Assembly: GCA_036399735.1 (NCBI GenBank)
Contig: DASWMN010000003.1
Location: 11,399 to 75,398, forward strand
Source of the DNA: Telluria sp.
GTDB taxonomy: Bacteria > Pseudomonadota > Gammaproteobacteria > Burkholderiales > Burkholderiaceae_D
Length of the DNA stretch: 64,000 bases
Reading direction: 5' to 3'
A model generated the notes under the pieces. The model did no database searches, had not been told where the DNA came from, and saw only the letters and a list, made by a program, of their open reading frames with translations. Within the stretch, counting starts at the first letter, position 1, and every line of letters begins with the position of its first letter. Positions 1 to 64,000 of the stretch are shown here, piece after piece. The position numbers were made by a program, and so were the translations under genes.

Positions 1-977
1 TGCAGGATGCGCTCAAGGCGCAGCCAGGCAAGCCGATCCAGATCAAGGTCTACGGCACCATTGACATGACCGGCGGCGTACCGTTCAAGAGCGTGGACGA
101 CCAGGCCGCACGCGGACGCATCAGCCTGCCATCGAACAGCACCCTGATTGGCATTGGCAGCGACGCGCGCATCGTCAACGGCGAAATCCAGATCAAGAGC
201 GTTGACAACGTGGTGGTGCGTAACCTGACCCTGGCGGCCCCTTGCGATATTTCGCCAGTGTGGGATCCGAACGACGGCAGCGCCGGCAACTGGAATTCAC
301 GTTACGACGGCATCCTGGTGCAAGGTTCGACCCACGTCTGGATCGACCACAATACCTTCACCGATGCGCCTGTCACCGACGACAAGCTGCCAACCCAGAA
401 TGGCAAGCTCAAGCAATGCCACGACGGCGCGCTCGACATCAAAACCGCGTCCGACTACGTGACGGTGTCCAACAACGTGTTCGCGCTGCATGAGAAAAAC
501 AACCTGATCGGTTCGTCGGACAGCACCACCAGCGATGATGGCCACCTGAAGATCACCTTCCACGGCAACCATTTCCTGAACGTGGCAGAGCGTGCGCCGC
601 GCGTGCGTTTTGGCCAGGTGCACCTGTACAACAACTACCACCAGGCCAGCCGCAGCGCCGCCGTCTACAAGCACCAGTACAGCGTGGGCGTGGGCTACAA
701 GGCGAAAATCCTGTCGCAGCACAATGTGTATGACATCACCGGCGCCAGCGCGTGCAGCCAGGTCGTGAAAAACCCGGGTTCGAGCAGCAAGACCGGCGCC
801 ATCATCGACACCGGCTCCCTGCTCAATGGCGCAGCGCTGGGCCTGGGTGGTTCGGGCTGCAGTTTCAGCACCAGCATCGGCTGGACGCCACCGTACACGG
901 CAGCCGTCATCGATGCCTCGAAGGTCCGTGAATCGGTGTTGCGCAACGCGGGTGCCGGCAAGCTGACGGTGCGTTAA
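1..977 (+). CDS. Pectate lyase (PL1-type), 5'-truncated by window edge
   Basis: Frame is open from base 3 (QDALKAQPGKPIQIKVYGTIDM). It contains the PL1 motifs vWiDH (HVWIDHNTF), CHDGALDI and ERAPRVRFG. Confidence 0.9.
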   Translation, partial: QDALKAQPGKPIQIKVYGTIDMTGGVPFKSVDDQAARGRISLPSNSTLIGIGSDARIVNGEIQIKSVDNVVVRNLTLAAPCDISPVWDPNDGSAGNWNSRYDGILVQGSTHVWIDHNTFTDAPVTDDKLPTQNGKLKQCHDGALDIKTASDYVTVSNNVFALHEKNNLIGSSDSTTSDDGHLKITFHGNHFLNVAERAPRVRFGQVHLYNNYHQASRSAAVYKHQYSVGVGYKAKILSQHNVYDITGASACSQVVKNPGSSSKTGAIIDTGSLLNGAALGLGGSGCSFSTSIGWTPPYTAAVIDASKVRESVLRNAGAGKLTVR

Positions 978-980
978 GCG

Positions 981-1376
981 CTAATCGGGAAACCGTTCGT
1001 TGTGGACTTCGCCGAGACGCCCGAAGTAACTGAGATGGCGTCCGGCGATCCACACGATATAGCCGACACAGCCTGCCGCGCGCGACAGGCGTAGAAATTC
1101 CGGGTACTTGACCACCCCGCCCTGCGCGCCGCGTATGGCCGCCTGCAAGGCCAGCACGTCGAATGCGGCTGCCACCGGCACGCCTTCACCCGGCAAAGGC
1201 ACACTGCACCAGGTGCCGCCCGCCGTGTAGTAGGTCGTGTCCTCGCGCCGGTAATCGGCGTGATACGACTCCACCCCGGCACGCGCCAGCGTGGCAATTA
1301 CCTCGGGAAAGCTGACAATACCGGCGTGCGAATAGCGCGCACATTGTTCGATTGCCTGCCTGCTTGCTGGTTCCAT
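981..1376 (-). CDS. DUF1398-like small protein
   Basis: 131 aa. The SFPEVIATL..AGVESYHADYRR..TTYY and KYPEF..AAGCVGYIVWI pattern resembles DUF1398. Lies 10 bp downstream of the MarR gene. Confidence 0.75.
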   Translation of the reverse strand: MEPASRQAIEQCARYSHAGIVSFPEVIATLARAGVESYHADYRREDTTYYTAGGTWCSVPLPGEGVPVAAAFDVLALQAAIRGAQGGVVKYPEFLRLSRAAGCVGYIVWIAGRHLSYFGRLGEVHNERFPD

Positions 1377-1386
1377 GACGTTCTCC

Positions 1387-1878
1387 TTATTCTGTCGGCA
1401 CTTGCCGCAGCTGCCGGTCCTGCACGATCTGCTGCATCATCCTGACCAGCGCCAGACGCTGGGCTTGGCTCAGCGAACCAAAACATGCCGCATCGTTGCG
1501 GTCTGCAATATCGGCCAGCACCGGCACCAGCGCCCGCCCGGCCGGCGTGAGCACGAGTGACTGGGCGCGCTTGTCAGCCGCACCGGGCGCGCGTGCAGCC
1601 AATCCCTTTTCCTGCAGCCGCGTGATAATTTTCGACACCGCGCCCTTGGTCATGCCCAGCGCCTGCATCAGGTCGGCCGCACCCGATCGCTCGTGACGGA
1701 ACATTTCTCGCAGGGCCACCCAGTCCGATACCGACACCCCGTGTTGCTCCACCTGGCGCGCAAATTCGCCGGACACGTGGTTGGACACGAAGCGCAGCCA
1801 GAAGCCGAGATGGTCTTCCAGGGCGCTGACGGCGGCAGTTTGATCGGCGTTTTGCATAGGTTTGATTTTAGTTTCCAT
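1387..1878 (-). CDS. MarR family transcriptional regulator
   Basis: wHTH pattern LGMTKGAVSKIITRLQEKGL..R...DKRAQSLVLTPAG. Start uncertain (1878 or 1857). Confidence 0.9.
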   Translation of the reverse strand: METKIKPMQNADQTAAVSALEDHLGFWLRFVSNHVSGEFARQVEQHGVSVSDWVALREMFRHERSGAADLMQALGMTKGAVSKIITRLQEKGLAARAPGAADKRAQSLVLTPAGRALVPVLADIADRNDAACFGSLSQAQRLALVRMMQQIVQDRQLRQVPTE

Positions 1879-1884
1879 GGAAAC
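1871..1884. promoter_or_regulatory. Palindrome GTTTCCATGGAAAC, putative MarR autoregulatory operator
   Basis: Perfect 14-bp palindrome centred on the candidate MarR start codon. Confidence 0.5.
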
Positions 1885-1985
1885 CAATGGCAAGCGGATT
1901 CTGAAATTTGGTGTCGTTATTTCAAAAGCTGCAAGGAAACGCCTCGCATAGAATGATGCATACCTAACATAGAGGCAGAGACGAC

Positions 1986-3689
1986 ATGACCCACCCTTCC
2001 CGCAGTGGCGGCCAGATCCTGGTTGACGCCCTCAAGATCCACGGCGTCGACACCGCCTTCGGCGTGCCTGGCGAGAGCTACCTCGACGTCCTCGACGCCC
2101 TGCACGATTCGGACATCCGTTTCATCATCAACCGCCAGGAAGGCGGGGCCGCCTTCATGGCCGAAGCCTACGGCAAAATGACCGGCAAGCCCGGCATCTG
2201 CTTCGTTACCCGCGGTCCTGGCGCGACCAATGCCTCGATCGGGGTGCACACCGCCTACCAGGATTCGACCCCGATGATCCTGTTCATCGGCCAGGTCGGC
2301 AACGACTTCATGGACCGCGAAGCCTTCCAGGAGATCGACTACCGCCGCATGTTCGGCCAGATGGCCAAATGGGTCACGCAGATCGACCGCGCCGACCGCA
2401 TTCCCGAATACCTCGCGCGCGCCTTCCAGGTCGCCACCAGCGGCCGCCCTGGTCCGGTGGTGCTGGCGCTGCCGGAAGACATGCTGATCGACCAGGCCGC
2501 CGTGGCCGACACCAAGCGCTACACCCCGGTCCAGGCCTCGCCTTCGGCAAGCCAGATCGACACCCTGCGTTCGATGCTGGCCCAGGCCAGGCGCCCGATG
2601 GTGCTGCTGGGCGGCGGCACCTGGAACGCGCAAGCCTGCGCGGACCTGCAACGCTTCGCCGAAGCCAATGCGCTGCCGGTCGGCTGCACTTTCCGCTTCC
2701 AGGATCTGCTCGACAACGCGCACCCCAACTATGTGGGTGACGTTGGCATCGGCATCAATCCGAAACTGGCCGCACGCGTGCGCGACGCCGACCTGCTGAT
2801 CGCCATCGGCCCGCGCCTGGGCGAAATGACCACCGGCGGCTATTCCCTGCTCACTTCCCCGGTGCCGAAGCAGCGCCTGGTGCACTTCCATGCCGATGCG
2901 GAAGAACTGGGCAGCGTGTATCAGGCCGAACTGATGATCAACAGCGGCGCGCCGCAGGCCTGCGCCATGCTCGCCGCAATGACGCCGGTCGATTCGGGCG
3001 CCTGGAAAGCGAGCATCGCCGAAGCGAAGGCAGACCTGGCCGCGTACCAGGAGCAGCCGCCGATCTTCAAGGATGGCAAGGCGCCGCTGGACCTGTGGCA
3101 GGTGGTGCAGGCGCTGATGGCGCAAACGCCGAAGGACACCATCATCACCAACGGCGCCGGCAACTACGCGTCGTGGGCGCACCGCTTCTTCCGCTACGGC
3201 GGCATGCGCACCCAGCTCGCGCCGACCAACGGCGCCATGGGTTACGGCGTGCCGTCCGGGATCGCCGCCAAGATCATCGATCCGGCGCGCACCGTGGTCA
3301 CCTTCGCCGGCGACGGCGAATACATGATGAACGGCCAGGAATTGGCCACTGCCGTGCAGTACAAGGCCGGCGTGATCATCATCGTCTTCAACAACAGCAT
3401 GTTCGGCACCATCCGCATGCACCAGGAGCGCGACTATCCTGGCCGCGTGTCCGGCACCACGCTGCACAATCCGGACTTCGCGGCACTGGCCGTGGCGTAC
3501 GGCGCCCATGGCGAGGTGGTCAACACCACCGCCGAATTCGCCCCGGCCCTGGAACGCGCGCTGGCGCACTCGCGCTCGAAATCGCTGCCAGCGGTAATCG
3601 AACTGCGTTACGACGGCAATCTGATTACGCCGAATGCGACGCTGGAGACGATCCGCAAAACCGCGGAGGCGGCGAAAGCGGCAAAGTAA
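1986..3689 (+). CDS. Thiamine-diphosphate-binding enzyme (acetolactate synthase large-subunit-like)
   Basis: N-terminal FGVPGESY..RQEGGAAFMAEAYGK..GPGATN and the ThDP motif GDGEYMM...NNSMFG. Confidence 0.9.
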   Translation: MTHPSRSGGQILVDALKIHGVDTAFGVPGESYLDVLDALHDSDIRFIINRQEGGAAFMAEAYGKMTGKPGICFVTRGPGATNASIGVHTAYQDSTPMILFIGQVGNDFMDREAFQEIDYRRMFGQMAKWVTQIDRADRIPEYLARAFQVATSGRPGPVVLALPEDMLIDQAAVADTKRYTPVQASPSASQIDTLRSMLAQARRPMVLLGGGTWNAQACADLQRFAEANALPVGCTFRFQDLLDNAHPNYVGDVGIGINPKLAARVRDADLLIAIGPRLGEMTTGGYSLLTSPVPKQRLVHFHADAEELGSVYQAELMINSGAPQACAMLAAMTPVDSGAWKASIAEAKADLAAYQEQPPIFKDGKAPLDLWQVVQALMAQTPKDTIITNGAGNYASWAHRFFRYGGMRTQLAPTNGAMGYGVPSGIAAKIIDPARTVVTFAGDGEYMMNGQELATAVQYKAGVIIIVFNNSMFGTIRMHQERDYPGRVSGTTLHNPDFAALAVAYGAHGEVVNTTAEFAPALERALAHSRSKSLPAVIELRYDGNLITPNATLETIRKTAEAAKAAK

Positions 3690-3700
3690 AAGCTTGCATC

Positions 3701-3730
3701 GAAAGCCGCTCCAGTGAGCGGCTTTCTTTC
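3701..3730 (+). terminator. Rho-independent terminator
   Basis: GAAAGCCGCTC-cagt-GAGCGGCTTTC followed by TTTC, just after the stop at 3689. Confidence 0.8.
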
Positions 3731-3838
3731 ACCGATGCGCGGTGAACACTGCGAGGCGCCATAGCACTGCGCTATGATCGCAGGCGCGATGCGTTGTCCG
3801 ATCGCGACCGGAGGGACGTTCGTTAGGAAAGGGATTTC

Positions 3839-4336
3839 ATGAACAGCAGACGGATTCTCGGCGCGGCCATTCTGTTCTGCGCTGCCACCCCCTGTCATGC
3901 GAAGCCTGCCAAGCCGCGCTGCGCGCCGCCACTTGCACCCGGCGCAATTGCGGTGGCGATCGACACAAAACCTGGCGCGTACACAATCGTCACTCCCATC
4001 CCGGCCACGGTAACGCTTGCAAACCAAAGCGCGGCACCTGTCTTGATTCCCGCGCTCATGGAACCGGAAGATTACTGGCTCCGGTTCGACATCAAAGATA
4101 AGGATGGAAAGTTGATCGCCTATTCGGGTCCCGAGATCAACGCGATGGACCAGCACAGAACCACTTTTCTACTTCCAGGCTATTCCTTCGGCAAAAAATT
4201 CGCCAACGTCGCGGCGCTTTACCCTATCGCGATCCCTGGCCGCTACACGCTACAGGCGGTCTACGGCAAATCGCCCACCCGCGATTGTGACCTGGGCGAG
4301 CATCGTTCCAACATTGTAGAACTCGTCCTTGAATGA
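3839..4336 (+). CDS. Exported hypothetical protein
   Basis: RBS-like GGGA before the ATG, signal-peptide-like N-terminus, beta-rich body. Confidence 0.65.
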   Translation: MNSRRILGAAILFCAATPCHAKPAKPRCAPPLAPGAIAVAIDTKPGAYTIVTPIPATVTLANQSAAPVLIPALMEPEDYWLRFDIKDKDGKLIAYSGPEINAMDQHRTTFLLPGYSFGKKFANVAALYPIAIPGRYTLQAVYGKSPTRDCDLGEHRSNIVELVLE

Positions 4337-4378
4337 GTCTGGCCCGGGTCCCGCCATTTTGATACGGCTGCATCCTCT

Positions 4379-5020
4379 CTAACTATCCCCGAAAACGTCC
4401 AGAATGCTGCGCGCAGGCGCGGTTTGCGCCGCGCTCACCAGGGCCACCGCGAGCGCATCGCGGGCAATGGTGCGTTTCATATCCAGGCGGTGAATCGCCG
4501 GCGTGATCAGGGTATCCGGCGCCGGGCCAACGACATCCACCGCATCGATCAGCCGCGCCGCGCGTGCAATCACATAGTCAAGACCACTTTGCGCCAGTGC
4601 CGCTTCGCGATCGATCACATTCTGCCGCATGCCCCGCTTGAGCAGGTTAAGCAGATGCCACACCCAGGATGGCTGGTCCGGTCCGATCACGGACAACAGA
4701 ACAAACCGGGGCGGCACCGCGCGCTGTGCCGCAGCGCGAATCGCGTTCATGCAGCCGTCGAACATCAGCGTACGCACCTCCTGCCGCGATGCGAAGCGCT
4801 TGTGGATGTCCACCGTGAAGAAGACAGCGTCAAAGTCTCGGTCCAGCGCACGCGCAATCGCCGCCGCGTCCGTCACGTCGGCGGCAAACGGCTCGACAAA
4901 CGCACTGGCCGCTAACGGCCGTCGGGAAATTGCGCGCACATGCTCGCCACGGCTTGCCAACAGGCGGACGATTTCGAGCCCGGTACCACTGCTCGCACCT
5001 ATTACTGCAAATTTTTTCAT
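4379..5020 (-). CDS. NAD(P)H-binding protein (atypical SDR/NmrA-like)
   Basis: MKKFAVIGASSGTG Rossmann motif. Start chosen at 5020. Confidence 0.85.
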   Translation of the reverse strand: MKKFAVIGASSGTGLEIVRLLASRGEHVRAISRRPLAASAFVEPFAADVTDAAAIARALDRDFDAVFFTVDIHKRFASRQEVRTLMFDGCMNAIRAAAQRAVPPRFVLLSVIGPDQPSWVWHLLNLLKRGMRQNVIDREAALAQSGLDYVIARAARLIDAVDVVGPAPDTLITPAIHRLDMKRTIARDALAVALVSAAQTAPARSILDVFGDS

Positions 5021-5051
5021 GATGAATTTCTTATAATGAGAGATCGGTCGT

Positions 5052-5870
5052 TCACGCCACCTTGCGCAGCACCTGCACGACGGCGGCGTGCAGACCACGG
5101 GCGCTGGCGGCGAAGCTCGGGCTGGCGAGCGTCCATGGCGCGCCCTGCCAGTCGCTCACCACACCGCCCGCTTCCCGTACCAGCAGCGCACCGCCGACAA
5201 GGCCCGACAGTACGTTCCCGGTCTGCCAGAAGCAGTCGAGCCGTCCGGTGGCCACATGAACCAGCTGCATGGTTGAAGGCACAGCCGCCTTCACCAGCAA
5301 GGCCTGCCTGAGCATGGCGATAATCGCGTTCCCCGTAAGGTCGTGGGTGGCCGCGTCTTCGTCAGGCGTGGCTTGCCCGGTACTGACCATGGCCGCGCCC
5401 AGGTCCTGTTTGGCCGAGGTCTGGATTGGCCGGCCGTTCAGGAATGCACCGCCGCCGCGCAGCGCTGTATAGACGCGATGGGCCAAAGGCTCGTCCACCA
5501 CGGTCAGCACGGCCTCGTTGTCGCGCACCAGCGTGGCGGTCACGCTCCAGTCGCCCATGCCGTGAATGTGGTTGACGTTGCCTTCGACAGGGTCAGCGAC
5601 CCACCACTCACCCGGCGGCAGCGGCCCGGTCGCCTTTTCATCTTCCAGCCAACGCGCCTGCGGGCGAATCGCCAGCAGTTGCTGGCGCAGATGAAGGGCG
5701 GCCGCTTCGTCATTTGCATCGATCATCGCCATCAAAGCGGCCAAGTCCGCGGGTCTGGCATCGGGGTTGAAACGATCGAGGAGGATCCGGGCCGTGTGGT
5801 GGACCGCCTGCACGGTCTGTGCCAGCAGAGCAGCATCGTCAGAATCAGATTGGGAGATTTTCTTGAACAT
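5052..5870 (-). CDS. Inositol monophosphatase-family protein (divergent motifs)
   Basis: WVADPVEGNVNHIHG and LLVREAGGVVSDWQG motifs. Start uncertain (5870, 5900 or 5915). Confidence 0.8.
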   Translation of the reverse strand: MFKKISQSDSDDAALLAQTVQAVHHTARILLDRFNPDARPADLAALMAMIDANDEAAALHLRQQLLAIRPQARWLEDEKATGPLPPGEWWVADPVEGNVNHIHGMGDWSVTATLVRDNEAVLTVVDEPLAHRVYTALRGGGAFLNGRPIQTSAKQDLGAAMVSTGQATPDEDAATHDLTGNAIIAMLRQALLVKAAVPSTMQLVHVATGRLDCFWQTGNVLSGLVGGALLVREAGGVVSDWQGAPWTLASPSFAASARGLHAAVVQVLRKVA

Positions 5871-5936
5871 GTCTTGGCGTTCTGGTTGAGATGTGTTCAT
5901 AATATGAGGAATCACTCACTTTCAAAACTCGCATTC

Positions 5937-6593
5937 ATGCCGACCGCGCCGCGCAAGTCCGCCAATGCCCTCGCCCCTCGTAAACTGCCGCGTCAGGCCC
6001 GTTCTGCGGCCACCGTGCAAGCCATCCTCGAGGCGGCTGCTCACATTCTGGAAGTTGACGGCATGGCCGCTTGCACCACGAATGCGGTGGCGCTGAAGGC
6101 CGGCGTGAGTATTGGCTCGCTGTACCAGTACTTCCCGTCGCGCGACGCGATCACGAAAACGCTGATACTGGAGAAGACAACGGCTCTGCTGGAAGAAGTG
6201 GAGGCGATTTCACTGCAAGACGGTGGGCGCAGCGCGTTGGTGCAGCTGGTGGACGTGGGCATCGCGCAGCAGCTGACCCGCCCGACGCTGGCAAGGATTC
6301 TGGATGTCGAGGAACAGCGCCTCCCCATCGAAGCGGATCTGCGCAGTCACATGATGCGCTTGCATACATTTATGGCGGCGTTGCTGGCACAACCCGATTT
6401 GCCGCCGAGCGCACGTGAGCCTGACGTCGCCGCCGATATCGTGGCAATCATTCGGGGCATGGTGGATGGGGCGGGCGGCCGCGGCGAGCGCGATGTGGCG
6501 GCGCTGCGCAGACGGGTGCAGCGCGCGGTATTCGGTTATCTGGATGCGGAGCCGGCCGTCAGCATGTCGCCCGGCCAGCACATAGCGCCCTGA
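5937..6593 (+). CDS. TetR/AcrR family regulator
   Basis: PRKLPRQARSAATVQAILEAAAHIL...VALKAGVSIGSLYQYF HTH. Divergent from the IMPase/NAD(P)H-binding genes. Confidence 0.92.
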   Translation: MPTAPRKSANALAPRKLPRQARSAATVQAILEAAAHILEVDGMAACTTNAVALKAGVSIGSLYQYFPSRDAITKTLILEKTTALLEEVEAISLQDGGRSALVQLVDVGIAQQLTRPTLARILDVEEQRLPIEADLRSHMMRLHTFMAALLAQPDLPPSAREPDVAADIVAIIRGMVDGAGGRGERDVAALRRRVQRAVFGYLDAEPAVSMSPGQHIAP

Positions 6594-6670
6594 TCACACG
6601 CCAGGCGCTGTTTTCTATCCGGGCAAAGATCGCGAAGATCGAGCTCCCCTTGGAAGCGGCTGCCGATCGT

Positions 6671-7174
6671 TTATTTTCCGCTCAGCAGACGCTCTTTTTG
6701 CACTTGAAATTCCGCTTCCGTGAGAAGACCCCTCTTCCGAAGTTCATCAAGTTTGATAAGTTCCGAATAAATATCCTTCCCGTCTTGTGTCCGGGTCACT
6801 CCTGTACCTGGCGGCACAACCCTGTTTTCCACGACAACGTCGGCCCGGGGAATCAATCCACCGCCTGATGCACGCGGGTCGTTCTTGTCGACCAATCGGA
6901 ACTGATATTCAAAACTCGGCATATGACCAGGATAAGCGGGGGCTTCCTTCGCAGCAATCGGAATAGCGATCTTCCCCTTACTTTCGGCAAAGGCGTTTGC
7001 GCGCTGAATGACTTCCGATTTCAGGGAGCTCATCGCCTTGAAAACGCCGCCCGCGGAAGTTTGCGCAATCATGTAGCTGTCGGTGCCGATGGGGACGATT
7101 TCGCTCGTTGCGCAGGCACCGAGGCAGCCCGCGAGAAACAATGCCATTACCGAAAACTTCAAACGCACAGCCAT
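6671..7174 (-). CDS. Lipoprotein with C-terminal SHOCT domain
   Basis: Lipobox-like LGAC. C-terminal ELIKLDELRKRGLLTEAEFQVQKERLL matches the SHOCT pattern. Confidence 0.8.
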   Translation of the reverse strand: MAVRLKFSVMALFLAGCLGACATSEIVPIGTDSYMIAQTSAGGVFKAMSSLKSEVIQRANAFAESKGKIAIPIAAKEAPAYPGHMPSFEYQFRLVDKNDPRASGGGLIPRADVVVENRVVPPGTGVTRTQDGKDIYSELIKLDELRKRGLLTEAEFQVQKERLLSGK

Positions 7175-7320
7175 ACCGATCCCCTTGTCTCACATCGCTT
7201 CAACCGCCAATTGCAGTTGGGAAAGTATATAGGACAAAGTGTCACTAGTCATCGTCTTTGCAAACGAGGGACGCTTTCAGAGGGATGTCTTGGGGCCCCC
7301 GCCTGCGCGAGGACGATGTG

Positions 7321-7755
7321 TCAGCGGCGCGCGGCGCGCTTCAACCAGCGCATCAAGCCGCCCAGTAACGGCAGCTTTTCATACAGCTCCTCCGCCGCAT
7401 CCCAGTAGTCGCGGTGCAGCGTAACCGCACCATCCGGCCCGAACACAATGTGCGTCGCACCCTTGATGCATTGCGGCGTGCGTGAGAAGCGCTTCATCGT
7501 GAACAAAAAATCCCATGTCAGGAACGCCTGCTCGCCTTGCAGCACCGTGCCCGTCACCACAAAGCGCGGCTGGTCGACCTGCTCGAACATGTGCTCGAAG
7601 ATACCGGCAATCGCCGCATGGCCGCGAACATCATTGAACGGATCCTTGAAGCGCGCCTGCGCGCCATACACCGTAGTCAGTTCGCTCCTGAGCAAAGCGG
7701 GACTGAGGTTTTCGAAGAAATGCACCAGCCGTGCCAGCGCCAGGTCGGGTGTCAT
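7321..7755 (-). CDS. NTF2/SnoaL-like protein
   Basis: ARFKDPFNDVRG...HRDYWDAAEELYEKLP pattern. Last gene of the operon, 4-bp overlap with the SDR. Confidence 0.85.
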   Translation of the reverse strand: MTPDLALARLVHFFENLSPALLRSELTTVYGAQARFKDPFNDVRGHAAIAGIFEHMFEQVDQPRFVVTGTVLQGEQAFLTWDFLFTMKRFSRTPQCIKGATHIVFGPDGAVTLHRDYWDAAEELYEKLPLLGGLMRWLKRAARR

Positions 7756-8519
7756 AAGCCCGTCACCTTGTGAATCAACCAGAAGTACAGGCGGTAAGGC
7801 AGCAGCCGCGCGAAACGCAGGCTGTTGGTGAAGCGTTTCGGGAAATGGATATGGAACTGGCCGCCTTCGATCCCTTCCACCATCGCCAGCGCCGCGTCTT
7901 CAGGCTTCATCAAAGCAGGCATCTTGAAGTCATTGCCGGCCGTGAGCGGGGTCTCCACGAAGCCCGGATTGATCTGATACACGGCAATGCCTTTCGGATG
8001 CAGGTCCAGGTACAGCGATTCGGTCAGGTTGATCAGCGCAGCCTTGGTCGGGCCATACACCAGCGCCTTGGGCAGCCCGCCGTAGCCAGCCACCGAAGAA
8101 ACAATGCCGATTCCGCCCGCGCCCTGGCGCAGCAGCACCGGCAGCACCACGTCGAGACAGTTGAATACCCCGCGCAAATTCAGATCGATCATGTTGTTGG
8201 CGGCCGCCAGATCGAAGCTGTCGGCCCGCATTTCGTTGTAGCCTCCGGCGACCACCAGCACCAGATCGATGCCACCCCACTCGGCCATGATCTTGTCGCC
8301 GGCGGCGCCGACGCTGTCGCGGTCCGTCACATCGAGCGGCGCCACCAGCGCGCGCGGCGTGCCGGCCGTGGTGGCCAGCAGCTTGTCGATGCTGCGGGCC
8401 GAGAACGCGACGCGCGCGCCCAGGTCGACCAGCAAATGGGCGCACGCCTGCCCGATGCCGGTCGAGGCACCGATCACCCAGACCCGCTTTCCTGTCCAAT
8501 CGCTGATGCGCGGGTTCAT
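7752..8519 (-). CDS. SDR family oxidoreductase
   Basis: GASTGIG Rossmann motif, YGPTK catalytic YxxxK, NPGFVETP. Confidence 0.92.
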   Translation of the reverse strand: MNPRISDWTGKRVWVIGASTGIGQACAHLLVDLGARVAFSARSIDKLLATTAGTPRALVAPLDVTDRDSVGAAGDKIMAEWGGIDLVLVVAGGYNEMRADSFDLAAANNMIDLNLRGVFNCLDVVLPVLLRQGAGGIGIVSSVAGYGGLPKALVYGPTKAALINLTESLYLDLHPKGIAVYQINPGFVETPLTAGNDFKMPALMKPEDAALAMVEGIEGGQFHIHFPKRFTNSLRFARLLPYRLYFWLIHKVTGL

Positions 8520-9055
8520 TGCGTGGCGCGTTTGGTGAACGACAGCGTCACGCTGCCCAGACTGACGCCGAACTTGCTCATTGCCGTCCGGTTCAGCATC
8601 ACCTTGTCGTCAATCAGGAACATCCAGTCGTCCATGTTGACATTGACGATCTTGCCGTCCACGGGCAGCGCCAGCACATACTGCCAGCGCAGCGAATTGC
8701 CCGACACTGTGCCCTGGGCCGTGCCGACCACGTCATCCGCGGTGGCCGTAAAACGTCCCGCGCCAGTCTTCTTGAGGGTCCAGACACGCTTCTGTTTGGT
8801 GCCGTCGGCGTACACGAAGTCCTCGTCGAGCGTGCCGGTATCGCCCTGCCAGGTGCAGCGCATGACCACCACGAAGCGCTTGACGACTTCCCCGGAGCGG
8901 CCCTGGAACATGCCGTGCGCGTCCAGCGTGCCGTTGAAGTACTGCTCTACCTCGAGCCTTGGCATTTCGTTTGCATACTGTTCCGGCCGTGGCGAGGTGC
9001 ACGCGGCGACCAGCGCCACGGCGGCGCCAACGGCGACAAATTTAAGTAGTTTCAT
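8516..9055 (-). CDS. DUF3833-like lipoprotein
   Basis: Lipobox LVAAC. YFNGTLDAHGMFQ...LDEDFVYADG...MDDWMFL pattern. Confidence 0.8.
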   Translation of the reverse strand: MKLLKFVAVGAAVALVAACTSPRPEQYANEMPRLEVEQYFNGTLDAHGMFQGRSGEVVKRFVVVMRCTWQGDTGTLDEDFVYADGTKQKRVWTLKKTGAGRFTATADDVVGTAQGTVSGNSLRWQYVLALPVDGKIVNVNMDDWMFLIDDKVMLNRTAMSKFGVSLGSVTLSFTKRATQ

Positions 9056-9073
9056 GTTGTTTTTCCTTTTCCT

Positions 9074-10309
9074 TTAGAGTTGACGCAAGGGGGCGCGCCA
9101 CAGCATGGCGGCCGCCGTCAGCTTGAGCGCGCACGGCAGCAGCGCATACGCCGCGACCAGTGCGCCCGTGCCGGCGCCCGCACCCGGTACATAGCCGAGC
9201 CATTCGAGCAGCGGCAGGGAAATCCCCGCCGCCAGCGCCAGCGTCATTTGCACACCCCAGTTCCAGACACCGAAATAAGCGGCCTCGCGCGAGCCCGAGT
9301 GACCGGCCTTGGCGATCACGCCTGCCAGCAAGGCAGGCGGCAGCGCCAGGTCGGCCCCCACAGCGAGGCCGGACAGCACGCAGATCGCGCCGAACGCCAG
9401 CGCGGCCCCCGGCGCCAGCCCGAAAGCCCACACGAACACCGCGCACGAGAGCAGCATGCCACCCACCCACGCGCGGGCTTCGCCGTAGCGCACCGCGAGC
9501 GCAACCCAGATCGGGATCGAGAGCGCGGCGGCACCGAAGTACATGATCAAAAACAGGCCGGACAAGGCAGCCAGACGCAGATGGTCGGCCGCAAAAAACA
9601 GGAACAACGTCGCCGGAATGGCCGAGGCGACACCATTGACCATCAAAACCGCAAACAGGGCGCGAAAGCGCGCCTCGCGAAACGGCATTGCCAGCTGGCG
9701 CAATACCGGCGCCGGTGCCGCGGCGCCGGTTGTGGGTGCGCGCGGCGCCCAGGCCAGCAACACCGCCGCGCCGCCCACCAGCGTCACGCAAAACGCGATG
9801 GTCAGCGCGCCGTAACCCGAGGCGCCGGTCACGCCCGCCGCCAGTACCACCCCGGCCAAACCGCACGCCTCGCGCACGCCGCTCACACGCGAACGTTCGG
9901 CCGGAGCCTGCGTCAATGCCGCACCCCAGCTCTGGTGCGCGATGGTGGCGATTCCAAAACCGAGGTAGACCAGCATCAGCGTGCCGAGGAACCAGGCCAG
10001 GGACGGCAACGCTGCCAGCAGCGGCGGATGGAACAGCGCGACAAAGCCGGCCAGCAGCAGCGGCAGTGCGATGGCGATGTAGCGCGCATACGCGCTCTGC
10101 CCTCGCCCGATCCGCCAGCCCAGCAATGGATCGATAAAGGCGGCTGCCACCCGCGCCGTCAGCAGCACGGCCCCGATCGCGGCAAGCGAGAGGCCGGCGC
10201 GCGCGGCGTAAAACTGCGGCAGATACAAATAGATCGGCAACGCGACCATCGCCAGCGGCAAGCCGAAACCGCCGTAGGCGAGCAGCATCGGCAGACTGAG
10301 TCGCTTCAT
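9074..10309 (-). CDS. MFS transporter (GPH/MFS_2-like)
   Basis: About 12 hydrophobic segments and the LAYGGFGLPLAMVALPIYLYLP start. In an operon with overlapping neighbours. Confidence 0.85.
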   Translation of the reverse strand: MKRLSLPMLLAYGGFGLPLAMVALPIYLYLPQFYAARAGLSLAAIGAVLLTARVAAAFIDPLLGWRIGRGQSAYARYIAIALPLLLAGFVALFHPPLLAALPSLAWFLGTLMLVYLGFGIATIAHQSWGAALTQAPAERSRVSGVREACGLAGVVLAAGVTGASGYGALTIAFCVTLVGGAAVLLAWAPRAPTTGAAAPAPVLRQLAMPFREARFRALFAVLMVNGVASAIPATLFLFFAADHLRLAALSGLFLIMYFGAAALSIPIWVALAVRYGEARAWVGGMLLSCAVFVWAFGLAPGAALAFGAICVLSGLAVGADLALPPALLAGVIAKAGHSGSREAAYFGVWNWGVQMTLALAAGISLPLLEWLGYVPGAGAGTGALVAAYALLPCALKLTAAAMLWRAPLRQL

Positions 10310-10839
10310 CGTGGTGCCGCATCCTTCAGCAATGCGGTCCGCAAGCTCTTCGCGCTCGTTTTCGGATCCAGCCAGATCGCGAAGAAGGCGCGCGCAAATT
10401 CGGCATCAGGCACGGTAGCGAGCGGTTTGCCGTCGAGGTAGAAGCGTGCACCGGCGCCGGGCAGGAACACGCCGCTGATGTGGGTGCCTTCTCTCACGTC
10501 GGGGAAGATCTCCTTCATCCGCGCCAGCCACGCGCTGCGCTGTGCGCTGGTGCCAACACCGAGCTTTTCCATTTCATCCACGCTGGCCTGGGCGATCTTG
10601 ACGCCATCGAGCTTGCGCGCATATGCCAGGTCAAGCACGAATGGCGCGTCACTCTGGTAGCCCTTGTCGCCCACCCATAATTCGGCGTCATAAATGCGCA
10701 AGCCGAACCAGGTGAAGGCGCCTTTGCCTGCCACGCGGGCCTGCTTGACGTTTTCTTGAATGTGCGCGGGAGCGGCAGCCGCGGCGCTGCCGCACAGGGC
10801 GGCCAGCATCAGTACGCAGGCGAACAGGCGGCGTCCCAT
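10306..10839 (-). CDS. Chalcone-isomerase-like family protein
   Basis: Signal peptide and G.G.FTWFGLRIYDAELW...FARAFFAIWLDPKTS pattern. Confidence 0.8.
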   Translation of the reverse strand: MGRRLFACVLMLAALCGSAAAAAPAHIQENVKQARVAGKGAFTWFGLRIYDAELWVGDKGYQSDAPFVLDLAYARKLDGVKIAQASVDEMEKLGVGTSAQRSAWLARMKEIFPDVREGTHISGVFLPGAGARFYLDGKPLATVPDAEFARAFFAIWLDPKTSAKSLRTALLKDAAPR

Positions 10840-10840
10840 C

Positions 10841-12073
10841 TCAGGCTTTCGTCAGAGTGAAGTGCATGACATCGGTATTACGCTCGCGGAAAGCCGCTTC
10901 GCAATAGCACAGGTAGAACTCCCAGGTGCGAATGAAGCGCTCGTCGAAGCCCTGCGCCCGCACCCCAGCCAGGTGGGCGTGGAATGCCTGGCGCCAGGCG
11001 GCCAGGGTGTCGGCGTAGTCGATGCCGAAGCGGCGGGTAGCGGTCACGGTCAGGCCATGCTCGCGCGCCATGCGCTCGAATACCGACGGCGAAGGCAGCA
11101 TCCCGCCCGGGAAGATGTACTGCTGGATGAAGTCGGTCCCCTTGCGATAACGTTCGAACAATTCGTCGGCGATCACAATGGTCTGGATGCAGGCGCGCCC
11201 GCCCTGCTTCAGGTTACGCGCCAGGCATTCGAAGTAGCTTGGCCAGTAGCTTTCGCCCACGGCTTCGAACATTTCGATCGATGCGATCGCGTCGTAGCGC
11301 CCAACACTGTCGCGGTAGTCGCACAGCTGCAGGTCCGCCTGGGCCGCCAGACCGGCTTTTTCGAGCCGTTCGCGGGCGTAGGCCAGCTGCTCGGTCGACA
11401 GCGTCAGTCCCGTGACGTGCACGCCGGCGTCGCGCGCGGCCTGCTCGGCAAATCCACCCCAGCCGCAGCCGATTTCCAGCACCTGGTCGCCCGGCGCCAC
11501 TTGCAGCTGCTCGATGATGGCGCGGTACTTGGCCGCTTGCGCCAGCTGCAGATTGTCGCCCGTGGCTTCAGTGTACAAAGCGCTGGAGTAGGTCATTGAC
11601 GGGTCCAGCCACAGTTTGTAGAACTGATTGCCGATGTCGTAATGGGCGTGAATATTCTTGCGGCTGCCCGCCTTCGAATTGCGGTTGAGCAGATGCTTGA
11701 TGCGGTACACCAGGCTACCCCACCAGCTGCCATACACCAGCTCTTCGATGGGTGCGCGGTTGCGTGCCAAAAGTGCGATCAGGCCGGTCAGGTTGTCAGT
11801 CCTCCAAGTGCCGCTGATAAAGGTCTCGGCAAAACCGATATCGCCCGAACGCAGGGCGGCGCCGAACACGTCCCAGGACTGCAGCTCCAGTGTGACCGGG
11901 GTACTGTCATCGCCAAACAGGATGACCGCGCCATCCGGGGTGATCAGGCGCAGCGCGCCGTGCTGCAGCTTGGCCAGCAGCTTGAGAATGATGCGGGCCG
12001 AAGCAGGCGCTTTGCGCGCGGCGGCGCTGGCTTGTGCGATCGAGGTAAGGGACGTCAGGGATTCGGAGCTCAT
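10841..12073 (-). CDS. cfa: Cyclopropane-fatty-acyl-phospholipid synthase family SAM methyltransferase (UfaM-like)
   Basis: SRKNIHAHYDIGN, LDPSMTYSSA, VLEIGCGWG, SIEMFEAVG and YIFPGGMLPS motifs. Confidence 0.9.
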   Translation of the reverse strand: MSSESLTSLTSIAQASAAARKAPASARIILKLLAKLQHGALRLITPDGAVILFGDDSTPVTLELQSWDVFGAALRSGDIGFAETFISGTWRTDNLTGLIALLARNRAPIEELVYGSWWGSLVYRIKHLLNRNSKAGSRKNIHAHYDIGNQFYKLWLDPSMTYSSALYTEATGDNLQLAQAAKYRAIIEQLQVAPGDQVLEIGCGWGGFAEQAARDAGVHVTGLTLSTEQLAYARERLEKAGLAAQADLQLCDYRDSVGRYDAIASIEMFEAVGESYWPSYFECLARNLKQGGRACIQTIVIADELFERYRKGTDFIQQYIFPGGMLPSPSVFERMAREHGLTVTATRRFGIDYADTLAAWRQAFHAHLAGVRAQGFDERFIRTWEFYLCYCEAAFRERNTDVMHFTLTKA

Positions 12074-12846
12074 CGTGTTACCTCTTGTTGGGGTGGTACG
12101 GGTTTCGAGAAAAATGGAACGCGCCGCAGCCACAGGCGCAGTGCCTGCAGATGAATGCGCAGAACGACGTTGAAGGTCATCAGCGGGTAGCAGAAAAAGG
12201 CGCGCGCCGCGCTGGTGCTGGTGATCGGCGCGGCCTGGCCGGACACGCTGGTCTGAATCAGGGCGCCATCGGCGTCGTCGTAATCGATACGGGCCACGGT
12301 CTGCTCGGCGCTGCGCATGGCGCGGCTGAAACGGAAGCGGTAGCCGCCCTGCACCTGGCAGAATGGCGACACGTGGAACACCTTGCGGGCCCGCAGTTCG
12401 CTGCCGTTGCCGATCACCGCGCCGGTGTCGAGCAGGTAGAAATGGCGTTCGCCGAAGGTGTTGCGCACATCACACAGGACCGCGCGCAAGGCGCCGTCGG
12501 CACGGTGGCAGAACCAGAACGAGACAGGATTAAAAACAAAGCCCAGCACGCGCGGCATGGCCTGCAGCCACAGCTCGCCGTCTGCGTCTTCCACGCCTTC
12601 GCGCCTGAGCAGGGCGTCAATCCAGTCCGTCAGTGGCTGCTTGCCGTCGCCGTGGTCGGCATCGACAAACGACAGCAGATTGAAGCGGTTACGCGAAAAC
12701 AGCGCGCAGCCAAAGCCCGCCATGCCCATGCTGCGCAGCGGCAGCCGCAGGTAATAGCTGGAATAGGCGAACGCATTGCGCACCGGACGCAGGCGCGTGT
12801 GGCGCACCTGGCCGAAGCACAGCTGCGGCGTGTCAGGCTGCTGCAT
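12070..12846 (-). CDS. DUF1365 family protein (UfaO-like)
   Basis: GQVRHTRLRP..NAFAY, PRVLGFVFNPVSFWFC, VRNTFGERH and KVFHVSPF motifs. Confidence 0.88.
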   Translation of the reverse strand: MQQPDTPQLCFGQVRHTRLRPVRNAFAYSSYYLRLPLRSMGMAGFGCALFSRNRFNLLSFVDADHGDGKQPLTDWIDALLRREGVEDADGELWLQAMPRVLGFVFNPVSFWFCHRADGALRAVLCDVRNTFGERHFYLLDTGAVIGNGSELRARKVFHVSPFCQVQGGYRFRFSRAMRSAEQTVARIDYDDADGALIQTSVSGQAAPITSTSAARAFFCYPLMTFNVVLRIHLQALRLWLRRVPFFSKPVPPQQEVTR

Positions 12847-14131
12847 GAGCCTGCGCCTCCATCACGCGCCCGATCGCCGCCGCAACCGACAGACCGGATT
12901 TGAGTCCATCCTCGTGGAAGCCATAGCCGGTCCAGGCGCCGGCGAACCAGGTGTTCTGCCCGCCCTGGAACGATGCCAGCTGCGCTTGCGCTGCCACGGC
13001 GCCCTCGTCGAACACGGGATGGGCGTAATCGAAACTGGCCAGCACGTGCTTCGGATCTGGTTCGTCGATCGGATTGAGCGAAACGATGACCGGCGTTTTG
13101 CATGGCAGCGGCTGCAGCATGTTGAGCAGGTAGTGCACGCACACCTGCGGCGTGGGCGCGGCATTGCTCTGGTAGTTCCAGGCCGACCAGGCGGCGCGCT
13201 TTTTCGGCAGGCAGCTCGCGTCGGTGTGCAGCACCGCGCGGTTGGGCTGATAGCGCACCGCTTCGAGCACCGCGCGTTCTTCGGCGCGCGCGTCGCGCAG
13301 CAGCGCCAGCGACTGATCGCTGTGGCAGGCCAGCACCACGTGGTCGTAATAATCGGCGCCCAGCGCCGTCGCAACACGCACCGAGCGGGCCCCGCCGCCT
13401 TCCATGCGGGTCACGGCGGTGACGGCCGTGCTGAGTTTTTTGCCGGGAATGGCGGCCAGCAGGCGGTTGACGTAATTGCGCGAACCGCCGCGCACCGTGC
13501 GCCACTGCGGCCGGTCGCTCACTTGCAGCAGGCCGTGGTTATGACAGAAGCGGATGAAGGTCGCCACCGGGAACGCCAGCATCTGGTCGGACGGGCAGGA
13601 CCAGATACAGGCGGCCATCGGCAGCAGGTACCAGGTGCGGAACTGCTCGCTGTAGTGTTCGCGCTCGAGGAATTCGCCCAGAGAGATGGACGGCATCACC
13701 CCGCCCACTGCCAGCGCGCTGGCCTGCTGGTTGAAACGCAGGATGTCGCGCACCATGCGCAGAAAGCGCGGGCGCAGCAGATTGCCGCGCTGGGCGAACA
13801 CGGTGTTCAGGTTGCTGCCAGCCCATTCCAGCCAGCGCGCGCCCGGCTCCTTACCGAGGGGCAGCTTGACCGAGAACGACATGTCGCTCGGCGCCGTGTC
13901 CACGCCCAGTTCCGCAAACAGGGCGATCAGGTTCGGGTAGGTACGGTCGTTGAACACCAGAAAACCGGTATCGACCCCAAAGGTCGTCCCGTCCAGGTTG
14001 ACGTCGACCGTATTGCTGTGGCCACCGAAATAGTCGCCCGCTTCGTACAGGCTCACTTCCGCCCCGCCCTGGACAAGGCGGTACGCACACGAGAGGCCGG
14101 AGATGCCGGCACCAATGACAGCTATTTTCAT
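12833..14131 (-). CDS. FAD-dependent oxidoreductase, amine-oxidase-like (UfaD-like)
   Basis: IAVIGAGISG FAD motif, GGHSNT, VDTGFLVFN..TYPN and GAWTGYGFHEDG. Confidence 0.9.
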   Translation of the reverse strand: MKIAVIGAGISGLSCAYRLVQGGAEVSLYEAGDYFGGHSNTVDVNLDGTTFGVDTGFLVFNDRTYPNLIALFAELGVDTAPSDMSFSVKLPLGKEPGARWLEWAGSNLNTVFAQRGNLLRPRFLRMVRDILRFNQQASALAVGGVMPSISLGEFLEREHYSEQFRTWYLLPMAACIWSCPSDQMLAFPVATFIRFCHNHGLLQVSDRPQWRTVRGGSRNYVNRLLAAIPGKKLSTAVTAVTRMEGGGARSVRVATALGADYYDHVVLACHSDQSLALLRDARAEERAVLEAVRYQPNRAVLHTDASCLPKKRAAWSAWNYQSNAAPTPQVCVHYLLNMLQPLPCKTPVIVSLNPIDEPDPKHVLASFDYAHPVFDEGAVAAQAQLASFQGGQNTWFAGAWTGYGFHEDGLKSGLSVAAAIGRVMEAQAHAAA

Positions 14132-14152
14132 CGTTTCACCACATTTCTATGT

Positions 14153-14167
14153 TTTGTCTAGGACAAA
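14153..14167. promoter_or_regulatory. Putative operator 1, TTTGTC-tag-GACAAA
   Basis: Perfect 6-bp inverted repeat in the divergent promoter region, with a second copy at 14215. Confidence 0.7.
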
Positions 14168-14214
14168 TGCTTTACAAGTTGCATAATCCGGGAAATAATT
14201 ACTTCTGTCAACGA

Positions 14215-14229
14215 TTTGTCCATGACAAA
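14215..14229. promoter_or_regulatory. Putative operator 2, TTTGTC-cat-GACAAA
   Basis: Same arms and 3-bp spacer as operator 1. Confidence 0.7.
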
Positions 14230-14382
14230 CAAAAGATCTTGGTATTTATACGAAGCAATGAAGCAGTCGGATTCAACAATGTGCGGATTTATTGCTACGC
14301 GGAAATACGACGACCCGTGGCATGATTTCGCCTATGGGAACCTGCTGTCCATGAACCTGACATATCGAGTAGTAGGAAAACC

Positions 14383-15378
14383 ATGAGTAACGATTACAAT
14401 GCCCCCACTGTCCTGAACAAACGAGTGGATTCGACCATGATTACCGAACAGACCGATGCGCCTCTCAGCAGCATCAGCGATGTCGAGCGCGATACCGGCG
14501 TGCCGAAAGAGACGCTGCGGGTATGGGAGCGCCGTTATGCGTTTCCGCAGCCGGAGCGCGACGAAAACGGCGAGCGTCAATACCCGGCTGCCCAGGTCCA
14601 GCGCCTGCGCCTGGTCAAGCGCCTGCTCGACCATGGCTACCGGCCCGGCAAGATCATGCATCTCGATTCAGACGCGCTGGGGGATCTGGCGTCCAAGACC
14701 GGGACCGATCCGCACGCGCCTAGCGCGGACGACCCCGAACTGCGCCATTGCCTTGCGCTCATCAAGAACCACAAGATCAGCGAACTGCGCCAGCGCATGG
14801 CCCAGGCCCTGCTGCAAATGGGCCTGCAGCGCTTTGTGACCGAACTGGTCGCACCGCTGACCACCCTGGTGGGCGACACCTGGGCCGCCGGCGACCTGGC
14901 GGTGTTCGAAGAGCACCTGTTCGCGGAAATGCTGCAAAGCCTGATGCGCAACGCGATTTTTTCAGCCAACCAGCAGATCGGTCTGGCGGCAGCGGCCCCG
15001 CGCATCCTGCTGACCACGGTGCCGCAGGAGCGTCATGGCCTGGGCCTGCTGATGGCCGAAGCCCTGTTCGCGATGGAGGGGGCGCATTGCGTATCATTAG
15101 GCGTACAGACACCGCTCAACGACATCGTCGACGCCGCCCGCGTGCAAAAAGCCGACATCGTCGCCCTCTCCTTCTCGAGCGTGATGTCGCCGCGCGCCGC
15201 AGTCGACAATGTGACCGAATTGCAGGCACGGCTGGGTGAAGCGACCCAGGTCTGGGCCGGCGGCAGCTGCGCCGCGCTGGCCCGGCGCCACCTTGGCCCC
15301 CAGCGGGTGCTTGACCTGAACGATATTTCCGGGGCGGTGGCGCGCTGGCGTGCCCAGCACGCGGCAGCGGCGACTTAG
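14383..15378 (+). CDS. MerR-family cobalamin-binding regulator (LitR/CarH-like)
   Basis: N-terminal MerR HTH (ISDVERDTGVPKETLRVWERRY), W-x9-EH (WAAGDLAVFEEH) and ExHxxG (ERHGLG) B12-binding motifs. Start may be 14437. Confidence 0.85.
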   Translation: MSNDYNAPTVLNKRVDSTMITEQTDAPLSSISDVERDTGVPKETLRVWERRYAFPQPERDENGERQYPAAQVQRLRLVKRLLDHGYRPGKIMHLDSDALGDLASKTGTDPHAPSADDPELRHCLALIKNHKISELRQRMAQALLQMGLQRFVTELVAPLTTLVGDTWAAGDLAVFEEHLFAEMLQSLMRNAIFSANQQIGLAAAAPRILLTTVPQERHGLGLLMAEALFAMEGAHCVSLGVQTPLNDIVDAARVQKADIVALSFSSVMSPRAAVDNVTELQARLGEATQVWAGGSCAALARRHLGPQRVLDLNDISGAVARWRAQHAAAAT

Positions 15379-15482
15379 CCGTACGGTCGGATTGGCGCCC
15401 TGCTCTGTTAAAATACGCGCCATCCGATTGATCGTGTCCGGCGCCGCCGGGCAATGCACGCTGCGCCCTCCAACAGACACCA

Positions 15483-16625
15483 ATGTTTAGTTTTTTCAAG
15501 AAAAAACCACCCGCACCCGAGATTCCGCCACCCACGCCGCCGGCGCCACCTGTGGTTCAGGCACCGGCCCCGGTGCCGACGCCGGCGCCGGCTGCGCCAG
15601 TCCCGCCGGCAGCGCCCGCTTATGTGGCGCCGCCCGCGCCCGCGTTTGTGCCGCCCCCGGCGCCCGCCCCCGAGCCTGCGCCCTTGATCGAAGAAACCGC
15701 TGAGCGCCCGGTCTCGGCCGCGGAACAGAAAAAGTCCTGGATGGCGCGTCTGAAGGCAGGCCTGTCGAAAACATCGAGCAATCTGTCGCTGCTGTTTGTG
15801 GGCGCCAAGATCGATGAAGACCTGTACGAAGAACTCGAAGCGGCGCTGCTGATGTCCGACGCCGGCATGGACGCCACCCAGTTCCTGCTTGACGGCCTGC
15901 GCCGCAAGGTCAAGGAAGACAAGCTGCTCGACGCCGCTGCCGTCAAGGGCGCCCTCAAGGTGCTGATGACCGACCTGCTGCGTCCGCTTGAAAAACCGCT
16001 TGAACTGGGCCGCCACGCGCCGCTGGTGATGATGATCGCGGGCGTGAACGGCGCCGGCAAGACCACCACCATCGGCAAGCTGGCCAAGCACATGCAGAAA
16101 TTCCGCCAGTCGGTGCTGCTGGCCGCCGGCGACACCTTCCGCGCCGCCGCGCGCGAGCAATTGATGGTCTGGGGCCAGCGCAACAACGTCACCGTGATTG
16201 CCCAGGAATCGGGCGACCCGGCTGCGGTCGCCTTTGACGCGGTGCAGTCCGGCAAAGCGCGCAAGACCGATGTCGTCATGGTCGATACCGCCGGCCGTCT
16301 GCCGACCCAGTTGCACCTGATGGAAGAACTGAAAAAGATCAAGCGCGTGATCGGCAAGGGCATGGACGATGCGCCGCACGAAGTGCTGCTGGTCATCGAC
16401 GGCAATACCGGACAGAACGCCCTGGCCCAGGTCAAGGCCTTCGACGACGCCCTGCAGCTGACCGGCCTGGTGATCACCAAGCTCGATGGCACGGCCAAGG
16501 GCGGCGTGATTGCCGCCATCGCCCGCACCCGTCCGGTGCCGGTGTACTTCATTGGCGTGGGCGAAAAAATCGAGGACCTGCAGCCGTTCAACGCGGAAGA
16601 ATTCGTCGAAGCACTGCTTGGATAA
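15483..16625 (+). CDS. ftsY: Signal recognition particle receptor FtsY
   Basis: GVNGAGKTTTIGKLA, DTFRAAA, DTAGR and TKLDGTAKGG. Pro/Ala-rich N-terminus. Confidence 0.97.
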   Translation: MFSFFKKKPPAPEIPPPTPPAPPVVQAPAPVPTPAPAAPVPPAAPAYVAPPAPAFVPPPAPAPEPAPLIEETAERPVSAAEQKKSWMARLKAGLSKTSSNLSLLFVGAKIDEDLYEELEAALLMSDAGMDATQFLLDGLRRKVKEDKLLDAAAVKGALKVLMTDLLRPLEKPLELGRHAPLVMMIAGVNGAGKTTTIGKLAKHMQKFRQSVLLAAGDTFRAAAREQLMVWGQRNNVTVIAQESGDPAAVAFDAVQSGKARKTDVVMVDTAGRLPTQLHLMEELKKIKRVIGKGMDDAPHEVLLVIDGNTGQNALAQVKAFDDALQLTGLVITKLDGTAKGGVIAAIARTRPVPVYFIGVGEKIEDLQPFNAEEFVEALLG

Positions 16626-16631
16626 GGCCCC

Positions 16632-17287
<656 letters not shown>

Positions 17288-17291
<4 letters not shown>

Positions 17292-18208
17292 AGAGCTGGC
17301 TGCGCCAACACCGCTACGCCATCGGCGCCGCCCTGGGCAACCTGGCCAAGGCGCCGGGCAGCTTCCTGTTCAATGTGATCGTGGTCGCCATCGCCCTCAC
17401 GCTCCCCTTCGCCGGCCTGACGTTGCTCGACAATGTGCGGCCCATGTCGCAGCAATTGTCGGTCGACCCGGAAATCAGCCTGTTTACCACCCCGGCCACC
17501 ACGCGCGACGATGCGCTGGCGATGGAAAACAGTATCCGCGCCATTCTCAAGGGAACCGAGCCGAGCATCGTTTTCGTCCCGCGCGAAAAGGCACTGGCCA
17601 CTCTGAAAGCCAAGAGCGGCCTGTCCGACGTGCTTGACACGCTGGGCGACAATCCGCTGCCCGATGGTTACGTCATGAAGCTCAAAGCGCTGAACAGCGC
17701 AGCCGACGGCGGCAATGTGGACGCGCTGGCCACCCAGCTGCGCGCGCTGCCCGGCGTCGATACGGTGCAGGTTGACTCAGCCTGGGTCAAGCGTCTGGAA
17801 GCCCTGTTGGGTGTGTTGAGACTGGCCCTGCTGCTGCTGGCCGGTACGCTGGGCATGGTCGTGATTGCCGTGGTTTTCAATACCGTGCGCCTGCAGGTAC
17901 TGACCCAGCGCGAGGAAATCACCGTCAGCAAACTCCTGGGCGCGACCGACAACTTCATCCATCGCCCCTTCTATTACACTGGCGCCCTGCTCGGGCTGGC
18001 CGCCGGCGCGGTCGCGCTGGGCGTGGTGGCGCTGGCCTTGCGGCCGCTGAACCAGGCAATCGCCGAGTTTGCCCGTCTTTACGCGTCCGAATTCCAGCTG
18101 GTACCGCTCGATCCGCTGGCGATCACCGGGCTGCTGGCCATCAGCGCCGCGCTGGGTCTGGTTGGCGCCCTGCTTTCCGTCCAACGTCACCTGTCGCGCC
18201 TGAATTAA
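17288..18208 (+). CDS. ftsX: Cell division permease FtsX
   Basis: LGDNPLPD, DSAWVKRL, NTVRL...REEI.V.KLLGATDNFI.RPFYYTG. Confidence 0.93.
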
Positions 18209-18422
18209 TGCGCCTGTTTGTTCGCGTACGCCTGTCAGCGTGCGTGAACGAACAGAGATCGGCATGGTCCAAGCGTAATCTGCAACACATCCCCCACTGC
18301 TCGTAAGCGGCTTGATATTGCTCAATCGTGCTCGCCGATCGTGCACTAGAGTAAGGAATGCTTTCTAATAAATTGCTTTCCGACCAACAAAAAAACCCTA
18401 TCAGGGTGATTAATTCCGTCGA

Positions 18423-18449
18423 TTGGCACTCCTCGCTAGAGAGTGCTAA
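18423..18449. promoter_or_regulatory. CIRCE element (HrcA operator) upstream of rpoH
   Basis: TTGGCACTC-N9-GAGTGCTAA, one mismatch to the consensus TTAGCACTC-N9-GAGTGCTAA, 80 bp upstream of the rpoH start. Confidence 0.88.
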
Positions 18450-18528
18450 TATATGTCATCGCATGGCGGGGTAATAACACATTCCACCGCCGGGCGCACC
18501 GCAGCACCGACACTCTACGAGGAAACAC

Positions 18529-19431
<903 letters not shown>

Positions 19432-19449
19432 GCCGGACATGCTTTGCTC

Positions 19450-19486
19450 ACGGCCCGGACGCTTGCGTCGCGGGCCGTTTTTGTTT
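19450..19486 (+). terminator. Rho-independent terminator of rpoH
   Basis: ACGGCCCG...CGGGCCGT stem followed by TTTTGTTT. Confidence 0.75.
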
Positions 19487-19513
19487 GCCTTGTCGTAGCT
19501 TGTTGGCGTCCCC

Positions 19514-19879
19514 ATGCATCCATACCTGCTCGCACCTCTCCTTCTGCTCGCCACCACCAGCGCCTGCGCCCACGGCGGCGGCATCTGGGTTGGCGCCACC
19601 GTCGGCCTGTGCCTGGCGCAGGACGCCAGCTACGCCACCCTCCCCGGCGGCAAATTCTGGATGCAGGACGAAAGCATGCCGCGCTTTATCGCCTCGCTCC
19701 CACCCGAGCTGCGCAGCTGCCTGACAACGAACAAGGCGGCCACCGCCCCCCTGTGCCGCGCGCTGCTGACACCCGAGCCGAACACCATCACCAATGCGCA
19801 GTACAAACAGTTAGAACTGGAGTACCGGAAGCAGATCGAACTGTTCCAGAACATGAATTGCGGACACGCGCCGAGATAA
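19514..19879 (+). CDS. Hypothetical exported protein
   Basis: 121 aa, hydrophobic N-terminus, four Cys in the mature part, GC-biased codons. Confidence 0.6.
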   Translation: MHPYLLAPLLLLATTSACAHGGGIWVGATVGLCLAQDASYATLPGGKFWMQDESMPRFIASLPPELRSCLTTNKAATAPLCRALLTPEPNTITNAQYKQLELEYRKQIELFQNMNCGHAPR

Positions 19880-19945
19880 GTAGCGCGTCGGAACTGCCCA
19901 GTTTGCTATGATCGAAACTTACCTGCTTTCATGGAGTCAGTTTTG

Positions 19946-20344
19946 ATGAAAAGAACGCTTGCCATCCTCGCACCGGTCTGCCTGATCGCCGCCTGCGCCG
20001 TTTCTCCCGCCAGTACCGGCGGCCCGCTCCATACCACCGTTACCCTCGCCCCCACCGCCAGCACCGCGGTCGGCAGCGCCACCCTGCGCTACGACGCCGT
20101 CAACGACAGCCGCTGCCCGCCCGATGTGCAGTGCATCCAGGCCGGCGAGATCAGCTACCAGTTCACACTGAAGGGCGCCGGGGGCGACGAATCGTTCGCC
20201 CTCACCCGCGCCAAGCCCAGCTACGAGGCCAGCAAGAATGCCGGCGTGCGCGTCGAGCTGGGCCAGGCTGCCGAGCCGCCGCGGGTCGCTGCCAGCGCCC
20301 CGGTTCCGGCCCACCCCGTCACTATCACCATCACAAAAAAATAA
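19946..20344 (+). CDS. Hypothetical lipoprotein
   Basis: MKRTLAIL..LIAAC lipobox and a DSRCPPDVQCIQAG motif. Confidence 0.7.
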   Translation: MKRTLAILAPVCLIAACAVSPASTGGPLHTTVTLAPTASTAVGSATLRYDAVNDSRCPPDVQCIQAGEISYQFTLKGAGGDESFALTRAKPSYEASKNAGVRVELGQAAEPPRVAASAPVPAHPVTITITKK

Positions 20345-20356
20345 GAAGGACCCGCC

Positions 20357-22108
20357 ATGTCCCGCAAGCTGCCGCGTCACCTGAGCCTGACCCTGTGCGT
20401 CCTGCTCGTTTTCCCGTCCGCCTTTGCCAAGACCCCGCTTGCCACCGGGCGCGGCGGCGCCGTCGCCACCATCAGCGACCAGGCCTCGCACGCCGCCCTG
20501 GGCATCCTGAACAAGGGTGGCAATGCGATCGATGCGGCGGTGGCCGCCGCCGCCACGCTGGGCGTGACCGACCCCTACAGCTGCGGCATCGGCGGCGGCG
20601 GTTTCATGGTGATTTATCTGGCCAAGGAAAAACGCGTGATCACCATCGATCACCGCGAAATGGCGCCGGCCTCGAGCACGACCACCATGTTCCAGGAAAA
20701 CGGCAAGGACCTCGAGCTCGAAACGGCGCTGGCCAGCGGCGCGGCAGTCGGCGTGCCCGGCACCGTGCGTGGCTGGCACGAGGCGCTCAGCCGCTACGGC
20801 ACCATGTCCTTCAAACAGGTGCTGGCGCCGGCGATCGAGGTGGCCAACAAGGGCTTCCCCGTCACCGAACATTTTCGCCAAATGACGGTTGAAAATGAGA
20901 AGAAATTTCAAGCCTTCACCAGCAGCAGCGCGCTCTATTTAAAGGATGGCAAAGCGCTCCCGGTGGGGACCGTGATCCGCAATTCCGGCATGGCGCGCGC
21001 CTACCAGGAAATCAGCGACAAAGGCCAGAAGGCGTTTTACAGCGGCCCCATGGCGCGTGCGATTGTGGCAGCCGTCAACCAGCCGCCGGTGGCGCCGGGC
21101 GTGCGCATCCGCGCAGGCAATATGACCCTGGCCGATCTGGCCAACTACGAGGCGCGCATTCGCCAGCCGGTGCGCAGCACCTACCGCGGCTACGACGTGG
21201 TTGGCATGCCCTTACCGAGCAGTGGCGGCGTGGCGGTCGCAGAAGCGCTTAACATCCTGGAAGCGTACGACCTGAAAGCGATGCCGCGCACCAGCGCCGA
21301 GCACCTGTATCTGGAAGCGAGCCGGCTCGCCTTCGCCGACCGCAATGCCTATCTGGCCGATCCGGAGTATGCCGAAGCGCCGGTCGCCGGCCTGCTGAGC
21401 AAGGACTATGCGGTGCGGCGCCGCGCCCAGATCAGCGCCACGCGCGCGGGCGGCAAGGTGGCGGCAGGCGATCCCTACCCATTCCAGAGCGACCCCAGCG
21501 TGCCGCAGCGCCCGCAGCCGTCACGCATGATGGCCGAGAATGCGCACACCACCCATCTGGCGCTGTCGGACAAAGAAGGCAATATCGTCTCGTACACGTT
21601 CACCATTGAAGCCTGGGGAGGCAGCGGCATCGTGGTGCCGGGCTACGGCTTCCTGCTCAATAACGAGATGACCGATTTCGACTTCAGCGGCAGCAATCCG
21701 AATCTGCCGGAACCGGGCAAGCGCCCGCGCAGCAGCATGTCGCCGACCATCGTGTTCAAGGGCGGCAAGCCGGCGTTCACGTTGGGCAGCCCGGGCGGCG
21801 CCACCATCATCACGACGGTGCTGCAGACCATTGTCAATCACCTCGACTTTGGCATGCCGATGGATGCGGCCATCAATGCGCCGCGCCTGAGCCAGCGCGA
21901 CGATGTGACCACCGATATCGAGCCGGGCTTCGATGGTACTTTGCAGTCGCAGGGCCTGGAAAAGCTGGGCCACAAGTGGACCGCCAAGCCCGAGGAAATC
22001 GGCGCCGCGAATGCCATCGTGTTCAACGCCGATGGCACGGTGACGGCCGTGAGCGAGGGCAAACGGCACGGGGTGGGCAGCGCGCTGGTGCAAAAACCGG
22101 CACGCTGA
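20357..22108 (+). CDS. ggt: Gamma-glutamyltransferase
   Basis: Signal peptide, GGNAIDAAVAAA, GIGGGGF, nucleophile HTTH, PGKRPRSSMSPT and GSPGG. Confidence 0.95.
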   Translation: MSRKLPRHLSLTLCVLLVFPSAFAKTPLATGRGGAVATISDQASHAALGILNKGGNAIDAAVAAAATLGVTDPYSCGIGGGGFMVIYLAKEKRVITIDHREMAPASSTTTMFQENGKDLELETALASGAAVGVPGTVRGWHEALSRYGTMSFKQVLAPAIEVANKGFPVTEHFRQMTVENEKKFQAFTSSSALYLKDGKALPVGTVIRNSGMARAYQEISDKGQKAFYSGPMARAIVAAVNQPPVAPGVRIRAGNMTLADLANYEARIRQPVRSTYRGYDVVGMPLPSSGGVAVAEALNILEAYDLKAMPRTSAEHLYLEASRLAFADRNAYLADPEYAEAPVAGLLSKDYAVRRRAQISATRAGGKVAAGDPYPFQSDPSVPQRPQPSRMMAENAHTTHLALSDKEGNIVSYTFTIEAWGGSGIVVPGYGFLLNNEMTDFDFSGSNPNLPEPGKRPRSSMSPTIVFKGGKPAFTLGSPGGATIITTVLQTIVNHLDFGMPMDAAINAPRLSQRDDVTTDIEPGFDGTLQSQGLEKLGHKWTAKPEEIGAANAIVFNADGTVTAVSEGKRHGVGSALVQKPAR

Positions 22109-22112
22109 TCAC

Positions 22113-23522
22113 TCAGTGCATGCGGCCGGCCGGGAACGCGACCGCGCCGCGCTGCATGCGGCGCCAGCGCACGCTGAGGAAGGCCAGCGACGTGCCTGTC
22201 ATCAGCGCCAGCGCTACAAGCCATATGGCGTTGTCGGCGCGCAGGACGATGCCCAGCGCAGCGATCAGCAGCATCCACCCCACCAGCAAGACAGTCGGCC
22301 AGGTCGGACCCTGCGGCTTGCGCGCAAAATCGTCAAGGGCCGTCCCGACGCCGGCCAGCAGCCCCGCGGACACGACAGCCATGATGCGCCATTGCCCGCT
22401 ATTGGCATCCCATTGCCAGAGCAACAGCATGACCAGGGCTAGAGTGGCCACCCACTCGCGCAGACAGATTTCCACAATGCGCCGGCCCAGGACCTGATTG
22501 AACTGCCGCCCGCCAGGCAGGCCGGGCACCAGGCGCAACACAGCCTGTTCATTGGGCGTGCTGCGGATGCTCAAGGGGACACGCGCCCAGCAGATCAGCA
22601 TGCCCGCGATGATGCCACCGGTGACCGGCTGGCCCACTGCCCTGATCGCGTCCTCCACTGGCAGCCCCAGTACCACCATCAGCGGACGAACACACAGCAG
22701 CAGCGCCGCCCACCCGGCCATCACGCCAAGCAAATGGAAACGGTGGTTGCGCGGCCCCACGCCGTGCAGCAGCATGTCGGCGGGACGCGCACTGCGGCGC
22801 AGATCGCGCGCCAGTACCCGGGCGAACAAGCTGTTCCTGCCTGCATTGCCACGGGTGAATCTGTCCCATTCCGCCAGATCGAGCATGGCCACCAGGCGGC
22901 GCTGCTTGTAGCGCATATCCCAGTGACGCTCTCCCGCGGCCGGAAACGCGTGCCACAAGGCCCAGGCCGCATAACCCAGACAGGCCAGCGTCAGCAGGGC
23001 CAGGACCGCGGGCCGCTGCAGATGGGCCGCCAAGCCATCGGACACCGACGCAAAAACATACAGCAAGCCCACTGCCGTGAAGACGACGGAACCATCCTCG
23101 CGGCCGGCCAGCGTCAGCCCGAGGCTCGAAATTGCCAGCCCCAGCAAGGGCAGCAGCAGCGCGCCATCCGGATGGCCATACGCCAGTGGCAGCATCAGCG
23201 TCATGGTTGCCAGCCAGCCGGCAATCACCGCCTGGCGGACGGCGCGGTTCAGACCAGGCACGAGGCGCGCGTTGGCTGGCGAATTCTGCCGCGCCGCGCC
23301 GCTGATAAACGCGGCCCACCACCAGGCGGCCGTGAACGCCAGCACGGCGCCACCGAGCTGACAGCCCGTGCGGAACCCGTCCGGACCGATCAGCCATCCC
23401 GCCGCAAAGAACACCAGCGCGATCATCAGGAACAGCGCCGACACCCAGAACAGGCTGCGTGCGCTTTCGCCATCCAGGGCGGCCCGGCCCACGCGCGGCC
23501 AATGCATCACGGGCGCGCTCAT
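22113..23522 (-). CDS. Polytopic membrane protein, probable ABC permease
   Basis: About 12 hydrophobic segments and a 4-bp overlap with the ABC ATPase. Confidence 0.7.
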   Translation of the reverse strand: MSAPVMHWPRVGRAALDGESARSLFWVSALFLMIALVFFAAGWLIGPDGFRTGCQLGGAVLAFTAAWWWAAFISGAARQNSPANARLVPGLNRAVRQAVIAGWLATMTLMLPLAYGHPDGALLLPLLGLAISSLGLTLAGREDGSVVFTAVGLLYVFASVSDGLAAHLQRPAVLALLTLACLGYAAWALWHAFPAAGERHWDMRYKQRRLVAMLDLAEWDRFTRGNAGRNSLFARVLARDLRRSARPADMLLHGVGPRNHRFHLLGVMAGWAALLLCVRPLMVVLGLPVEDAIRAVGQPVTGGIIAGMLICWARVPLSIRSTPNEQAVLRLVPGLPGGRQFNQVLGRRIVEICLREWVATLALVMLLLWQWDANSGQWRIMAVVSAGLLAGVGTALDDFARKPQGPTWPTVLLVGWMLLIAALGIVLRADNAIWLVALALMTGTSLAFLSVRWRRMQRGAVAFPAGRMH

Positions 23523-24397
23523 TTGGTCACCTCGACAAACAGGTCTTCCAGACTCATGGTCTCGATGCGCAGCGCGCGCTCGCGCGCGGCCAATGCTTCA
23601 AGCGCGGCACCAGCCCCGCACGTGACAACTTCGGTGATGCCGTCGCGTCTGGCGTGGCGCCGCAGCTCGCCCTCGACCGCCACGCTGTCAAGCAGCACGC
23701 TTGGCCCGGTCACGCGGCGCGACTTTTCCAGCAGACCGTCAAGGTCGCCCTGCAGCGCGATCTTGCCGTCTTTGAGGAAGGCCAGGTCGAGCGCGACCCG
23801 CTCCAGATCGGACAGAATGTGGGTCGAAAACAGTACCGTCGTATCGCGTTCAATGACACCGTCAACCAGTTCGCGCAGGAAGTCGCGGCGCCCGACCGGG
23901 TCAAGGGCAGAAACCGGCTCGTCGAGTACCAGCAAGTCCGGATCATGGGCCAGCGCCCGGATAATCGACAGGCGCTGCTTCTCGCCACCGGACAGCTTGC
24001 TGATAGGGCGCTCGCATTTGAGCTGGTCGAATCCCCAGCGCGCCAACAGCGCCGCCACCTTGCCATCGTTCCAGCGCGGGTACAGGGCCTTGAAATAGGC
24101 CAGCAACTGCAGCGGCGACATCCAACCGAACAGATCGGCCTCCTGCGGCACATAGCCGATACGGGCCCGCGCTTCAGGCGACAAATTGGCCACGTCTTCG
24201 CCAAAGATGCGCACGCTGCCGGCATCGGTTTCGCGCAGTCCCAGCAGGCACTCGAACAGGGTCGATATGCCACTGCCGTTGCGCCCGAGCAGACCGACTA
24301 CCTGCCCGCGACGGATCTGCCAGTTGAGCTCACCGAGCACGCGCTGGTGGCCGTAATACTTGTCGATGCTGCTGATGTCGATGATCGGTGCGCTCAT
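23519..24397 (-). CDS. ABC transporter ATP-binding protein (Walker A reads GRNGSGIST)
   Basis: LSGGEKQR signature, LVLDEP Walker B and STH H-loop are present. The Walker A Lys codon reads ATA (24266-24268, minus strand). Confidence 0.9.
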   Translation of the reverse strand: MSAPIIDISSIDKYYGHQRVLGELNWQIRRGQVVGLLGRNGSGISTLFECLLGLRETDAGSVRIFGEDVANLSPEARARIGYVPQEADLFGWMSPLQLLAYFKALYPRWNDGKVAALLARWGFDQLKCERPISKLSGGEKQRLSIIRALAHDPDLLVLDEPVSALDPVGRRDFLRELVDGVIERDTTVLFSTHILSDLERVALDLAFLKDGKIALQGDLDGLLEKSRRVTGPSVLLDSVAVEGELRRHARRDGITEVVTCGAGAALEALAARERALRIETMSLEDLFVEVTK

Positions 24398-24792
24398 GGC
24401 TTGGCTTTCAAAATGTCTTTAAAAAGGGCGAGGACGGTGTCGGGATCGAGTTCGAGCTGGCGCGCTTCGAGCGCCGCGCGCGCCAGGGTGGGCCGCAGCA
24501 GCTCGGCGCGGCTGGCCACGCTGTGCGCCGTTTTGGGGGCCTCGGACACGACCATGCCGAGGCCGCGCCTGCGCGTCAGTGCCCCTTCCATCTCGAGCAG
24601 GCCGTAGGCCTTGGAGACGGTCATGGGGTTCAGCGCCAGGGCCTGGGCGATCTCGCGCACCGAGGGCATGGCGTCGCCGGGGGCGAGCTGGCCGCCGGCG
24701 ATCAGGCGCCGGGCCTGCTCCACCAGCTGGCGGTAGATCGGCTCGGCGGAGCCGGTGGCGATGGAAAACAGATTGGGTGGGTGCGTGGTCAT
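24394..24792 (-). CDS. GntR family regulator, YtrA subtype
   Basis: PIYRQLVEQ...MPSVREIAQALALNPMTVSKAY, short C-terminus, coupled to an ABC ATPase. Confidence 0.9.
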   Translation of the reverse strand: MTTHPPNLFSIATGSAEPIYRQLVEQARRLIAGGQLAPGDAMPSVREIAQALALNPMTVSKAYGLLEMEGALTRRRGLGMVVSEAPKTAHSVASRAELLRPTLARAALEARQLELDPDTVLALFKDILKAKP

Positions 24793-24805
24793 GCGCTCTC
24801 GCTAA

Positions 24806-24840
24806 CGTATACGTATATTAATTAAGTAATACAGTATACG
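24806..24840. promoter_or_regulatory. AT-rich imperfect palindrome, putative YtrA-type operator
   Basis: CGTATAC-gtatattaattaagtaataca-GTATACG, 14 bp upstream of the GntR start. Confidence 0.6.
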
Positions 24841-24942
24841 TGAGCAAATACGCAGTCAAGCGATTTTTGGAAAAAGGGAGAACGACAAGAGGCGGCAACA
24901 CCCCGAACGCCGGTACGCTCGGGGCATCGCCTGGTAAAGCGA

Positions 24943-25524
24943 TTACAGGTGTGGAATGATCTGCGACATCAGGTCGTCGAAGGTGCGGCCATTGCCGTTT
25001 TCGCCGATCGCGTGCATTTTCCATTCATTGTTGTGACGGTACAGCTTGGCCATGATCTGGGCCGTGTGCGAACCTTGCACCGACAGATCGTACTTGGCCA
25101 CTTCCTTGTTGTTGGACGTGTTGACGATGCGGCAGAAGGCATTCTGCACCTGGGCGAAGCTCTGGCCCGTGAAGCTGTTCACGGTAAACACCAGCGACTT
25201 GACGTTGGACGGTACATTGGCCAGGTCGACAATGATCTGCTCGTCGTCGCCGTCGCCGGCGCCGGTGCGGTTGTCGCCGGTGTGGACGATGCTGCCGTCA
25301 CGGCTTTTCAGCTGGCGGAACCAGACGATATCGACCGGCTTGTTGGCGTCGTCGAACATGACGCAGGACGCGTCCAGGTCGATGGTTTCGGTCTTGCCGC
25401 CAAAACCGAAGATGCCCTTGGTTTTGACTGCGTCCCAGCCCAGACCCATGGTGATTTTGGTGAGGGTGCCGCCCGCTTCTTTATCGAGCGAGATCTTCTG
25501 GCCTTTTTGCAGATTGACTGACAT
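24943..25524 (-). CDS. terZ: TerD-family protein (TerZ-like)
   Basis: NLQKGQKISL, GLGWD, DLDASC and [13 protein letters not shown]. The insertion GIFGFGG is TerZ-like. Confidence 0.8.
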   Translation of the reverse strand: MSVNLQKGQKISLDKEAGGTLTKITMGLGWDAVKTKGIFGFGGKTETIDLDASCVMFDDANKPVDIVWFRQLKSRDGSIVHTGDNRTGAGDGDDEQIIVDLANVPSNVKSLVFTVNSFTGQSFAQVQNAFCRIVNTSNNKEVAKYDLSVQGSHTAQIMAKLYRHNNEWKMHAIGENGNGRTFDDLMSQIIPHL

Positions 25525-25546
25525 TTTGACTCCTTATTTTTCGGAA

Positions 25547-26248
25547 TTAGCGGCCCGAGGCCTGCTGGATTACCCAAGCACGAAACGATTCGCGGTTGCG
25601 TGAACACACATACACTTTGCCATTGCCGGAGAACTTGAGCACCATCCCCTCGCCGCTGGTCTGGCTGTTGATCAGGTTGCCGATGAAGCCCCCGCTCTGG
25701 CCCGTCGTGATCGAAATTTCGTAGCGCAGCGCGCTATCCCAGCACACCACGTGCGAATTGTCGATCGTGATGTCCTTGCCTGCGGTGACTTCCAGCTCCG
25801 ACATCGAGCCGAAGCCCGACACCACAACCTGGCCGTTGCCGCTGGTTTCAGTGACGAAGAAGCCGCCGCTGTTGGCGAACAGCGCATTGCCCAGGCTTTG
25901 CGTACGCACCTTCAGCTCCACCTTGGAACTGGCGGCGACAAACGCGCCGTCGCTGAGCATGTACTGGCGCTGGCCGACATCGACCACCTGCATCGCACCA
26001 GGCAGCGTGGGCGACAGCAGGCAATCGCCGCCGTCGCGCACTGCTTCAATGTGCTGCTGGAAGAACGATTCGCCATTGGCGAAGCGGCGCATCAACGCCG
26101 CGCCGAAGCCGCCGCGCATCTGACCTTTCAGGTCGAGACCGGACTCCATCATCACCATCGCACCGGACTCGCAGTAGATGGTTTCGCCGCGCGTCATGGA
26201 CACGTGGAGGAACGGATCGACGTCCCCGGTTACGGTAAACACTGGCAT
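25547..26248 (-). CDS. AIM24 / TIGR00266 family protein
   Basis: GETIYCESGAMVMM, NGESFFQ, DGAFVA, IDNSHVVCWD and SGEGMVLKFSGNG. Confidence 0.85.
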   Translation of the reverse strand: MPVFTVTGDVDPFLHVSMTRGETIYCESGAMVMMESGLDLKGQMRGGFGAALMRRFANGESFFQQHIEAVRDGGDCLLSPTLPGAMQVVDVGQRQYMLSDGAFVAASSKVELKVRTQSLGNALFANSGGFFVTETSGNGQVVVSGFGSMSELEVTAGKDITIDNSHVVCWDSALRYEISITTGQSGGFIGNLINSQTSGEGMVLKFSGNGKVYVCSRNRESFRAWVIQQASGR

Positions 26249-26263
26249 GGGAAAACTCCTTTA

Positions 26264-26298
26264 GTTGCGCGGCCCGCGCACACTGCGCGGGCCGCAAC
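26264..26298 (-). terminator. GC-rich hairpin downstream of terD
   Basis: GCGGCCCGCGCA-cac-TGCGCGGGCCGC. Confidence 0.55.
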
Positions 26299-26302
26299 AC
26301 AA

Positions 26303-26878
26303 TTACACGTTGACGCCGTAATTCTTGGCCAGCGGTCCCAGGCCGCCCTTGAAGCCCTGGCCGATGGCCTTGAACTTCCAGTCGGTGCCGGCCCGGTAGA
26401 CTTCACCGAAGATCATGGCCGCTTCCGTCGAGCCGTCTTCCGACAGGTCGAAGCGGGCGATCTCGGCGTTGCCGCTGGCGTTGACGCAACGAACGAAAGC
26501 CTTCGATACCATGCCGAAGTTCTGGCGGCGTGCTTCAGCGTCGTGGATGGTGACGGCGAAGATCACTTTCTCGACATCGGCAGGCACTTTAGTCAGATCG
26601 ATGGTGACGGTTTCGTCGTCGCCGTCGCCGGCGCCGGTGGTGTTGTCACCGGAGTGGACAACCGAACCGTCGGTCGATTTGAGGTTATTGTAGAACACGA
26701 AGTCGGCATCGGAGCGAACTTTGCCTTCGGCATTGACGAGGAAGACCGCGCCATCCAGGTCGAAGCCGGCACCGTCGGTGGCGCGCGTGTCCCAGCCGAG
26801 GCCGACGATCATTTTCGACAAGCCAGGTGCTTCTTTGCTCAGGTTGACGTTGCCGCCTTTTTGCAGACTGATAGCCAT
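26303..26878 (-). CDS. terD: TerD/TerE tellurium-resistance family protein
   Basis: [42 protein letters not shown] and [14 protein letters not shown]. Confidence 0.92.
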
Positions 26879-26978
26879 AGTATGTTTCTCCAGTTAAATG
26901 TACGAGTTTTTCTTCAATGAACACCGGGTCTTGCAAAACGCAGCGAACTGGTGTTCTTCCGTTCGCCGCGACTTTCTT

Positions 26979-28031
26979 TTAAGCGGTCAGCAGCTTCGCT
27001 TGATTCCTGTGCCGCACCGAGGACCACAGCGAGGCCACGATGAAGGCCACGCCAATCAGGCCGGTGAAGATTTCCGGAATATGGAACTTCATACTGGCCA
27101 GCATAATCAGGGCCAGGATACCAATCGCATAGTGCGCGCCGTGCTCCAGGTAGACATATTCATCGAGCGTGCCCTGCCTGACCAAAAACACCGTCATCGA
27201 ACGCCCGAACATGGCACCGATCGCCAGGCCCAGCATGATGATGACCACGTCGTTGGTAATTGCAAAGGCGCCGATCACACCATCGAAGCTGAAGGACGCG
27301 TCCAGCACTTCCAGGTACAGGAAGCCGGCAATACCACCGCGCTTGACCATGTCGCCCACGTTGCCGTCCGCTTCTTCCGAGCCTTCTAGCAGGCCGGACA
27401 GCATGTCCACGCCAACATAAATCATGATGCCCCACAGACCGGACAGCAGCACCACCAGTTTCTGGCCTTCTTCCACCAGGCCCATGCTCGCCATCAGCGC
27501 GCCCAGGGCGATCATCACCGAGATCGAGGACACCTTGCCCAGCGCACCGAGCTTGGCTTCCACGTTGCCCAGCCAATGCATTTCCTTCTCATCGTCCAGC
27601 AGGAAGTTCAGGAACACCAGCAGCAGGAACATACCGCCAAAGGCTGCCACTTCCGCGTGGTGGTTGGTCAGGTGGGTCGAGAACGCTTTCGGATCGGACA
27701 GCGCCAGGTTCCACACCTCGCCCATGCCCAGATCGGCGGCCACGGCCACAATCACCAGCGGGAACACCAGGCGCATACCGAACACGGCAATGATGATGCC
27801 CACGCCCAGGAACAGCTTTTGCCAGAATTCGTCCCAAGTCTTGAGGACCGATGCATTGACCACCGCGTTATCGAACGACAGCGACACTTCCATCACCGCC
27901 AGAATGGCGGCAATACCGAGCGCCGTCAGCGCCGCGGCCGCCGGCGCGTTGCCGCCGTGCGTATAGCCCCACCAGGCGGCCAGGCCCAGGCAGATCACCG
28001 TGACGATGATGGACCACTTGAAATGCTTCAT
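26979..28031 (-). CDS. DUF475 / TerC-related membrane protein
   Basis: EVSLSFDNAVVNA, GMRLVFPL, LEVLDASFSFDGVIGAFAIT and YLEHGAHYAI. Confidence 0.88.
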   Translation of the reverse strand: MKHFKWSIIVTVICLGLAAWWGYTHGGNAPAAAALTALGIAAILAVMEVSLSFDNAVVNASVLKTWDEFWQKLFLGVGIIIAVFGMRLVFPLVIVAVAADLGMGEVWNLALSDPKAFSTHLTNHHAEVAAFGGMFLLLVFLNFLLDDEKEMHWLGNVEAKLGALGKVSSISVMIALGALMASMGLVEEGQKLVVLLSGLWGIMIYVGVDMLSGLLEGSEEADGNVGDMVKRGGIAGFLYLEVLDASFSFDGVIGAFAITNDVVIIMLGLAIGAMFGRSMTVFLVRQGTLDEYVYLEHGAHYAIGILALIMLASMKFHIPEIFTGLIGVAFIVASLWSSVRHRNQAKLLTA

Positions 28032-28141
28032 ATTCTATTTCTCCCTTGTTATTAATCAAATACCGTGGGACACAGTGTAGCCCTTGCGAATAAATTTAAA
28101 AATAGGAGATAATGAGAGAATTACTTCGGAAAAACAGAACT

Positions 28142-29050
28142 ATGAAGAACACCGGCATGAATTTCCGACACCTGTATTACTTCTGGGTAGTGGCCAAAGA
28201 AGGCGGCATCACGCGCGCCGCCACCCGCCTGGGCCTGGCAGTGCAGACCATCAGCACCCAGCTGGCGCTGCTTGAGCAGCAGGTCGGCAAGTCGCTGTTC
28301 ATGCCCCAAGGCAGGACGCTGGTGCTGACCGAGGCGGGGCGTCTGGCCATGGCGTATGCCGACCAGATCTTTCTGCTGGGCGAACAGTTGCAGGAAGCCC
28401 TGGGCGCGGCCGACAGCAAACGCACCCGGCTGACTGTTGGCATTTCCGACTCGCTGCCCAAGCTGACCGCCTTCCGCCTGCTCGAAGCGACCATGCACCT
28501 GACCAACCCGGTGCACCTGGTGTGTTTTGAAGACCAGTTCGACGCCCTGCTGGCCGACCTGGCCCTGCACAAGCTGGACGTGGTGCTGACCGACCGCGCG
28601 GTGCGCTCCGGCACCACTTTGCGCGTGTTCAGCCACATGCTGTTCGAGAGCGCGACCATTGTGGCGGGCGCGCCGGCCCTGGCTGCGGTATATACAGAAG
28701 GCTTCCCCGGCAGTCTGGACGATGCCCCCTTCCTGCTGCCGACCCGCAACAATGCCCTGCGCGGGCGCATTGACGAATGGTTCGAACTGCACCATGTGCG
28801 CCCGGACGTGGTGGGTGAGTTCGAGGACAACGCTCTGCTCAACACCTTCGGACGACGCGGCGCTGGCCTGTTCTTCGCCCCGGCGGCGCTGGCCGGCGAT
28901 ATCCAGGAGCAGTTCGGCGCCTTGCTGGTGGGCCAGGTGCCCCAGGTGCGCGAACAGGTATTTGCCATTTCGAACGAGCGCAAGATCAAGCATCCGGCAG
29001 TCGAGGCAATACTTTCCGCGGTGCACGAGGGTGTCTTCAGCAGTCCATGA
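28142..29050 (+). CDS. nhaR: LysR family activator NhaR-like
   Basis: MNFRHLYYFWVVAKEGGITRAA...QTISTQL..LE, VGISDSLPKL and RKIKHPAV. Start is 28142 or 28157. Confidence 0.85.
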   Translation: MKNTGMNFRHLYYFWVVAKEGGITRAATRLGLAVQTISTQLALLEQQVGKSLFMPQGRTLVLTEAGRLAMAYADQIFLLGEQLQEALGAADSKRTRLTVGISDSLPKLTAFRLLEATMHLTNPVHLVCFEDQFDALLADLALHKLDVVLTDRAVRSGTTLRVFSHMLFESATIVAGAPALAAVYTEGFPGSLDDAPFLLPTRNNALRGRIDEWFELHHVRPDVVGEFEDNALLNTFGRRGAGLFFAPAALAGDIQEQFGALLVGQVPQVREQVFAISNERKIKHPAVEAILSAVHEGVFSSP

Positions 29051-29105
29051 ACGGTACAATGCCCCTTCCGGCCTCAACGGCCAACCCGGGAACCATCTTT
29101 TTTTT

Positions 29106-30446
29106 ATGCATAATGCCTTATTAGTTCTGCTCGCCCTGTTTCTGGTCGTGCTGAATGGCTTCTTCGTCGCTGCCGAGTTCGGCATCGTCACCCTCCGTAA
29201 AACCCGCGTGCGCGCCATTGCCAAAAGCCAGGGCGTACGTGGCCGCGTGCTCGGCAAGGTCCACGGCCAGCTCGACGCCTACCTGTCCGCCTGCCAGCTC
29301 GGCATCACGCTCGCCTCGCTGGGCCTGGGCTGGGTGGGGGAACCGGCGTTTGCCGGCCTGATCGAGCCCGCCTTTGCGCTGCTTGGCGTGACCTCGCAAG
29401 CGGTCGTGCACTCGGTCTCCTTCGTGGTGGCGTTCAGCGTGATCTCCTTCCTGCACATCGTGGTGGGCGAACTGGCGCCGAAATCGCTGGCGATCCGCAA
29501 TCCCGAAGTGGTGGGCCTGTGGACGGCCCCGGCGCTGTACGTGTTTTACTGGACCATGTATCCCGCCATCTACCTGCTGAACGGCAGCGCGAATGCCGTG
29601 CTGCGCCTTGCGGGCCTGTCGGGCAAGGGCGGGCACGACGCGCACTATTCGACCGACGAGCTCAAGCTGATTTTGCGGACCAGCCAGCCGGGCGAAAAAT
29701 TCACCCGTGACGAGCGCCACATCCTGGCGCAGTCGCTCGACTTCTCGCAGCTGTCGGTGGCCGATCTGATGCGTCCGATCAATGAAGTGATTTCCCTGCA
29801 TGCCGACAAATCGCTGGAAGACAACCTGCAGACGGTGGTGCGCAACCGCTTCAGCCGCTACCCGTATTTCGATGCGAATGGCGAAGACGTGCTGGGCGTG
29901 ATCCACCTGAAGGATCTGTTCTTCGCCCAGCAGGCAGGCAAGAAAATTACTGACCTGACGTCCTACCTGCGGCCGGTGGAAACCATGTCCGCGCGCACGC
30001 CGGCGCAGACCATGTTCCGACGTTTTCGCGATGGCGCACCGCACTTCGCGCTGATCGGCGAAAAAGGCAAGCGGCCAGTGGGCTTTATCACGCTGGACAA
30101 TCTGCTGGGCGCTATGGTGGGTGAAATCCGCGACGAATTCCGGCTCAACGAAAACGACTGGCTGCGTCAGCCGGACGGGACCCTGATCGGGAAAGCCAGT
30201 TTGCCGATCTTCTCGCTCGAGCGGATTCTGGGGCGCGACATCGACAATGAAACGCTGGGGCTGGACGAAGTGGAATCGGTGGGCGGCCTGATCATGGTCA
30301 AGCTGGGCGACATCCCGAAGCAGGGTCAAAAGATTGAATTCCCCTACTTCGACATCGTCGTCAAAAAAATGAACGGTCCCCGCATCGTGCTGGTGAAAGT
30401 CATCCCCCAAACCACCCGCGCCGGCGACCCCGACGACCACGACTAA
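29106..30446 (+). CDS. Hemolysin-family / CNNM-CorC protein (DUF21 + 2 CBS + CorC domains)
   Basis: LNGFFVAAEF, LSACQLGITLASLGLGW.GEP, HIVVGELAPKS, SRYPY and GEIRDE. Confidence 0.92.
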   Translation: MHNALLVLLALFLVVLNGFFVAAEFGIVTLRKTRVRAIAKSQGVRGRVLGKVHGQLDAYLSACQLGITLASLGLGWVGEPAFAGLIEPAFALLGVTSQAVVHSVSFVVAFSVISFLHIVVGELAPKSLAIRNPEVVGLWTAPALYVFYWTMYPAIYLLNGSANAVLRLAGLSGKGGHDAHYSTDELKLILRTSQPGEKFTRDERHILAQSLDFSQLSVADLMRPINEVISLHADKSLEDNLQTVVRNRFSRYPYFDANGEDVLGVIHLKDLFFAQQAGKKITDLTSYLRPVETMSARTPAQTMFRRFRDGAPHFALIGEKGKRPVGFITLDNLLGAMVGEIRDEFRLNENDWLRQPDGTLIGKASLPIFSLERILGRDIDNETLGLDEVESVGGLIMVKLGDIPKQGQKIEFPYFDIVVKKMNGPRIVLVKVIPQTTRAGDPDDHD

Positions 30447-30647
30447 CCCCACCCGGGGTCAGACCGAATGTTTTTTAATCGGGGTCAGACCTCAATTGTG
30501 CAAGTTTCTGGTGTCGCTAGAGGCATGCAATTTGCCTTTTGTCGCGCAATCACGCCGAATGCGCCGCTTCGCGGGGCGCGCCAACACAAAAAAGTTTCAG
30601 AATTGAGGTCTGACCCCGATTAAAAAACTTTTGGTCTGGTTGTGGGG
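30447..30647. repeat. REP/MITE-like element with 28-bp perfect inverted repeats
   Basis: GTTTTTTAATCGGGGTCAGACCTCAATT (30470-30497) is the exact reverse complement of 30601-30628. Outer partial arms are CCCCAC/GTGGGG and CAGACC/GGTCTG. Confidence 0.75.
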
Positions 30648-30653
30648 AAACAA

Positions 30654-31718
30654 TCAGGTGGCGGTGACGGTGGCCGGTTCGACGCCGGTCCATTCGCGCA
30701 TCAGCGAGTAGCCCACTGCCAGCAGCACCGGGCCGATGAACAGGCCGACAAAGCCGAAAGCGAGAACGCCGCCCAGCACGCCGAGCAGCACCAGCAGGAA
30801 CGGCAGGCTGCTGCCGCGGCTGATCAGCATGGGCTTGACGACGTTGTCGACGCCGCTGATCAAGACCAGCCCCCACACCAGCATGAACACGGCCCAGCCG
30901 GTCTGGCCCTGGTTGAACAGCCAGATCGCGGCGCCGCCCCAGATAAGGGGCGGGCCCACCGGCACCAGCGACATGACGAAGGTGGCAAAGCCCAGCAGCA
31001 GCACGCCGGGCACGCCGGCAATCGCAAAGCCGAGCGCGGCGACCAGCGCCTGCGCCAGGGCCGTACCGAGCAAGCCGTACATCACGCCGCGCACGGTATG
31101 GCTGACGGTGCTGGCGATGCGCGGCGCGGAAGCGCCGATGATGCGCTCCATCGCCACCCGGATCGCCCCCAGCAGCGCATGACCGTCGCGGTACAGGAAG
31201 AAGCTGACGAACGCCGCCAGACTCATTTGCGCCACGCCCGCCCCCAGCAGGATGCCGCCATCGAGCACGTAATGGCGCGCCGGCTCGAGCATGCGCTTGG
31301 CCAGTTCCATCATCTGTTCACGGCTCGATACCAGCTCGCGTATGTATTTGTCGGCCGATTCGCCCACCAGCGGCAGTTGCCGCAGCCAGGCAGGCGGCTC
31401 GACATGGCCGCTGTCGACGGCGATTTTCAGTTGATCGTAGATGCGGCCGACGTCGTCGGCCAGGTTGTAGGCGACCAGGGCGATCGGCAGGATCACCACC
31501 AGCAACAGCGACAATGTGAGCGTCAGCGCCGCGATGGTGCGCCGCCCTTTCATGCGCGCAAGCAGGAGCAGGTACAGCGGCCAGGAGGAAATGACGACGG
31601 CGGCGGCGAACAGAATCGCCGCCAGGAAGGGGCGCAGCACGTACAGGCAGCCAATCCCCAGCAGGGTGATGGCGGCGATCGAGGCCAGGTTCTTGCCGCT
31701 GCGGGGTTCCATGCGCAC
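30654..31718 (-). CDS. AI-2E family transporter
   Basis: LRPFLAAILFAAAVVISSWP..., DNVVKPMLISRG and GFVGLFIGPVLLA. Confidence 0.9.
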   Translation of the reverse strand: MRMEPRSGKNLASIAAITLLGIGCLYVLRPFLAAILFAAAVVISSWPLYLLLLARMKGRRTIAALTLTLSLLLVVILPIALVAYNLADDVGRIYDQLKIAVDSGHVEPPAWLRQLPLVGESADKYIRELVSSREQMMELAKRMLEPARHYVLDGGILLGAGVAQMSLAAFVSFFLYRDGHALLGAIRVAMERIIGASAPRIASTVSHTVRGVMYGLLGTALAQALVAALGFAIAGVPGVLLLGFATFVMSLVPVGPPLIWGGAAIWLFNQGQTGWAVFMLVWGLVLISGVDNVVKPMLISRGSSLPFLLVLLGVLGGVLAFGFVGLFIGPVLLAVGYSLMREWTGVEPATVTAT

Positions 31719-31739
31719 CTTCAGGTGGTTGTTGTCACC

Positions 31740-32324
31740 CTAGTTTAACAACCGTTCGATATCTTGTGTGATCTGTTGCGCGGTGGCCGTGTCGCGCACG
31801 TACAGGCGGATCTTGCCGCTGGGGTCGAACACGAAGCTGGCGGCGGTATGGTCCATGCTGTAATTGCCCGCCGTGCCGCCCGCCGCCTTGGCGTAGAACA
31901 CCTTGAATTCGCGCGCCACGGTGGCGGTCGCCGCCGCGTCGCCATACAGGCCGATAAAGGAGGGATCGAAGGCCGGCACGTATTGCGCCAGCAGTTCCTG
32001 GGTGTCGCGCTCGGGATCGATGGTCACGAACAGCACTTGCAGACGCTCGGCCTTGCTACCGAGCGCGGCGCGCACCTGGGCCATTTTGGTCATGGTGGTC
32101 GGGCACACGTCCGGACACTGGGTAAAGCCGAAGAACAGGAACACGACCTTGCCCTTGAAGTCGGCCAGGGTCCGTGGCTTGCCGGTGTGGTCAGTCAGGG
32201 CGAAGTTGCTGGCGTACGGCGCGCCGGTGATGTCGACCCCGTTGAAGGGCACCGGGGCGGCGGCCATTTTCTCGCAACCGGCCAGCAGCAGCGCAAAGAC
32301 ACACAGAGCGAGCAGTTTTTTCAT
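31740..32324 (-). CDS. SCO1/SenC family copper chaperone
   Basis: Lipobox LAGC, FFGFTQCPDVCP (CxxxC) and MDH. Confidence 0.92.
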   Translation of the reverse strand: MKKLLALCVFALLLAGCEKMAAAPVPFNGVDITGAPYASNFALTDHTGKPRTLADFKGKVVFLFFGFTQCPDVCPTTMTKMAQVRAALGSKAERLQVLFVTIDPERDTQELLAQYVPAFDPSFIGLYGDAAATATVAREFKVFYAKAAGGTAGNYSMDHTAASFVFDPSGKIRLYVRDTATAQQITQDIERLLN

Positions 32325-32325
32325 C

Positions 32326-33219
32326 TTAGAATTTGAAGTAGTGGTCGACCAGCAGCGCGGCAAACAGCAGCGACAGGTAGATGATGGACCAGGTGAAGGC
32401 CTTGCGCGCGATCAGGTCCGAGTAATGCTTGTAGACGCGCCAGCCGTGCCACAGGAAGACGGCGTTGAGCGCGATCGCCGCGACCAGGTAAATCAGGCCG
32501 CTCATGCGCACCGCGTACGGCAGCAAGGTGGTGGCCGCCAGCGCGATCGAGTACAGCCACACGTGGAAACCGGTGAAGTTCATGCCGTGCGTGACCGGCA
32601 GCATCGGCAGCCCGGAACGGGCATAGTCGTCGCGCCGGTACATGGCCAGGGCCCAGAAATGCGGCGGCGTCCACAGGAAAATGATCAGCACCAGCAGCCA
32701 GGCCTGCATCGGCACTTCGTTGGCAATCGCGGCCCAGCCCAGCGCCGGCGGCATCGCGCCCGACAGGCCGCCGATGACGATGTTCTGCGGCGTGGCAGGC
32801 TTGAGAATCATGGTGTAAATGACAGCGTAGCCGACGAAGGTGATGAAGGTCAGCCACATGGTGAGCGGGTTGACCAGCGCGTACAGCACCCACATGCCGG
32901 CCCCGCCGATGATGGCCGAGAAAGCGATGGTCTGGCTCTTGGTCAGTTCGCCGCTGGCGGTGGCACGGCGCGCGGTGCGTGCCATGCGCGCGTCGATCTC
33001 GGCTTCGACGATGCAGTTGACGGCAAAGGCGGCGCCGGCCAGCAGCCAGATGCCGATGGTGCCGAACAGGACCTTCTGCATGTCCGGCAAGCCGGGGGCG
33101 GCCAGGAACATGCCGATCACGGCGCAGAACACTGCCAGCTGGGTGACCCGCGGTTTGGTCAGCGCCCAGTACTGGGCGGCGCGGTTGCTCGGTTTTTGTG
33201 TTGCAGTCTGGGTTGTCAT
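32326..33219 (-). CDS. cyoE: Protoheme IX farnesyltransferase
   Basis: [30 protein letters not shown] and [10 protein letters not shown]. Confidence 0.95.
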
Positions 33220-34337
33220 TGTTCTGGTCTTGCTTGCGCCAACGCGCTGAAACGAATCTTGGTCTGGTAGTTTAACATGGTCACCAGCACCACCAGCAGG
33301 GCGGCGCCGGCGTTGTGCAGCACGGCAATGGCCAGCGGGAAGTCGAAATACACGGTGGCGATGCCGGTGCCCGCCTGCAGCGCAAGCACGATGGCGATCC
33401 GGCGCGCAGCCTTGCCCAGGGTCGGGACCGAGCAGGCACGCCAGGCGGTCAGGCCCAGCACGATCAGCACGACGTAGGCAAAGTTGCGGTGCACCCAGTG
33501 GATCGCGGTGAGGGCCGAGAACGGCAGGTAGTGGCCGGCGGCAGTCTTGCCCAGTTCTCGCCACAGCGTGAAACCGTGTTCGAAGTCGAGCGCCGGTATC
33601 AGTTCGCCGTTGCACAAGGGGAAGCCGGTGCAAGCCAGGGTCGCATAATTGGTGCTGACCCAGCCACCGAGCGCAATCTGAACGAACAGCACCAGAGCAG
33701 CGCCGCGCGCCAGCAGGCGCAGACTGCCGCCCTTCGCATCGGCGGGCGCCGGTGTGCTCTTGAGCACGGCATCCTGGCGCGCGCCCAGCCAGCACAGCAT
33801 CGCCAGCAGGCACATGGCCAGCAGCAAGTGGATGGTCACGATCACCGGTTGCAGCTTGAGCGTCACGGTCCAGGCGCCAAACGCGCCCTGCACGCACACC
33901 GCCAGCAAGGTGGCAGTTGGCAGACCAGGCCGGAATTCGGCGCGGCGGTGCTTGCGCCACTGGATCCAGGCGGTGGCCGTGAGCGCCACGCACAGGCAAC
34001 CGACACCCATCGCCAGGTAGCGGTGGATCATTTCGATCCAGGCCTTGACCACGGTGACCGGCCCGCTTGGCAGCAGCGCTTCGGCAGCGCTGATCTGTTC
34101 ATGCGCCAGGAAGGGATTGGCCATGCCGTAGCAGCCGGGCCAGTCCGGGCAGCCCAGACCGGAATCGGTCAGGCGCGTGAACGCGCCAAAGACAATCAGG
34201 TCAAAGGTGAGGAAGGCGGTCAGCCAGACCAGTTTGCGGAACTTGTTCGGGTCCGACGACATCCAAACCATGGCCAGCGGCACGCTTGCCGCCAGCAGCC
34301 CGGTAATGGCCAGCTGCGCGAAGTGAGGCAACTGCAT
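33216..34337 (-). CDS. ctaA: Heme A synthase (COX15/CtaA)
   Basis: [36 protein letters not shown] and LHN. Confidence 0.93.
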
Positions 34338-34340
34338 GTG

Positions 34341-34940
34341 TCAGCCGATCGCCGAGGCTTTGAGCAGCTTGCCCAGGTCTTTCGACACTTTTTTCGGGTC
34401 CGCCTCTTTCGGGAAGCGCATCATCAGGTTGCCCAGCGGGTCGATCACATACATGTGGTCGCTCAGCTTGCCGCCCTGCTCGACCGGCAGCCAGTTGCCC
34501 AGCGATTCAGGCTTCAGGCGCAAGATGCGGGTGCCGTCGATCCACTTCATCAGTTCAATACTGAGCGGGGTGTCGTCCGGCACCAGCCAGACCCGTTCGA
34601 TCCGCTCCATGCCCTTGCCCTGCATCAGGCGCAGCTGGCGCATAGCGATCAGCTGGTCGGTGCATTGCTTGTCGCAGCTGCCAGGCGCCACCTGGAGCAA
34701 AATCCATTTGCCCTTCCAGGCCTCCAGTGCGGCCGGTTTGCCGTCCAGCTCGCTTACGGCCAGGGCGGGCATCGGATGCGTGCGCGGGTCGATCAGCTCG
34801 CCGTAATTGGTGCGCCCTGCCGGCTTGATCACGTAATAGGTCAGATACGAAAAGATCAGCGGCGAAGCGCACACGGCCAGAACGGCCAGCAACTTCCAGC
34901 GGCCACGCGCCTGGGTCGAGCTTGAATTAGTTTGTTCCAC
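34341..34940 (-). CDS. SCO-like cytochrome oxidase-associated protein
   Basis: N-terminal TM, CDKQC motif and YVIDPLGNLMMRF. GTG start. Confidence 0.75.
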   Translation of the reverse strand: MEQTNSSSTQARGRWKLLAVLAVCASPLIFSYLTYYVIKPAGRTNYGELIDPRTHPMPALAVSELDGKPAALEAWKGKWILLQVAPGSCDKQCTDQLIAMRQLRLMQGKGMERIERVWLVPDDTPLSIELMKWIDGTRILRLKPESLGNWLPVEQGGKLSDHMYVIDPLGNLMMRFPKEADPKKVSKDLGKLLKASAIG

Positions 34941-35646
34941 GTCGAAATCCTGTAATCACGAAAAAGAGCAGCGCCATCACCGCCAGCGCGTACCATTGAA
35001 AGGCATATCCCTGGTGCTTTTCGACACCCAGCGCGGGCGCCGGCCAGTCACGCACCAGTTTTTCTCCGGCCACTGCCGGGCCGGTCTGTTCGATAAAGAA
35101 AGGCTGCACCTGCAGCTTGCTGGCAGCGGCAAATTGCGCCGGTTCCAGGTTTTGCAGGATCGCGCGCGGGGCCACCGGCGCCGCCTGGCCCAGCTGCATG
35201 ACCTTGCCCATGGCGGCGCGCGCAATGCCGGTCACGATCACGGTGCCGCGCGGGGTCTCGAATTCGGGCAAACGGTCGTGCTCGCCAGTGTAGCGCGGCA
35301 GCCAGCCGCGTGCGACCAGCACATGGGTATCCGAGCCGGCGATCTTGAACGGCATCAGCAGGTAGAAGCCGACCTTTCCCTGCTGGGGACGGTTGTCGAG
35401 GAACAGCGGCCACTCGGCCACGAATTCGCCCGCCACCTGCACGCTGCGAAATTCCATCTGGGCCGGGTCCTGGCGTTGCGGCGTGAGCACCAGCGGCGCC
35501 TGCGCCGCGCGCGCGCTCATCTGTTGCTGCAATGCGATCTTGGTGGCGGCGCGCCGGTCCTGCCACTGGCCCAGCGCCACCCCGAGCGCGACCAGCAGCA
35601 CGGTCGCCACGAAGGGGATGGTCCGAAACCGGAAGCCGATACGCAT
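34927..35646 (-). CDS. SURF1 family protein
   Basis: LGQWQDRRA, LDNR, VLVARGW and HQGYAFQWY. Confidence 0.92.
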   Translation of the reverse strand: MRIGFRFRTIPFVATVLLVALGVALGQWQDRRAATKIALQQQMSARAAQAPLVLTPQRQDPAQMEFRSVQVAGEFVAEWPLFLDNRPQQGKVGFYLLMPFKIAGSDTHVLVARGWLPRYTGEHDRLPEFETPRGTVIVTGIARAAMGKVMQLGQAAPVAPRAILQNLEPAQFAAASKLQVQPFFIEQTGPAVAGEKLVRDWPAPALGVEKHQGYAFQWYALAVMALLFFVITGFRRGTN

Positions 35647-35682
35647 TACAATGGAGCCTTATTCAAATTGTCCGGGTTCACC

Positions 35683-35883
35683 ATGAAAATCCTCGTCGCC
35701 CTCGCCTTTCTGATGATCATCGGCAGCCTGGGCTCAGCCCTGTTCTTCCTGATGCGCGACAAGGGCAAGAGCAATCGTACCGTGCATGCGCTGGCGCTGC
35801 GCGTGGGCCTGTCGATCACCCTGTTCCTGCTCTTGCTGGGCGCCCACTACATGGGCTGGATCCAGCCGACCGGCATCCACTGA
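35683..35883 (+). CDS. Twin-transmembrane-helix small protein (DUF2909-like)
   Basis: MKILVALAFLMIIGSLGSALFFLMRDKG..RTVHALALRVGLS. Typical position in betaproteobacterial cox clusters. Confidence 0.85.
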   Translation: MKILVALAFLMIIGSLGSALFFLMRDKGKSNRTVHALALRVGLSITLFLLLLGAHYMGWIQPTGIH

Positions 35884-35900
35884 CGCCAAACCGTTCCGCC

Positions 35901-35951
35901 AAAAAACCGGGGACAGGCCCACCGCTGTGGTGGTCTGTCCCCGGTTTTTTT
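35901..35951. terminator. Bidirectional terminator
   Basis: AAAAAACCGGGGACAG...CTGTCCCCGGTTTTTT between convergent genes. Confidence 0.85.
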
Positions 35952-35984
35952 ATATTGATAAGGAGGGTCTGCGCCCTCCCTTGC

Positions 35985-36839
35985 TTACAGCCAGTAGACG
36001 ACGACGTACAGACCGAGCCAGACGACGTCGACGAAGTGCCAGTACCAGGCAGCGCCTTCGAAACCGAAGTGATTCTCAGGCGTGAAGTGGCCCTTCATGA
36101 CACGGTACAGTACCACCGACAGCATGATCGCGCCCATGGTCACGTGGAAGCCGTGGAAACCGGTCAGCATGAAGAAGGTCGAACCGTAGATGCCCGAGGT
36201 CAGCTTCAGGTTCAGTTCGCTGTAAGCGTGCATGTATTCGTAGACCTGGAAGCCCATGAAGGTTGCGCCCAGCAGCACGGTGGCGAACAGCCAGAAGGCG
36301 GTCTTGGCACGGTGGCCGGCGCGCAGCGCGTGGTGCGAAATGGTCAGCGTCACGCCCGACAGCAGCAGCAGCGCAGTGTTAATGGTTGGGATCGGGAACG
36401 GACCCATCTTGGTATAGGCGTCGATGGTGCCGGCCGGGCTTTCGCCCCACTGTGCGCCAAAATCAGGCCAGATGATCTTGTGATCCAGGTCGCCCAGCCA
36501 CGGCAGGCTGATGGTGCGTGCATAGAACAGCGCGCCGAAGAAGGCACCGAAGAACATGACTTCCGAGAAAATGAACCAGCTCATCGACCAGCGGAACGAC
36601 AGGTCGATGCTCTTGCCGTACTTGCCCGACTCGGATTCGCCGATGGCGTCGCCGAACCAGAAGTAGAGCACGGTCAGGGTCGCCAGAATGCCGACGATAT
36701 TGAGCGCAGGGCCCCAGGCGGCGCCATTGACCCAGCCCGACGCACCAACCATGGTGAGCAGCAGCGAGAGACCAGCGGCCATCGGCCATTTGGACGGACC
36801 CGGCACGAAATAGTGCGGTGCGGCGTGTGGTGAACTCAT
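35985..36839 (-). CDS. coxC: Cytochrome c oxidase subunit III
   Basis: WFIFSEVMFFGAFF, NTALLLLSGVT, FFMLTGFHGFHV and WYWHFVDVVW. Confidence 0.96.
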   Translation of the reverse strand: MSSPHAAPHYFVPGPSKWPMAAGLSLLLTMVGASGWVNGAAWGPALNIVGILATLTVLYFWFGDAIGESESGKYGKSIDLSFRWSMSWFIFSEVMFFGAFFGALFYARTISLPWLGDLDHKIIWPDFGAQWGESPAGTIDAYTKMGPFPIPTINTALLLLSGVTLTISHHALRAGHRAKTAFWLFATVLLGATFMGFQVYEYMHAYSELNLKLTSGIYGSTFFMLTGFHGFHVTMGAIMLSVVLYRVMKGHFTPENHFGFEGAAWYWHFVDVVWLGLYVVVYWL

Positions 36840-36902
36840 CTTCATCTCCTAAATCAAACTTTGTATGCGGTGAATTTGGTAATACTAATTTGTTTCGTAC
36901 TC

Positions 36903-37124
36903 TTACTGTGCGACGGCAATCCGCACCAGCGTCACCAGCACGCCGATAAACAGGGCCAGGCCGATCAGCGCCGCAATGATCAGGTGTACCGGGTTCAGAC
37001 TGGCTGAATCCTTCTCGTAATCGCTGCGCTTGCGCACCCCGAAAAACGACCAGAACACCGCTTTCATGGTCGCGCCGAATGATGCCTTGCGTCCGCCTGC
37101 CTTGTCCTCATCCATTGCCGCCAT
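36903..37124 (-). CDS. DUF2970-like small membrane protein
   Basis: KAVFWSFFGVRKRSDYEKD..LNPVHLII. Confidence 0.8.
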   Translation of the reverse strand: MAAMDEDKAGGRKASFGATMKAVFWSFFGVRKRSDYEKDSASLNPVHLIIAALIGLALFIGVLVTLVRIAVAQ

Positions 37125-37126
37125 CC

Positions 37127-37687
37127 TTATCGGGCCGCAGTCTGGGTCCCTGCAATCTCAAAAAACGTGTACGACAGCGTGATCGTTTTCACTTCACGCG
37201 GCACGGCCGGGTCGATGTAGAACACCACCGGCATCTGCCGCGCTTCGTTCGGGCCCAGCGTCTGCTGCTTGAAGCAGAAGCACTCGACCTTCTTAAAATG
37301 CGGCGTGGCCGACTGCGGCGCGTAACTCGGAATGGCCTGCGCCTGCACCGTCCGCGCCTGGGTATTGACCACTTCGTACATGACCGTGGTCAGCTCGCCA
37401 GGATGCACGGTGACGTTACGCGTGGTCGGGCGGAAACGCCACGGACCCTGCGCATTGCCATCGAGTTCCACCACGATGCTGCGCGACTTGTCGACCTGCG
37501 TGTTCTTGCTGTCGTAGGTCGCCATGCCCTCTTGCGTCGTCAGCACGTTAATGCCGAGCACTTCACACATCTGCTTGTAGACCGGCACCAGCGCGTAGCC
37601 AAAACCGAACATGAGCACGGCAATGACACACAGCTTGCCCAGCATTTGGCGGTTGAGCGTCAGGCGCCCTGAAGGTTCGCTTGCCAC
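37127..37687 (-). CDS. ctaG: Cytochrome c oxidase assembly protein Cox11/CtaG
   Basis: FGFGYALVPVY..C, YAPQ...F.KVECFCF and TLSYTFF. GTG start at 37687. Confidence 0.93.
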   Translation of the reverse strand: MASEPSGRLTLNRQMLGKLCVIAVLMFGFGYALVPVYKQMCEVLGINVLTTQEGMATYDSKNTQVDKSRSIVVELDGNAQGPWRFRPTTRNVTVHPGELTTVMYEVVNTQARTVQAQAIPSYAPQSATPHFKKVECFCFKQQTLGPNEARQMPVVFYIDPAVPREVKTITLSYTFFEIAGTQTAAR

Positions 37688-37688
37688 G

Positions 37689-37793
37689 TTATAGCCATAT
37701 CCGTTTGATGAACACCATGGCAAAAAAGAAGACCGCAATCGCGCCGATCAACAGGCCGGTTTTTGCATTGTTCGGTTTCTTCGGTTCAGACAT
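37689..37793 (-). CDS. 34-aa single-TM small protein (cox-cluster small assembly protein)
   Basis: MSEPKKPNNAKTGLLIGAIAVFFFAMVFIKRIWL*. It is below the ORF track cutoff, and its stop lies 1 bp from the ctaG start. Confidence 0.75.
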   Translation of the reverse strand: MSEPKKPNNAKTGLLIGAIAVFFFAMVFIKRIWL

Positions 37794-37847
37794 GATTTCT
37801 GCTTGCCAGTTCAATGGCCCGCACGCAAGCGTACGGGCCGGGTTGCA

Positions 37848-39440
37848 TTACTTGACCGTCGGTGGCACTTCGAAGGTGTGGAACGGGGCCGGGCTCGGCA
37901 CGGTCCATTCCAGGCCTTCCGCGCCATCCCATGGCTTGTCGGCAGCTTTTGCACCGCCACGGATGGTTGGCAGTACCACGAAGAACAGGAAGTACGCTTG
38001 CGACAGACCGAAACCGAAGGCGCCGATAGTGGCGATGGCATTGAAGTCGGTGAACTGCGCAGGGTAATCCGCGTAGCGGCGTGGCATACCGGCCAGACCC
38101 AGGAAGTGCATCGGGAAGAAGGTAATGTTGAAGGTGATCAACGATGCCCAGAAGTGAACCTTGCCGCGGAATTCGCTGTACATGTGGCCAGTCCACTTTG
38201 GCGACCAGTAGTAGAAGCCGGCGAACAGGGCAAACAGGGAACCTGCCACCAGCACGTAGTGGAAGTGCGCCACCACGTAGTAGGTATCCTGCAGCTGGAT
38301 GTCGATCGGGGTCACAGCCAGGATCAGGCCGGTGAAGCCGCCCATGGTGAACACAAAGATGAAGCCCACCGAGAACAGCATCGGGGTTTCAAAGGTCATC
38401 GAACCCTTCCACATCGTGGCGATCCAGTTGAACACTTTCACGCCGGTCGGTACCGCGATCAGCATGGTGGCGTACATGAAGAACAGCTGGCTGGTCACTG
38501 GCATGCCGGTGGTGAACATGTGGTGGGCCCAGACGATGAACGACAGAATCGCAATCGACGCGGTGGCGTAGACCATCGATGCGTAGCCGAACAGTGGCTT
38601 GCGGGCAAACGCTGGCAGGATCTGCGAGACGATGCCGAAGGCCGGCAGAATCATGATGTACACCTCGGGGTGGCCGAAGAACCAGAAGATGTGCTGGTAC
38701 ATGACCGGGTCGCCGCCGCCGGCAGCGTTAAAGAACGAGGTGCCGAAGTGACGGTCGGTCAGGGTCATGGTGATGGCGCCGGCTAGTACTGGCATCACGG
38801 CGATCAGCAGGTAGGCGGTGATCAGCCAGGTCCAGCAGAACATCGGCATTTTCATCAGGGTCATGCCAGGGGCGCGCATGTTCAGGATGGTGACGATGAT
38901 GTTGATCGAACCCATGATCGACGAGGCGCCCATCAGGTGCATCGCGAAAATACCCATGTCCATGCCAGGGCCCATCTGGGTCGACAGTGGCGCATACAGG
39001 GTCCAGCCGGCCGCAGTGGCGCCGCCAGGGACGAAGAACGAGCCGGCCAGCAGCAGCGCTGCCGGTGGCAGCAGCCAGAACGAGAAGTTGTTCATGCGCG
39101 CGAACGCCATGTCGGAAGCGCCCACTTGCAGCGGGATCATCCAGTTGGCGAAGCCGACGAAGGCCGGCATGATGGCGCCGAACACCATCACCAGACCGTG
39201 CATGGTGGTCAGCTGGTTGAAGAACTCAGGCTGGAAGAATTGCAGGCCAGGCTGGAACAGTTCCGAACGGATCATCAGTGCCAGCACGCCGCCGGACAAC
39301 AGCATGATCAGGGAGAACCACAGGTACAGGGTACCGATATCCTTGTGGTTGGTGGCAAACAGCCAGCGCCCCAAACCGTGTGGATGATCGTGGGCGTGGT
39401 CGTCGTGACCGTGTGCGTGATCTAAAGTCGTTGTGCTCAT
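37848..39440 (-). CDS. ctaD: Cytochrome c oxidase subunit I (aa3-type)
   Basis: [31 protein letters not shown] and VVAHFHYV. Confidence 0.98.
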
Positions 39441-39455
39441 AGTATGTACTCCCGA

Positions 39456-40637
39456 TTACTTGCGTGCAGCCAGAATTTCGGCTGGTTGAACGATGTTTTC
39501 TGCAGCTTTGTTCGACCAGCTGTTGCGGGTGTAGGTGATCACCGCAGCAATATCCGAATCCGACAGTTGCTTCCATGCTGGCATTTCCGAAGGGAACTTG
39601 CCGCTCTTCTGACCATTCAGCAGGACGTGGATCTGGTCCGCTTTCGGGCCATTCACGACCGGCGAGCCGTCCAGTGCCGCGAAGGCGCCTGGCACACCCT
39701 TGCCGTTGGCCTGGTGGCAGGCAACGCAATTGGCGGCGTAGACTTTTTCGCCCTTGGTTTTCAGTTCGTCGATGGTCCACACTTTCGATGGATCATCGGC
39801 CAGCGCCGCCATTTCTTTCTGTTTGCCGGCCACCCAGGTGCTGTACTCGCCGTCGGTGACAACGCGCACCACGATCGGCATGAAGGCGTGTTCCTTGCCG
39901 CACAGCTCAGCGCACTGGCCGCGGTAGACGCCGACTTTTTCAGCCTTGAACCAGGTGTCGCGCACGAAACCGGGGATCGCATCCTGCTTGACGCCGAAGG
40001 CCGGGATCATCCAGGCGTGGATGACGTCGTTGGCGGTGGTGACGATACGGATTTTCTTGTTGACCGGAACGACGACTTCATTGTCGACTTCCATCAGGTA
40101 GTTGATGCCGCGTGCCACGGTTGGCTTGACGCCAGGCTCGCCCACCTGTTCGCGCGGGGTCGACAGGTTGGAGTAGAAGTTGATGCCGGCGCCTTCGCCG
40201 CTGAGGTAGTCGTAACCCCATTTCCACTGCATGCCGGTGGCCTTGATGGTGATGTCGGCGTTCGAGGTGTCCTTCATGGCCACCACGGTCTTGGTTGCTG
40301 GCAGCGCCATGCCGATCACGATCAGGAAAGGCACGACCGTCCATGCGATCTCGACCGCGGTCGATTCATGGAAGGTGGCTGGCTTGTGGCCGAGCGAACG
40401 GCGGTGCTTGAATACCGAGTAGAACATCACGCCGAACACGGCGACGAAGATCACCAGGCAGACGATCATCATCCAGGTGTGCAGATCGTTGATCTCGGAT
40501 GCGATCTTGGTGACCGGCATCTGAAGATTCAATTGATTGGCTACCGGACGCCCCTCTACTCCCTGTGCCAGGGCCGGGATACTGGCCGAAATTGCCAGGC
40601 CGAGCATCAAGGCGTGAAGTCGCTTTGCATATGTCAT
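39456..40637 (-). CDS. coxB: Cytochrome c oxidase subunit II with C-terminal cytochrome c domain
   Basis: DVIHAW, CuA motif CAELCGKEHAFM and the heme c motif CVACH. Confidence 0.96.
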   Translation of the reverse strand: MTYAKRLHALMLGLAISASIPALAQGVEGRPVANQLNLQMPVTKIASEINDLHTWMMIVCLVIFVAVFGVMFYSVFKHRRSLGHKPATFHESTAVEIAWTVVPFLIVIGMALPATKTVVAMKDTSNADITIKATGMQWKWGYDYLSGEGAGINFYSNLSTPREQVGEPGVKPTVARGINYLMEVDNEVVVPVNKKIRIVTTANDVIHAWMIPAFGVKQDAIPGFVRDTWFKAEKVGVYRGQCAELCGKEHAFMPIVVRVVTDGEYSTWVAGKQKEMAALADDPSKVWTIDELKTKGEKVYAANCVACHQANGKGVPGAFAALDGSPVVNGPKADQIHVLLNGQKSGKFPSEMPAWKQLSDSDIAAVITYTRNSWSNKAAENIVQPAEILAARK

Positions 40638-41005
40638 GTTTTCCCCAACCACCCAAAAATAATAATACTTTTTAAACGTCCGCCCGTTCTGTTGAACCGG
40701 TGAGCGCTCCGAAACCATCGCACAAAAAGGCTCCTGAGCCGGTTTCCCGCACGCTGCGGTGAACCCGGCTGGAACCGTGACAGCGTCACAGGGGTGTTTT
40801 GGCCCCCTGCAGCACGCTGCTTGCTATTGCTTCCGACTGTTGTTCGTCCGCTATCTGCGCTTCAATTTCACGCACTTACGGGCACAGTCGACAAAATTAG
40901 TCGTTGATTATACTAAAGGAACACGATATGCATCAAGGACAAATGCGCCTTTCCATGGGCGCCGGTCTTGACATTGCACACTGTGGCCCCACCTTTCTGG
41001 CCGGC

Positions 41006-41893
41006 TCAAGTGCGTGGCTGGAAACGGATAATCGCCTCCCCTGCCCGCGTGACGCGCGGCGCGGGCCGGAACGCATGGCCGTAAATGACTTCAAAGGTCA
41101 GCGCCAGCTTGCCGTCGGCCCGGCGCTGTGCTTCCAGCGCCTGCAGCAGGCGCTGCCAGGCGGCGCGCCCGGCCAGGCCGCGCGCGCGGGTAGCCAGCGG
41201 GTTGCCGCCCAGGGCACGCACATCGGCCAGCAAGGCTTGGGGCGTATCGTAGGTGACCGTGATGACCTCCATATCCATGACCGGGGTGGAAAAGCCGGCC
41301 TCGACCAGCTGATCGCCGAAGTCGTGCATGTCGACAAAGGGCAGGACATGCGGCGACTCGTCCATGGCGCCAAACGCCGTGCGCAACTCGCGCAAGGTAT
41401 CCGGGCCAAAATTGGAAAACATGAGCAAACCGTCTACCCGTAGCACGCGCCGCCATTCCGTAAACACACGGTCAGGCTGCGGGTGCCAGTGCAGCGCAAG
41501 GTTCGACCACACCAGATCGACCGAGTTCGGGCCGAGCGGGAGATTGCCGAAATCGCCGCACAGCAGGTCGATCCCGGCCTTGGCCGGCAGCAGCCGTCCC
41601 AGCAATTGATTCAGCGCCCCGGGCGCCGGCGCGGCCGTGGCCGCCGCCAGCGTCATGGCATGGGCGGCATCGAGCCCCAGCACCTGGGCCGCCGGATAAG
41701 CACGCTGCAAGGGTGCCAGATCGGCCCCGCTGCCGCAGCCGGCGTCGAGCACGCGGGCCGGCGCCACCTTGATCAGCTCGCGCCGTTCATGCATGCGCGC
41801 GGCAATTTCGCGGCGCAAGAAATCGGCCGTGGCCACGCGGGCCGGACGCGCAAACAGCGCGCGCACGCGCGCCAGGTCGATCGGCGCGCTCAT
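41006..41893 (-). CDS. BioC-like SAM-dependent methyltransferase
   Basis: VLDAGCGSG, DLVWSNLALHW, FGPDTLREL, DMHDFGDQL and TFEVIYGHA. Divergent from comF. Start is 41893 or 41920. Confidence 0.88.
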   Translation of the reverse strand: MSAPIDLARVRALFARPARVATADFLRREIAARMHERRELIKVAPARVLDAGCGSGADLAPLQRAYPAAQVLGLDAAHAMTLAAATAAPAPGALNQLLGRLLPAKAGIDLLCGDFGNLPLGPNSVDLVWSNLALHWHPQPDRVFTEWRRVLRVDGLLMFSNFGPDTLRELRTAFGAMDESPHVLPFVDMHDFGDQLVEAGFSTPVMDMEVITVTYDTPQALLADVRALGGNPLATRARGLAGRAAWQRLLQALEAQRRADGKLALTFEVIYGHAFRPAPRVTRAGEAIIRFQPRT

Positions 41894-41987
41894 TTTGGAC
41901 GGAGCTTGAGGAGAAGACATGATGTTGGCGCTGGCGTGAAGGCAGACGGGTGGCGCTGAAATGCGATAATGCCAGCAGTGTACCCGT

Positions 41988-42761
41988 TTGTTGGAAATCG
42001 AGCCGATGAGCCACCGCCCGCACGGCTGGGCCACGCGCTGGCCCTTGCGGCTGGCGCGCGGCCTGGCCGCCTCCCTGCTGCCCAATTCCTGCGCCCTGTG
42101 CGGGCTGGACAGCGACGCCGCCGTGTGCGGGCCCTGCCAGGCGGGCTTTCTGGCGCCCGGCCCGGCGCGCTGCCGCCGCTGCGCCAATCCGCTGGCCGCG
42201 GCCGACGCGCGCTGGCCCTGCGCCACCTGCCAGAGTACGCCGCCGGCGTTTGACGCCACCTTTGCCGCGGCCGACTACGCGGCCCCGCTCGACCAGCTGG
42301 TACTGCAACTGAAATTTGGGGGCTGCCTGGCGCTGGCGCCGTGGATGGGGCGCCGCCTGGGCCAGGCCGTGCTGGCACAGGGGACCCAGGCGCTGCCGAA
42401 TCTGCTGTGCCCGGTGCCGCTGGGACCGCTGCGCCTGGTCGAGCGCGGCTTCAACCAGGCGCTGGAAATTGCCCGCCCGCTGGCACGCACGCTCGGGGTC
42501 CCGCTGCGGGCCCAGCTGGCCATGCGGGCGCTGGAAACCCAGGCCCAGTCGGGCGTGGCGCCAGCCGAACGGCGCCGGAACATCCGCCACGCGTTTATTG
42601 TGGCGCCGGACGCCCTGGCCCTGGTGCGCGGCCAGCACATTGGCGTGGTGGACGATGTGATGACCAGCGGCGCCACCCTGAACGAACTGGCGCGCACCTT
42701 CAAACGCTTTGGCGCCGCGCGCGTGAGCAATTTTGTGTTTGCCCGCACGCCGCCGCATTAA
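41988..42761 (+). CDS. comF: ComF family protein (Zn-finger + PRTase)
   Basis: CALC..C..C and CRRC..CATC motifs, ERGFNQA and VVDDVMTSGATL. Confidence 0.9.
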   Translation: MLEIEPMSHRPHGWATRWPLRLARGLAASLLPNSCALCGLDSDAAVCGPCQAGFLAPGPARCRRCANPLAAADARWPCATCQSTPPAFDATFAAADYAAPLDQLVLQLKFGGCLALAPWMGRRLGQAVLAQGTQALPNLLCPVPLGPLRLVERGFNQALEIARPLARTLGVPLRAQLAMRALETQAQSGVAPAERRRNIRHAFIVAPDALALVRGQHIGVVDDVMTSGATLNELARTFKRFGAARVSNFVFARTPPH

Positions 42762-42776
42762 TTTGATTACAGGAGA

Positions 42777-43253
42777 ATGACTTTGTTCCACGTCGTACTG
42801 GTAGAACCCGAAATCCCGCCCAACACCGGCAATGTGATCCGCCTGTGCGCCAACACGGGCGCCCAGCTGCACCTGATCGAGCCGCTCGGCTTTCCGCTGG
42901 ACGACGCCAAGATGAAGCGCGCCGGCCTCGACTACCACGACTATGCCAGCATGAAGGTGCACAAGAATTGGGATGCCTTCCTGGCCGACTGCCAGCCCGA
43001 TCCGGCCCGCATGTTCGCCCTGACCACGCACGGCTCGGCCCCCTTTGCCGAGGCCGCCTTCCGTCCGGGCGATGTGTTTGTGTTCGGCTCGGAAACGCGC
43101 GGCCTGGCGCCCGATTTGCGCAACAGCTTCCCCGCGGCCCAGCGCATCCGCCTGCCGATGCGCCCGGACAACCGCAGCTTGAACCTGTCGAATACGGTCG
43201 CCGTGGTGGTATTCGAGGCCTGGCGCCAGAACAGCTACGCCGGTGGTGCCTGA
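42777..43253 (+). CDS. trmL: tRNA (cytidine(34)-2'-O)-methyltransferase
   Basis: EPEIPPNTGNVIRLCANTG, RAGLDY, FGSETRGL and RSLNLSN. Confidence 0.96.
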   Translation: MTLFHVVLVEPEIPPNTGNVIRLCANTGAQLHLIEPLGFPLDDAKMKRAGLDYHDYASMKVHKNWDAFLADCQPDPARMFALTTHGSAPFAEAAFRPGDVFVFGSETRGLAPDLRNSFPAAQRIRLPMRPDNRSLNLSNTVAVVVFEAWRQNSYAGGA

Positions 43254-43403
43254 ATCACCACAGCGTGACACACCAGGTGGCGCGCACGTGACAATTCAAT
43301 AGTATCCGCGGGTCTTTTTGGCCTATCCTGAACCGTTATCAAAATAATATGCATGGCTTGCCACCATGCCAGTGATTTTGATCAAGACGCAGGAGAGAAC
43401 GCC

Positions 43404-46400
43404 ATGACAGCCGCTTACACCAGCAGCCAGGCCGCCGACATCCAACGCAAGCTGGCCAGCATTGCCGACCAGTTCAGCGGCCCGCTGCCCGAGGACATCG
43501 CCCAGTTTCTGGCCGGGCCCACCACCTGCGCCGACAGCGCCCTGCTGCGCAGCGCGCTCGCCCGGTTCAACGCCGAATTCTGCAAATACCACGAAGACGA
43601 GCCCGACTACGACGAGCAGGTCTGGCGCGCCCTCGACGCGGTGGCCGGCAGCGTCCAGAACGAGGTCTGGCAGTTCGAACTGGACGGCATCAAGCTGCGC
43701 AAGCCGCCCGCCGGGGTGCGCCCGGCTGACGAAGCGACCGTAATCAGCGCCGCCCACCGCGCCGAACTGGCCGGCCTGGCCTTCTCGGGCGGCGGCATCC
43801 GCAGCGCCACCTTCAACCTGGGCATCCTGCAGGCGCTGGCCGCCAACCGCCTGCTGCGCGATTTCGACTACCTGTCGACCGTGTCCGGCGGCGGCTACAT
43901 CGGGTCCTGGCTGTCGCGCTGGCTGAACAAGGAAAACGACATCGCCATGGTCGAGAGCAAGCTCGCGCCCAAGCCCGAAACCCCGGGCGCGGTGCACGAG
44001 GCGGCCCAGATCACCTTCCTGCGCCAGCACAGCAATTTCCTGACACCCAAGACCGGCATGTTCAGCGCCGATACCTGGTCGATGCTGTCGATCTACGTGC
44101 GCAATACCATGCTCAACCTGACCATGCTGGTGGCATTGCTGGCCGTGGCCATGATGGTGCCGCGCTTGCTGGTGGCCTTGGTGGCCTGGCTCGGGCCCGG
44201 CTTCAAGACCCAGTTCGCGGTGCTGGGCTGGGCTGCCGCGCTGTGGTCGGTGTTCTGCATCGCGCTCAGTATTTCCATCAAGCCCAGCAAGGGCGCGCGC
44301 GACTGGCTGCGCGGCCAGAGCCAGGGCAATGTGATCGCCTTTGTGGTCATCCCGCTGATGCTGGCCGGCTTTGCCGGCAGCATCGCCATCTGGTACGGCA
44401 AAGCTTCCCTGCTGCCGATCTGGGCCCACCTGGGCAGCTTCGATTCTTTCCATCCGGCCTGGCTGTTTTTCCCCGGCACCCTCTACTTCGCCGCCTGGGC
44501 CTGCGGCTGGACCGGCGCCCAGGTCATCAATGCCGGTTCCTGGCGCGGGGCCGACTGGAGCGCGGCGCGGCGCCAGTGGGCCGGCCATTTCGGCTGCGCC
44601 GCCGCGGCCTACGCGATCGGCACCCTGCTGGTGCTGGCCACCCTGAAAGGCGCGCAGCGCCTGGCCATGTTCGACGACGCCGAATACGGCAGCGGCATGC
44701 CGGTGCACCTGGTGGCGCTGGGCATGCCGATCCTGCTGTCGCTGTTCGGCATCACCATGATCCTGTGCATCGGCCTGGTCGGACGCATGTACTCCGAGGC
44801 CAGCCGCGAATGGTGGGCGCGCCAGGGCGCCTGGACCATCATCCTGTCGCTGGCCTGGCTGGGCTTGTGCTGCATGAGCCTGTACGGCCCGCCCCTGGTC
44901 GACTATCTGATGGCCAGCGCGGGCGGCTGGGGCAGCAAGATCATGGCCAGCACCTGGGTCGGCGCCACCATTGCCGGCCTGCTGCTGGGACGGGGCGACG
45001 CGACCGGCAAGCGCGACCGCAAACCCTATTTCGGCCTCATCGCGACACTGGCCCCGGGCGTATTCGCGGCCGGCCTGATGCTGCTGGTGTCGGCGTTTTC
45101 GTTCCGCGCCACGCTGGCGCTGAGCCCGGCCGCGAACCGGCCGATCGAGTCCGGCATCATGGATGCGTACTATGCCAACACCGATTTCATTCCCGCCCAT
45201 ATCACCATCAGCACCCTGGTGCTGCTGCTGGTGGGCGGCTACCTGCTGGCGCGCCGGGTCGACATCAACAAATTCTCGCTGTACATGATGTACCGCAACC
45301 GCCTGACGCGCGCCTTCCTGGGCGCCCACAACAAGGGCCGCACGCCCCACCCCTTCACCGGCTTCGACGAAAACGACGATGTACTGCTGTCGCAGATGCT
45401 GGCCAACCGCGCTGGCCACATGCAGCGGCCCTTCCACATCATCAACACCACCCTGAACATGGTGAGCGGCACCGAGCTGGCCTGGCAGACGCGGCGCGCC
45501 AGCGGCTTTGCCTTTACCCCGGCCTTTTGCGGCTTCGAGCTGCCCGCCATGCCCACCCCGAACGGACGCACAGCGCCATGCGAAGCGGCGCGCGGCTGCT
45601 ACCGCCGCACGCGCGACTACGATACCGAGGGCGAGCTCACCGGCGACGACGATGGCGGCATCAAACTGGGCATGGCCATGGCCGTCTCGGGCGCGGCGGT
45701 CAGCCCGAACATGGGTTACCACTCGGCGCCGGCGCTGGCGTTTCTGCTGACCTTGTTCAACGTGCGCCTGGGGCGCTGGTTCGCCAACCCGCTCTGGCGC
45801 CACTGGAAGAAACGCTCGCCCGAGTTCGGCATGGCGCCGCTGCTGTCCGAAATGTTCGGCATGAGCGACTCCGGCGCGCACTACCTGAGCCTGTCCGACG
45901 GCGGGCACTTCGAAAACCTGGGCATCTACGAGCTGGTGCGGCGGCGCTGCCGCCTGATCGTGGTGGTTGACGCCGGCGCCGACGGCAATCTCCAGTTCGA
46001 TGACCTCGGCAACGCCATCCGCAAGTGCGCCACCGACCTGAACATCCAGATCGATATCGACGTCAGCAAGGTCGATCTGGTCAAGGCCGGCGACTTCAGC
46101 ACCGCTCACTACGCCACCGGCAAGATCCGCTACAGCCAGACCGACAAGCTCGAGCCGGGCGCGCACCCGAACGACAAGGTGGTCGACGGCACGCTGTTCT
46201 ACATCAAGCCCTCGCTGCTGGGCACCGAGCCGGCGGACGTGCTCAACTACCGCAAGAGCAACAAGGATTTCCCGCACCAGACCACGGGCGACCAGTGGTT
46301 CGACGAAACCCAGTTCGAAAGCTATCGCGCGCTCGGTTACCGGATCGGCTCGCTCGCCTTCCGCCAGGCGGCCGAGGCCGTGGTCCCGGCCGGGAAGGAA

Positions 46401-46514
46401 AACCGCATCAGCGATATCTGCGCCATCTTCGAAGGTATTTTCGGCAATGGTGCCCCGGCGCGCCACCATTTGCACGTGGTGCCCAAACGCCCCGGCAGCC
46501 GGCGCCAGAACTGA
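43404..46514 (+). CDS. Large polytopic membrane phospholipase (patatin/cPLA2-like)
   Basis: RBS AGGAGA at 43391. Motifs FSGGGIRS (43782-43805), STVSGGG (Ser codon 43884) and SDGGHFENLG (Asp codon 45897), with about 10-11 hydrophobic segments in between. Confidence 0.85.
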   Translation: MTAAYTSSQAADIQRKLASIADQFSGPLPEDIAQFLAGPTTCADSALLRSALARFNAEFCKYHEDEPDYDEQVWRALDAVAGSVQNEVWQFELDGIKLRKPPAGVRPADEATVISAAHRAELAGLAFSGGGIRSATFNLGILQALAANRLLRDFDYLSTVSGGGYIGSWLSRWLNKENDIAMVESKLAPKPETPGAVHEAAQITFLRQHSNFLTPKTGMFSADTWSMLSIYVRNTMLNLTMLVALLAVAMMVPRLLVALVAWLGPGFKTQFAVLGWAAALWSVFCIALSISIKPSKGARDWLRGQSQGNVIAFVVIPLMLAGFAGSIAIWYGKASLLPIWAHLGSFDSFHPAWLFFPGTLYFAAWACGWTGAQVINAGSWRGADWSAARRQWAGHFGCAAAAYAIGTLLVLATLKGAQRLAMFDDAEYGSGMPVHLVALGMPILLSLFGITMILCIGLVGRMYSEASREWWARQGAWTIILSLAWLGLCCMSLYGPPLVDYLMASAGGWGSKIMASTWVGATIAGLLLGRGDATGKRDRKPYFGLIATLAPGVFAAGLMLLVSAFSFRATLALSPAANRPIESGIMDAYYANTDFIPAHITISTLVLLLVGGYLLARRVDINKFSLYMMYRNRLTRAFLGAHNKGRTPHPFTGFDENDDVLLSQMLANRAGHMQRPFHIINTTLNMVSGTELAWQTRRASGFAFTPAFCGFELPAMPTPNGRTAPCEAARGCYRRTRDYDTEGELTGDDDGGIKLGMAMAVSGAAVSPNMGYHSAPALAFLLTLFNVRLGRWFANPLWRHWKKRSPEFGMAPLLSEMFGMSDSGAHYLSLSDGGHFENLGIYELVRRRCRLIVVVDAGADGNLQFDDLGNAIRKCATDLNIQIDIDVSKVDLVKAGDFSTAHYATGKIRYSQTDKLEPGAHPNDKVVDGTLFYIKPSLLGTEPADVLNYRKSNKDFPHQTTGDQWFDETQFESYRALGYRIGSLAFRQAAEAVVPAGKENRISDICAIFEGIFGNGAPARHHLHVVPKRPGSRRQN

Positions 46515-46622
46515 GCGCAGCGTATGCAAGCCGGGTGCCGGCTTGCACGATTGCCTGCGGCCTGCGGATTTCCGCGCCAGGCTTTATCATCGTAGCAACC
46601 GAGCACAAGCCTCCATGCCGCC

Positions 46623-46910
46623 ATGATCAAGCTCCAACTCCTGCTGCGCCACCCAGGCACCGATCCCGGCATCGATGAAGGCTTGCGTACGGCCCTGGAC
46701 GGCATGGGCCTGTGCGTTACCGGCTGCGGCCGCGCCACCGTGTCGGCCCAGATCGCCCCCGACGCCTTTGCACGGCTGTTCGGGCCGGCGCCCGACAGCA
46801 CGGCCCTGCCCGTGCCCGCCCCGCTGTCCGGCTACATCACGCTGATCACCAGCGCGCCGCCCCACTGTGTGACCACCGATTCTCAGAAAGGGAAACATGG
46901 AGCCATTTAA
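46623..46910 (+). CDS. Standalone protease-propeptide-like protein
   Basis: 95 aa. LRTALDGMGLCVTGCGRATVSAQIAPDAFARLFG aligns by eye with AIEALRQHGFVVSGRGRMTVSVRGSVALFERVFG in the next gene. Overlaps that gene by 14 bp. Confidence 0.7.
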   Translation: MIKLQLLLRHPGTDPGIDEGLRTALDGMGLCVTGCGRATVSAQIAPDAFARLFGPAPDSTALPVPAPLSGYITLITSAPPHCVTTDSQKGKHGAI

Positions 46911-48381
46911 GCTAAGCCAAAGCTATCCGCCCGCCGGCGCCGCCGCCCCGGCCGATGCCGTCCTGCGCATCGCCGTCACGTTCAAGGGCCGCACCCGCAC
47001 CGGGCCCACCAAGATCCCGGCCCGCCTGTCCTCGAACAGCATCGTCAGCTTCGAACCCGAGCCGGGCGAAATGGAAACGGCGATCGAGGCGCTGCGCCAG
47101 CACGGCTTCGTGGTGTCCGGGCGCGGCCGCATGACAGTGTCGGTGCGCGGCAGCGTGGCCTTGTTCGAGCGCGTGTTCGGCACCCGCCTGACCACCATCG
47201 CGCTGGACAAGTCGCTGTGCTACTCCAGTCCCTGCGTGTATTACCCGCCCGAGGGTGCCCCCTGGAACCCGGACCCGGTCCTGTTCCAGCTGATCGACGA
47301 CGCGTATATCCAGTGGCCGCACATCTATCTGTCCGACCCGCTGCTCAGCGCCCGTCCGCCGGAAGTCGACTACTATCACCTTGATGTGCTCAACGACGTG
47401 CCGGCCAAGCTGAACGTGCCGCCGATTCACCGCGAACGCCACCAGGGCGAAGGGATCCGGGTCGCCATGATCGACACCGGCTTCGACCACACGCACCCCT
47501 TCTTTACCCGCAATGGCTTTACCTCCTCGGTGGTGCTGGCGCCGTCGGCCTCGAACCGGGCAACCGATCCGGGCAGCCACGGCACGGGCGAGTCGGCCAA
47601 CGTGTTTGCAATCGCGCCGAAAGTCACCTTCATCGGCGTCAAGCTGGGCGACGACGCCGATCCGCAAGGCGGCGCCAGTATTCTGGAAGGCTTCCAGGAA
47701 GCGCTCAAGCACAAGCCGCATGTGATCACCGTGAGCATGTGCTACGACCTGCGCGAGCAGGACGGGCGCACCGGACTGGACGCCCTGCCGAACGGGCTCA
47801 AGCCGCTGGAAGCGGAGATCCAGGCCGCCATCGCCGCCGGCATCGTGGTGGTGTTCGCCGCCGGTAACGGCCACTACGCCTTCCCCGCCGCCATGCCGGA
47901 AGTGATCAGCGTGGGCGGCGCCTTTGTGGGCGAAGACGGCGCCATGCGCGCCTCCGACTATGCCTCGGCTTTCACCAGTGCCATCTATTCCGGCCGCCAT
48001 GTGCCCGATGTGTGCGGACTGGTCGGCTTGCTGCCGTTTGGCGACTACATCATGCTGCCGGTACCGGCCGGCGGCGCCATCGATATCAGCAATGCCGCGC
48101 ACGATGGCACCACCTCAGGCGACGGCTGGGCCGTGTTCAGCGGCACCTCGGCCGCGGCGCCGCAGATTGCCGCCGTGTGCGCGCTGCTGCTGCAGAAAAA
48201 TCCCGCGCTCACGCCCGCGGACATCAAGGCCTTGCTGACCCGCACGGCGGTCGATGTGCGCGAAGGGGCGGCCAATCCGTCCAGCGACCCGGAAGGGGTC
48301 GGCATCAAGGCCGGCCCGGGCATCGATGGCGCCACCGGCGCCGGCCTGGTCGATGCCCACGCCGCCTGGCTGCAGGCCTGA
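46897..48381 (+). CDS. S8 (subtilisin-family) serine peptidase, no signal peptide
   Basis: Triad MIDTG (D193), GSHGT (H228), FSGTSAAAP (S418) and oxyanion AAGN (N324). RBS AAGGGA. Confidence 0.92.
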   Translation: MEPFKLSQSYPPAGAAAPADAVLRIAVTFKGRTRTGPTKIPARLSSNSIVSFEPEPGEMETAIEALRQHGFVVSGRGRMTVSVRGSVALFERVFGTRLTTIALDKSLCYSSPCVYYPPEGAPWNPDPVLFQLIDDAYIQWPHIYLSDPLLSARPPEVDYYHLDVLNDVPAKLNVPPIHRERHQGEGIRVAMIDTGFDHTHPFFTRNGFTSSVVLAPSASNRATDPGSHGTGESANVFAIAPKVTFIGVKLGDDADPQGGASILEGFQEALKHKPHVITVSMCYDLREQDGRTGLDALPNGLKPLEAEIQAAIAAGIVVVFAAGNGHYAFPAAMPEVISVGGAFVGEDGAMRASDYASAFTSAIYSGRHVPDVCGLVGLLPFGDYIMLPVPAGGAIDISNAAHDGTTSGDGWAVFSGTSAAAPQIAAVCALLLQKNPALTPADIKALLTRTAVDVREGAANPSSDPEGVGIKAGPGIDGATGAGLVDAHAAWLQA

Positions 48382-48404
48382 GCAGCGGATTTGCGGATTT
48401 GCCA

Positions 48405-48432
48405 CAAAGGGCGGCTTGCCAGCCGCCCTTTG
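48405..48432. terminator. Hairpin terminator after S8 peptidase
   Basis: CAAAGGGCGGCT-tgcc-AGCCGCCCTTTG. Confidence 0.75.
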
Positions 48433-48433
48433 C

Positions 48434-48472
48434 TTGCATTGAAGTAACAGGTAATACTATAATGTAATTACA
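48434..48472 (+). promoter_or_regulatory. Sigma70-like promoter with overlapping palindrome
   Basis: TTGCAT (48434-48439), an 18-bp spacer and TATAAT (48458-48463). The palindrome TGTAATTACA spans 48463-48472. Confidence 0.6.
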
Positions 48473-48563
48473 CCGCCGCACCCAGGACGCCCGCGGCACC
48501 TCTACCTGAATCCCGCATTCCCGTGCTGTTGGCACAGGCACGCCCGTTACATTAGAAGACTAC

Positions 48564-49670
48564 ATGTTCCCGTCCATCCGAAAACTCGGCCTGATTTGTG
48601 CCGTCGTCGCGTCCGCTTGTGCGGCCTCCTGCCTTGCCGCTGACAACAGCGTGACGGAAGCGGCCCAGCCGGTCCCGGTCGCGGTAACGCCGGCGGCGCT
48701 CCCGGTGGCCCAGCGCTTTGACAGCAGAGGGCCGGCGCCGATTATTGTCAGTTTCTTCAACATCAACGAAGAAAAAGTGGATACCTTGCGCCTCGTCACG
48801 CGCACCCACGTTGTCGGCGCCAATATCGCGTTTGCCGCGATCGGTGCCGTGCTTGGTGCGAACGGCGTGCCCACGACGGTCCAGTTCGGGGAAAAAAAAG
48901 AGTTTTATGGTGACGAGATCACCGATGCCAGCAGCGCGAGCAGATTGCGCAGTCCTTTCCGCGTGGCCTTGCCAGCCGCACTGGACCAACAAATCATGGC
49001 GCTTGCCGAAGCGGAGAGTGTGGAAGCCGGTCCTGTCTCTTTGAAGAAAACGCTGAGGATCGAGCCGCGCGAATGGCATCTTGTCTACAACGAGCTCAAC
49101 GCCGACAAGGAGAACGAGGATGCCTATGTACTGCGCTTTGCCGCCTATTTTTCCAAGGAAGTGGAAGGCGAAGAAAGCGCATTCCTGAGGAAGGCGCGCA
49201 GCATCGGCCGGTCTTGTCTGTATGTTTCAAAGCCACAGCCCCTGGCCGCCTGGAAACAGAACGACTACGATGCCATCCAAGCGGAAGGAAAACGCGCGCT
49301 CGAGAGCTGCATCGACCAGTTGACGCCCTCCCTGCCCGCTTTCCTCGGATTCGATTCCAACTCCAAAATCCGTATTGCCCAACTCAATTGCAAGACGAAC
49401 TTGAAACAGTGCGTCGCCGAAGCCGACACGGCTGCCGAACCGGATGAGACCAAGAAGCTGTGCAAGACCGAATACAAGCAGTGCATCAGCACCGACGTCA
49501 AACCCATGATCGACATGACGCCGCTGGGCCAATGCAAAGTGACTCTGGCCGCTTGCAAAGCCAGCGTGATCGACAAGGCGCGCGTAGCCAATCCGGACGA
49601 AAAAGCACCACGCTCCGCGTTTGTACCCTGCTCGCTTGAATACAAGGCTTGTGTGCAGGCGACCAAGTAA
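48564..49670 (+). CDS. Exported hypothetical protein with four C-terminal CX6C repeats
   Basis: Signal-peptide-like N-terminus. Repeats are CKTNLKQC, CKTEYKQC, CKVTLAAC and CSLEYKAC. Confidence 0.75.
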   Translation: MFPSIRKLGLICAVVASACAASCLAADNSVTEAAQPVPVAVTPAALPVAQRFDSRGPAPIIVSFFNINEEKVDTLRLVTRTHVVGANIAFAAIGAVLGANGVPTTVQFGEKKEFYGDEITDASSASRLRSPFRVALPAALDQQIMALAEAESVEAGPVSLKKTLRIEPREWHLVYNELNADKENEDAYVLRFAAYFSKEVEGEESAFLRKARSIGRSCLYVSKPQPLAAWKQNDYDAIQAEGKRALESCIDQLTPSLPAFLGFDSNSKIRIAQLNCKTNLKQCVAEADTAAEPDETKKLCKTEYKQCISTDVKPMIDMTPLGQCKVTLAACKASVIDKARVANPDEKAPRSAFVPCSLEYKACVQATK

Positions 49671-49679
49671 GCCGGCGGC

Positions 49680-50441
49680 TCAGCCGCGGCGCGCGTTCAC
49701 TCTCCAGGCGATGCAAAGGACCAGCACGGCGAAGGCAGCGCTGGCCATACCCGTGACGACGAAGTGGAACAGCCCATGCTCGATCGTCTTCGCGCTGCGA
49801 TACACCGAACCCGCCACGCCCCCGAATACGCCTGCCGCCACTACAAGGCTTAGCGTGAACATCCGTTGCCGCACGCTCAATGGCGCGGGATGGCGTAGTC
49901 CCGGCGCTGTTCGCTTGAACCACATAGCGACGCTGCTGACAATGACGACGAGTCCCGCCAAACTGCTCAGATGCTGCAAAAGCTTGAACACGGGGATTTG
50001 ATATTCACCTAGCGCCACCACTGTTCTGAGCCAACTGAGGCTATCGACAACAACCGTGTTTGCGTGCGTGAACGAATCCCAGATGATGTGGGTTAACGCC
50101 CCGACTGCCAGTGAAATGAGCACAGTGGCCATTGCACCAGGACTTCGCAGGGTCCACTGAATGTCTGTCGGCATGCGCGCACTAACGGCGTGTGGCAACC
50201 ACGCCAGCAAGGCTGGTCTGACGAGCAAACAGTAGACAAGATAGACGATCAGACCAGCGGGAACGCAATAAACCGGCACACCCCACGCCGTGTGCGTGAA
50301 ATTGCCGCCGACGCCCAGGGAAACGAAGTAGGCAAAATCAGGCGCCATGCTGCCAATCACCAAGGCAGGCAACGCTGCGCGCCTGCGTGCACAGGCATGC
50401 AGCGGGATCACGGCGGCCGGGTGGCACAAGGTAAAAGGCAT
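49680..50441 (-). CDS. DUF4184-like membrane protein
   Basis: MPFTLCHPAAVIPL, ALVIGSMAPDF, THIIWDSFTH and LQHLSS. Confidence 0.85.
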   Translation of the reverse strand: MPFTLCHPAAVIPLHACARRRAALPALVIGSMAPDFAYFVSLGVGGNFTHTAWGVPVYCVPAGLIVYLVYCLLVRPALLAWLPHAVSARMPTDIQWTLRSPGAMATVLISLAVGALTHIIWDSFTHANTVVVDSLSWLRTVVALGEYQIPVFKLLQHLSSLAGLVVIVSSVAMWFKRTAPGLRHPAPLSVRQRMFTLSLVVAAGVFGGVAGSVYRSAKTIEHGLFHFVVTGMASAAFAVLVLCIAWRVNARRG

Positions 50442-50528
50442 CAGCAACCTTCAGCCGGGTAATTTCGCCACTGCTCTGCAGGAGCGCAAGCAATGGTATT
50501 GAACGCGCTTGCACGCCCGCGCGACGCC

Positions 50529-50774
50529 TCAGTTTTTTGGACGCGCATTGAAACGTGCAATCAGCACCGGCGCCACGCCAAAAGGCATCAGAGCGAGCAG
50601 AACGCCGGCGCCAAACACCAGCAGCGCGTCGACGATAAGCGCCCATCCCGAAAGCGCGGCAGGGCGATATTCACTGTTAAAGGCAAGCGTGCACAGCACA
50701 CCAAGCAGTCCCAGTACGACACCGACCACCGCTGGCCCTGTCAGCGCCTCCCGTTCACTTTGGGACAATTTCAT
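50529..50774 (-). CDS. Small two-TM hypothetical protein
   Basis: 81 aa starting MKLSQSEREALTGPAVVG, with two hydrophobic stretches. Start inferred. Confidence 0.55.
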   Translation of the reverse strand: MKLSQSEREALTGPAVVGVVLGLLGVLCTLAFNSEYRPAALSGWALIVDALLVFGAGVLLALMPFGVAPVLIARFNARPKN

Positions 50775-51020
50775 CTGCAAGCTCCGGTTTCCATCGTTTT
50801 CAATAGCGCAGGTCGGGCCGCTTCGTTCAGTTGCACAACTAAAGCAGGGCTGCGAGCGCGGTAGCAACATGCCGCGCCACGAAAATAGACGGCGCAGCCA
50901 CGCGCGCCAGCCGGACCATTGTACTTCACGGCTTTGACCGCAGGCCCCGATGAGTCGCATCGCACCGCACGCAGGCCGATGCATTGGAATGATCGCTCTG
51001 CCTGGCCCCACCAACTTCCC

Positions 51021-51314
51021 ATGCGCATTTGCCTAGACGACGAACGCAACACGCCAGATGGCTGGGTCCGCACCTGGTGGCCCGACGAAACGATCGCCCT
51101 GCTCGAACAGGGGTCGGTGACGCAGCTGAGCCTGGACCACGACCTTGGCGACGATGAGCGCGGAACGGGCTACGACGTGGTGCTGTGGATCGAAGAGGCG
51201 GTGGCCCTGCGCGGCTTCATTCCCCCAGAAATGTTCGTTCACTCGGCGAACAGTTCCGCGCGGGAGAAGATGCTGGCCGGGATACGCGCGATCGAGGCGC
51301 TCGCGCAGCGCTAG
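51021..51314 (+). CDS. Cyclic-phosphate-processing receiver-like domain protein
   Basis: 97 aa with the pattern LDDER.TPDGW...LSLDHDLG...GTGYDV..WIEE...HSAN. Confidence 0.75.
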   Translation: MRICLDDERNTPDGWVRTWWPDETIALLEQGSVTQLSLDHDLGDDERGTGYDVVLWIEEAVALRGFIPPEMFVHSANSSAREKMLAGIRAIEALAQR

Positions 51315-51329
51315 GCAGGAACTGCTTTG

Positions 51330-51803
51330 CTACGCGCGGATTTTGCCCAGCAGCTTGGTGGTCGAGCGGTCATGCTCGAAATCGATGGCCACGGCCTTGC
51401 CGCCATAGCTGATTACGGCCTGGCCTTCGGGAATCGCGCTCATGTCGTAGTCGCCGCCCTTGGCATAAATCTCCGGCCTGGCTTCCAGCACTACTTCGAG
51501 CGCCGTGTCTTCATCGAAGTCGACCACCAGACTGACTGATTCCAGCGCCGCCAGCACCGCCATCCGGTCCGGCGCCGCATTCAGCGGCCGGTCATCGCCC
51601 TTGCCCAGACGCTTGACCGACGCGTCGGTGTTCGCCGCCACCACCAGCGATGCGCCCAGCGCACGCGCCTGCGCCAGGTAGGTCACGTGGCCGCGGTGCA
51701 GAATATCGAAAACGCCATTGGTCAGAACGACCGGCTTGGGCAGTGCGGCAACCCGCTGCTGCAGTTCGGCGCGGGTGCAGATTTTTTGTTCGAAGTCTGG
51801 CAT
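51330..51803 (-). CDS. rfaE2: D-glycero-beta-D-manno-heptose 1-phosphate adenylyltransferase (RfaE domain II)
   Basis: TNGVFDILHRGHVTYL, SVKRLGKGDDRP, KGGDY and STTKL. Confidence 0.92.
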   Translation of the reverse strand: MPDFEQKICTRAELQQRVAALPKPVVLTNGVFDILHRGHVTYLAQARALGASLVVAANTDASVKRLGKGDDRPLNAAPDRMAVLAALESVSLVVDFDEDTALEVVLEARPEIYAKGGDYDMSAIPEGQAVISYGGKAVAIDFEHDRSTTKLLGKIRA

Positions 51804-51871
51804 GGGGGTCAATTGTCGGGTTAGGAGAAACCCGTGCATTGTACGCAGAGATGGAAAACATGCCGCGATTT

Positions 51872-52081
51872 TTACTGGGCCCGCCAGTCCTGCAGCAAGC
51901 GCTGCACGCCCATCTCCAGCGCTGCCAGATCGACCGCCGCCTGGCGCCGGTAAATCATCATCGCGTACACGCCGGCCAGCAGATTGACCTCGGGCGACAG
52001 GGCAAACTCGTTGCCGCGTGCGGGGCGCCGGTCACGCCAGTAATTGATTGCCGCTTCCAGCTCCTGCACGCTCAGGTCCAT
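51872..52081 (-). CDS. DUF3717-like small protein
   Basis: ELEAAINYWR.RRPA...ALSPEV..LA.VYAMMI. Confidence 0.75.
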   Translation of the reverse strand: MDLSVQELEAAINYWRDRRPARGNEFALSPEVNLLAGVYAMMIYRRQAAVDLAALEMGVQRLLQDWRAQ

Positions 52082-52093
52082 CGCCCCTCCGGT

Positions 52094-53272
52094 TTACTCT
52101 TCTTCCGGCTCCTCGTCCACCGCCATCGACAGATCGTCCGCCGTGCGCACCTTGGTGTCGGTGCCCGGTTCCTTGCGGTCGCCGCGCAGCTTGATCTGCA
52201 GGCGCAGGCCGTTGGCCGAGTCCGCATTGCGGATCGCTTCGTCGTAGCCGATATGACCTTTGTTATACAGCTCGTACAAGGCCTGGTCAAACGTGCACAT
52301 GCCGAGTTCCCGCGATTTGTGCATGATTTCCTTGATGGCCTGGAAGTTCCCTTTCAGGATCATTTCGGCGATGGTTGGGGTATTCAGCAAAATCTCGATG
52401 GCCGCCTTGCGGCCCTTGCCGTCCTCGGTGCGCACCAGGCGCTGCGACACGATCGCGCGCAGGTTCGACGACAAGTCCATCAGCAGCTGGTTGCGCCGCT
52501 CTTCCGGGAAGAAGTTGATGATCCTGTCCATGGTCTGATTCGAGTTGTTCGCGTGCAGCGTCCCCAGGCACAGGTGGCCGGTTTCGGCGAAGGCGATCGC
52601 GTGTTCCATGGTTTCAGTGTCGCGGATCTCGCCGATCAGGATCACGTCGGGCGCCTGGCGCAGCGTGTTTTTCAGCGCGTGGTGCCAGGACAGCGTGTCC
52701 ACCCCCACTTCGCGGTGCGTGATCAGGCAGCTCTTGTTCTTGTGCACGTACTCGACCGGGTCTTCCACGGTAATGATGTGGCCGGCCGAATTGGCGTTGC
52801 GGTAATCGATCATCGCCGCCAGCGTGGTCGATTTGCCGGAACCGGTACCGCCCACCACCAGCACCAGACCGCGCTTGGTCATGATGACTTCCTTCAGGAT
52901 GTCGGGCAGGTCGAGTTTTTCGAAGGTCGGAATCTCGGAGGCAATCGTCCGCACCACCATGCCGACCGCCTGCTGCTGCACGAACACATTGACGCGGAAA
53001 CGGCACACATTCGGCAGCGCGATAGCAAAATTGCATTCCATTTCGGTTTCGAATTCGCGCGTCTGCTTCGCGTTCATGATCGACAGCGCCAGCGCGCGCG
53101 TGACGTCCGGCGTCAGCTTCTGCTGGCTCATCGGCTTCATCGCGCCCTGGTACTTCATGCTGGGCGGGAAGTCCGCCGAAATGAACAAGTCCGACCCACC
53201 TTGCTGGTGCATGACAGTGAGTAATTTGTGGATGTAAGCCTGGGCTTCCGCCGGGCCAAAGGTGGTGGACAT
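52094..53272 (-). CDS. pilU: PilT/PilU family type IV pilus ATPase (second PilU-like paralog)
   Basis: GSDLFISA, GGTGSGKSTT, EDPVEY, LRQAPDVILIGEIRD, TGHLCLGTLH and RAIVSQRL. Confidence 0.85.
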   Translation of the reverse strand: MSTTFGPAEAQAYIHKLLTVMHQQGGSDLFISADFPPSMKYQGAMKPMSQQKLTPDVTRALALSIMNAKQTREFETEMECNFAIALPNVCRFRVNVFVQQQAVGMVVRTIASEIPTFEKLDLPDILKEVIMTKRGLVLVVGGTGSGKSTTLAAMIDYRNANSAGHIITVEDPVEYVHKNKSCLITHREVGVDTLSWHHALKNTLRQAPDVILIGEIRDTETMEHAIAFAETGHLCLGTLHANNSNQTMDRIINFFPEERRNQLLMDLSSNLRAIVSQRLVRTEDGKGRKAAIEILLNTPTIAEMILKGNFQAIKEIMHKSRELGMCTFDQALYELYNKGHIGYDEAIRNADSANGLRLQIKLRGDRKEPGTDTKVRTADDLSMAVDEEPEEE

Positions 53273-53431
53273 GCGCGCCTTTCAATAGAATGTGCTTAGC
53301 GGAAATCCGCCGTGCTCCAATTATATCGAGTGCATTCCGGGTAGAATATAATTTCTTTGCTGACTGATTAGCAACACTGTGTCGCGATAGCCGCACAGCT
53401 TGCTCCCGCAATCTTCCGTTCCTAGCGATCT

Positions 53432-54373
53432 ATGACCCTGACTGAACTGAAATATATCGTTGCCGTAGCGCGTGCGAAACATTTCGGGCATGCCGCTGAA
53501 GCGTGTTACGTCGCCCAGCCGACCCTTTCGGTTGCCATTAAAAAATTGGAAGATGAGCTCGGGGTCGTGCTGTTCGAGCGCGGTGGCGCGGAAATCTCGG
53601 TCACGCCGCTGGGCGCGCAGATCATCGCCCAGGCCGAACGGGTGCTGGAACAGACCGCCGCGATCAAGGAACTGGCCAAGCAGAACAAGGACCCGCTGGC
53701 CGGTCCGCTACGCCTGGGCGTGATCTACACGATCGGCCCCTACCTGCTGCCGCCGCTGGTCAAGAACCTGATCGAGCGGGTACCGCAGATGCCCCTGATC
53801 CTGCAGGAAAATTTCACGGTGCGGCTGCTGGAACTGCTGCGTCAGGGCGAGCTGGACGCCGCCATCATGGCGCTGCCGCTGCCCGAGCACGGCATGTCGA
53901 TGCAAACCCTGTACGACGAGCCCTTCGTTGTCGCCACACCGCAAAACCATCCCTGGGCCAAGCGCAAATCGGTCTCGGCCCAGGATCTCAAATCCGAAAC
54001 CATGCTCTTGCTTGGCAACGGCCACTGCTTCCGCGACCAGGTGCTGGAGGTGTGCCCTGAAATGGCACGCTTCTCCTCGCCCGGCAACGGCATGCAGCGC
54101 ACCTTCGAAGGCTCTTCGCTGGAAACCATCCGCCACATGGTGGCAAGCGGCATCGGCCTGACCGTGTTGCCGCGCGCCTCGGTGCCGGACATGGCGGCCA
54201 AGAACAGCATGCTGGCCTTTGTGCCCTTCGAAGCGCCGGTGCCTTCGCGCCGGGTGGTCATCGTCTGGCGCAAAAGCTTCACGCGGCGCGCCGCGATCGA
54301 TGCGATCTGCGCTGCGGTGGCTGCCTGCGATCTGCCTGGGGTCAATATGCTCGCGCTGGAAGAAGCCGCCTGA
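53432..54373 (+). CDS. oxyR: Hydrogen peroxide-inducible activator OxyR
   Basis: LysR HTH, the redox cysteine pair [12 protein letters not shown] and [13 protein letters not shown]. Confidence 0.9.
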
Positions 54374-54380
54374 TGCTGCA

Positions 54381-55235
54381 ATGAACAAGCTGTCTCTGTA
54401 TTTCCGCCTGATTCGCCTCGACAAACCCATCGGCATTCTGCTGCTGCTGTGGCCGACCCTGATCGCCCTGTGGATCGCCGGCGCGGGCCGGCCCGATCTG
54501 GGCGTCGTCGCCATCTTCACGCTGGGCACGGTGCTGATGCGCTCGGCCGGCTGCGCCATCAATGACTACGCCGACCGCGATATCGACAAACACGTCAAAC
54601 GCACGGCCGAACGGCCGCTGACCAGTGGCCGCATCAAGGGCTGGGAAGCGGTGGCCGTGGCGGCGGTGCTGGCGCTGCTGGCCTTTCTGCTGATTCTGCC
54701 CCTCAATACGCTGACCAAGCAGATGTCGGTCGCGGCCGTGATCATTGCCGCCACCTACCCTTACTTCAAGCGCTTTTTCGCCATTCCCCAGGCTTATCTG
54801 GGGATCGCTTTCGGCTTTGGCATTCCGATGGCGTTTGCTGCGGTCTGGAACGAGGTGCCGGCGCTGGCCTGGTGGCTGCTGCTGGCCAATGTGTTCTGGG
54901 CGATCGCTTACGATACCGAATACGCCATGGTGGACCGCGACGACGACCTCAAGATCGGCATCCGCACTTCGGCCATCACTTTTGGACGCTTCGATGTGGC
55001 TGCGGTCATGCTGTGCTACGGCGCGGCGCTGGCCATCATCTTGCTGTGCGGCTGGCAAGTCGGCCTGCGCTGGTGGTTCGTGGCGGGAGTGGCAGTGGCC
55101 GCCGCGATGGCGCTGTACCACTACACTTTGATCCGGGAACGCGACCGGATGCGCTGTTTTTATGCATTTCGCCACAACAATTGGTTGGGTGCGGCCCTTT
55201 TTGCCGGTGTCGCGTTAGACTACGCTTTCGGATAA
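54381..55235 (+). CDS. ubiA: 4-hydroxybenzoate octaprenyltransferase
   Basis: [31 protein letters not shown] and [13 protein letters not shown]. Confidence 0.96.
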
Positions 55236-55269
55236 TGTTGTCCTTATATTCACTCGTGAGGTAATAAAA

Positions 55270-55590
55270 ATGATCGAATCCATCCCAACCAAACCAGGCG
55301 CACGCGATCAACTGATGAGCGATCTGAAATCCGTGATCCAGGACGCCGAATCCTGGCTGCGCAATGGCAGCCACCTGACGGGCGAAGAACTGCAGGCGGC
55401 CAAAGCCAAGTTCGAGCGCACCCTGTCGAGCGCCAAGGCCGATCTGATCCGCCTGGAACAAACCGTCGTGGCAAAAACCAAGGAAGCGGCCAAGGCCACC
55501 GACGAGTACGTACACGAAAATCCATGGAAAGCGGTCGGGATCGGCGCTGCGGCCGGCCTGGTGATCGGCATGCTGATCGCCCGGAAATAA
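55270..55590 (+). CDS. DUF883 / ElaB-YqjD family protein
   Basis: DEYVHENPWKAVGIGAAAGLVIGMLI C-terminal tail anchor. Confidence 0.9.
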   Translation: MIESIPTKPGARDQLMSDLKSVIQDAESWLRNGSHLTGEELQAAKAKFERTLSSAKADLIRLEQTVVAKTKEAAKATDEYVHENPWKAVGIGAAAGLVIGMLIARK

Positions 55591-55596
55591 GCAGCC

Positions 55597-55974
55597 ATGG
55601 CGATCGCGGAAACGGTAGGACGCATCGGCGGTACCCTGGTTGCCATGGTGCAGACGCGCCTGGCGCTGGCCGCGGTCGAAATCGAGGAAGAATCGCAGCG
55701 CCTGCTCGGCTACTTCGTGCTGGCGCTGCTGTCGATGGTGCTGTTCGCCATCGCCATGGTGCTGGTGGCGCTGACCATCATTCTGGTGTTCTGGGACAGC
55801 TACCGGCTCGAAGCGGCGGTGGCCCTGGCGGCCGCGTTCGCTGCTGCCGGTACCTGGGTGATGTTCCAGCTCAAGGCGAGCATTGCCGCCAAGCCGCGCC
55901 TGCTGGCGGCCACGGCAGCCGAGTTGAACAAGGATCTCAATTTCATTCGCACCGCGGGGCATGGCCATGACTGA
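55597..55974 (+). CDS. YqjE-like (phage-holin-family annotated) membrane protein
   Basis: TRLALAAVEIEEE followed by two TMs, directly after the DUF883 gene. Confidence 0.85.
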   Translation: MAIAETVGRIGGTLVAMVQTRLALAAVEIEEESQRLLGYFVLALLSMVLFAIAMVLVALTIILVFWDSYRLEAAVALAAAFAAAGTWVMFQLKASIAAKPRLLAATAAELNKDLNFIRTAGHGHD

Positions 55975-56272
55975 GCAAATCGCATTCCCCACCCTGGCCC
56001 AGCGGCGTGAAGCCCTGATTGCCGAATGCTCGATGCAGCGCAGCGATGTGTCGCATCAGATTGCGGCGCTGCGTTCGCCGGCGCAAGGCGGGCTCGGTCG
56101 TCTGGATGGCCTGACGAATTTGAAAGTGCCGCTGATGATTGCCGGCGTGGTGCTGGGGATGGTGGTGGTCAAGCCTTCGCGCGCCATGCCCTTGCTGGCG
56201 ACCGGGCTGTCGCTGTTCAAGCTGGCGAAAAGCATTCTCTCGATCGCGCGCAGCCAAGGGTACCCACGGTAA
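55967..56272 (+). CDS. YqjK-like protein
   Basis: RREALIAECSMQR pattern. Third gene of the yqjD-E-K-like trio. Confidence 0.7.
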   Translation: MTEQIAFPTLAQRREALIAECSMQRSDVSHQIAALRSPAQGGLGRLDGLTNLKVPLMIAGVVLGMVVVKPSRAMPLLATGLSLFKLAKSILSIARSQGYPR

Positions 56273-56323
56273 AACAGCAAGCTCACATCGTCCACGCGCA
56301 AGCGCTGACGATGTGGTCGCTTA

Positions 56324-57139
56324 TCAATCCTTGCCCATCTCTTCACCGAGCTCGCGCCCGCGCGCTGCCGCTGCCTTCATCGCTTCCACGATCTTTTCCT
56401 TCACCCCGCTCTGCTCCATGCTGGTGATTGCCGCATGGGTGGTGCCGCCTTTTGACGTCACCTTCTGGCGCAGTACCGGCACGCTGTCGTCCGACTGCAC
56501 CGCCAGCTGCGCGGCGCCGGCAAAGGTGGCCAGCGCCAGCTGCCTGCCCTGCTCCGCCGACAGGCCCATCTCCACCGCCGCCTGCTGCATCGCCTCGATA
56601 AAGAAGAACACATACGCCGGACCGCTGCCCGACACCGCGGTCACCGGATCGATCAGCGCTTCGTTGTCGAGCCACACGGTGGCGCCTACGGCCTGCATCA
56701 CCTGGTCGGCCGCGATGCGCTGGGGCGCGCTGACGCCGTCGGTTGCCACCATGCCGGTGATGCCGCGTCCGATCAGGGCCGGCGTGTTTGGCATGGTGCG
56801 CACGATGGCGCCATAACCGCCCAGCCAGCGCGCCAGATCGGCCGCGCGGATGCCGGCCGCGATCGACAGGATCAGCGGATTGGCGTTCAGGTGCGGCTTG
56901 AGCGCTGCGGCAACGTCGCGCATCTGCTGCGGTTTGACCGCCAGCACGATGATGTCGCAGGCGGCCAGCTCCGGTCCGATGCTGTTCGCCGTCGTCACGC
57001 CATGCGCGAGCCTGAGCTTGTCGAGCGCCTCGGCGTTCGGATCGACCACATGTATCAGTTCGCCCGAAGTGAGCTTGCCAGCCAGACCGGCGATCAGGGC
57101 CGAGGCCATGTTCCCGCCGCCGATAAACGAAATTCTCAT
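56324..57139 (-). CDS. proC: Pyrroline-5-carboxylate reductase
   Basis: FIGGGNMA, LAVKPQ, RTMPNTPA, SGSGPAY and VTSKGGTT. Confidence 0.96.
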   Translation of the reverse strand: MRISFIGGGNMASALIAGLAGKLTSGELIHVVDPNAEALDKLRLAHGVTTANSIGPELAACDIIVLAVKPQQMRDVAAALKPHLNANPLILSIAAGIRAADLARWLGGYGAIVRTMPNTPALIGRGITGMVATDGVSAPQRIAADQVMQAVGATVWLDNEALIDPVTAVSGSGPAYVFFFIEAMQQAAVEMGLSAEQGRQLALATFAGAAQLAVQSDDSVPVLRQKVTSKGGTTHAAITSMEQSGVKEKIVEAMKAAAARGRELGEEMGKD

Positions 57140-57152
57140 ACCGCTCCCTTGT

Positions 57153-57854
57153 TTATTCATACTTGCGGGCGCCAAAAATGGCGCTGCCGATGCGGACCAT
57201 TGTGGCCCCTTCGGCAATGGCCGCGCCCAGGTCCGACGACATGCCCATCGATAAGGTATCAAGCGCAATGCCATCGCTGCGCAGAGCGTCAGCGAGCTTG
57301 CGCAGGCGGGCAAACGCGGCGCGCTGACGGCCGATGTCGGTTTCCGGCTCGGGGATCGCCATCAGCCCGCGCAGGTGCAAACGTGGTAGCTGTGCCACAT
57401 GACGGGCCAATTCAGGCAATTCTGCTTCAGTGACACCACTCTTGCTAGCTTCACCACTGATGTTAACCTGAAGACAAATGTTCAGCGGCGCCAAATTTTC
57501 CGGCCGCTGCTCGGACAGGCGCTGCGCAATTTTCAGGCGCTCGACCGTATGCACCCAGTCGAAATGGGTGGCGATCGGGCGTGTCTTGTTGCTCTGTATG
57601 GGCCCAATGAAGTGCCACGCGATTGCGCGGCCCGGCAAAGCGGCGCCGACAGCGGCGATTTTATCTAGCGCTTCCTGCAAATAATTCTCGCCGAACGCCG
57701 TTTGGCCGGCGGCGATGGCTTCCAGGACGGCCTCGGCGGGGAAAGTTTTGGACACGGCCAGCAACTGGACATCGGCGCGCGCCCGTCCCGCAGCGCTGGC
57801 GGCGGCAACAATACTCGCATCGACAGCTTGCAAGTTCTGGACGATTGTGGACAT
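57153..57854 (-). CDS. yggS: PLP homeostasis protein YggS
   Basis: LLAVSKT, FGENYLQE, WHFIGPIQSNK, LSMGMSSD and VRIGSAIFG. Confidence 0.96.
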   Translation of the reverse strand: MSTIVQNLQAVDASIVAAASAAGRARADVQLLAVSKTFPAEAVLEAIAAGQTAFGENYLQEALDKIAAVGAALPGRAIAWHFIGPIQSNKTRPIATHFDWVHTVERLKIAQRLSEQRPENLAPLNICLQVNISGEASKSGVTEAELPELARHVAQLPRLHLRGLMAIPEPETDIGRQRAAFARLRKLADALRSDGIALDTLSMGMSSDLGAAIAEGATMVRIGSAIFGARKYE

Positions 57855-57944
57855 AATCATTTTCGGCGGGCAATTCATGGTCGGTCATTGCGAAAAACGC
57901 ACACCACCATCAGCATGCGCCCATTCACGGCACAGGGATTATAA

Positions 57945-58988
57945 ATGGACATTTCGGAATTACTCGCATTCTCGGTCAAGAACAAAGCTTCTGACTTGCA
58001 CCTCTCATCCGGCCTGCCGCCGATGATTCGTGTGCATGGAGACGTGCGCCGCATCAACCTGCCGCCGCTCGAGCACAAAGACGTGCACGGCATGATTTAT
58101 GACATCATGAACGACGGCCAGCGCAAGGCCTATGAAGAAGTGCTGGAAGTCGACTTTTCGTTTGCCATTCCAGGACTGGCGCGCTTCCGCGTCAACGCCT
58201 TCAACCAGGAGCGCGGCGCCGCCGCCGTACTGCGTACCATTCCATCGAAGATTCTGAGTCTGGAAGACCTGAACGCGCCGCGCATTTTCGCCGAACTGGC
58301 AATGAAGCCGCGCGGCCTGGTGCTGGTCACCGGCCCGACCGGTTCCGGTAAATCGACCACGCTGGCAGCTATGGTGAACCACCTCAATGAAAACGAGTAT
58401 GGCCACATTCTGACCATCGAAGACCCGATCGAATTCGTCCACGATTCCAAGAAGTGCCTGATCAACCAGCGCGAAGTCGGCCCGCATACGCTCTCGTTCA
58501 ACAACGCACTGCGTTCGGCGCTGCGCGAAGATCCTGACTGTATCCTGGTGGGCGAGCTGCGCGACCTTGAAACCATTCGTCTGGCCCTGTCGGCCGCGGA
58601 AACGGGTCACCTGGTATTCGGCACGCTGCACACCTCCTCTGCCGCGAAAACCATCGACCGTATCGTCGACGTGTTCCCGTCCGATGAAAAGGAAATGGTT
58701 CGCGCCATGCTGTCCGAATCGCTGCAAGCGGTCATTTCGCAGACCCTGCTCAAGACCAAGGATGGCAGTGGCCGCGTCGCCGCGCACGAGATCATGATCG
58801 GTACGCCGGCAATTCGAAATCTGATTCGCGAATCGAAGATCGCCCAGATGTATTCGTCGATCCAGACCGGCAGCAACGTCGGCATGCAGACGCTCGACCA
58901 GAACCTCACCGATCTGGTACGCCGCAATATCATTTCCGCCGCCGCCGCGCGCAACGCTGCGAAGATCCCTGAGAACTTCCCAGGCTAA
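57945..58988 (+). CDS. pilT: Twitching motility ATPase PilT
   Basis: ASDLHLSSG, GPTGSGKST, LREDPD and the AIRNLIRE motif. Confidence 0.97.
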   Translation: MDISELLAFSVKNKASDLHLSSGLPPMIRVHGDVRRINLPPLEHKDVHGMIYDIMNDGQRKAYEEVLEVDFSFAIPGLARFRVNAFNQERGAAAVLRTIPSKILSLEDLNAPRIFAELAMKPRGLVLVTGPTGSGKSTTLAAMVNHLNENEYGHILTIEDPIEFVHDSKKCLINQREVGPHTLSFNNALRSALREDPDCILVGELRDLETIRLALSAAETGHLVFGTLHTSSAAKTIDRIVDVFPSDEKEMVRAMLSESLQAVISQTLLKTKDGSGRVAAHEIMIGTPAIRNLIRESKIAQMYSSIQTGSNVGMQTLDQNLTDLVRRNIISAAAARNAAKIPENFPG

Positions 58989-59007
58989 ATTTTAGGATCA
59001 AACAATA

Positions 59008-60144
59008 ATGGAACGCGACCAGGCTTCAAAATTCATGTTCGACTTGCTGCGTCTGATGACCAGCAAAGGCGGCTCCGACCTGTTTATCACTGCAGGATTC
59101 CCGCCCGCGATCAAGATTGACGGCAAAATGACGCCGGTATCGAGCCAGGCTCTGACTTCATCGCACACCGCCGATCTGGCGCGCGCGATCATGAACGACA
59201 AGCAGACCGCCGGCTTCGAACTGACCAAGGAATCGAACTTCGCCATCAGCCCGGGCGACCTGGGCCGTTTCCGGGTTTCGGCCTTTGTGCAGATGAGCAG
59301 CGTCGGCATGGTGCTGCGGACCATTACCACCACCATTCCAAAACTGGAAGACCTGCGCCTGCCCGAGATCCTCAAGGATATCGTGATGACCAAGCGCGGC
59401 CTGGTCATCATGGTCGGCGCGACCGGTTCGGGTAAATCGACGACGCTTGCGGCGATGGTCGGCTATCGCAACGAGAACAGCTACGGCCACATCATCACGA
59501 TTGAAGATCCGGTCGAATATGTGCACCCGCACCGCAACTGCGTGATCACGCAGCGCGAAGTGGGCGTCGATACCGAATCGTTCGAGGCTGCCCTGAAAAA
59601 CTCGCTGCGCCAGGCGCCGGACGTGATCCAGATCGGCGAGATCCGCGACCGCGAAACCATGGACCACGCGATCGCGTTTGCGGAAACCGGCCACCTTTGC
59701 CTGGCCACCCTGCACGCCAACAGCTCCAACCAGGCGCTGGACCGTATCATCAACTTCTTCCCCGAAGAGCGCCGCCAGCAGCTGCTGATGGACTTGTCGC
59801 TGAACTTGAAGGGCCTGATTTCGCAGCGCCTGATTCCGATGAAGGAATCGAAGGGCCGCTGCGTAGCAATCGAGATCATGCTGAACTCCCCGCTCATCTC
59901 CGACCTGATTTTCAAGGGCGATGTGCACGAGATCAAAGAGATCATGAAGAAGTCACGCGAACTGGGCATGCAGACCTTCGACCAGGCGCTGTTCGACCTG
60001 CACGAGAACGACATGATCACCTACGAAGACGCGCTGCGTAACGCCGACTCGGTCAATGACCTGCGTCTGATGATCAAACTCAAAGGCAAGGACGCACGCA
60101 ACCGCGATCTGGCCGCCGGTACGGAACACCTGGGCATCGTATGA
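59008..60144 (+). CDS. pilU: Twitching motility ATPase PilU
   Basis: Directly after pilT. GATGSGKST, LRQAPDVI and ISQRL. Confidence 0.95.
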   Translation: MERDQASKFMFDLLRLMTSKGGSDLFITAGFPPAIKIDGKMTPVSSQALTSSHTADLARAIMNDKQTAGFELTKESNFAISPGDLGRFRVSAFVQMSSVGMVLRTITTTIPKLEDLRLPEILKDIVMTKRGLVIMVGATGSGKSTTLAAMVGYRNENSYGHIITIEDPVEYVHPHRNCVITQREVGVDTESFEAALKNSLRQAPDVIQIGEIRDRETMDHAIAFAETGHLCLATLHANSSNQALDRIINFFPEERRQQLLMDLSLNLKGLISQRLIPMKESKGRCVAIEIMLNSPLISDLIFKGDVHEIKEIMKKSRELGMQTFDQALFDLHENDMITYEDALRNADSVNDLRLMIKLKGKDARNRDLAAGTEHLGIV

Positions 60145-60626
60145 CGAGCGCCTTCGATTTCAAGGCAAACGACATCACCGGTGCACCGGTCGACCTGGGC
60201 CAGTACAAAGGCAAGGTACTGCTGATCGTGAACACCGCCAGCAAGTGCGGTTTCACGCCGCAGTACAAGGGTCTGGAGCAGGTGTATCAACAGTTCAAGG
60301 ACCAGGGCGCGGTGGTGCTCGGCTTTCCCTGCAATCAGTTCGCCAGCCAGGAACCGGAAGGCGAAGCGGAAATCGGCGCCTTCTGCGAAAAGAACTTTGG
60401 CGTGACCTTCCCGCTGTTTTCCAAAATCGATGTGAATGGCAGCGGTGCGCATCCGCTGTTCCAGCATCTGAAAAAGGAAAAGCCGGGTTTGCTGGGCCTT
60501 GAACTGATCAAGTGGAACTTCACCAAGTTCCTGGTCCGCAAGGATGGCAGCGTGTACAAGCGCTACGCCCCTGCAACTACACCGGCCGAAATGGTGGCCG
60601 ATATCGAGAAGCTGCTGGCCGAATAA
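60141..60626 (+). CDS. Glutathione peroxidase
   Basis: VNTASKCGFTPQY, GFPCNQF and KWNFTKFLV. Confidence 0.95.
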   Translation: MTSAFDFKANDITGAPVDLGQYKGKVLLIVNTASKCGFTPQYKGLEQVYQQFKDQGAVVLGFPCNQFASQEPEGEAEIGAFCEKNFGVTFPLFSKIDVNGSGAHPLFQHLKKEKPGLLGLELIKWNFTKFLVRKDGSVYKRYAPATTPAEMVADIEKLLAE

Positions 60627-60654
60627 ACAAGGTCGTCCTGGCGCAGGCGGGACG

Positions 60655-60678
60655 ATATTACTTTTACGCAAGTAATAT
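60655..60678. promoter_or_regulatory. 9-bp perfect inverted repeat, putative operator
   Basis: ATATTACTT-ttacgc-AAGTAATAT in the AT-rich intergenic region. Confidence 0.45.
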
Positions 60679-60844
60679 GTTTATTTGAAAATTCCCCGCA
60701 TGCCCATTCACAAAGCGTATACCGTTCATTCCCCCGCCCGACCCAGATATTGCCTTCCTGAATGTTAAACATCAGAACTTGAAATTGGCCTTATAAGTCG
60801 CTCGCCCCCATAATGTGTTCATACCAAACATGAAAGGGACTTAT

Positions 60845-61039
60845 ATGAACATCGTCAAGAATATGGAAGCCGTCTTCGTTGCAGCATTCGCTGTCGCCGC
60901 CTTCGCCACCTACGCCACCGCCGACGTGGTACCTGTCGCCAAGCCAGCCGCACAAGCCGCCGTCGATGCCAAGATGGCTGTCGTCGTGGTCAGCGCCAAA
61001 CGCCTCACCGCAGCAGAAAAAGCACGTATCGGTTCGTAA
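60845..61039 (+). CDS. Small exported hypothetical protein
   Basis: 64 aa, MNIVKNMEAVFVAAFAVA...VVVVSAKRLTAAEK, with RBS AAGGGA. Confidence 0.7.
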   Translation: MNIVKNMEAVFVAAFAVAAFATYATADVVPVAKPAAQAAVDAKMAVVVVSAKRLTAAEKARIGS

Positions 61040-62260
61040 TCAGGACAGTGCCTGGTCGATCAGTTCGATCCAGTGCGCAACAGGGACTTCAGTACCCGAT
61101 TGAAGGTGGTTCAGGCAGCCGATATTGGCTGATACGATCACTTCGGGCCCGGTAGCAAGCAGGTTCTCCAGCTTCCGGTCCCTCAGCTCAGTAGCAAGCG
61201 CCGGTTGCAGCATCGAATAGGTGCCCGCCGAGCCGCAACACAAATGACTGTCGGCGCACAGCTTCACATCCACGCCGGCAGCGCGCAGCAATCCTTCCAC
61301 CTTGCCCCGAATCTGCTGCCCGTGCTGCAAAGTGCATGGCGGATGCCACGCCACCCGCTGCTGCATTTTCCCCTTGAGCCGGCCCGCCAGTTCCGCTTCG
61401 AACTGCGGCATGACTTCGCTCAGATCGCGCGTGAGTGCCGAAATGCGCTGCGCCTTGGCCGCATACTCGGCGTCATGCGCCAGCAGGTGGCCGTACTCCT
61501 TGACGGTCACGCCGCAGCCGGACGCGGTCATCACAATCGCTTCCACCTGTTCGATCAGCGGCCACCATGCGTCGACATTGCGACGCATGTCGTCCAGCCC
61601 CGCTTCCTGGTCGTTCAGATGGTAGCGCAGCGCGCCGCAGCAGCCGGCCCTGGGCGCGACGACCAGCTGCACACCGCAGGCGTCCAGCACCCGCGCCGTG
61701 GCGGCGTTGATGTTCGGGGCCATAGCAGGCTGCACACAGCCGTCCAGCACCAGCATCTTGCGCGCATGTTCCCTGCGCGGCCAGGCGCCTCCCGCCCGGG
61801 AGGCCGGCAGTTTATCCTGCAGCGCCGGCGACAACAGCGGACGCACCAGCTTGCCCGCCTTGTACAGCGGGGTGAAGATCCATTTACGCGGCAATGCCGC
61901 TTTCAGCACGCTGCGTTTGATGCGGTCGGCCAGTGGCCGTGCCACGCGCTGCTCGACGATCTTGCGGCCGATATCGGCCAGACGCCCGTACTTCACGCCG
62001 GAAGGACAGGTCGTCTCGCAACTGCGGCAAGTCAGGCAGCGGTCCAGGTGCACCTGGGTTTTGCGCGTTACCGGCGCGCCCTCGAGCACCTGCTTGATCA
62101 GGTAGATCCGTCCGCGCGGGCCGTCCAGTTCATCGCCAAGAATCTGGTAGGTCGGGCAAGTGGCCGTGCAGAATCCGCAATGGACGCAGGCGCGCAGGAT
62201 CGCTTCGGCTTCGTCGCCGTCGGCCGTGCCCTGGATGAAATCGGCAAGCTTGGTCTGCAT
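61040..62260 (-). CDS. glcF: Glycolate oxidase Fe-S subunit
   Basis: CVHCGFCTATCP, CLTCRSCETTCP and CCG domains. Confidence 0.95.
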   Translation of the reverse strand: MQTKLADFIQGTADGDEAEAILRACVHCGFCTATCPTYQILGDELDGPRGRIYLIKQVLEGAPVTRKTQVHLDRCLTCRSCETTCPSGVKYGRLADIGRKIVEQRVARPLADRIKRSVLKAALPRKWIFTPLYKAGKLVRPLLSPALQDKLPASRAGGAWPRREHARKMLVLDGCVQPAMAPNINAATARVLDACGVQLVVAPRAGCCGALRYHLNDQEAGLDDMRRNVDAWWPLIEQVEAIVMTASGCGVTVKEYGHLLAHDAEYAAKAQRISALTRDLSEVMPQFEAELAGRLKGKMQQRVAWHPPCTLQHGQQIRGKVEGLLRAAGVDVKLCADSHLCCGSAGTYSMLQPALATELRDRKLENLLATGPEVIVSANIGCLNHLQSGTEVPVAHWIELIDQALS

Positions 62261-62261
62261 A

Positions 62262-63323
62262 TCAGTACATCCGTCCGGGATTGAACACGCCGGCGGGGTC
62301 GAATGCCGCCTTGAGCCGCTCGTGAATTTTCGCCACCGCGGGTGCGAGCGGGTGAAACACGCCAACCGCCTTGTCGCCACCGCGGAACAGGGTGGCGTGA
62401 CCGCCTACCGCCCTGACCGCGCGGCGGATGTTGTTCGTGGTCTCGCTGTCCGAGCCGGACTTGAGCCAGCGCTGCGCCCCGCCCCACTCGATCAACTGCG
62501 TACCGCGCAAAATGATCGCGCCTGTGGCCGACGGCACGGACAAGCGCCACAAGGATTCGGCATCCGCAAAAAAAGGATGCTGCTGTTCGCGCAAGGCACG
62601 CCAGAAAGCATCGGCGTCCGGCACAGCATCGCCGCCAAGCAGCCTTTCGGCAGCGTCCACCGCCGCGCCCGCGCCGGACAGGCGCACCGTCAGGACGCCG
62701 TCATGCCAGCAGCTGGCCGACAGTGGCAGTGGCTGACCGCCCCAGGTGTTGAGCCGGTCAAGCGCATCGATCTCGCTCATGGCGAAGCGGCGCGTACTTT
62801 CCCGCACCGCCCGTGGCAGTACCTTCACCGAAGCCTGCAGCAGCAAGCCAAGCGTGCCAAGCGAGCCCGCCAGCAGGCGCGACACGTCGTAGCCGGCGAC
62901 ATTTTTCATTACCTGGCCGCCGAAGGTCAGCACCTCGCCGCGGCCATCCATCAGCACAGTACCGAGCACGAAGTCGCGGGCGGCGCCGGCACTGGCGCGG
63001 CGCGGGCCGGACAAGCCGCTGGCAAGCGCGCCGCCGAAGGTCGCAGCCGGGCCGAAATGCGGCGGCTCGAATGCCAGCATCTGCCCCCGTTCCGCCAATG
63101 CGGCTTCGATGTCGGCCAGCGGCGTGCCGCAGCGCGCCGTGATGACCAGTTCCGTCGGCTCGTAGTCGACGATGCCGCTGCAGGCACGGGTGTCGAGAAT
63201 GTCGCCTTCCAGGCGCTGGCCGTACCAGTCCTTGCTGCCGCCGCCGCGAATGCGCAGTGCGCTGCGACTGGCGGCGGCGCCCAGAATCTGCTCGCGCAAT
63301 GGTTGGTGTAAAAGCGCGCTCAT
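62262..63323 (-). CDS. glcE: Glycolate oxidase FAD-binding subunit
   Basis: YEPTELVITARCGTP, GGQVMKNVAGYD and FDPAGVFNPGRM. Confidence 0.95.
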   Translation of the reverse strand: MSALLHQPLREQILGAAASRSALRIRGGGSKDWYGQRLEGDILDTRACSGIVDYEPTELVITARCGTPLADIEAALAERGQMLAFEPPHFGPAATFGGALASGLSGPRRASAGAARDFVLGTVLMDGRGEVLTFGGQVMKNVAGYDVSRLLAGSLGTLGLLLQASVKVLPRAVRESTRRFAMSEIDALDRLNTWGGQPLPLSASCWHDGVLTVRLSGAGAAVDAAERLLGGDAVPDADAFWRALREQQHPFFADAESLWRLSVPSATGAIILRGTQLIEWGGAQRWLKSGSDSETTNNIRRAVRAVGGHATLFRGGDKAVGVFHPLAPAVAKIHERLKAAFDPAGVFNPGRMY

Positions 63324-63324
63324 G

Positions 63325-64000
63325 TCAGAATCGCGGCAGGTTGGCAAACGGCAGAACACCACCGCGCACGCGCATCCTGCCAAATTCGGCGCAGCGGTTC
63401 AGGGTGGGGATCGCCTTGTCGGGATTGAGCAGAAACGGCACATCAAAGGCGCGTTTTACGGCGAAGAACATATCGAGCTCCGCGCGGCCGAACTGCACGC
63501 ACATGGAATTGATCTTTTCGATACCGACACCATGCTCGCCGGTGATGGTGCCACCGACTTCCACGCACAGGGCAAGAATATCGGCGCCGAAGGCTTCCGC
63601 ACGTTCGAATTCGCCAGGCTGGTTGGCGTCGAACAGAATCAGGGGATGCAGATTGCCGTCGCCGGCGTGGAATACATTCGCACAACGCAGACCGTAGGTC
63701 GCTTCCATGCGCTCGATGCCGAGCAGGACCTGCGCCAGGTTCTTGCGCGGGATGGTGCCGTCCATGCAGTAGTAGTCCGGCGAGATGCGGCCCGCAGCCG
63801 GAAACGCGTTCTTGCGGCCGGACCAGAAGCGCAGCCGCTCCGCTTCGCTCTGCGAAATCGTGATCGCGTTCGCGCCGGCGGCGGCCAGCACGGCCGACAT
63901 GCGCTCGATTTCCTCGTCCACTTCCAGCTGGGTGCCATCGGCTTCGCACAGCAAAATAGCCGCGGCGTCGATGTCGTAGCCGGCCTTGACGAATGGCTCG
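63325..64000 (-). CDS. glcD: Glycolate oxidase subunit GlcD, 5' end beyond the window
   Basis: FHAGDGNLHP, GGTITGEHGVG.EK and LNPDK. Confidence 0.93.
   Translation of the reverse strand, partial: EPFVKAGYDIDAAAILLCEADGTQLEVDEEIERMSAVLAAAGANAITISQSEAERLRFWSGRKNAFPAAGRISPDYYCMDGTIPRKNLAQVLLGIERMEATYGLRCANVFHAGDGNLHPLILFDANQPGEFERAEAFGADILALCVEVGGTITGEHGVGIEKINSMCVQFGRAELDMFFAVKRAFDVPFLLNPDKAIPTLNRCAEFGRMRVRGGVLPFANLPRF

What the first reader, a model, noticed from the sequence alone, without database searches (positions are those of the whole stretch)
43404..48432. Candidate new system: membrane phospholipase + free propeptide + cytoplasmic subtilase
Seen in sequence: three co-oriented genes follow trmL. 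They encode a ~1036-aa polytopic phospholipase with GGGIR/TVSGG/DGG motifs, a 95-aa propeptide-like ORF, and an S8 protease with a complete D193-H228-S418 triad and no signal peptide. The last two overlap by 14 bp and a terminator closes the block. Established: patatin-like phospholipases are cell-killing effectors in anti-phage systems (e.g. CapV in CBASS), and proteases activate effectors in others (e.g. bacterial gasdermins; IetAS pairs an ATPase with an S8 protease). Inference: a protease is held in check by a dedicated inhibitor and, once released, processes the membrane phospholipase, giving abortive infection or lipid remodelling. I do not know of a described system with this three-part architecture. 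Caveat: a 108-bp gap with a 10-bp hairpin (46525-46547) separates the phospholipase from the protease pair, so linkage is not proven.
Basis: partly seen in the sequence, partly recalled or inferred. Interest (0 to 1): 0.82.

Follow-up and report, generated by a model that had tools for sequence, protein, structure and literature searches.

The report
Protease-prodomain gene pair, unrelated phospholipase neighbour
The three genes are real, but only the small gene and the protease belong together, as a two-gene unit conserved across many bacterial phyla; the membrane phospholipase is a recent neighbour found beside them only in a few close relatives.

Summary
All three ORFs, their motifs, the 14-bp overlap, the 108-bp gap and both hairpins are present as described. 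The window comes from a Massilia genome assembled from a biocrust metagenome.

The three-part system is not conserved. The S8 family was found in 432 species genomes. In the best 80 loci, the small ORF lies directly upstream on the same strand in 74. A patatin homolog lies within 10 kb in only 4. Of 50 non-Massilia carriers of the pair, 43 have no such patatin anywhere.

In Massilia the conserved order is bioC-comF-trmL-[slot]-small ORF-S8-[slot]-rfaE2. The patatin gene, with its own conserved 3' hairpin, fills the first slot in three genomes only. The motifs upstream of the small ORF are also present in genomes without patatin.

The real unit is a pair. One member is a signal-less subtilase zymogen whose model best matches intact pro-kumamolisin. 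The other is a free-standing paralog of that enzyme's own prodomain (HHalign 98%, E 2e-13). About half of these small proteins end at or one residue after the predicted prodomain cleavage site.

The small protein most likely acts as a dedicated inhibitor or chaperone supplied in trans. This is a new variant of a known kind. No support was found for a defence role.

The parts
43404..46514 (+). Patatin-like phospholipase (1036 aa). The catalytic Ser161 and Asp832 are separated by a bundle of about 8-9 TM segments. It is an accessory gene inserted between trmL and the protease pair and is not part of the conserved unit.
   Evidence: Pfam PF01734; invariant GGGIR/S161/D832 and TM segments; family of more than 7000 proteins, many with N-terminal PG_binding_1; adjacent to S8 in only 3 genomes.
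46525..46547 (+). 10-bp GC-rich hairpin immediately after the patatin stop. It is probably the 3' end, stabiliser or terminator of the patatin transcript.
   Evidence: Part of a -27.7 kcal/mol fold of 46512-46565. A stem at the same place in CF038 has a different sequence (GCACGCTGCA...TGTGGCGTGC), so the structure is conserved by compensatory change.
46545..46592 (+). Conserved 5' region of the small-ORF/S8 pair. It holds the motifs GCACGATTGC (46545-46554) and GCTTTATCATCG (46581-46592) and is a candidate own promoter or operator.
   Evidence: Both motifs recur upstream of the small ORF in Massilia genomes with and without the patatin gene (alignment A6). The sigma-70 scan does not call a promoter here, so the function is inferred.
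46623..46910 (+). 95-aa free-standing paralog of the S8 prodomain. Proposed to be a trans inhibitor or chaperone.
   Evidence: No Pfam, NCBIfam or PADLOC hit. HHalign against the S8 N-domain gives probability 98%, E 1.9e-13, against 0.3% for the catalytic domain. [quoted passage not shown] Directly upstream of S8 in 74 of 80 loci. The family has 462 clusters at 50% identity, and nearly all of the best 150 listed are 78-217 aa.
46897..48381 (+). Signal-less S8 subtilase zymogen (494 aa): prodomain about aa 20-145, low-confidence linker 146-155, catalytic domain with D193/H228/N324/S418.
   Evidence: PF00082 at 101 bits; invariant triad; AF2 pLDDT 85, pTM 0.90; best PDB matches are precursors: pro-kumamolisin 1T1E at E 2.4e-23, TPP1 precursor 3EDY, ProN-Tk-SP 3AFG, fervidolysin 1R6V, pro-subtilisin E 3WHI.
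48405..48432 (+). 12-bp stem-loop 24 nt after the S8 stop; a likely 3' end of the pair's transcript.
   Evidence: -24.9 kcal/mol, z -3.33, 0 of 200 shuffles fold as well. There is no U-run and the scan does not call it.

Best explanation
The region holds two independent things.

(1) A two-gene module that is widely conserved and spread patchily across phyla. The 494-aa protein is an intracellular (signal-less) subtilisin-type zymogen with its own N-terminal prodomain, a flexible linker and an intact D-H-S triad. The 95-aa protein encoded just upstream, with a 14-nt overlap, is a duplicated, free-standing copy of that prodomain.

Proposed mechanism (inferred). The zymogen folds and cuts off its own prodomain near WPHIY-L145. 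The separately made prodomain copy then binds the mature enzyme, with its C-terminal tail lying product-like in the active-site cleft. This keeps the protease latent or buffered in the cytoplasm until the small protein is titrated away or degraded. It may also assist folding in trans.

(2) A patatin-like membrane phospholipase gene with its own 3' hairpin. It was inserted into the variable slot between trmL and the pair in one Massilia sub-clade. It is a separate accessory gene, not a partner or substrate of the protease.
For: Conservation of the pair:
- The small ORF lies upstream on the same strand in 74 of 80 loci from Pseudomonadota, Acidobacteriota, Planctomycetota, Myxococcota, Desulfobacterota, Bacteroidota, Actinomycetota and Cyanobacteriota.
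- The estimated median gap is 36 nt, and 7 loci show overlaps.
- The same layout occurs in 35-43% identical homologs on a Calothrix plasmid and a Brevibacillus megaplasmid, annotated 'hypothetical protein' plus 'S8 family serine peptidase'.
- No other gene family recurs next to the pair outside Massilia.

Paralogy: HHalign probability 98%, E 1.9e-13 over aa 14-87 against 55-148, tails included. The small-ORF HMM also hits the N-domains of many S8 ORFs.

Zymogen architecture: the top fold matches are all unprocessed precursors. The low-pLDDT linker at 146-155 coincides with the variable insert seen in homologs.

Tail: at H81+3, 59 of 76 small proteins have F, L, M or Y. This position aligns with L145 of WPHIYL. 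36 of 76 end there or one residue later.

Precedents:
- Stand-alone propeptide-like inhibitors: POIA1, PBI2, an Arabidopsis inhibitor, TgMIC5 and SUB1-ProM (PMC6993865).
- The separately encoded chaperone and temporary inhibitor ORF2 of Aeromonas ASP, whose C-terminus sits at the catalytic site (PMC5638518).

Patatin independence.
Against: - No biochemical data exist; binding, inhibition and autoprocessing are inferred.
- Foldseek gave no specific prodomain hit for the small protein alone (best E 0.2, generic ferredoxin-like folds).
- In the Massilia clade, including this window, the tail is divergent and extended (HCVTTDSQKGKHGAI). The product-like C-terminus holds for the family but not directly for this protein.
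- No complex model could be computed.
- Cytoplasmic location rests on the absence of a signal peptide, not on a predictor or an experiment.
- Within Massilia, patatin homologs occur only in S8-positive genomes (7 of 14 against 0 of 10). This is not corrected for phylogeny.
- Two further loci have a patatin 4-6 kb away (L029, L054), so a loose association cannot be fully excluded.
Confidence: 0.62

Rival explanations
1. The three genes form one system: the inhibitor releases the protease, which then processes or activates the membrane phospholipase for abortive infection or lipid remodelling.
For: - The genes are co-oriented and adjacent in the window, CF038 and H-1.
- Metagenome contigs with 74-81% identical patatins share contig sizes with S8 hits.
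- Patatin paralogs lie 4-6 kb from S8 in L029 and L054.
- Genus-level co-occurrence is 7 of 14 against 0 of 10.
Against: - A patatin lies within 10 kb in 4 of 80 loci, against the small ORF in 74 of 80.
- 43 of 50 non-Massilia carriers lack the patatin family altogether.
- In L029 and L054 the genes are separated by opposite-strand, unrelated genes: AAA_16, amidohydrolase, SCO1.
- The same slot holds an M28 peptidase in L019.
- The patatin gene has its own conserved hairpin, and the pair has its own conserved upstream motifs.
- PADLOC gives no hit for the patatin or the small ORF.
Confidence: 0.05
2. The pair is a toxin-antitoxin-like or abortive-infection module. The cytoplasmic protease is the toxin and the labile prodomain copy is the antitoxin, released on phage infection or stress.
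For: - The small upstream gene is tightly coupled to the larger effector.
- Distribution is patchy: 14 of 25 genomes in the genus, 1 of 64 sampled genera in the family, yet many phyla, which suggests horizontal transfer.
- Copies occur on plasmids.
- In Massilia the pair is flanked by variable slots.
Against: - PADLOC gives only a generic subtilase hit (56.8 bits, below the Pfam S8 score) and a 14.6-bit IetS fragment.
- Tested neighbours have no PADLOC hits.
- There is no phage homolog.
- No recurrent defence neighbours were found.
- In Massilia the pair sits between the housekeeping genes trmL and rfaE2.
- 48-66% identity across phyla fits a conserved cellular substrate better than an arms-race gene.
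Confidence: 0.12
3. The small protein is an obligatory folding chaperone supplied in trans, like ORF2 for Aeromonas ASP. It is needed once for maturation and is not a standing inhibitor.
For: Prodomains of subtilases act as intramolecular chaperones and can work in trans (established knowledge). ASP/ORF2 is a precedent. The pairing is strict.
Against: The S8 protein already carries a complete, conserved prodomain of its own, so a second chaperone is not obviously needed. ORF2-type chaperones serve propeptide-deficient enzymes.
Confidence: 0.15
4. The small protein is a substrate or precursor, such as a signalling or RiPP-like peptide, matured by the S8 protease.
For: S8 proteases mature peptides in lanthipeptide and cyanobactin pathways (NCBIfam PatA and Pfam-level similarity only). 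The variable middle region and C-terminal extensions of the small protein could be released.
Against: The small protein is a well-folded domain (pLDDT 86.7) homologous to the prodomain. No modifying enzymes or transporters recur nearby.
Confidence: 0.05

Closest known systems
Stand-alone subtilisin propeptide-like inhibitors (MEROPS I9 type): Pleurotus POIA1, yeast PBI2, an Arabidopsis inhibitor, Toxoplasma MIC5, Plasmodium SUB1-ProM
   Same: [quoted passage not shown] It is encoded next to (SUB1-ProM) or acts on a cognate subtilase. The C-terminal segment is important (PMC6993865).
   Different: All described examples are eukaryotic. Several are thought to be convergent mimics. Here the protein is a demonstrable paralog of the neighbouring enzyme's own prodomain. 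It is bacterial, signal-less, co-oriented and close-set with the protease gene (7 estimated overlaps), and conserved across at least 8 phyla. There is no Pfam Inhibitor_I9 hit.
Aeromonas sobria serine protease ASP and its external chaperone ORF2
   Same: This is a bacterial two-gene unit of a subtilase plus a separately encoded small protein. The small protein acts as chaperone and temporary inhibitor, with its C-terminus in the active site (PMC5638518).
   Different: ASP is a secreted, kexin-like, propeptide-deficient enzyme, and orf2 lies downstream. Here the protease keeps its own prodomain, both proteins lack signal peptides, and the small gene lies upstream. There is no Pfam ORF_2_N hit.
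Pro-kumamolisin / sedolisin (S53) and TPP1 precursors
   Same: These are the best whole-chain structural matches: prodomain, linker and catalytic domain in the same arrangement (1T1E at E 2.4e-23, 3EDY).
   Different: The catalytic residues here are subtilisin-type D-H-S with an Asn oxyanion, not Ser-Glu-Asp. Pfam assigns S8, and Pro-kuma_activ gives no hit.
Bacillus intracellular subtilisin proteases (ISPs)
   Same: These are cytoplasmic subtilases regulated by an inhibitory N-terminal extension (4ZOQ appears among the sequence hits; PMC6220982 is listed).
   Different: ISPs have a short N-terminal peptide (own knowledge), not a full prodomain, and no separately encoded partner.
CapV (CBASS) and other defence patatins; IetAS
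   Same: Patatin catalytic dyad; S8 catalytic domain.
   Different: There is no cyclase, ATPase or other defence partner. The patatin is a 1036-aa polytopic membrane protein. PADLOC does not hit the patatin, and the IetS hit is a 39-residue fragment.

Membership tests
Peptidase S8 (subtilase), Pfam PF00082 | Profile match above the gathering score, and an Asp-His-Ser triad with an Asn oxyanion residue | tested here: met
   101.4 bits against a cutoff of 21.8. D193, H228, N324 and S418 are invariant in 32 homologs. Subtilisin BPN' is the best PDB sequence hit.
Patatin-like phospholipase, Pfam PF01734 | Profile match above the gathering score; G-G-x-R oxyanion motif, nucleophile Ser and DG(G/A) Asp | tested here: met
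   33.4 bits against 27.7, N-terminal part only. G129GGIR, S161 and D832-G-G are at least 97% conserved. The first Gly of GxSxG is replaced by Thr (TVSGG).
MEROPS I9 / Pfam Inhibitor_I9 (subtilisin propeptide) | Sequence-profile match to the I9 propeptide family | tested here: not met
   No Pfam family at E <= 0.01 for the small ORF or for the S8 N-domain.
MEROPS I9 / Pfam Inhibitor_I9 (subtilisin propeptide) | [quoted passage not shown] | tested here: inconclusive
   The topology is predicted, but Foldseek gives only generic ferredoxin-like hits at E >= 0.2. Tail placement could not be modelled. Family-wide, the C-terminus falls at the predicted cleavage position.
ASP/ORF2 external-chaperone system (Pfam ORF_2_N) | ORF2-family small protein encoded downstream of a propeptide-deficient kexin-like protease | tested here: not met
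   No Pfam hit for the small ORF. The gene lies upstream, and the protease has its own prodomain.
Sedolisin (S53) with Pro-kuma_activ prodomain | Ser-Glu-Asp triad; Pfam Pro-kuma_activ match | tested here: not met
   The triad is D-H-S and there is no Pro-kuma_activ hit. Only the overall precursor architecture resembles 1T1E.
IetAS defence system | IetS-type S8 protease paired with the IetA ATPase | tested here: not met
   The IetS hit is 14.6 bits, E 0.0014, aa 414-452 only. No ATPase gene is adjacent.
CBASS with CapV patatin effector | CD-NTase gene adjacent; soluble CapV-type patatin recognised by defence HMMs | tested here: not met
   No PADLOC hit for the patatin. The neighbours are trmL and the S8 pair.
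Type II toxin-antitoxin module | Toxicity of the larger product, neutralised by the co-transcribed small product | not testable with these tools
   Only the layout (small gene upstream, overlap) is compatible.

The most novel reading that the evidence does not exclude
The small-ORF/S8 pair is the first recognised prokaryotic family of cytoplasmic subtilase zymogens governed by a separately encoded paralog of their own prodomain. It would be a self-contained latency switch spread by horizontal transfer across at least 8 phyla. Released protease activity would then have a specific intracellular role, such as stress- or infection-triggered proteolysis in the manner of a toxin-antitoxin module. 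In the Massilia sub-clade the neighbouring membrane patatin could have been recruited secondarily.
Probability: 0.2. Interest if true: 0.7.

Novelty: new variant of a known kind. Interest (0 to 1): 0.42.

Why it matters
The proposed protease-activated membrane phospholipase defence system does not hold up, which removes a false lead.

What remains is an unannotated family of small proteins. It has 462 clusters at 50% identity and no Pfam or NCBIfam model. It always sits next to a highly conserved, signal-less subtilase (48-66% identity across phyla).

Regulation of subtilases by stand-alone prodomain copies has been characterised only in eukaryotes, and in one secreted Aeromonas enzyme that lacks its own propeptide. 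A widespread cytoplasmic bacterial version would give a simple system for studying protease latency and prodomain duplication. It would also provide a natural, highly specific pair of protease and inhibitor. In addition, the small protein deserves a family model so that it stops being annotated as 'hypothetical protein'.

Tried and rejected
- PADLOC on the three proteins and on neighbours in related loci gave nothing beyond a generic subtilase hit.
- NCBIfam gave only sub-threshold S8 equivalogs: mycosin, PrtP, QhpE, PatA.
- Foldseek of the small-protein model against the PDB gave no specific hit.
- tblastn against the phage collection gave no match.
- A search for RNA-seq runs covering the patatin/small-ORF junction found only DNA runs from a biocrust metagenome, so co-transcription could not be tested.
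- All-vs-all clustering of flanking ORFs looked for a third conserved partner and found none outside Massilia.
- The sigma-70 scan found no promoter in the 108-bp gap.
- A literature search on TM-patatins with a PG-binding domain found nothing specific.
- I considered whether the small ORF and S8 are one frameshifted gene. I rejected this because they are separate ORFs in 74 of 80 loci. The only apparent fusion is in Massilia sp. H-1, an assembly scored only 48% complete in which the patatin gene is also broken into several frames.
- I considered a RiPP link through the MbnB-like gene near L016, but it does not recur.
Full report
**Observation.** The window is a contig of a Massilia genome assembled from a biocrust metagenome. 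Downstream of comF and trmL lie three co-oriented ORFs:
- a 1036-aa protein (43404..46514);
- a 95-aa protein (46623..46910);
- a 494-aa protein (46897..48381).

The first protein matches Pfam Patatin only over aa 125-193 (33.4 bits). G129GGIR, Ser161 (TVSGG) and Asp832 (DGG) are at least 97% conserved among 60 homologs, and roughly 8-9 hydrophobic segments lie between aa 230 and 616. The third protein is a Peptidase_S8 (101 bits) with D193, H228, N324 and S418 invariant in 32 homologs.

Neither the S8 protein nor the small protein has room for a signal peptide, because the open frames are only 502 and 104 aa. A 12-bp stem-loop at 48405-48432 is also present, but it has no U-run and the terminator scan does not call it.

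**Is it a three-gene system?** No.

Within the genus, 14 of 25 genomes (the window's own included) carry the S8 ortholog (77-100% identity). Twelve of the 13 relatives that carry it show a small-ORF match just upstream. A patatin gene is adjacent only in the window, in Massilia sp. CF038 and in Massilia sp. H-1. The H-1 assembly is scored only 48% complete, and its patatin gene is split across frames.

tblastn mapping shows a constant backbone: bioC-comF-trmL-[slot 1]-small ORF-S8-[slot 2]-rfaE2.
- Slot 1 is about 70-420 bp in most genomes. It holds the patatin gene in three genomes and an M28 peptidase plus another ORF in strain TWP1-3-3.
- Slot 2 holds 0-9 kb of assorted genes, including GGDEF and solute-binding proteins. 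In the window it holds a 368-aa ORF, a DUF4184 protein and a cREC_REC protein.

A 49-51% identical patatin paralog sits in slot 2 of one Massilia metagenome-assembled genome (MAG; L029). It is separated from S8 by an opposite-strand AAA_16 gene and a GDSL lipase. The repeated proximity in Massilia is therefore best read as two insertion-prone slots, not as coupling.

Beyond the genus, motif scanning of one genome per species found the S8 family in 432 genomes. In the best 80 loci:
- the small ORF lies immediately upstream on the same strand in 74 (estimated median gap 36 nt; 7 overlaps);
- in L018 it reads through into the S8 frame;
- in L076 and L085 the only matches lie downstream on the opposite strand;
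- it is undetected in 3.

A patatin homolog lies within 10 kb in 4 loci. Three of these are Massilia. The fourth is a gammaproteobacterial MAG in which an amidohydrolase and a SCO1 gene intervene. Clustering of all flanking ORFs found no other family shared by the non-Massilia loci. Of 50 non-Massilia genomes that carry the pair, 43 have no homolog of this patatin at E <= 1e-20 anywhere.

Contexts of metagenomic homologs agree: a Vicinamibacterales genome and two other contigs each have a 94-105 aa ORF with no Pfam hit upstream of S8 and no patatin nearby. Homologs of 35-43% identity on a Calothrix plasmid and a Brevibacillus megaplasmid also keep an upstream 'hypothetical protein' that matches the small-ORF profile.

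**Transcription.** No RNA data exist for this organism. Two indirect points argue for separate units.
- The hairpin after the patatin stop is kept in CF038 with a different stem sequence, which is compensatory conservation.
- The 75 nt upstream of the small ORF carry two motifs, GCACGATTGC and GCTTTATCATCG. These recur in Massilia genomes that lack the patatin gene.

The patatin gene and its hairpin therefore lie upstream of a pre-existing 5' region of the pair. Read-through is not excluded.

**What the pair is.** The small-ORF family aligns with the N-terminal domain of the S8 family at HHalign probability 98%, E 1.9e-13 (aa 14-87 against 55-148). It does not align with the catalytic domain (probability 0.3%). 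The small-ORF HMM also hits the N-domains of many S8 ORFs directly.

[quoted passage not shown] Foldseek finds only generic ferredoxin-like folds for it. The S8 model (pLDDT 85, pTM 0.90) has an N-domain, a low-confidence linker at 146-155 and the catalytic domain. The linker falls where homologs carry variable K/R/A/P-rich inserts.

The best PDB matches for the S8 model are all unprocessed precursors: pro-kumamolisin 1T1E (E 2.4e-23), TPP1 precursor 3EDY, ProN-Tk-SP 3AFG, fervidolysin 1R6V and pro-subtilisin E 3WHI. The enzyme is therefore a zymogen with its own prodomain, and the small gene is a free-standing duplicate of that prodomain.

The small protein's conserved tail (L-x-V-P-x-x-L-x-x-Y-V-E-S-I-S/T-V-A-P-P-H-x-R-M/L/F) aligns with L-I-D-D-A-Y-I-Q-W-P-H-I-Y-M/L of the enzyme. 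In 59 of 76 sequences the residue three positions after the His column is F, L, M or Y. 36 of 76 proteins end there or one residue later. About half of the free proteins thus stop at, or one residue after, the predicted cleavage point of the cis-prodomain. That is the geometry of product-like inhibition by subtilisin propeptides (established knowledge) and by ORF2 of Aeromonas ASP (PMC5638518). In the Massilia clade the tail is divergent and longer, so for this particular protein the point is weaker.

**Mechanism (inferred).** This is a cytoplasmic subtilase that matures by autoprocessing. It is then held, buffered or helped to fold by a stoichiometric prodomain paralog made from the closely linked upstream gene. 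I put about 0.6 on this inhibitor/chaperone reading.

Rivals:
- Pure trans-chaperone role (0.15). This is weakened because the enzyme keeps its own prodomain.
- Toxin-antitoxin-like or defence module (0.12). The layout and patchy distribution fit. However, there is no defence-HMM support, no defence neighbours, no phage copies and unusually high cross-phylum conservation.
- Small protein as a processed precursor (0.05).

**Comparison with known systems.** Stand-alone propeptide-like inhibitors are characterised in fungi, plants and apicomplexans (PMC6993865). A separately encoded chaperone/inhibitor is known for one secreted, propeptide-deficient bacterial subtilase family, ASP/ORF2.

The present pair differs in four ways. 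Both proteins lack signal peptides. The enzyme retains its own prodomain. The partner is a demonstrable paralog of that prodomain. The small gene lies upstream of the protease.

The small protein matches neither Inhibitor_I9 nor ORF_2_N in Pfam, and no NCBIfam model. RefSeq calls its relatives 'hypothetical protein'. The family comprises 462 clusters at 50% identity, and nearly all of the best 150 listed are 78-217 aa.

I treat that as a lead, not as evidence.

The patatin belongs to a very large annotated family of more than 7000 proteins, often with an N-terminal PG_binding_1 domain. Its split catalytic domain is a feature of the whole family, not of this locus.

**Verdict.** Novelty: a new variant of a known kind. 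Interest is moderate.

Noticed in passing
window 50919-51314 (+): A 131-aa protein with a cREC_REC domain (PF20274, cyclic-phosphate processing receiver domain; E 2e-25). It lies in the variable slot between S8 and rfaE2 and has no PADLOC hit.
   Followed up: partly
window 49680-50447 (-): A DUF4184 / Zn-dependent phospholipase C-like membrane protein (191 bits). This is a second lipid-hydrolase-like accessory gene in the same variable slot, absent from CF038, where rfaE2 follows S8 within 160 bp.
   Followed up: partly
window 48564-49670 (+): A 368-aa ORF with an N-terminal signal-like hydrophobic stretch and a Cys-rich C-terminal part. It has no Pfam, NCBIfam or PADLOC hit.
   Followed up: no
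Massilia loci L017-L034, L053, L056 (trmL to rfaE2): Both flanks of the small-ORF/S8 pair are insertion-prone. Slot 1 (trmL to small ORF) holds nothing, a patatin gene or an M28 peptidase. Slot 2 (S8 to rfaE2) holds 0-9 kb of unrelated genes: GGDEF, solute-binding protein, AAA_16 NTPase, GDSL lipase and a patatin paralog.
   Followed up: partly
L076:10378-10719 (-) and L085: In an Acidimicrobiaceae MAG and a Sandaracinaceae MAG, the best small-ORF match lies just downstream of S8 on the opposite strand instead of upstream. In L085 the hit falls inside a 2.2-kb open frame.
   Followed up: no
small-ORF homologs of the Massilia clade (window 46866-46910; L017, L019, L022, L026, L032, L033): In this clade the small protein carries a 12-14 residue C-terminal extension ending in H/N-A-A-I/L, in place of the x-R-M/L/F end seen in other phyla. 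The extension overlaps the S8 start codon.
   Followed up: partly
window 43351-43369: An inverted repeat (GCATGGCTTGCCACCATGC), scored as terminator-like on both strands, lies between trmL and the patatin start. It overlaps the alternative upstream ATG at 43353.
   Followed up: no
patatin homologs P0129-P0205: Most 45-55% identical homologs of the TM-split patatin carry an N-terminal peptidoglycan-binding domain (PF01471) and are annotated 'peptidoglycan-binding protein'. The window's protein gives no such hit. The topology of the family relative to the membrane is unclear.
   Followed up: no
L018 (Massilia sp. H-1, CP087969.1): This 'complete' chromosome is scored only 48% complete. The patatin gene is split across several frames and the small ORF reads through into the S8 frame. 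Systematic frameshift errors in the assembly are the likely cause.
   Followed up: no

Follow-up and report, generated by a model that had tools for sequence, protein, structure and literature searches.

Why would a protease that carries its own prodomain be encoded directly behind a second, separate gene, whose product resembles that same prodomain? This question is raised by a 95-residue open reading frame, termed ORF1 in the following, which ends within the start of the gene for a 494-residue subtilase in DNA assigned to Telluria sp. (contig DASWMN010000003.1). The window, by which we mean the whole analysed stretch of 64,000 nucleotides, was traced to a biocrust metagenome DNA run. An earlier note made from the letters of the sequence had described ORF1 as a free copy of the protease prodomain and had proposed that it acts as an antitoxin-like brake on the protease. 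The resemblance, the standing of ORF1 as a gene, its tie to the protease and its possible role are separate matters, and they turned out to be settled to different degrees.

The locus and the gene junction

The ATG at 46623 is the earliest start codon available in the open frame of ORF1, and the 3' end of ORF1 overlaps by 14 nt with the start of the protease ORF (46897-48381, + strand). The features that are relevant here are the following:

46524..46548, + strand: GC-rich hairpin with a 9-bp GC stem, right after the stop of the upstream patatin gene, in the 108-nt spacer before ORF1
46623..46910, + strand: ORF1, 95 aa, by sequence a stand-alone prodomain paralogue; stop TAA 46908-46910 included
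46662..46784, + strand: core of ORF1, aa 14-54, running from helix 1 through strands 2 and 3 to helix 2; homology with the core of the protease prodomain from BLASTP and hhalign
46824..46865, + strand: ORF1 aa 68-81, L..ITLITSAPPH, with a short helix, then strand 4 and a conserved A-P-x-H; proposed counterpart of protease L129..IQWPH142, from the low-confidence extended hhalign alignment, both models and the joint MAFFT alignment
46886..46910, + strand: junction as read from the window sequence, with GAAAGGGA at 46886-46893, the protease ATG at 46897 and the ORF1 TAA at 46908-46910
46897..47334, + strand: N-terminal prodomain of the protease, aa 1-146, pro-kumamolisin-like according to AlphaFold and Foldseek, with PF09286 below threshold
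47059..47193, + strand: core of the protease prodomain, aa 55-99, matched by ORF1 in BLASTP, hhalign and the genome-wide profile search
47335..48381, + strand: linker and S8 catalytic domain (D193, H228, N324, S418), then stop; from PF00082, the BPN' match and invariant columns

The Shine-Dalgarno-like, purine-rich GAAAGGGA ends 3 nt before the protease ATG, and in the relatives a strong Shine-Dalgarno sequence of the protease likewise sits within or just past the 3' end of ORF1. A motif comparable to that of the protease was not found upstream of the ORF1 start, when the window and the junctions of the relatives were compared. The lack of such a motif on ORF1, as opposed to the strong one on the protease, is a poor fit to an inhibitor that is needed at an at least equimolar level. 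Strict translational coupling with a matched supply of both proteins, as claimed in the earlier note, is for this reason at most putative: overlap or close spacing of the two genes is general, but it is the protease that has a strong ribosome-binding site of its own. The hairpin in the spacer has no T-run, and folding of the whole spacer gave a z-score of only -1.65; it might, on this slight evidence, be a possible transcript boundary.

The S8 protease

The 494-aa protein downstream of ORF1 matches Peptidase_S8 (PF00082) with an E-value of 7.5e-29 over aa 184-455 and subtilisin BPN' with an E-value of 1e-18, and the residues D193, H228, N324 and S418 are invariant across 64 homologues of the protease. 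Its AlphaFold model (pLDDT 81.5, pTM 0.87) consists of an N-terminal domain, a low-confidence linker (142-152) and the catalytic domain. In the N-terminal domain, strands are predicted at 22-29, 72-76, 80-86 and 133-138 and helices at 58-68 and 87-94, with an inserted hairpin at 99-116. When the full model was searched with Foldseek, the best match was intact pro-kumamolisin (1T1E; E 8.3e-22, TM 0.67/0.62, 582 alignment columns), and further zymogens were found among the top matches, namely pro-TPP1 (pro-tripeptidyl-peptidase 1), ProN-Tk-SP, fervidolysin and pro-subtilisin E. That zymogens head this list indicates that the N-terminal domain would sit on the catalytic domain in the fashion of a prodomain. 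At the level of sequence the match of this prodomain to PF09286 (E 0.11, 13.2 bits) stays below the cut-off of 23.5 bits. Going by the models, the protease is an S8 core with a sedolisin-type, PF09286-like prodomain.

Neither the N-terminus of the protease nor that of ORF1 resembles a signal peptide, the maximal Kyte-Doolittle mean over 11 residues being 1.2-1.5, compared to 2.55 in a secreted-looking protein that is encoded downstream. With no export signal on it, the protease itself appears to remain inside the cell, and we presume from its sequence that this subtilase is cytoplasmic.

Sequence homology of ORF1 to the prodomain

The resemblance between ORF1 and the prodomain of its neighbor, as it had been noticed by eye, was confirmed by sequence comparison. 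In BLASTP, residues 14-54 of ORF1 pair with residues 55-95 of the protease, which is exactly the stretch quoted in the earlier note, with 17 identities in 41 positions and an E-value of 8e-6 for the pair. A profile-profile comparison by hhalign, in which 51 ORF1 homologues were set against 113 protease N-termini plus that of the window's own protease (aa 1-146), gave a probability of 96.4% and an E-value of 1.1e-9 over 42 columns. If a looser extension was permitted, these values became 97.1% and 7.5e-11 over 73 columns (ORF1 11-84 versus protease 53-145). This longer alignment also pairs the tails of the two proteins, ORF1 L68..P80-H81 with protease L129..P141-H142, so that the loose similarity of the tails that had been pointed out before is recovered up to a shared P-H, but the column confidence is low in this part. 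As a control, the whole 5.5-Mb genome was searched in all six frames with the ORF1 profile, and just two places came up, ORF1 itself and the adjacent prodomain (aa ~60-99, E 5e-6). The ORF1 profile was searched against the sequences of PDB chains as well, and the only match, a D-Ala-D-Ala ligase at E 0.12, is at chance level.

Judged by these comparisons, the similarity between ORF1 and the prodomain is far beyond chance. In a joint alignment the mean identity is 38% among ORF1 proteins, 55% among prodomains and 22% between the two groups, which suggests a single old duplication of the prodomain segment, followed by co-inheritance of the copy with the protease. The sequences thus make a solid case for ORF1 as a stand-alone paralogue of the prodomain that the subtilase just downstream carries. 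The two are not alike in every respect. In strand 4 of the protease prodomain the pair D134-D135 is invariant, and the aligned residues of ORF1 are T73-L74, so that the pair is not conserved there. For the BPN' propeptide, helix-capping residues have been described (PMC6993865), and by analogy the D134-D135 pair could match these.

The assignment to a known family fared less well. The earlier note had referred to free propeptide homologues of the I9 family and had suggested a comparison with PF05922 and PF09286. PF05922 (Inhibitor_I9) did not match ORF1 or any of the 51 family members up to an E-value of 10, and we conclude on this basis that, by sequence, ORF1 does not belong to family I9. 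PF09286 did not match ORF1 either, and the signals obtained with it are all below threshold, one of the 51 homologues being matched at E 0.013 in addition to the marginal match of the protease prodomain mentioned above. Searches with Pfam, NCBIfam and PADLOC left ORF1 without any match.

ORF1 as a separate gene under selection

A small reading frame in front of a longer one can have trivial origins. ORF1 could be a 5' piece of the protease gene, severed from it by a frameshift, be it in a pseudogene, by an assembly error or as programmed frameshifting, or it could be a chance ORF in GC-rich DNA. The comparison of loci speaks against all of these. In every locus but one, the ORF1 stop lies just before the protease start or overlaps with it, and the two genes stand in different frame relations from one locus to the next: a +1 overlap of 14 nt is found in three loci (L001, L002, L004), four others (L008, L009, L011, L012) have an in-frame ORF1 stop plus three codons before the protease, and further frame relations occur in L005, L007 and L013. 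Elsewhere, the spacing is a 4-nt overlap or a gap of 3-12 nt; in a Vicinamibacterales genome, for example, the genes overlap by 4 nt (ORF1 gene end 4004, protease gene start 4001). Only in Massilia sp. H-1 (CP087969.1) do ORF1 and the protease share one frame, and this single record is what can be said for a split gene. In that record, the completeness is estimated as 48% for a "complete" chromosome of 5.8 Mb, the upstream patatin gene is broken up into four segments in different frames, and the junction contains homopolymer runs. Because of this combination we take the in-frame fusion to be an indel artefact. A frameshifted, split or programmed arrangement was therefore rejected, since the frame relation varies and the stop is present everywhere but in the indel-ridden H-1 sequence.

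The family data point in the same direction. A word-indexed search returned 51 proteins with lengths of 93-129 aa and 43-75% identity, the ORF1 of the window among them, and no Pfam domain is present in any of these. When 1.84 billion representatives of clusters at 50% identity were searched exhaustively with the profile, 328 were matched with E-values of 1e-3 or lower, 158 of them at 1e-10 or lower. The best 150 of these 328 representatives have 65-196 aa, mostly 85-120, and no protein of protease length is among them, which is at odds with a severed protease fragment. The N-terminus MIKLQLLL is invariant as protein while its synonymous sites vary, and L74, I75, T76, A78 and P79 are conserved in at least 90% of the sequences. 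In close pairs, the Nei-Gojobori estimate of dN/dS lies at 0.20-0.30 in ORF1, at 0.07-0.19 in the cis prodomain and at 0.06-0.12 in the catalytic domain. These values, which are not near 1, agree with the earlier expectation that ORF1 is conserved as coding sequence, and indicate that ORF1 is under purifying selection, yet evolves faster than the protease. As far as sequence comparison allows, a split gene or a chance ORF is refuted by these comparative data, and we give this explanation practically no weight.

Linkage to the protease and distribution

The protease was found at E-values of 1e-100 or lower in 14 of 41 genomes of relatives, all of one genus, which is that of the window (Massilia in the record names). 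The search with ORF1 flags those same 14 genomes, and 13 of them truly have ORF1 directly upstream of the protease. Among cultivated strains, Massilia sp. CF038 is a carrier, with a protease of 92% identity. The remaining one (G023), an 80%-complete genome, lacks ORF1 at the locus, where a gap of 66 nt separates trmL from an intact protease of 494 aa; its apparent ORF1 match was dismissed as spurious (E 0.007, on another contig among unrelated genes). An intact protease in the absence of ORF1 means that ORF1 is not indispensable, and this one genome weakens the antitoxin-like reading of the earlier note.

At more distant loci, where the protease identity is about 57-79%, an ORF1-family gene lies directly upstream in all seven cases with a sequence check (HMM E-values of 4e-19 to 4e-39), and an eighth locus has a 99-aa gene at the ORF1 position, as known from position and length. 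One named lineage among these is Vicinamibacterales, and Acidobacteriota occur among the names of the distant protease relatives. All other neighboring genes differ at each distant locus. By these comparisons, ORF1 and the protease form a two-gene module with near-obligate adjacency, even across phyla.

Within the order the module is patchy, as no carrier of ORF1 other than the window's own genome was found in a sample of 301 genomes from 143 genera. A pattern scan with IKLQLLLRHP returned Oxalobacteraceae only, and this pattern is too specific for gauging the taxonomic breadth. Relatives of ORF1 were not found in plasmid or phage collections. As an extension of the module, a three-gene unit with the upstream patatin-like phospholipase (43353-46514) was considered and discarded, because trmL is the upstream gene in L005, L010, L019 and L032 and the neighbors at distant loci are unrelated. 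ORF1 directly adjoins trmL in other loci from Massilia, and from the sequences it appears that one subclade (G000, G014, G012) acquired the patatin gene as an insertion between these two.

The predicted fold of ORF1

The AlphaFold model of ORF1, which is based on an alignment of 51 sequences, has a pLDDT of 80 and shows strands at 2-8, 31-35, 39-44 and 72-77 and helices at 19-27 and 46-53, followed by a disordered tail. The final 14 residues are variable and disordered, with a pLDDT of ~50. Judged by the order of elements in the models, ORF1 and the N-terminal domain of the protease have the succession strand-helix-strand-strand-helix-strand in common, and the joint MAFFT alignment places two insertions in the cis prodomain that are absent from ORF1. 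In strand 1 of ORF1 the invariant residues I2, K3, L4, Q5, L7 and L8 lie on both faces. A conserved face that is exposed is expected if the sheet serves as a binding surface, and this conservation pattern favors the view that the sheet of ORF1 may be such a surface.

The Foldseek search that had been proposed as a check gave a mixed result. With the model of ORF1 alone, nothing was found below an E-value of 0.1, the best match being an acylphosphatase at 0.16, and the neighbors are generic ferredoxin-like sandwiches (acylphosphatase, ACT, RRM), which outrank the prosegments. Subtilisin prosegments are found among the weak matches, namely the BPN' prosegment (1spb_P; TM 0.47/0.59, E 1.1) and the prodomain of EpiP (3t41_B; probability 0.72, E 0.69). 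The predicted fold is hence compatible with a propeptide, and not diagnostic of one, so that the case for a prodomain copy stands on the sequence homology with the cognate prodomain.

A putative inhibitor in trans and the alternatives to it

Considering the homology and the genetics together, we think that ORF1 is a prodomain-like regulator in trans, most likely a temporary dedicated inhibitor that perhaps also aids folding, and we hold this to be the probable reading, if by no means an assured one. ORF1 would be produced from one transcript shared with the protease. The protease would fold with its own prodomain and would initially be kept inactive by it. The sheet face of ORF1, and probably also its A-P-x-H tail, would then fill in trans the prodomain-binding surface and the substrate cleft of the catalytic domain, so that the signal-less subtilase could stay silent after its cis prodomain is cleaved and degraded, until ORF1 is removed. 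An additional contribution of ORF1 to folding is conceivable in this scheme. The conserved adjacency of ORF1 and the protease has the genetic logic of a dedicated partner. A strict antitoxin is unlikely, given that the D134-D135 pair is not kept in ORF1, that ORF1 has no Shine-Dalgarno sequence and that G023 manages without it, and a modulatory brake still appears to be the best reading.

Homology and linkage would be just the same if ORF1 were an extra intermolecular chaperone for folding or maturation that exerts no lasting inhibition, and it is established that subtilase prodomains are folding catalysts which are active also in trans (PMC6993865). We regard a pure folding helper as unlikely, though, because the protease keeps its own prodomain, which is the more conserved of the two by its dN/dS and should suffice for folding, and because the protease of G023 is intact without ORF1. 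A non-inhibitory partner is also rather unlikely in our view. In that case ORF1 would pair sheet-to-sheet with the cis prodomain or with itself in the manner of ACT domains, and would tune activation as a sensor, adaptor or localisation subunit. This idea gains from the top Foldseek neighbors, which are ACT- and acylphosphatase-type domains of which many dimerise or bind ligands, and from the fact that the aspartate pair of the protease prodomain was not kept; moreover, a dimerisation driven by the prodomain has been reported for Plasmodium SUB1 (PMC10936178). Against it stands that all these Foldseek matches are non-significant and that the sole significant relationship of ORF1 is the one with the prodomain.

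A small gene directly 5' of an S8 protease, with an invariant N-terminus and variable, disordered final 14 residues, can also call to mind a substrate or precursor of the protease, either RiPP-like or as a decoy, in which a leader would be conserved and the C-terminal tail would vary, and lantibiotic leader peptidases, with CylA, do occur among the PDB relatives of the protease. We consider this highly improbable, since a folded domain homologous to the prodomain is predicted for ORF1, modification enzymes are not conserved nearby and the neighbors at distant loci all differ, and in the clade of the window the last codons of the tail are constrained by the overlap with the ribosome-binding site and start of the protease. 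The putative inhibitor can also be extended to a much bolder proposal, namely a self-contained, horizontally moving cytoplasmic protease switch, in which the subtilase would be a doubly locked zymogen, with one lock in its cis prodomain and the other in a free copy of it that evolves faster. A trigger such as stress, infection or the loss of a labile ORF1 would then free the subtilase for degrading proteins of the cell or of an invader. We find this very doubtful; if it were true, the switch would amount to a toxin-antitoxin or abortive-infection-like module based on a protease, for which current defence catalogues have no counterpart. In PADLOC the protease is matched by a generic "subtilase" model (E 6.7e-16) and marginally by IetS (E 0.0014).

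Relation to known inhibitors and zymogens

Several stand-alone, propeptide-like inhibitors are known for subtilases that retain their own propeptides, namely POIA1, yeast PBI2, Arabidopsis SPI-1, TgMIC5 and Plasmodium SUB1-ProM (PMC6993865). [quoted passage not shown] By design, SUB1-ProM may be taken as the closest analogue of ORF1, as it is a small separate product with a propeptide fold whose greatest similarity is to the propeptide of one particular subtilase, with an adjacent gene, and as its target subtilase keeps its own propeptide like the partner of ORF1. The Plasmodium pair differs in being eukaryotic, with both proteins secreted into the parasitophorous vacuole, whereas the ORF1 pair is bacterial, has an operon-like arrangement with overlapping or nearly abutting genes, and lacks signal peptides, and the inhibition by ORF1 is putative. 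Another difference is that the likeness of ORF1 to the prodomain of its own protease is detectable by sequence.

This last point also separates ORF1 from the stand-alone inhibitors of family I9 (Pleurotus POIA1, PBI2 and SPI-1; PF05922). These are free proteins with the same strand-helix-strand-strand-helix-strand order and act on S8 proteases, and the complex of POIA1 with subtilisin (1v5i) was found by Foldseek among the structural relatives of the protease catalytic domain. The I9 stand-alone proteins have no significant sequence similarity to propeptides (PMC6993865), in contrast to ORF1, which by sequence is a true paralogue of its cognate, pro-kumamolisin-type prodomain and in whose family PF05922 matches 0 of 51 members.

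In bacteria, the closest analogue in concept would be Spi, the inhibitor of the protease SpeB. Spi of Streptococcus pyogenes is reported to resemble the propeptide of SpeB (Kagawa et al. 2005, Mol Microbiol). Spi and the staphostatins are bacterial and cytoplasmic, are co-transcribed with the protease gene and are thought to neutralise protease that becomes prematurely active in the producer (PMC3462683). Their targets are secreted cysteine proteases (C10 and C47), whereas that of ORF1 would be an S8 serine protease without export signal, and the staphostatins, unlike ORF1, are unrelated to propeptides.

A different kind of relationship connects the protease to the sedolisins (S53), as no structure matched the whole protease model better than pro-kumamolisin (PF09286, 1T1E), and the corresponding HMM matches are sub-threshold. 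The catalytic triad of S53 enzymes is Ser-Glu-Asp, and to our knowledge their activation domain is always present in cis. In the system described here, the catalytic domain is of the S8 type (Asp-His-Ser), and a second copy of the prodomain is encoded by a separate gene.

What the module adds

For a few eukaryotic subtilases it has already been demonstrated that free prodomain copies act as dedicated inhibitors, and the same principle reportedly applies to the streptococcal cysteine protease SpeB. The ORF1 system is therefore best seen as an expected extension of known biology and not as a new principle. A literature search did not turn up a bacterial stand-alone homologue of a subtilase prodomain, although a published case may still exist. 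What is new is an unannotated bacterial family of at least 328 clusters at 50% identity, which is tied to one signal-less S8 subfamily with a sedolisin-type prodomain. If the proposed function is true, "hypothetical proteins" of about a hundred residues would gain a name and a function, it would be seen how a subtilase that is retained in the cytoplasm is kept harmless, and a natural matched pair of protease and inhibitor would be at hand for enzymology and engineering. The module is found in soil bacteria, in Massilia according to the record names, with distant named relatives in Acidobacteriota.

Genomic surroundings of the ORF1-protease pair

In the window, the spacing between trmL, the gene that lies upstream of the pair in other Massilia loci, and ORF1, the stand-alone prodomain paralogue, is taken up by a large coding sequence and a short inverted repeat:

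43353-46514, + strand, patatin-like protein of 1053 aa (PF01734, E 6.8e-8, matched over aa 142-210 only)
46524-46548, + strand, GC-rich hairpin with a perfect 9-bp stem, GCAAGCCGG-gtg-CCGGCTTGC, 10 nt past the patatin stop

The patatin-like gene is found between trmL and ORF1 only in the window's own genome and in two relatives (G014 and G012). As trmL directly abuts ORF1 in the other loci, the patatin-like gene seems to have been inserted into the spacer between these two genes and to lie outside the ORF1-protease module. No T-run accompanies the hairpin, which may mark a transcript end or processing site between the patatin-like gene and the ORF1-protease pair.

A locus without ORF1, an apparent fusion and the gene junction

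A natural "ORF1 deletion" is provided by one genome of the genus (G023), where locus L019 (G023:C170, 1155-3176) has the order trmL, 66 nt and protease, with ORF1 absent; the protease is intact at 494 aa and 81% identical. In the "complete genome" of Massilia sp. H-1 (CP087969.1; loci L021 and L003), ORF1 and the protease are fused in frame at homopolymer runs, the patatin gene is spread over four different frame segments and completeness is estimated at 48%. The record probably comes from long reads assembled without correction; it is unsuitable as Rosetta-stone evidence.

At the junction itself, the two reading frames overlap:

46883-46910, + strand, last codons of ORF1, overlapping the protease ribosome-binding site and first codons

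The C-terminal end reads ..KGKHGAI in the window's clade and KGKNAAI in relatives. These codons are conserved because they overlap the protease's ribosome-binding site and first codons, and the conservation of the tail here is not to be taken for protein-level constraint on ORF1.

Other neighbours of the pair

Downstream of the pair, the window carries two genes, neither of which is kept beside it in other loci:

48564-49670, + strand, cysteine-rich protein of 368 aa whose N-terminus resembles a signal peptide, without a match in Pfam, NCBIfam or PADLOC
49680-50447, - strand, DUF4184 / zinc phospholipase C-like membrane protein (PF13803, E 2.8e-56)

In two related lineages, two small conserved genes that are absent from the Massilia loci precede the pair:

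L015 (from Vicinamibacterales) 2671-3159 and L030 1234-1723, two small genes 5' of ORF1-protease

One encodes 69 aa (MFYFFRKGD...GWAGPFGRE) and the other 87-88 aa, a protein that has an arginine-rich N-terminus and looks helical by eye; in L030 the two lead on to ORF1 nearly without gaps. On the JGI contig of P0137, one distant ORF1-protease pair is preceded, at a distance of about 400 nt, by a T6SS Hcp gene, and another such pair is followed by a gene of the MbnB/TglH/ChrH family (L029, 4275-5147). Each of these neighbours was seen once and may be a coincidence.
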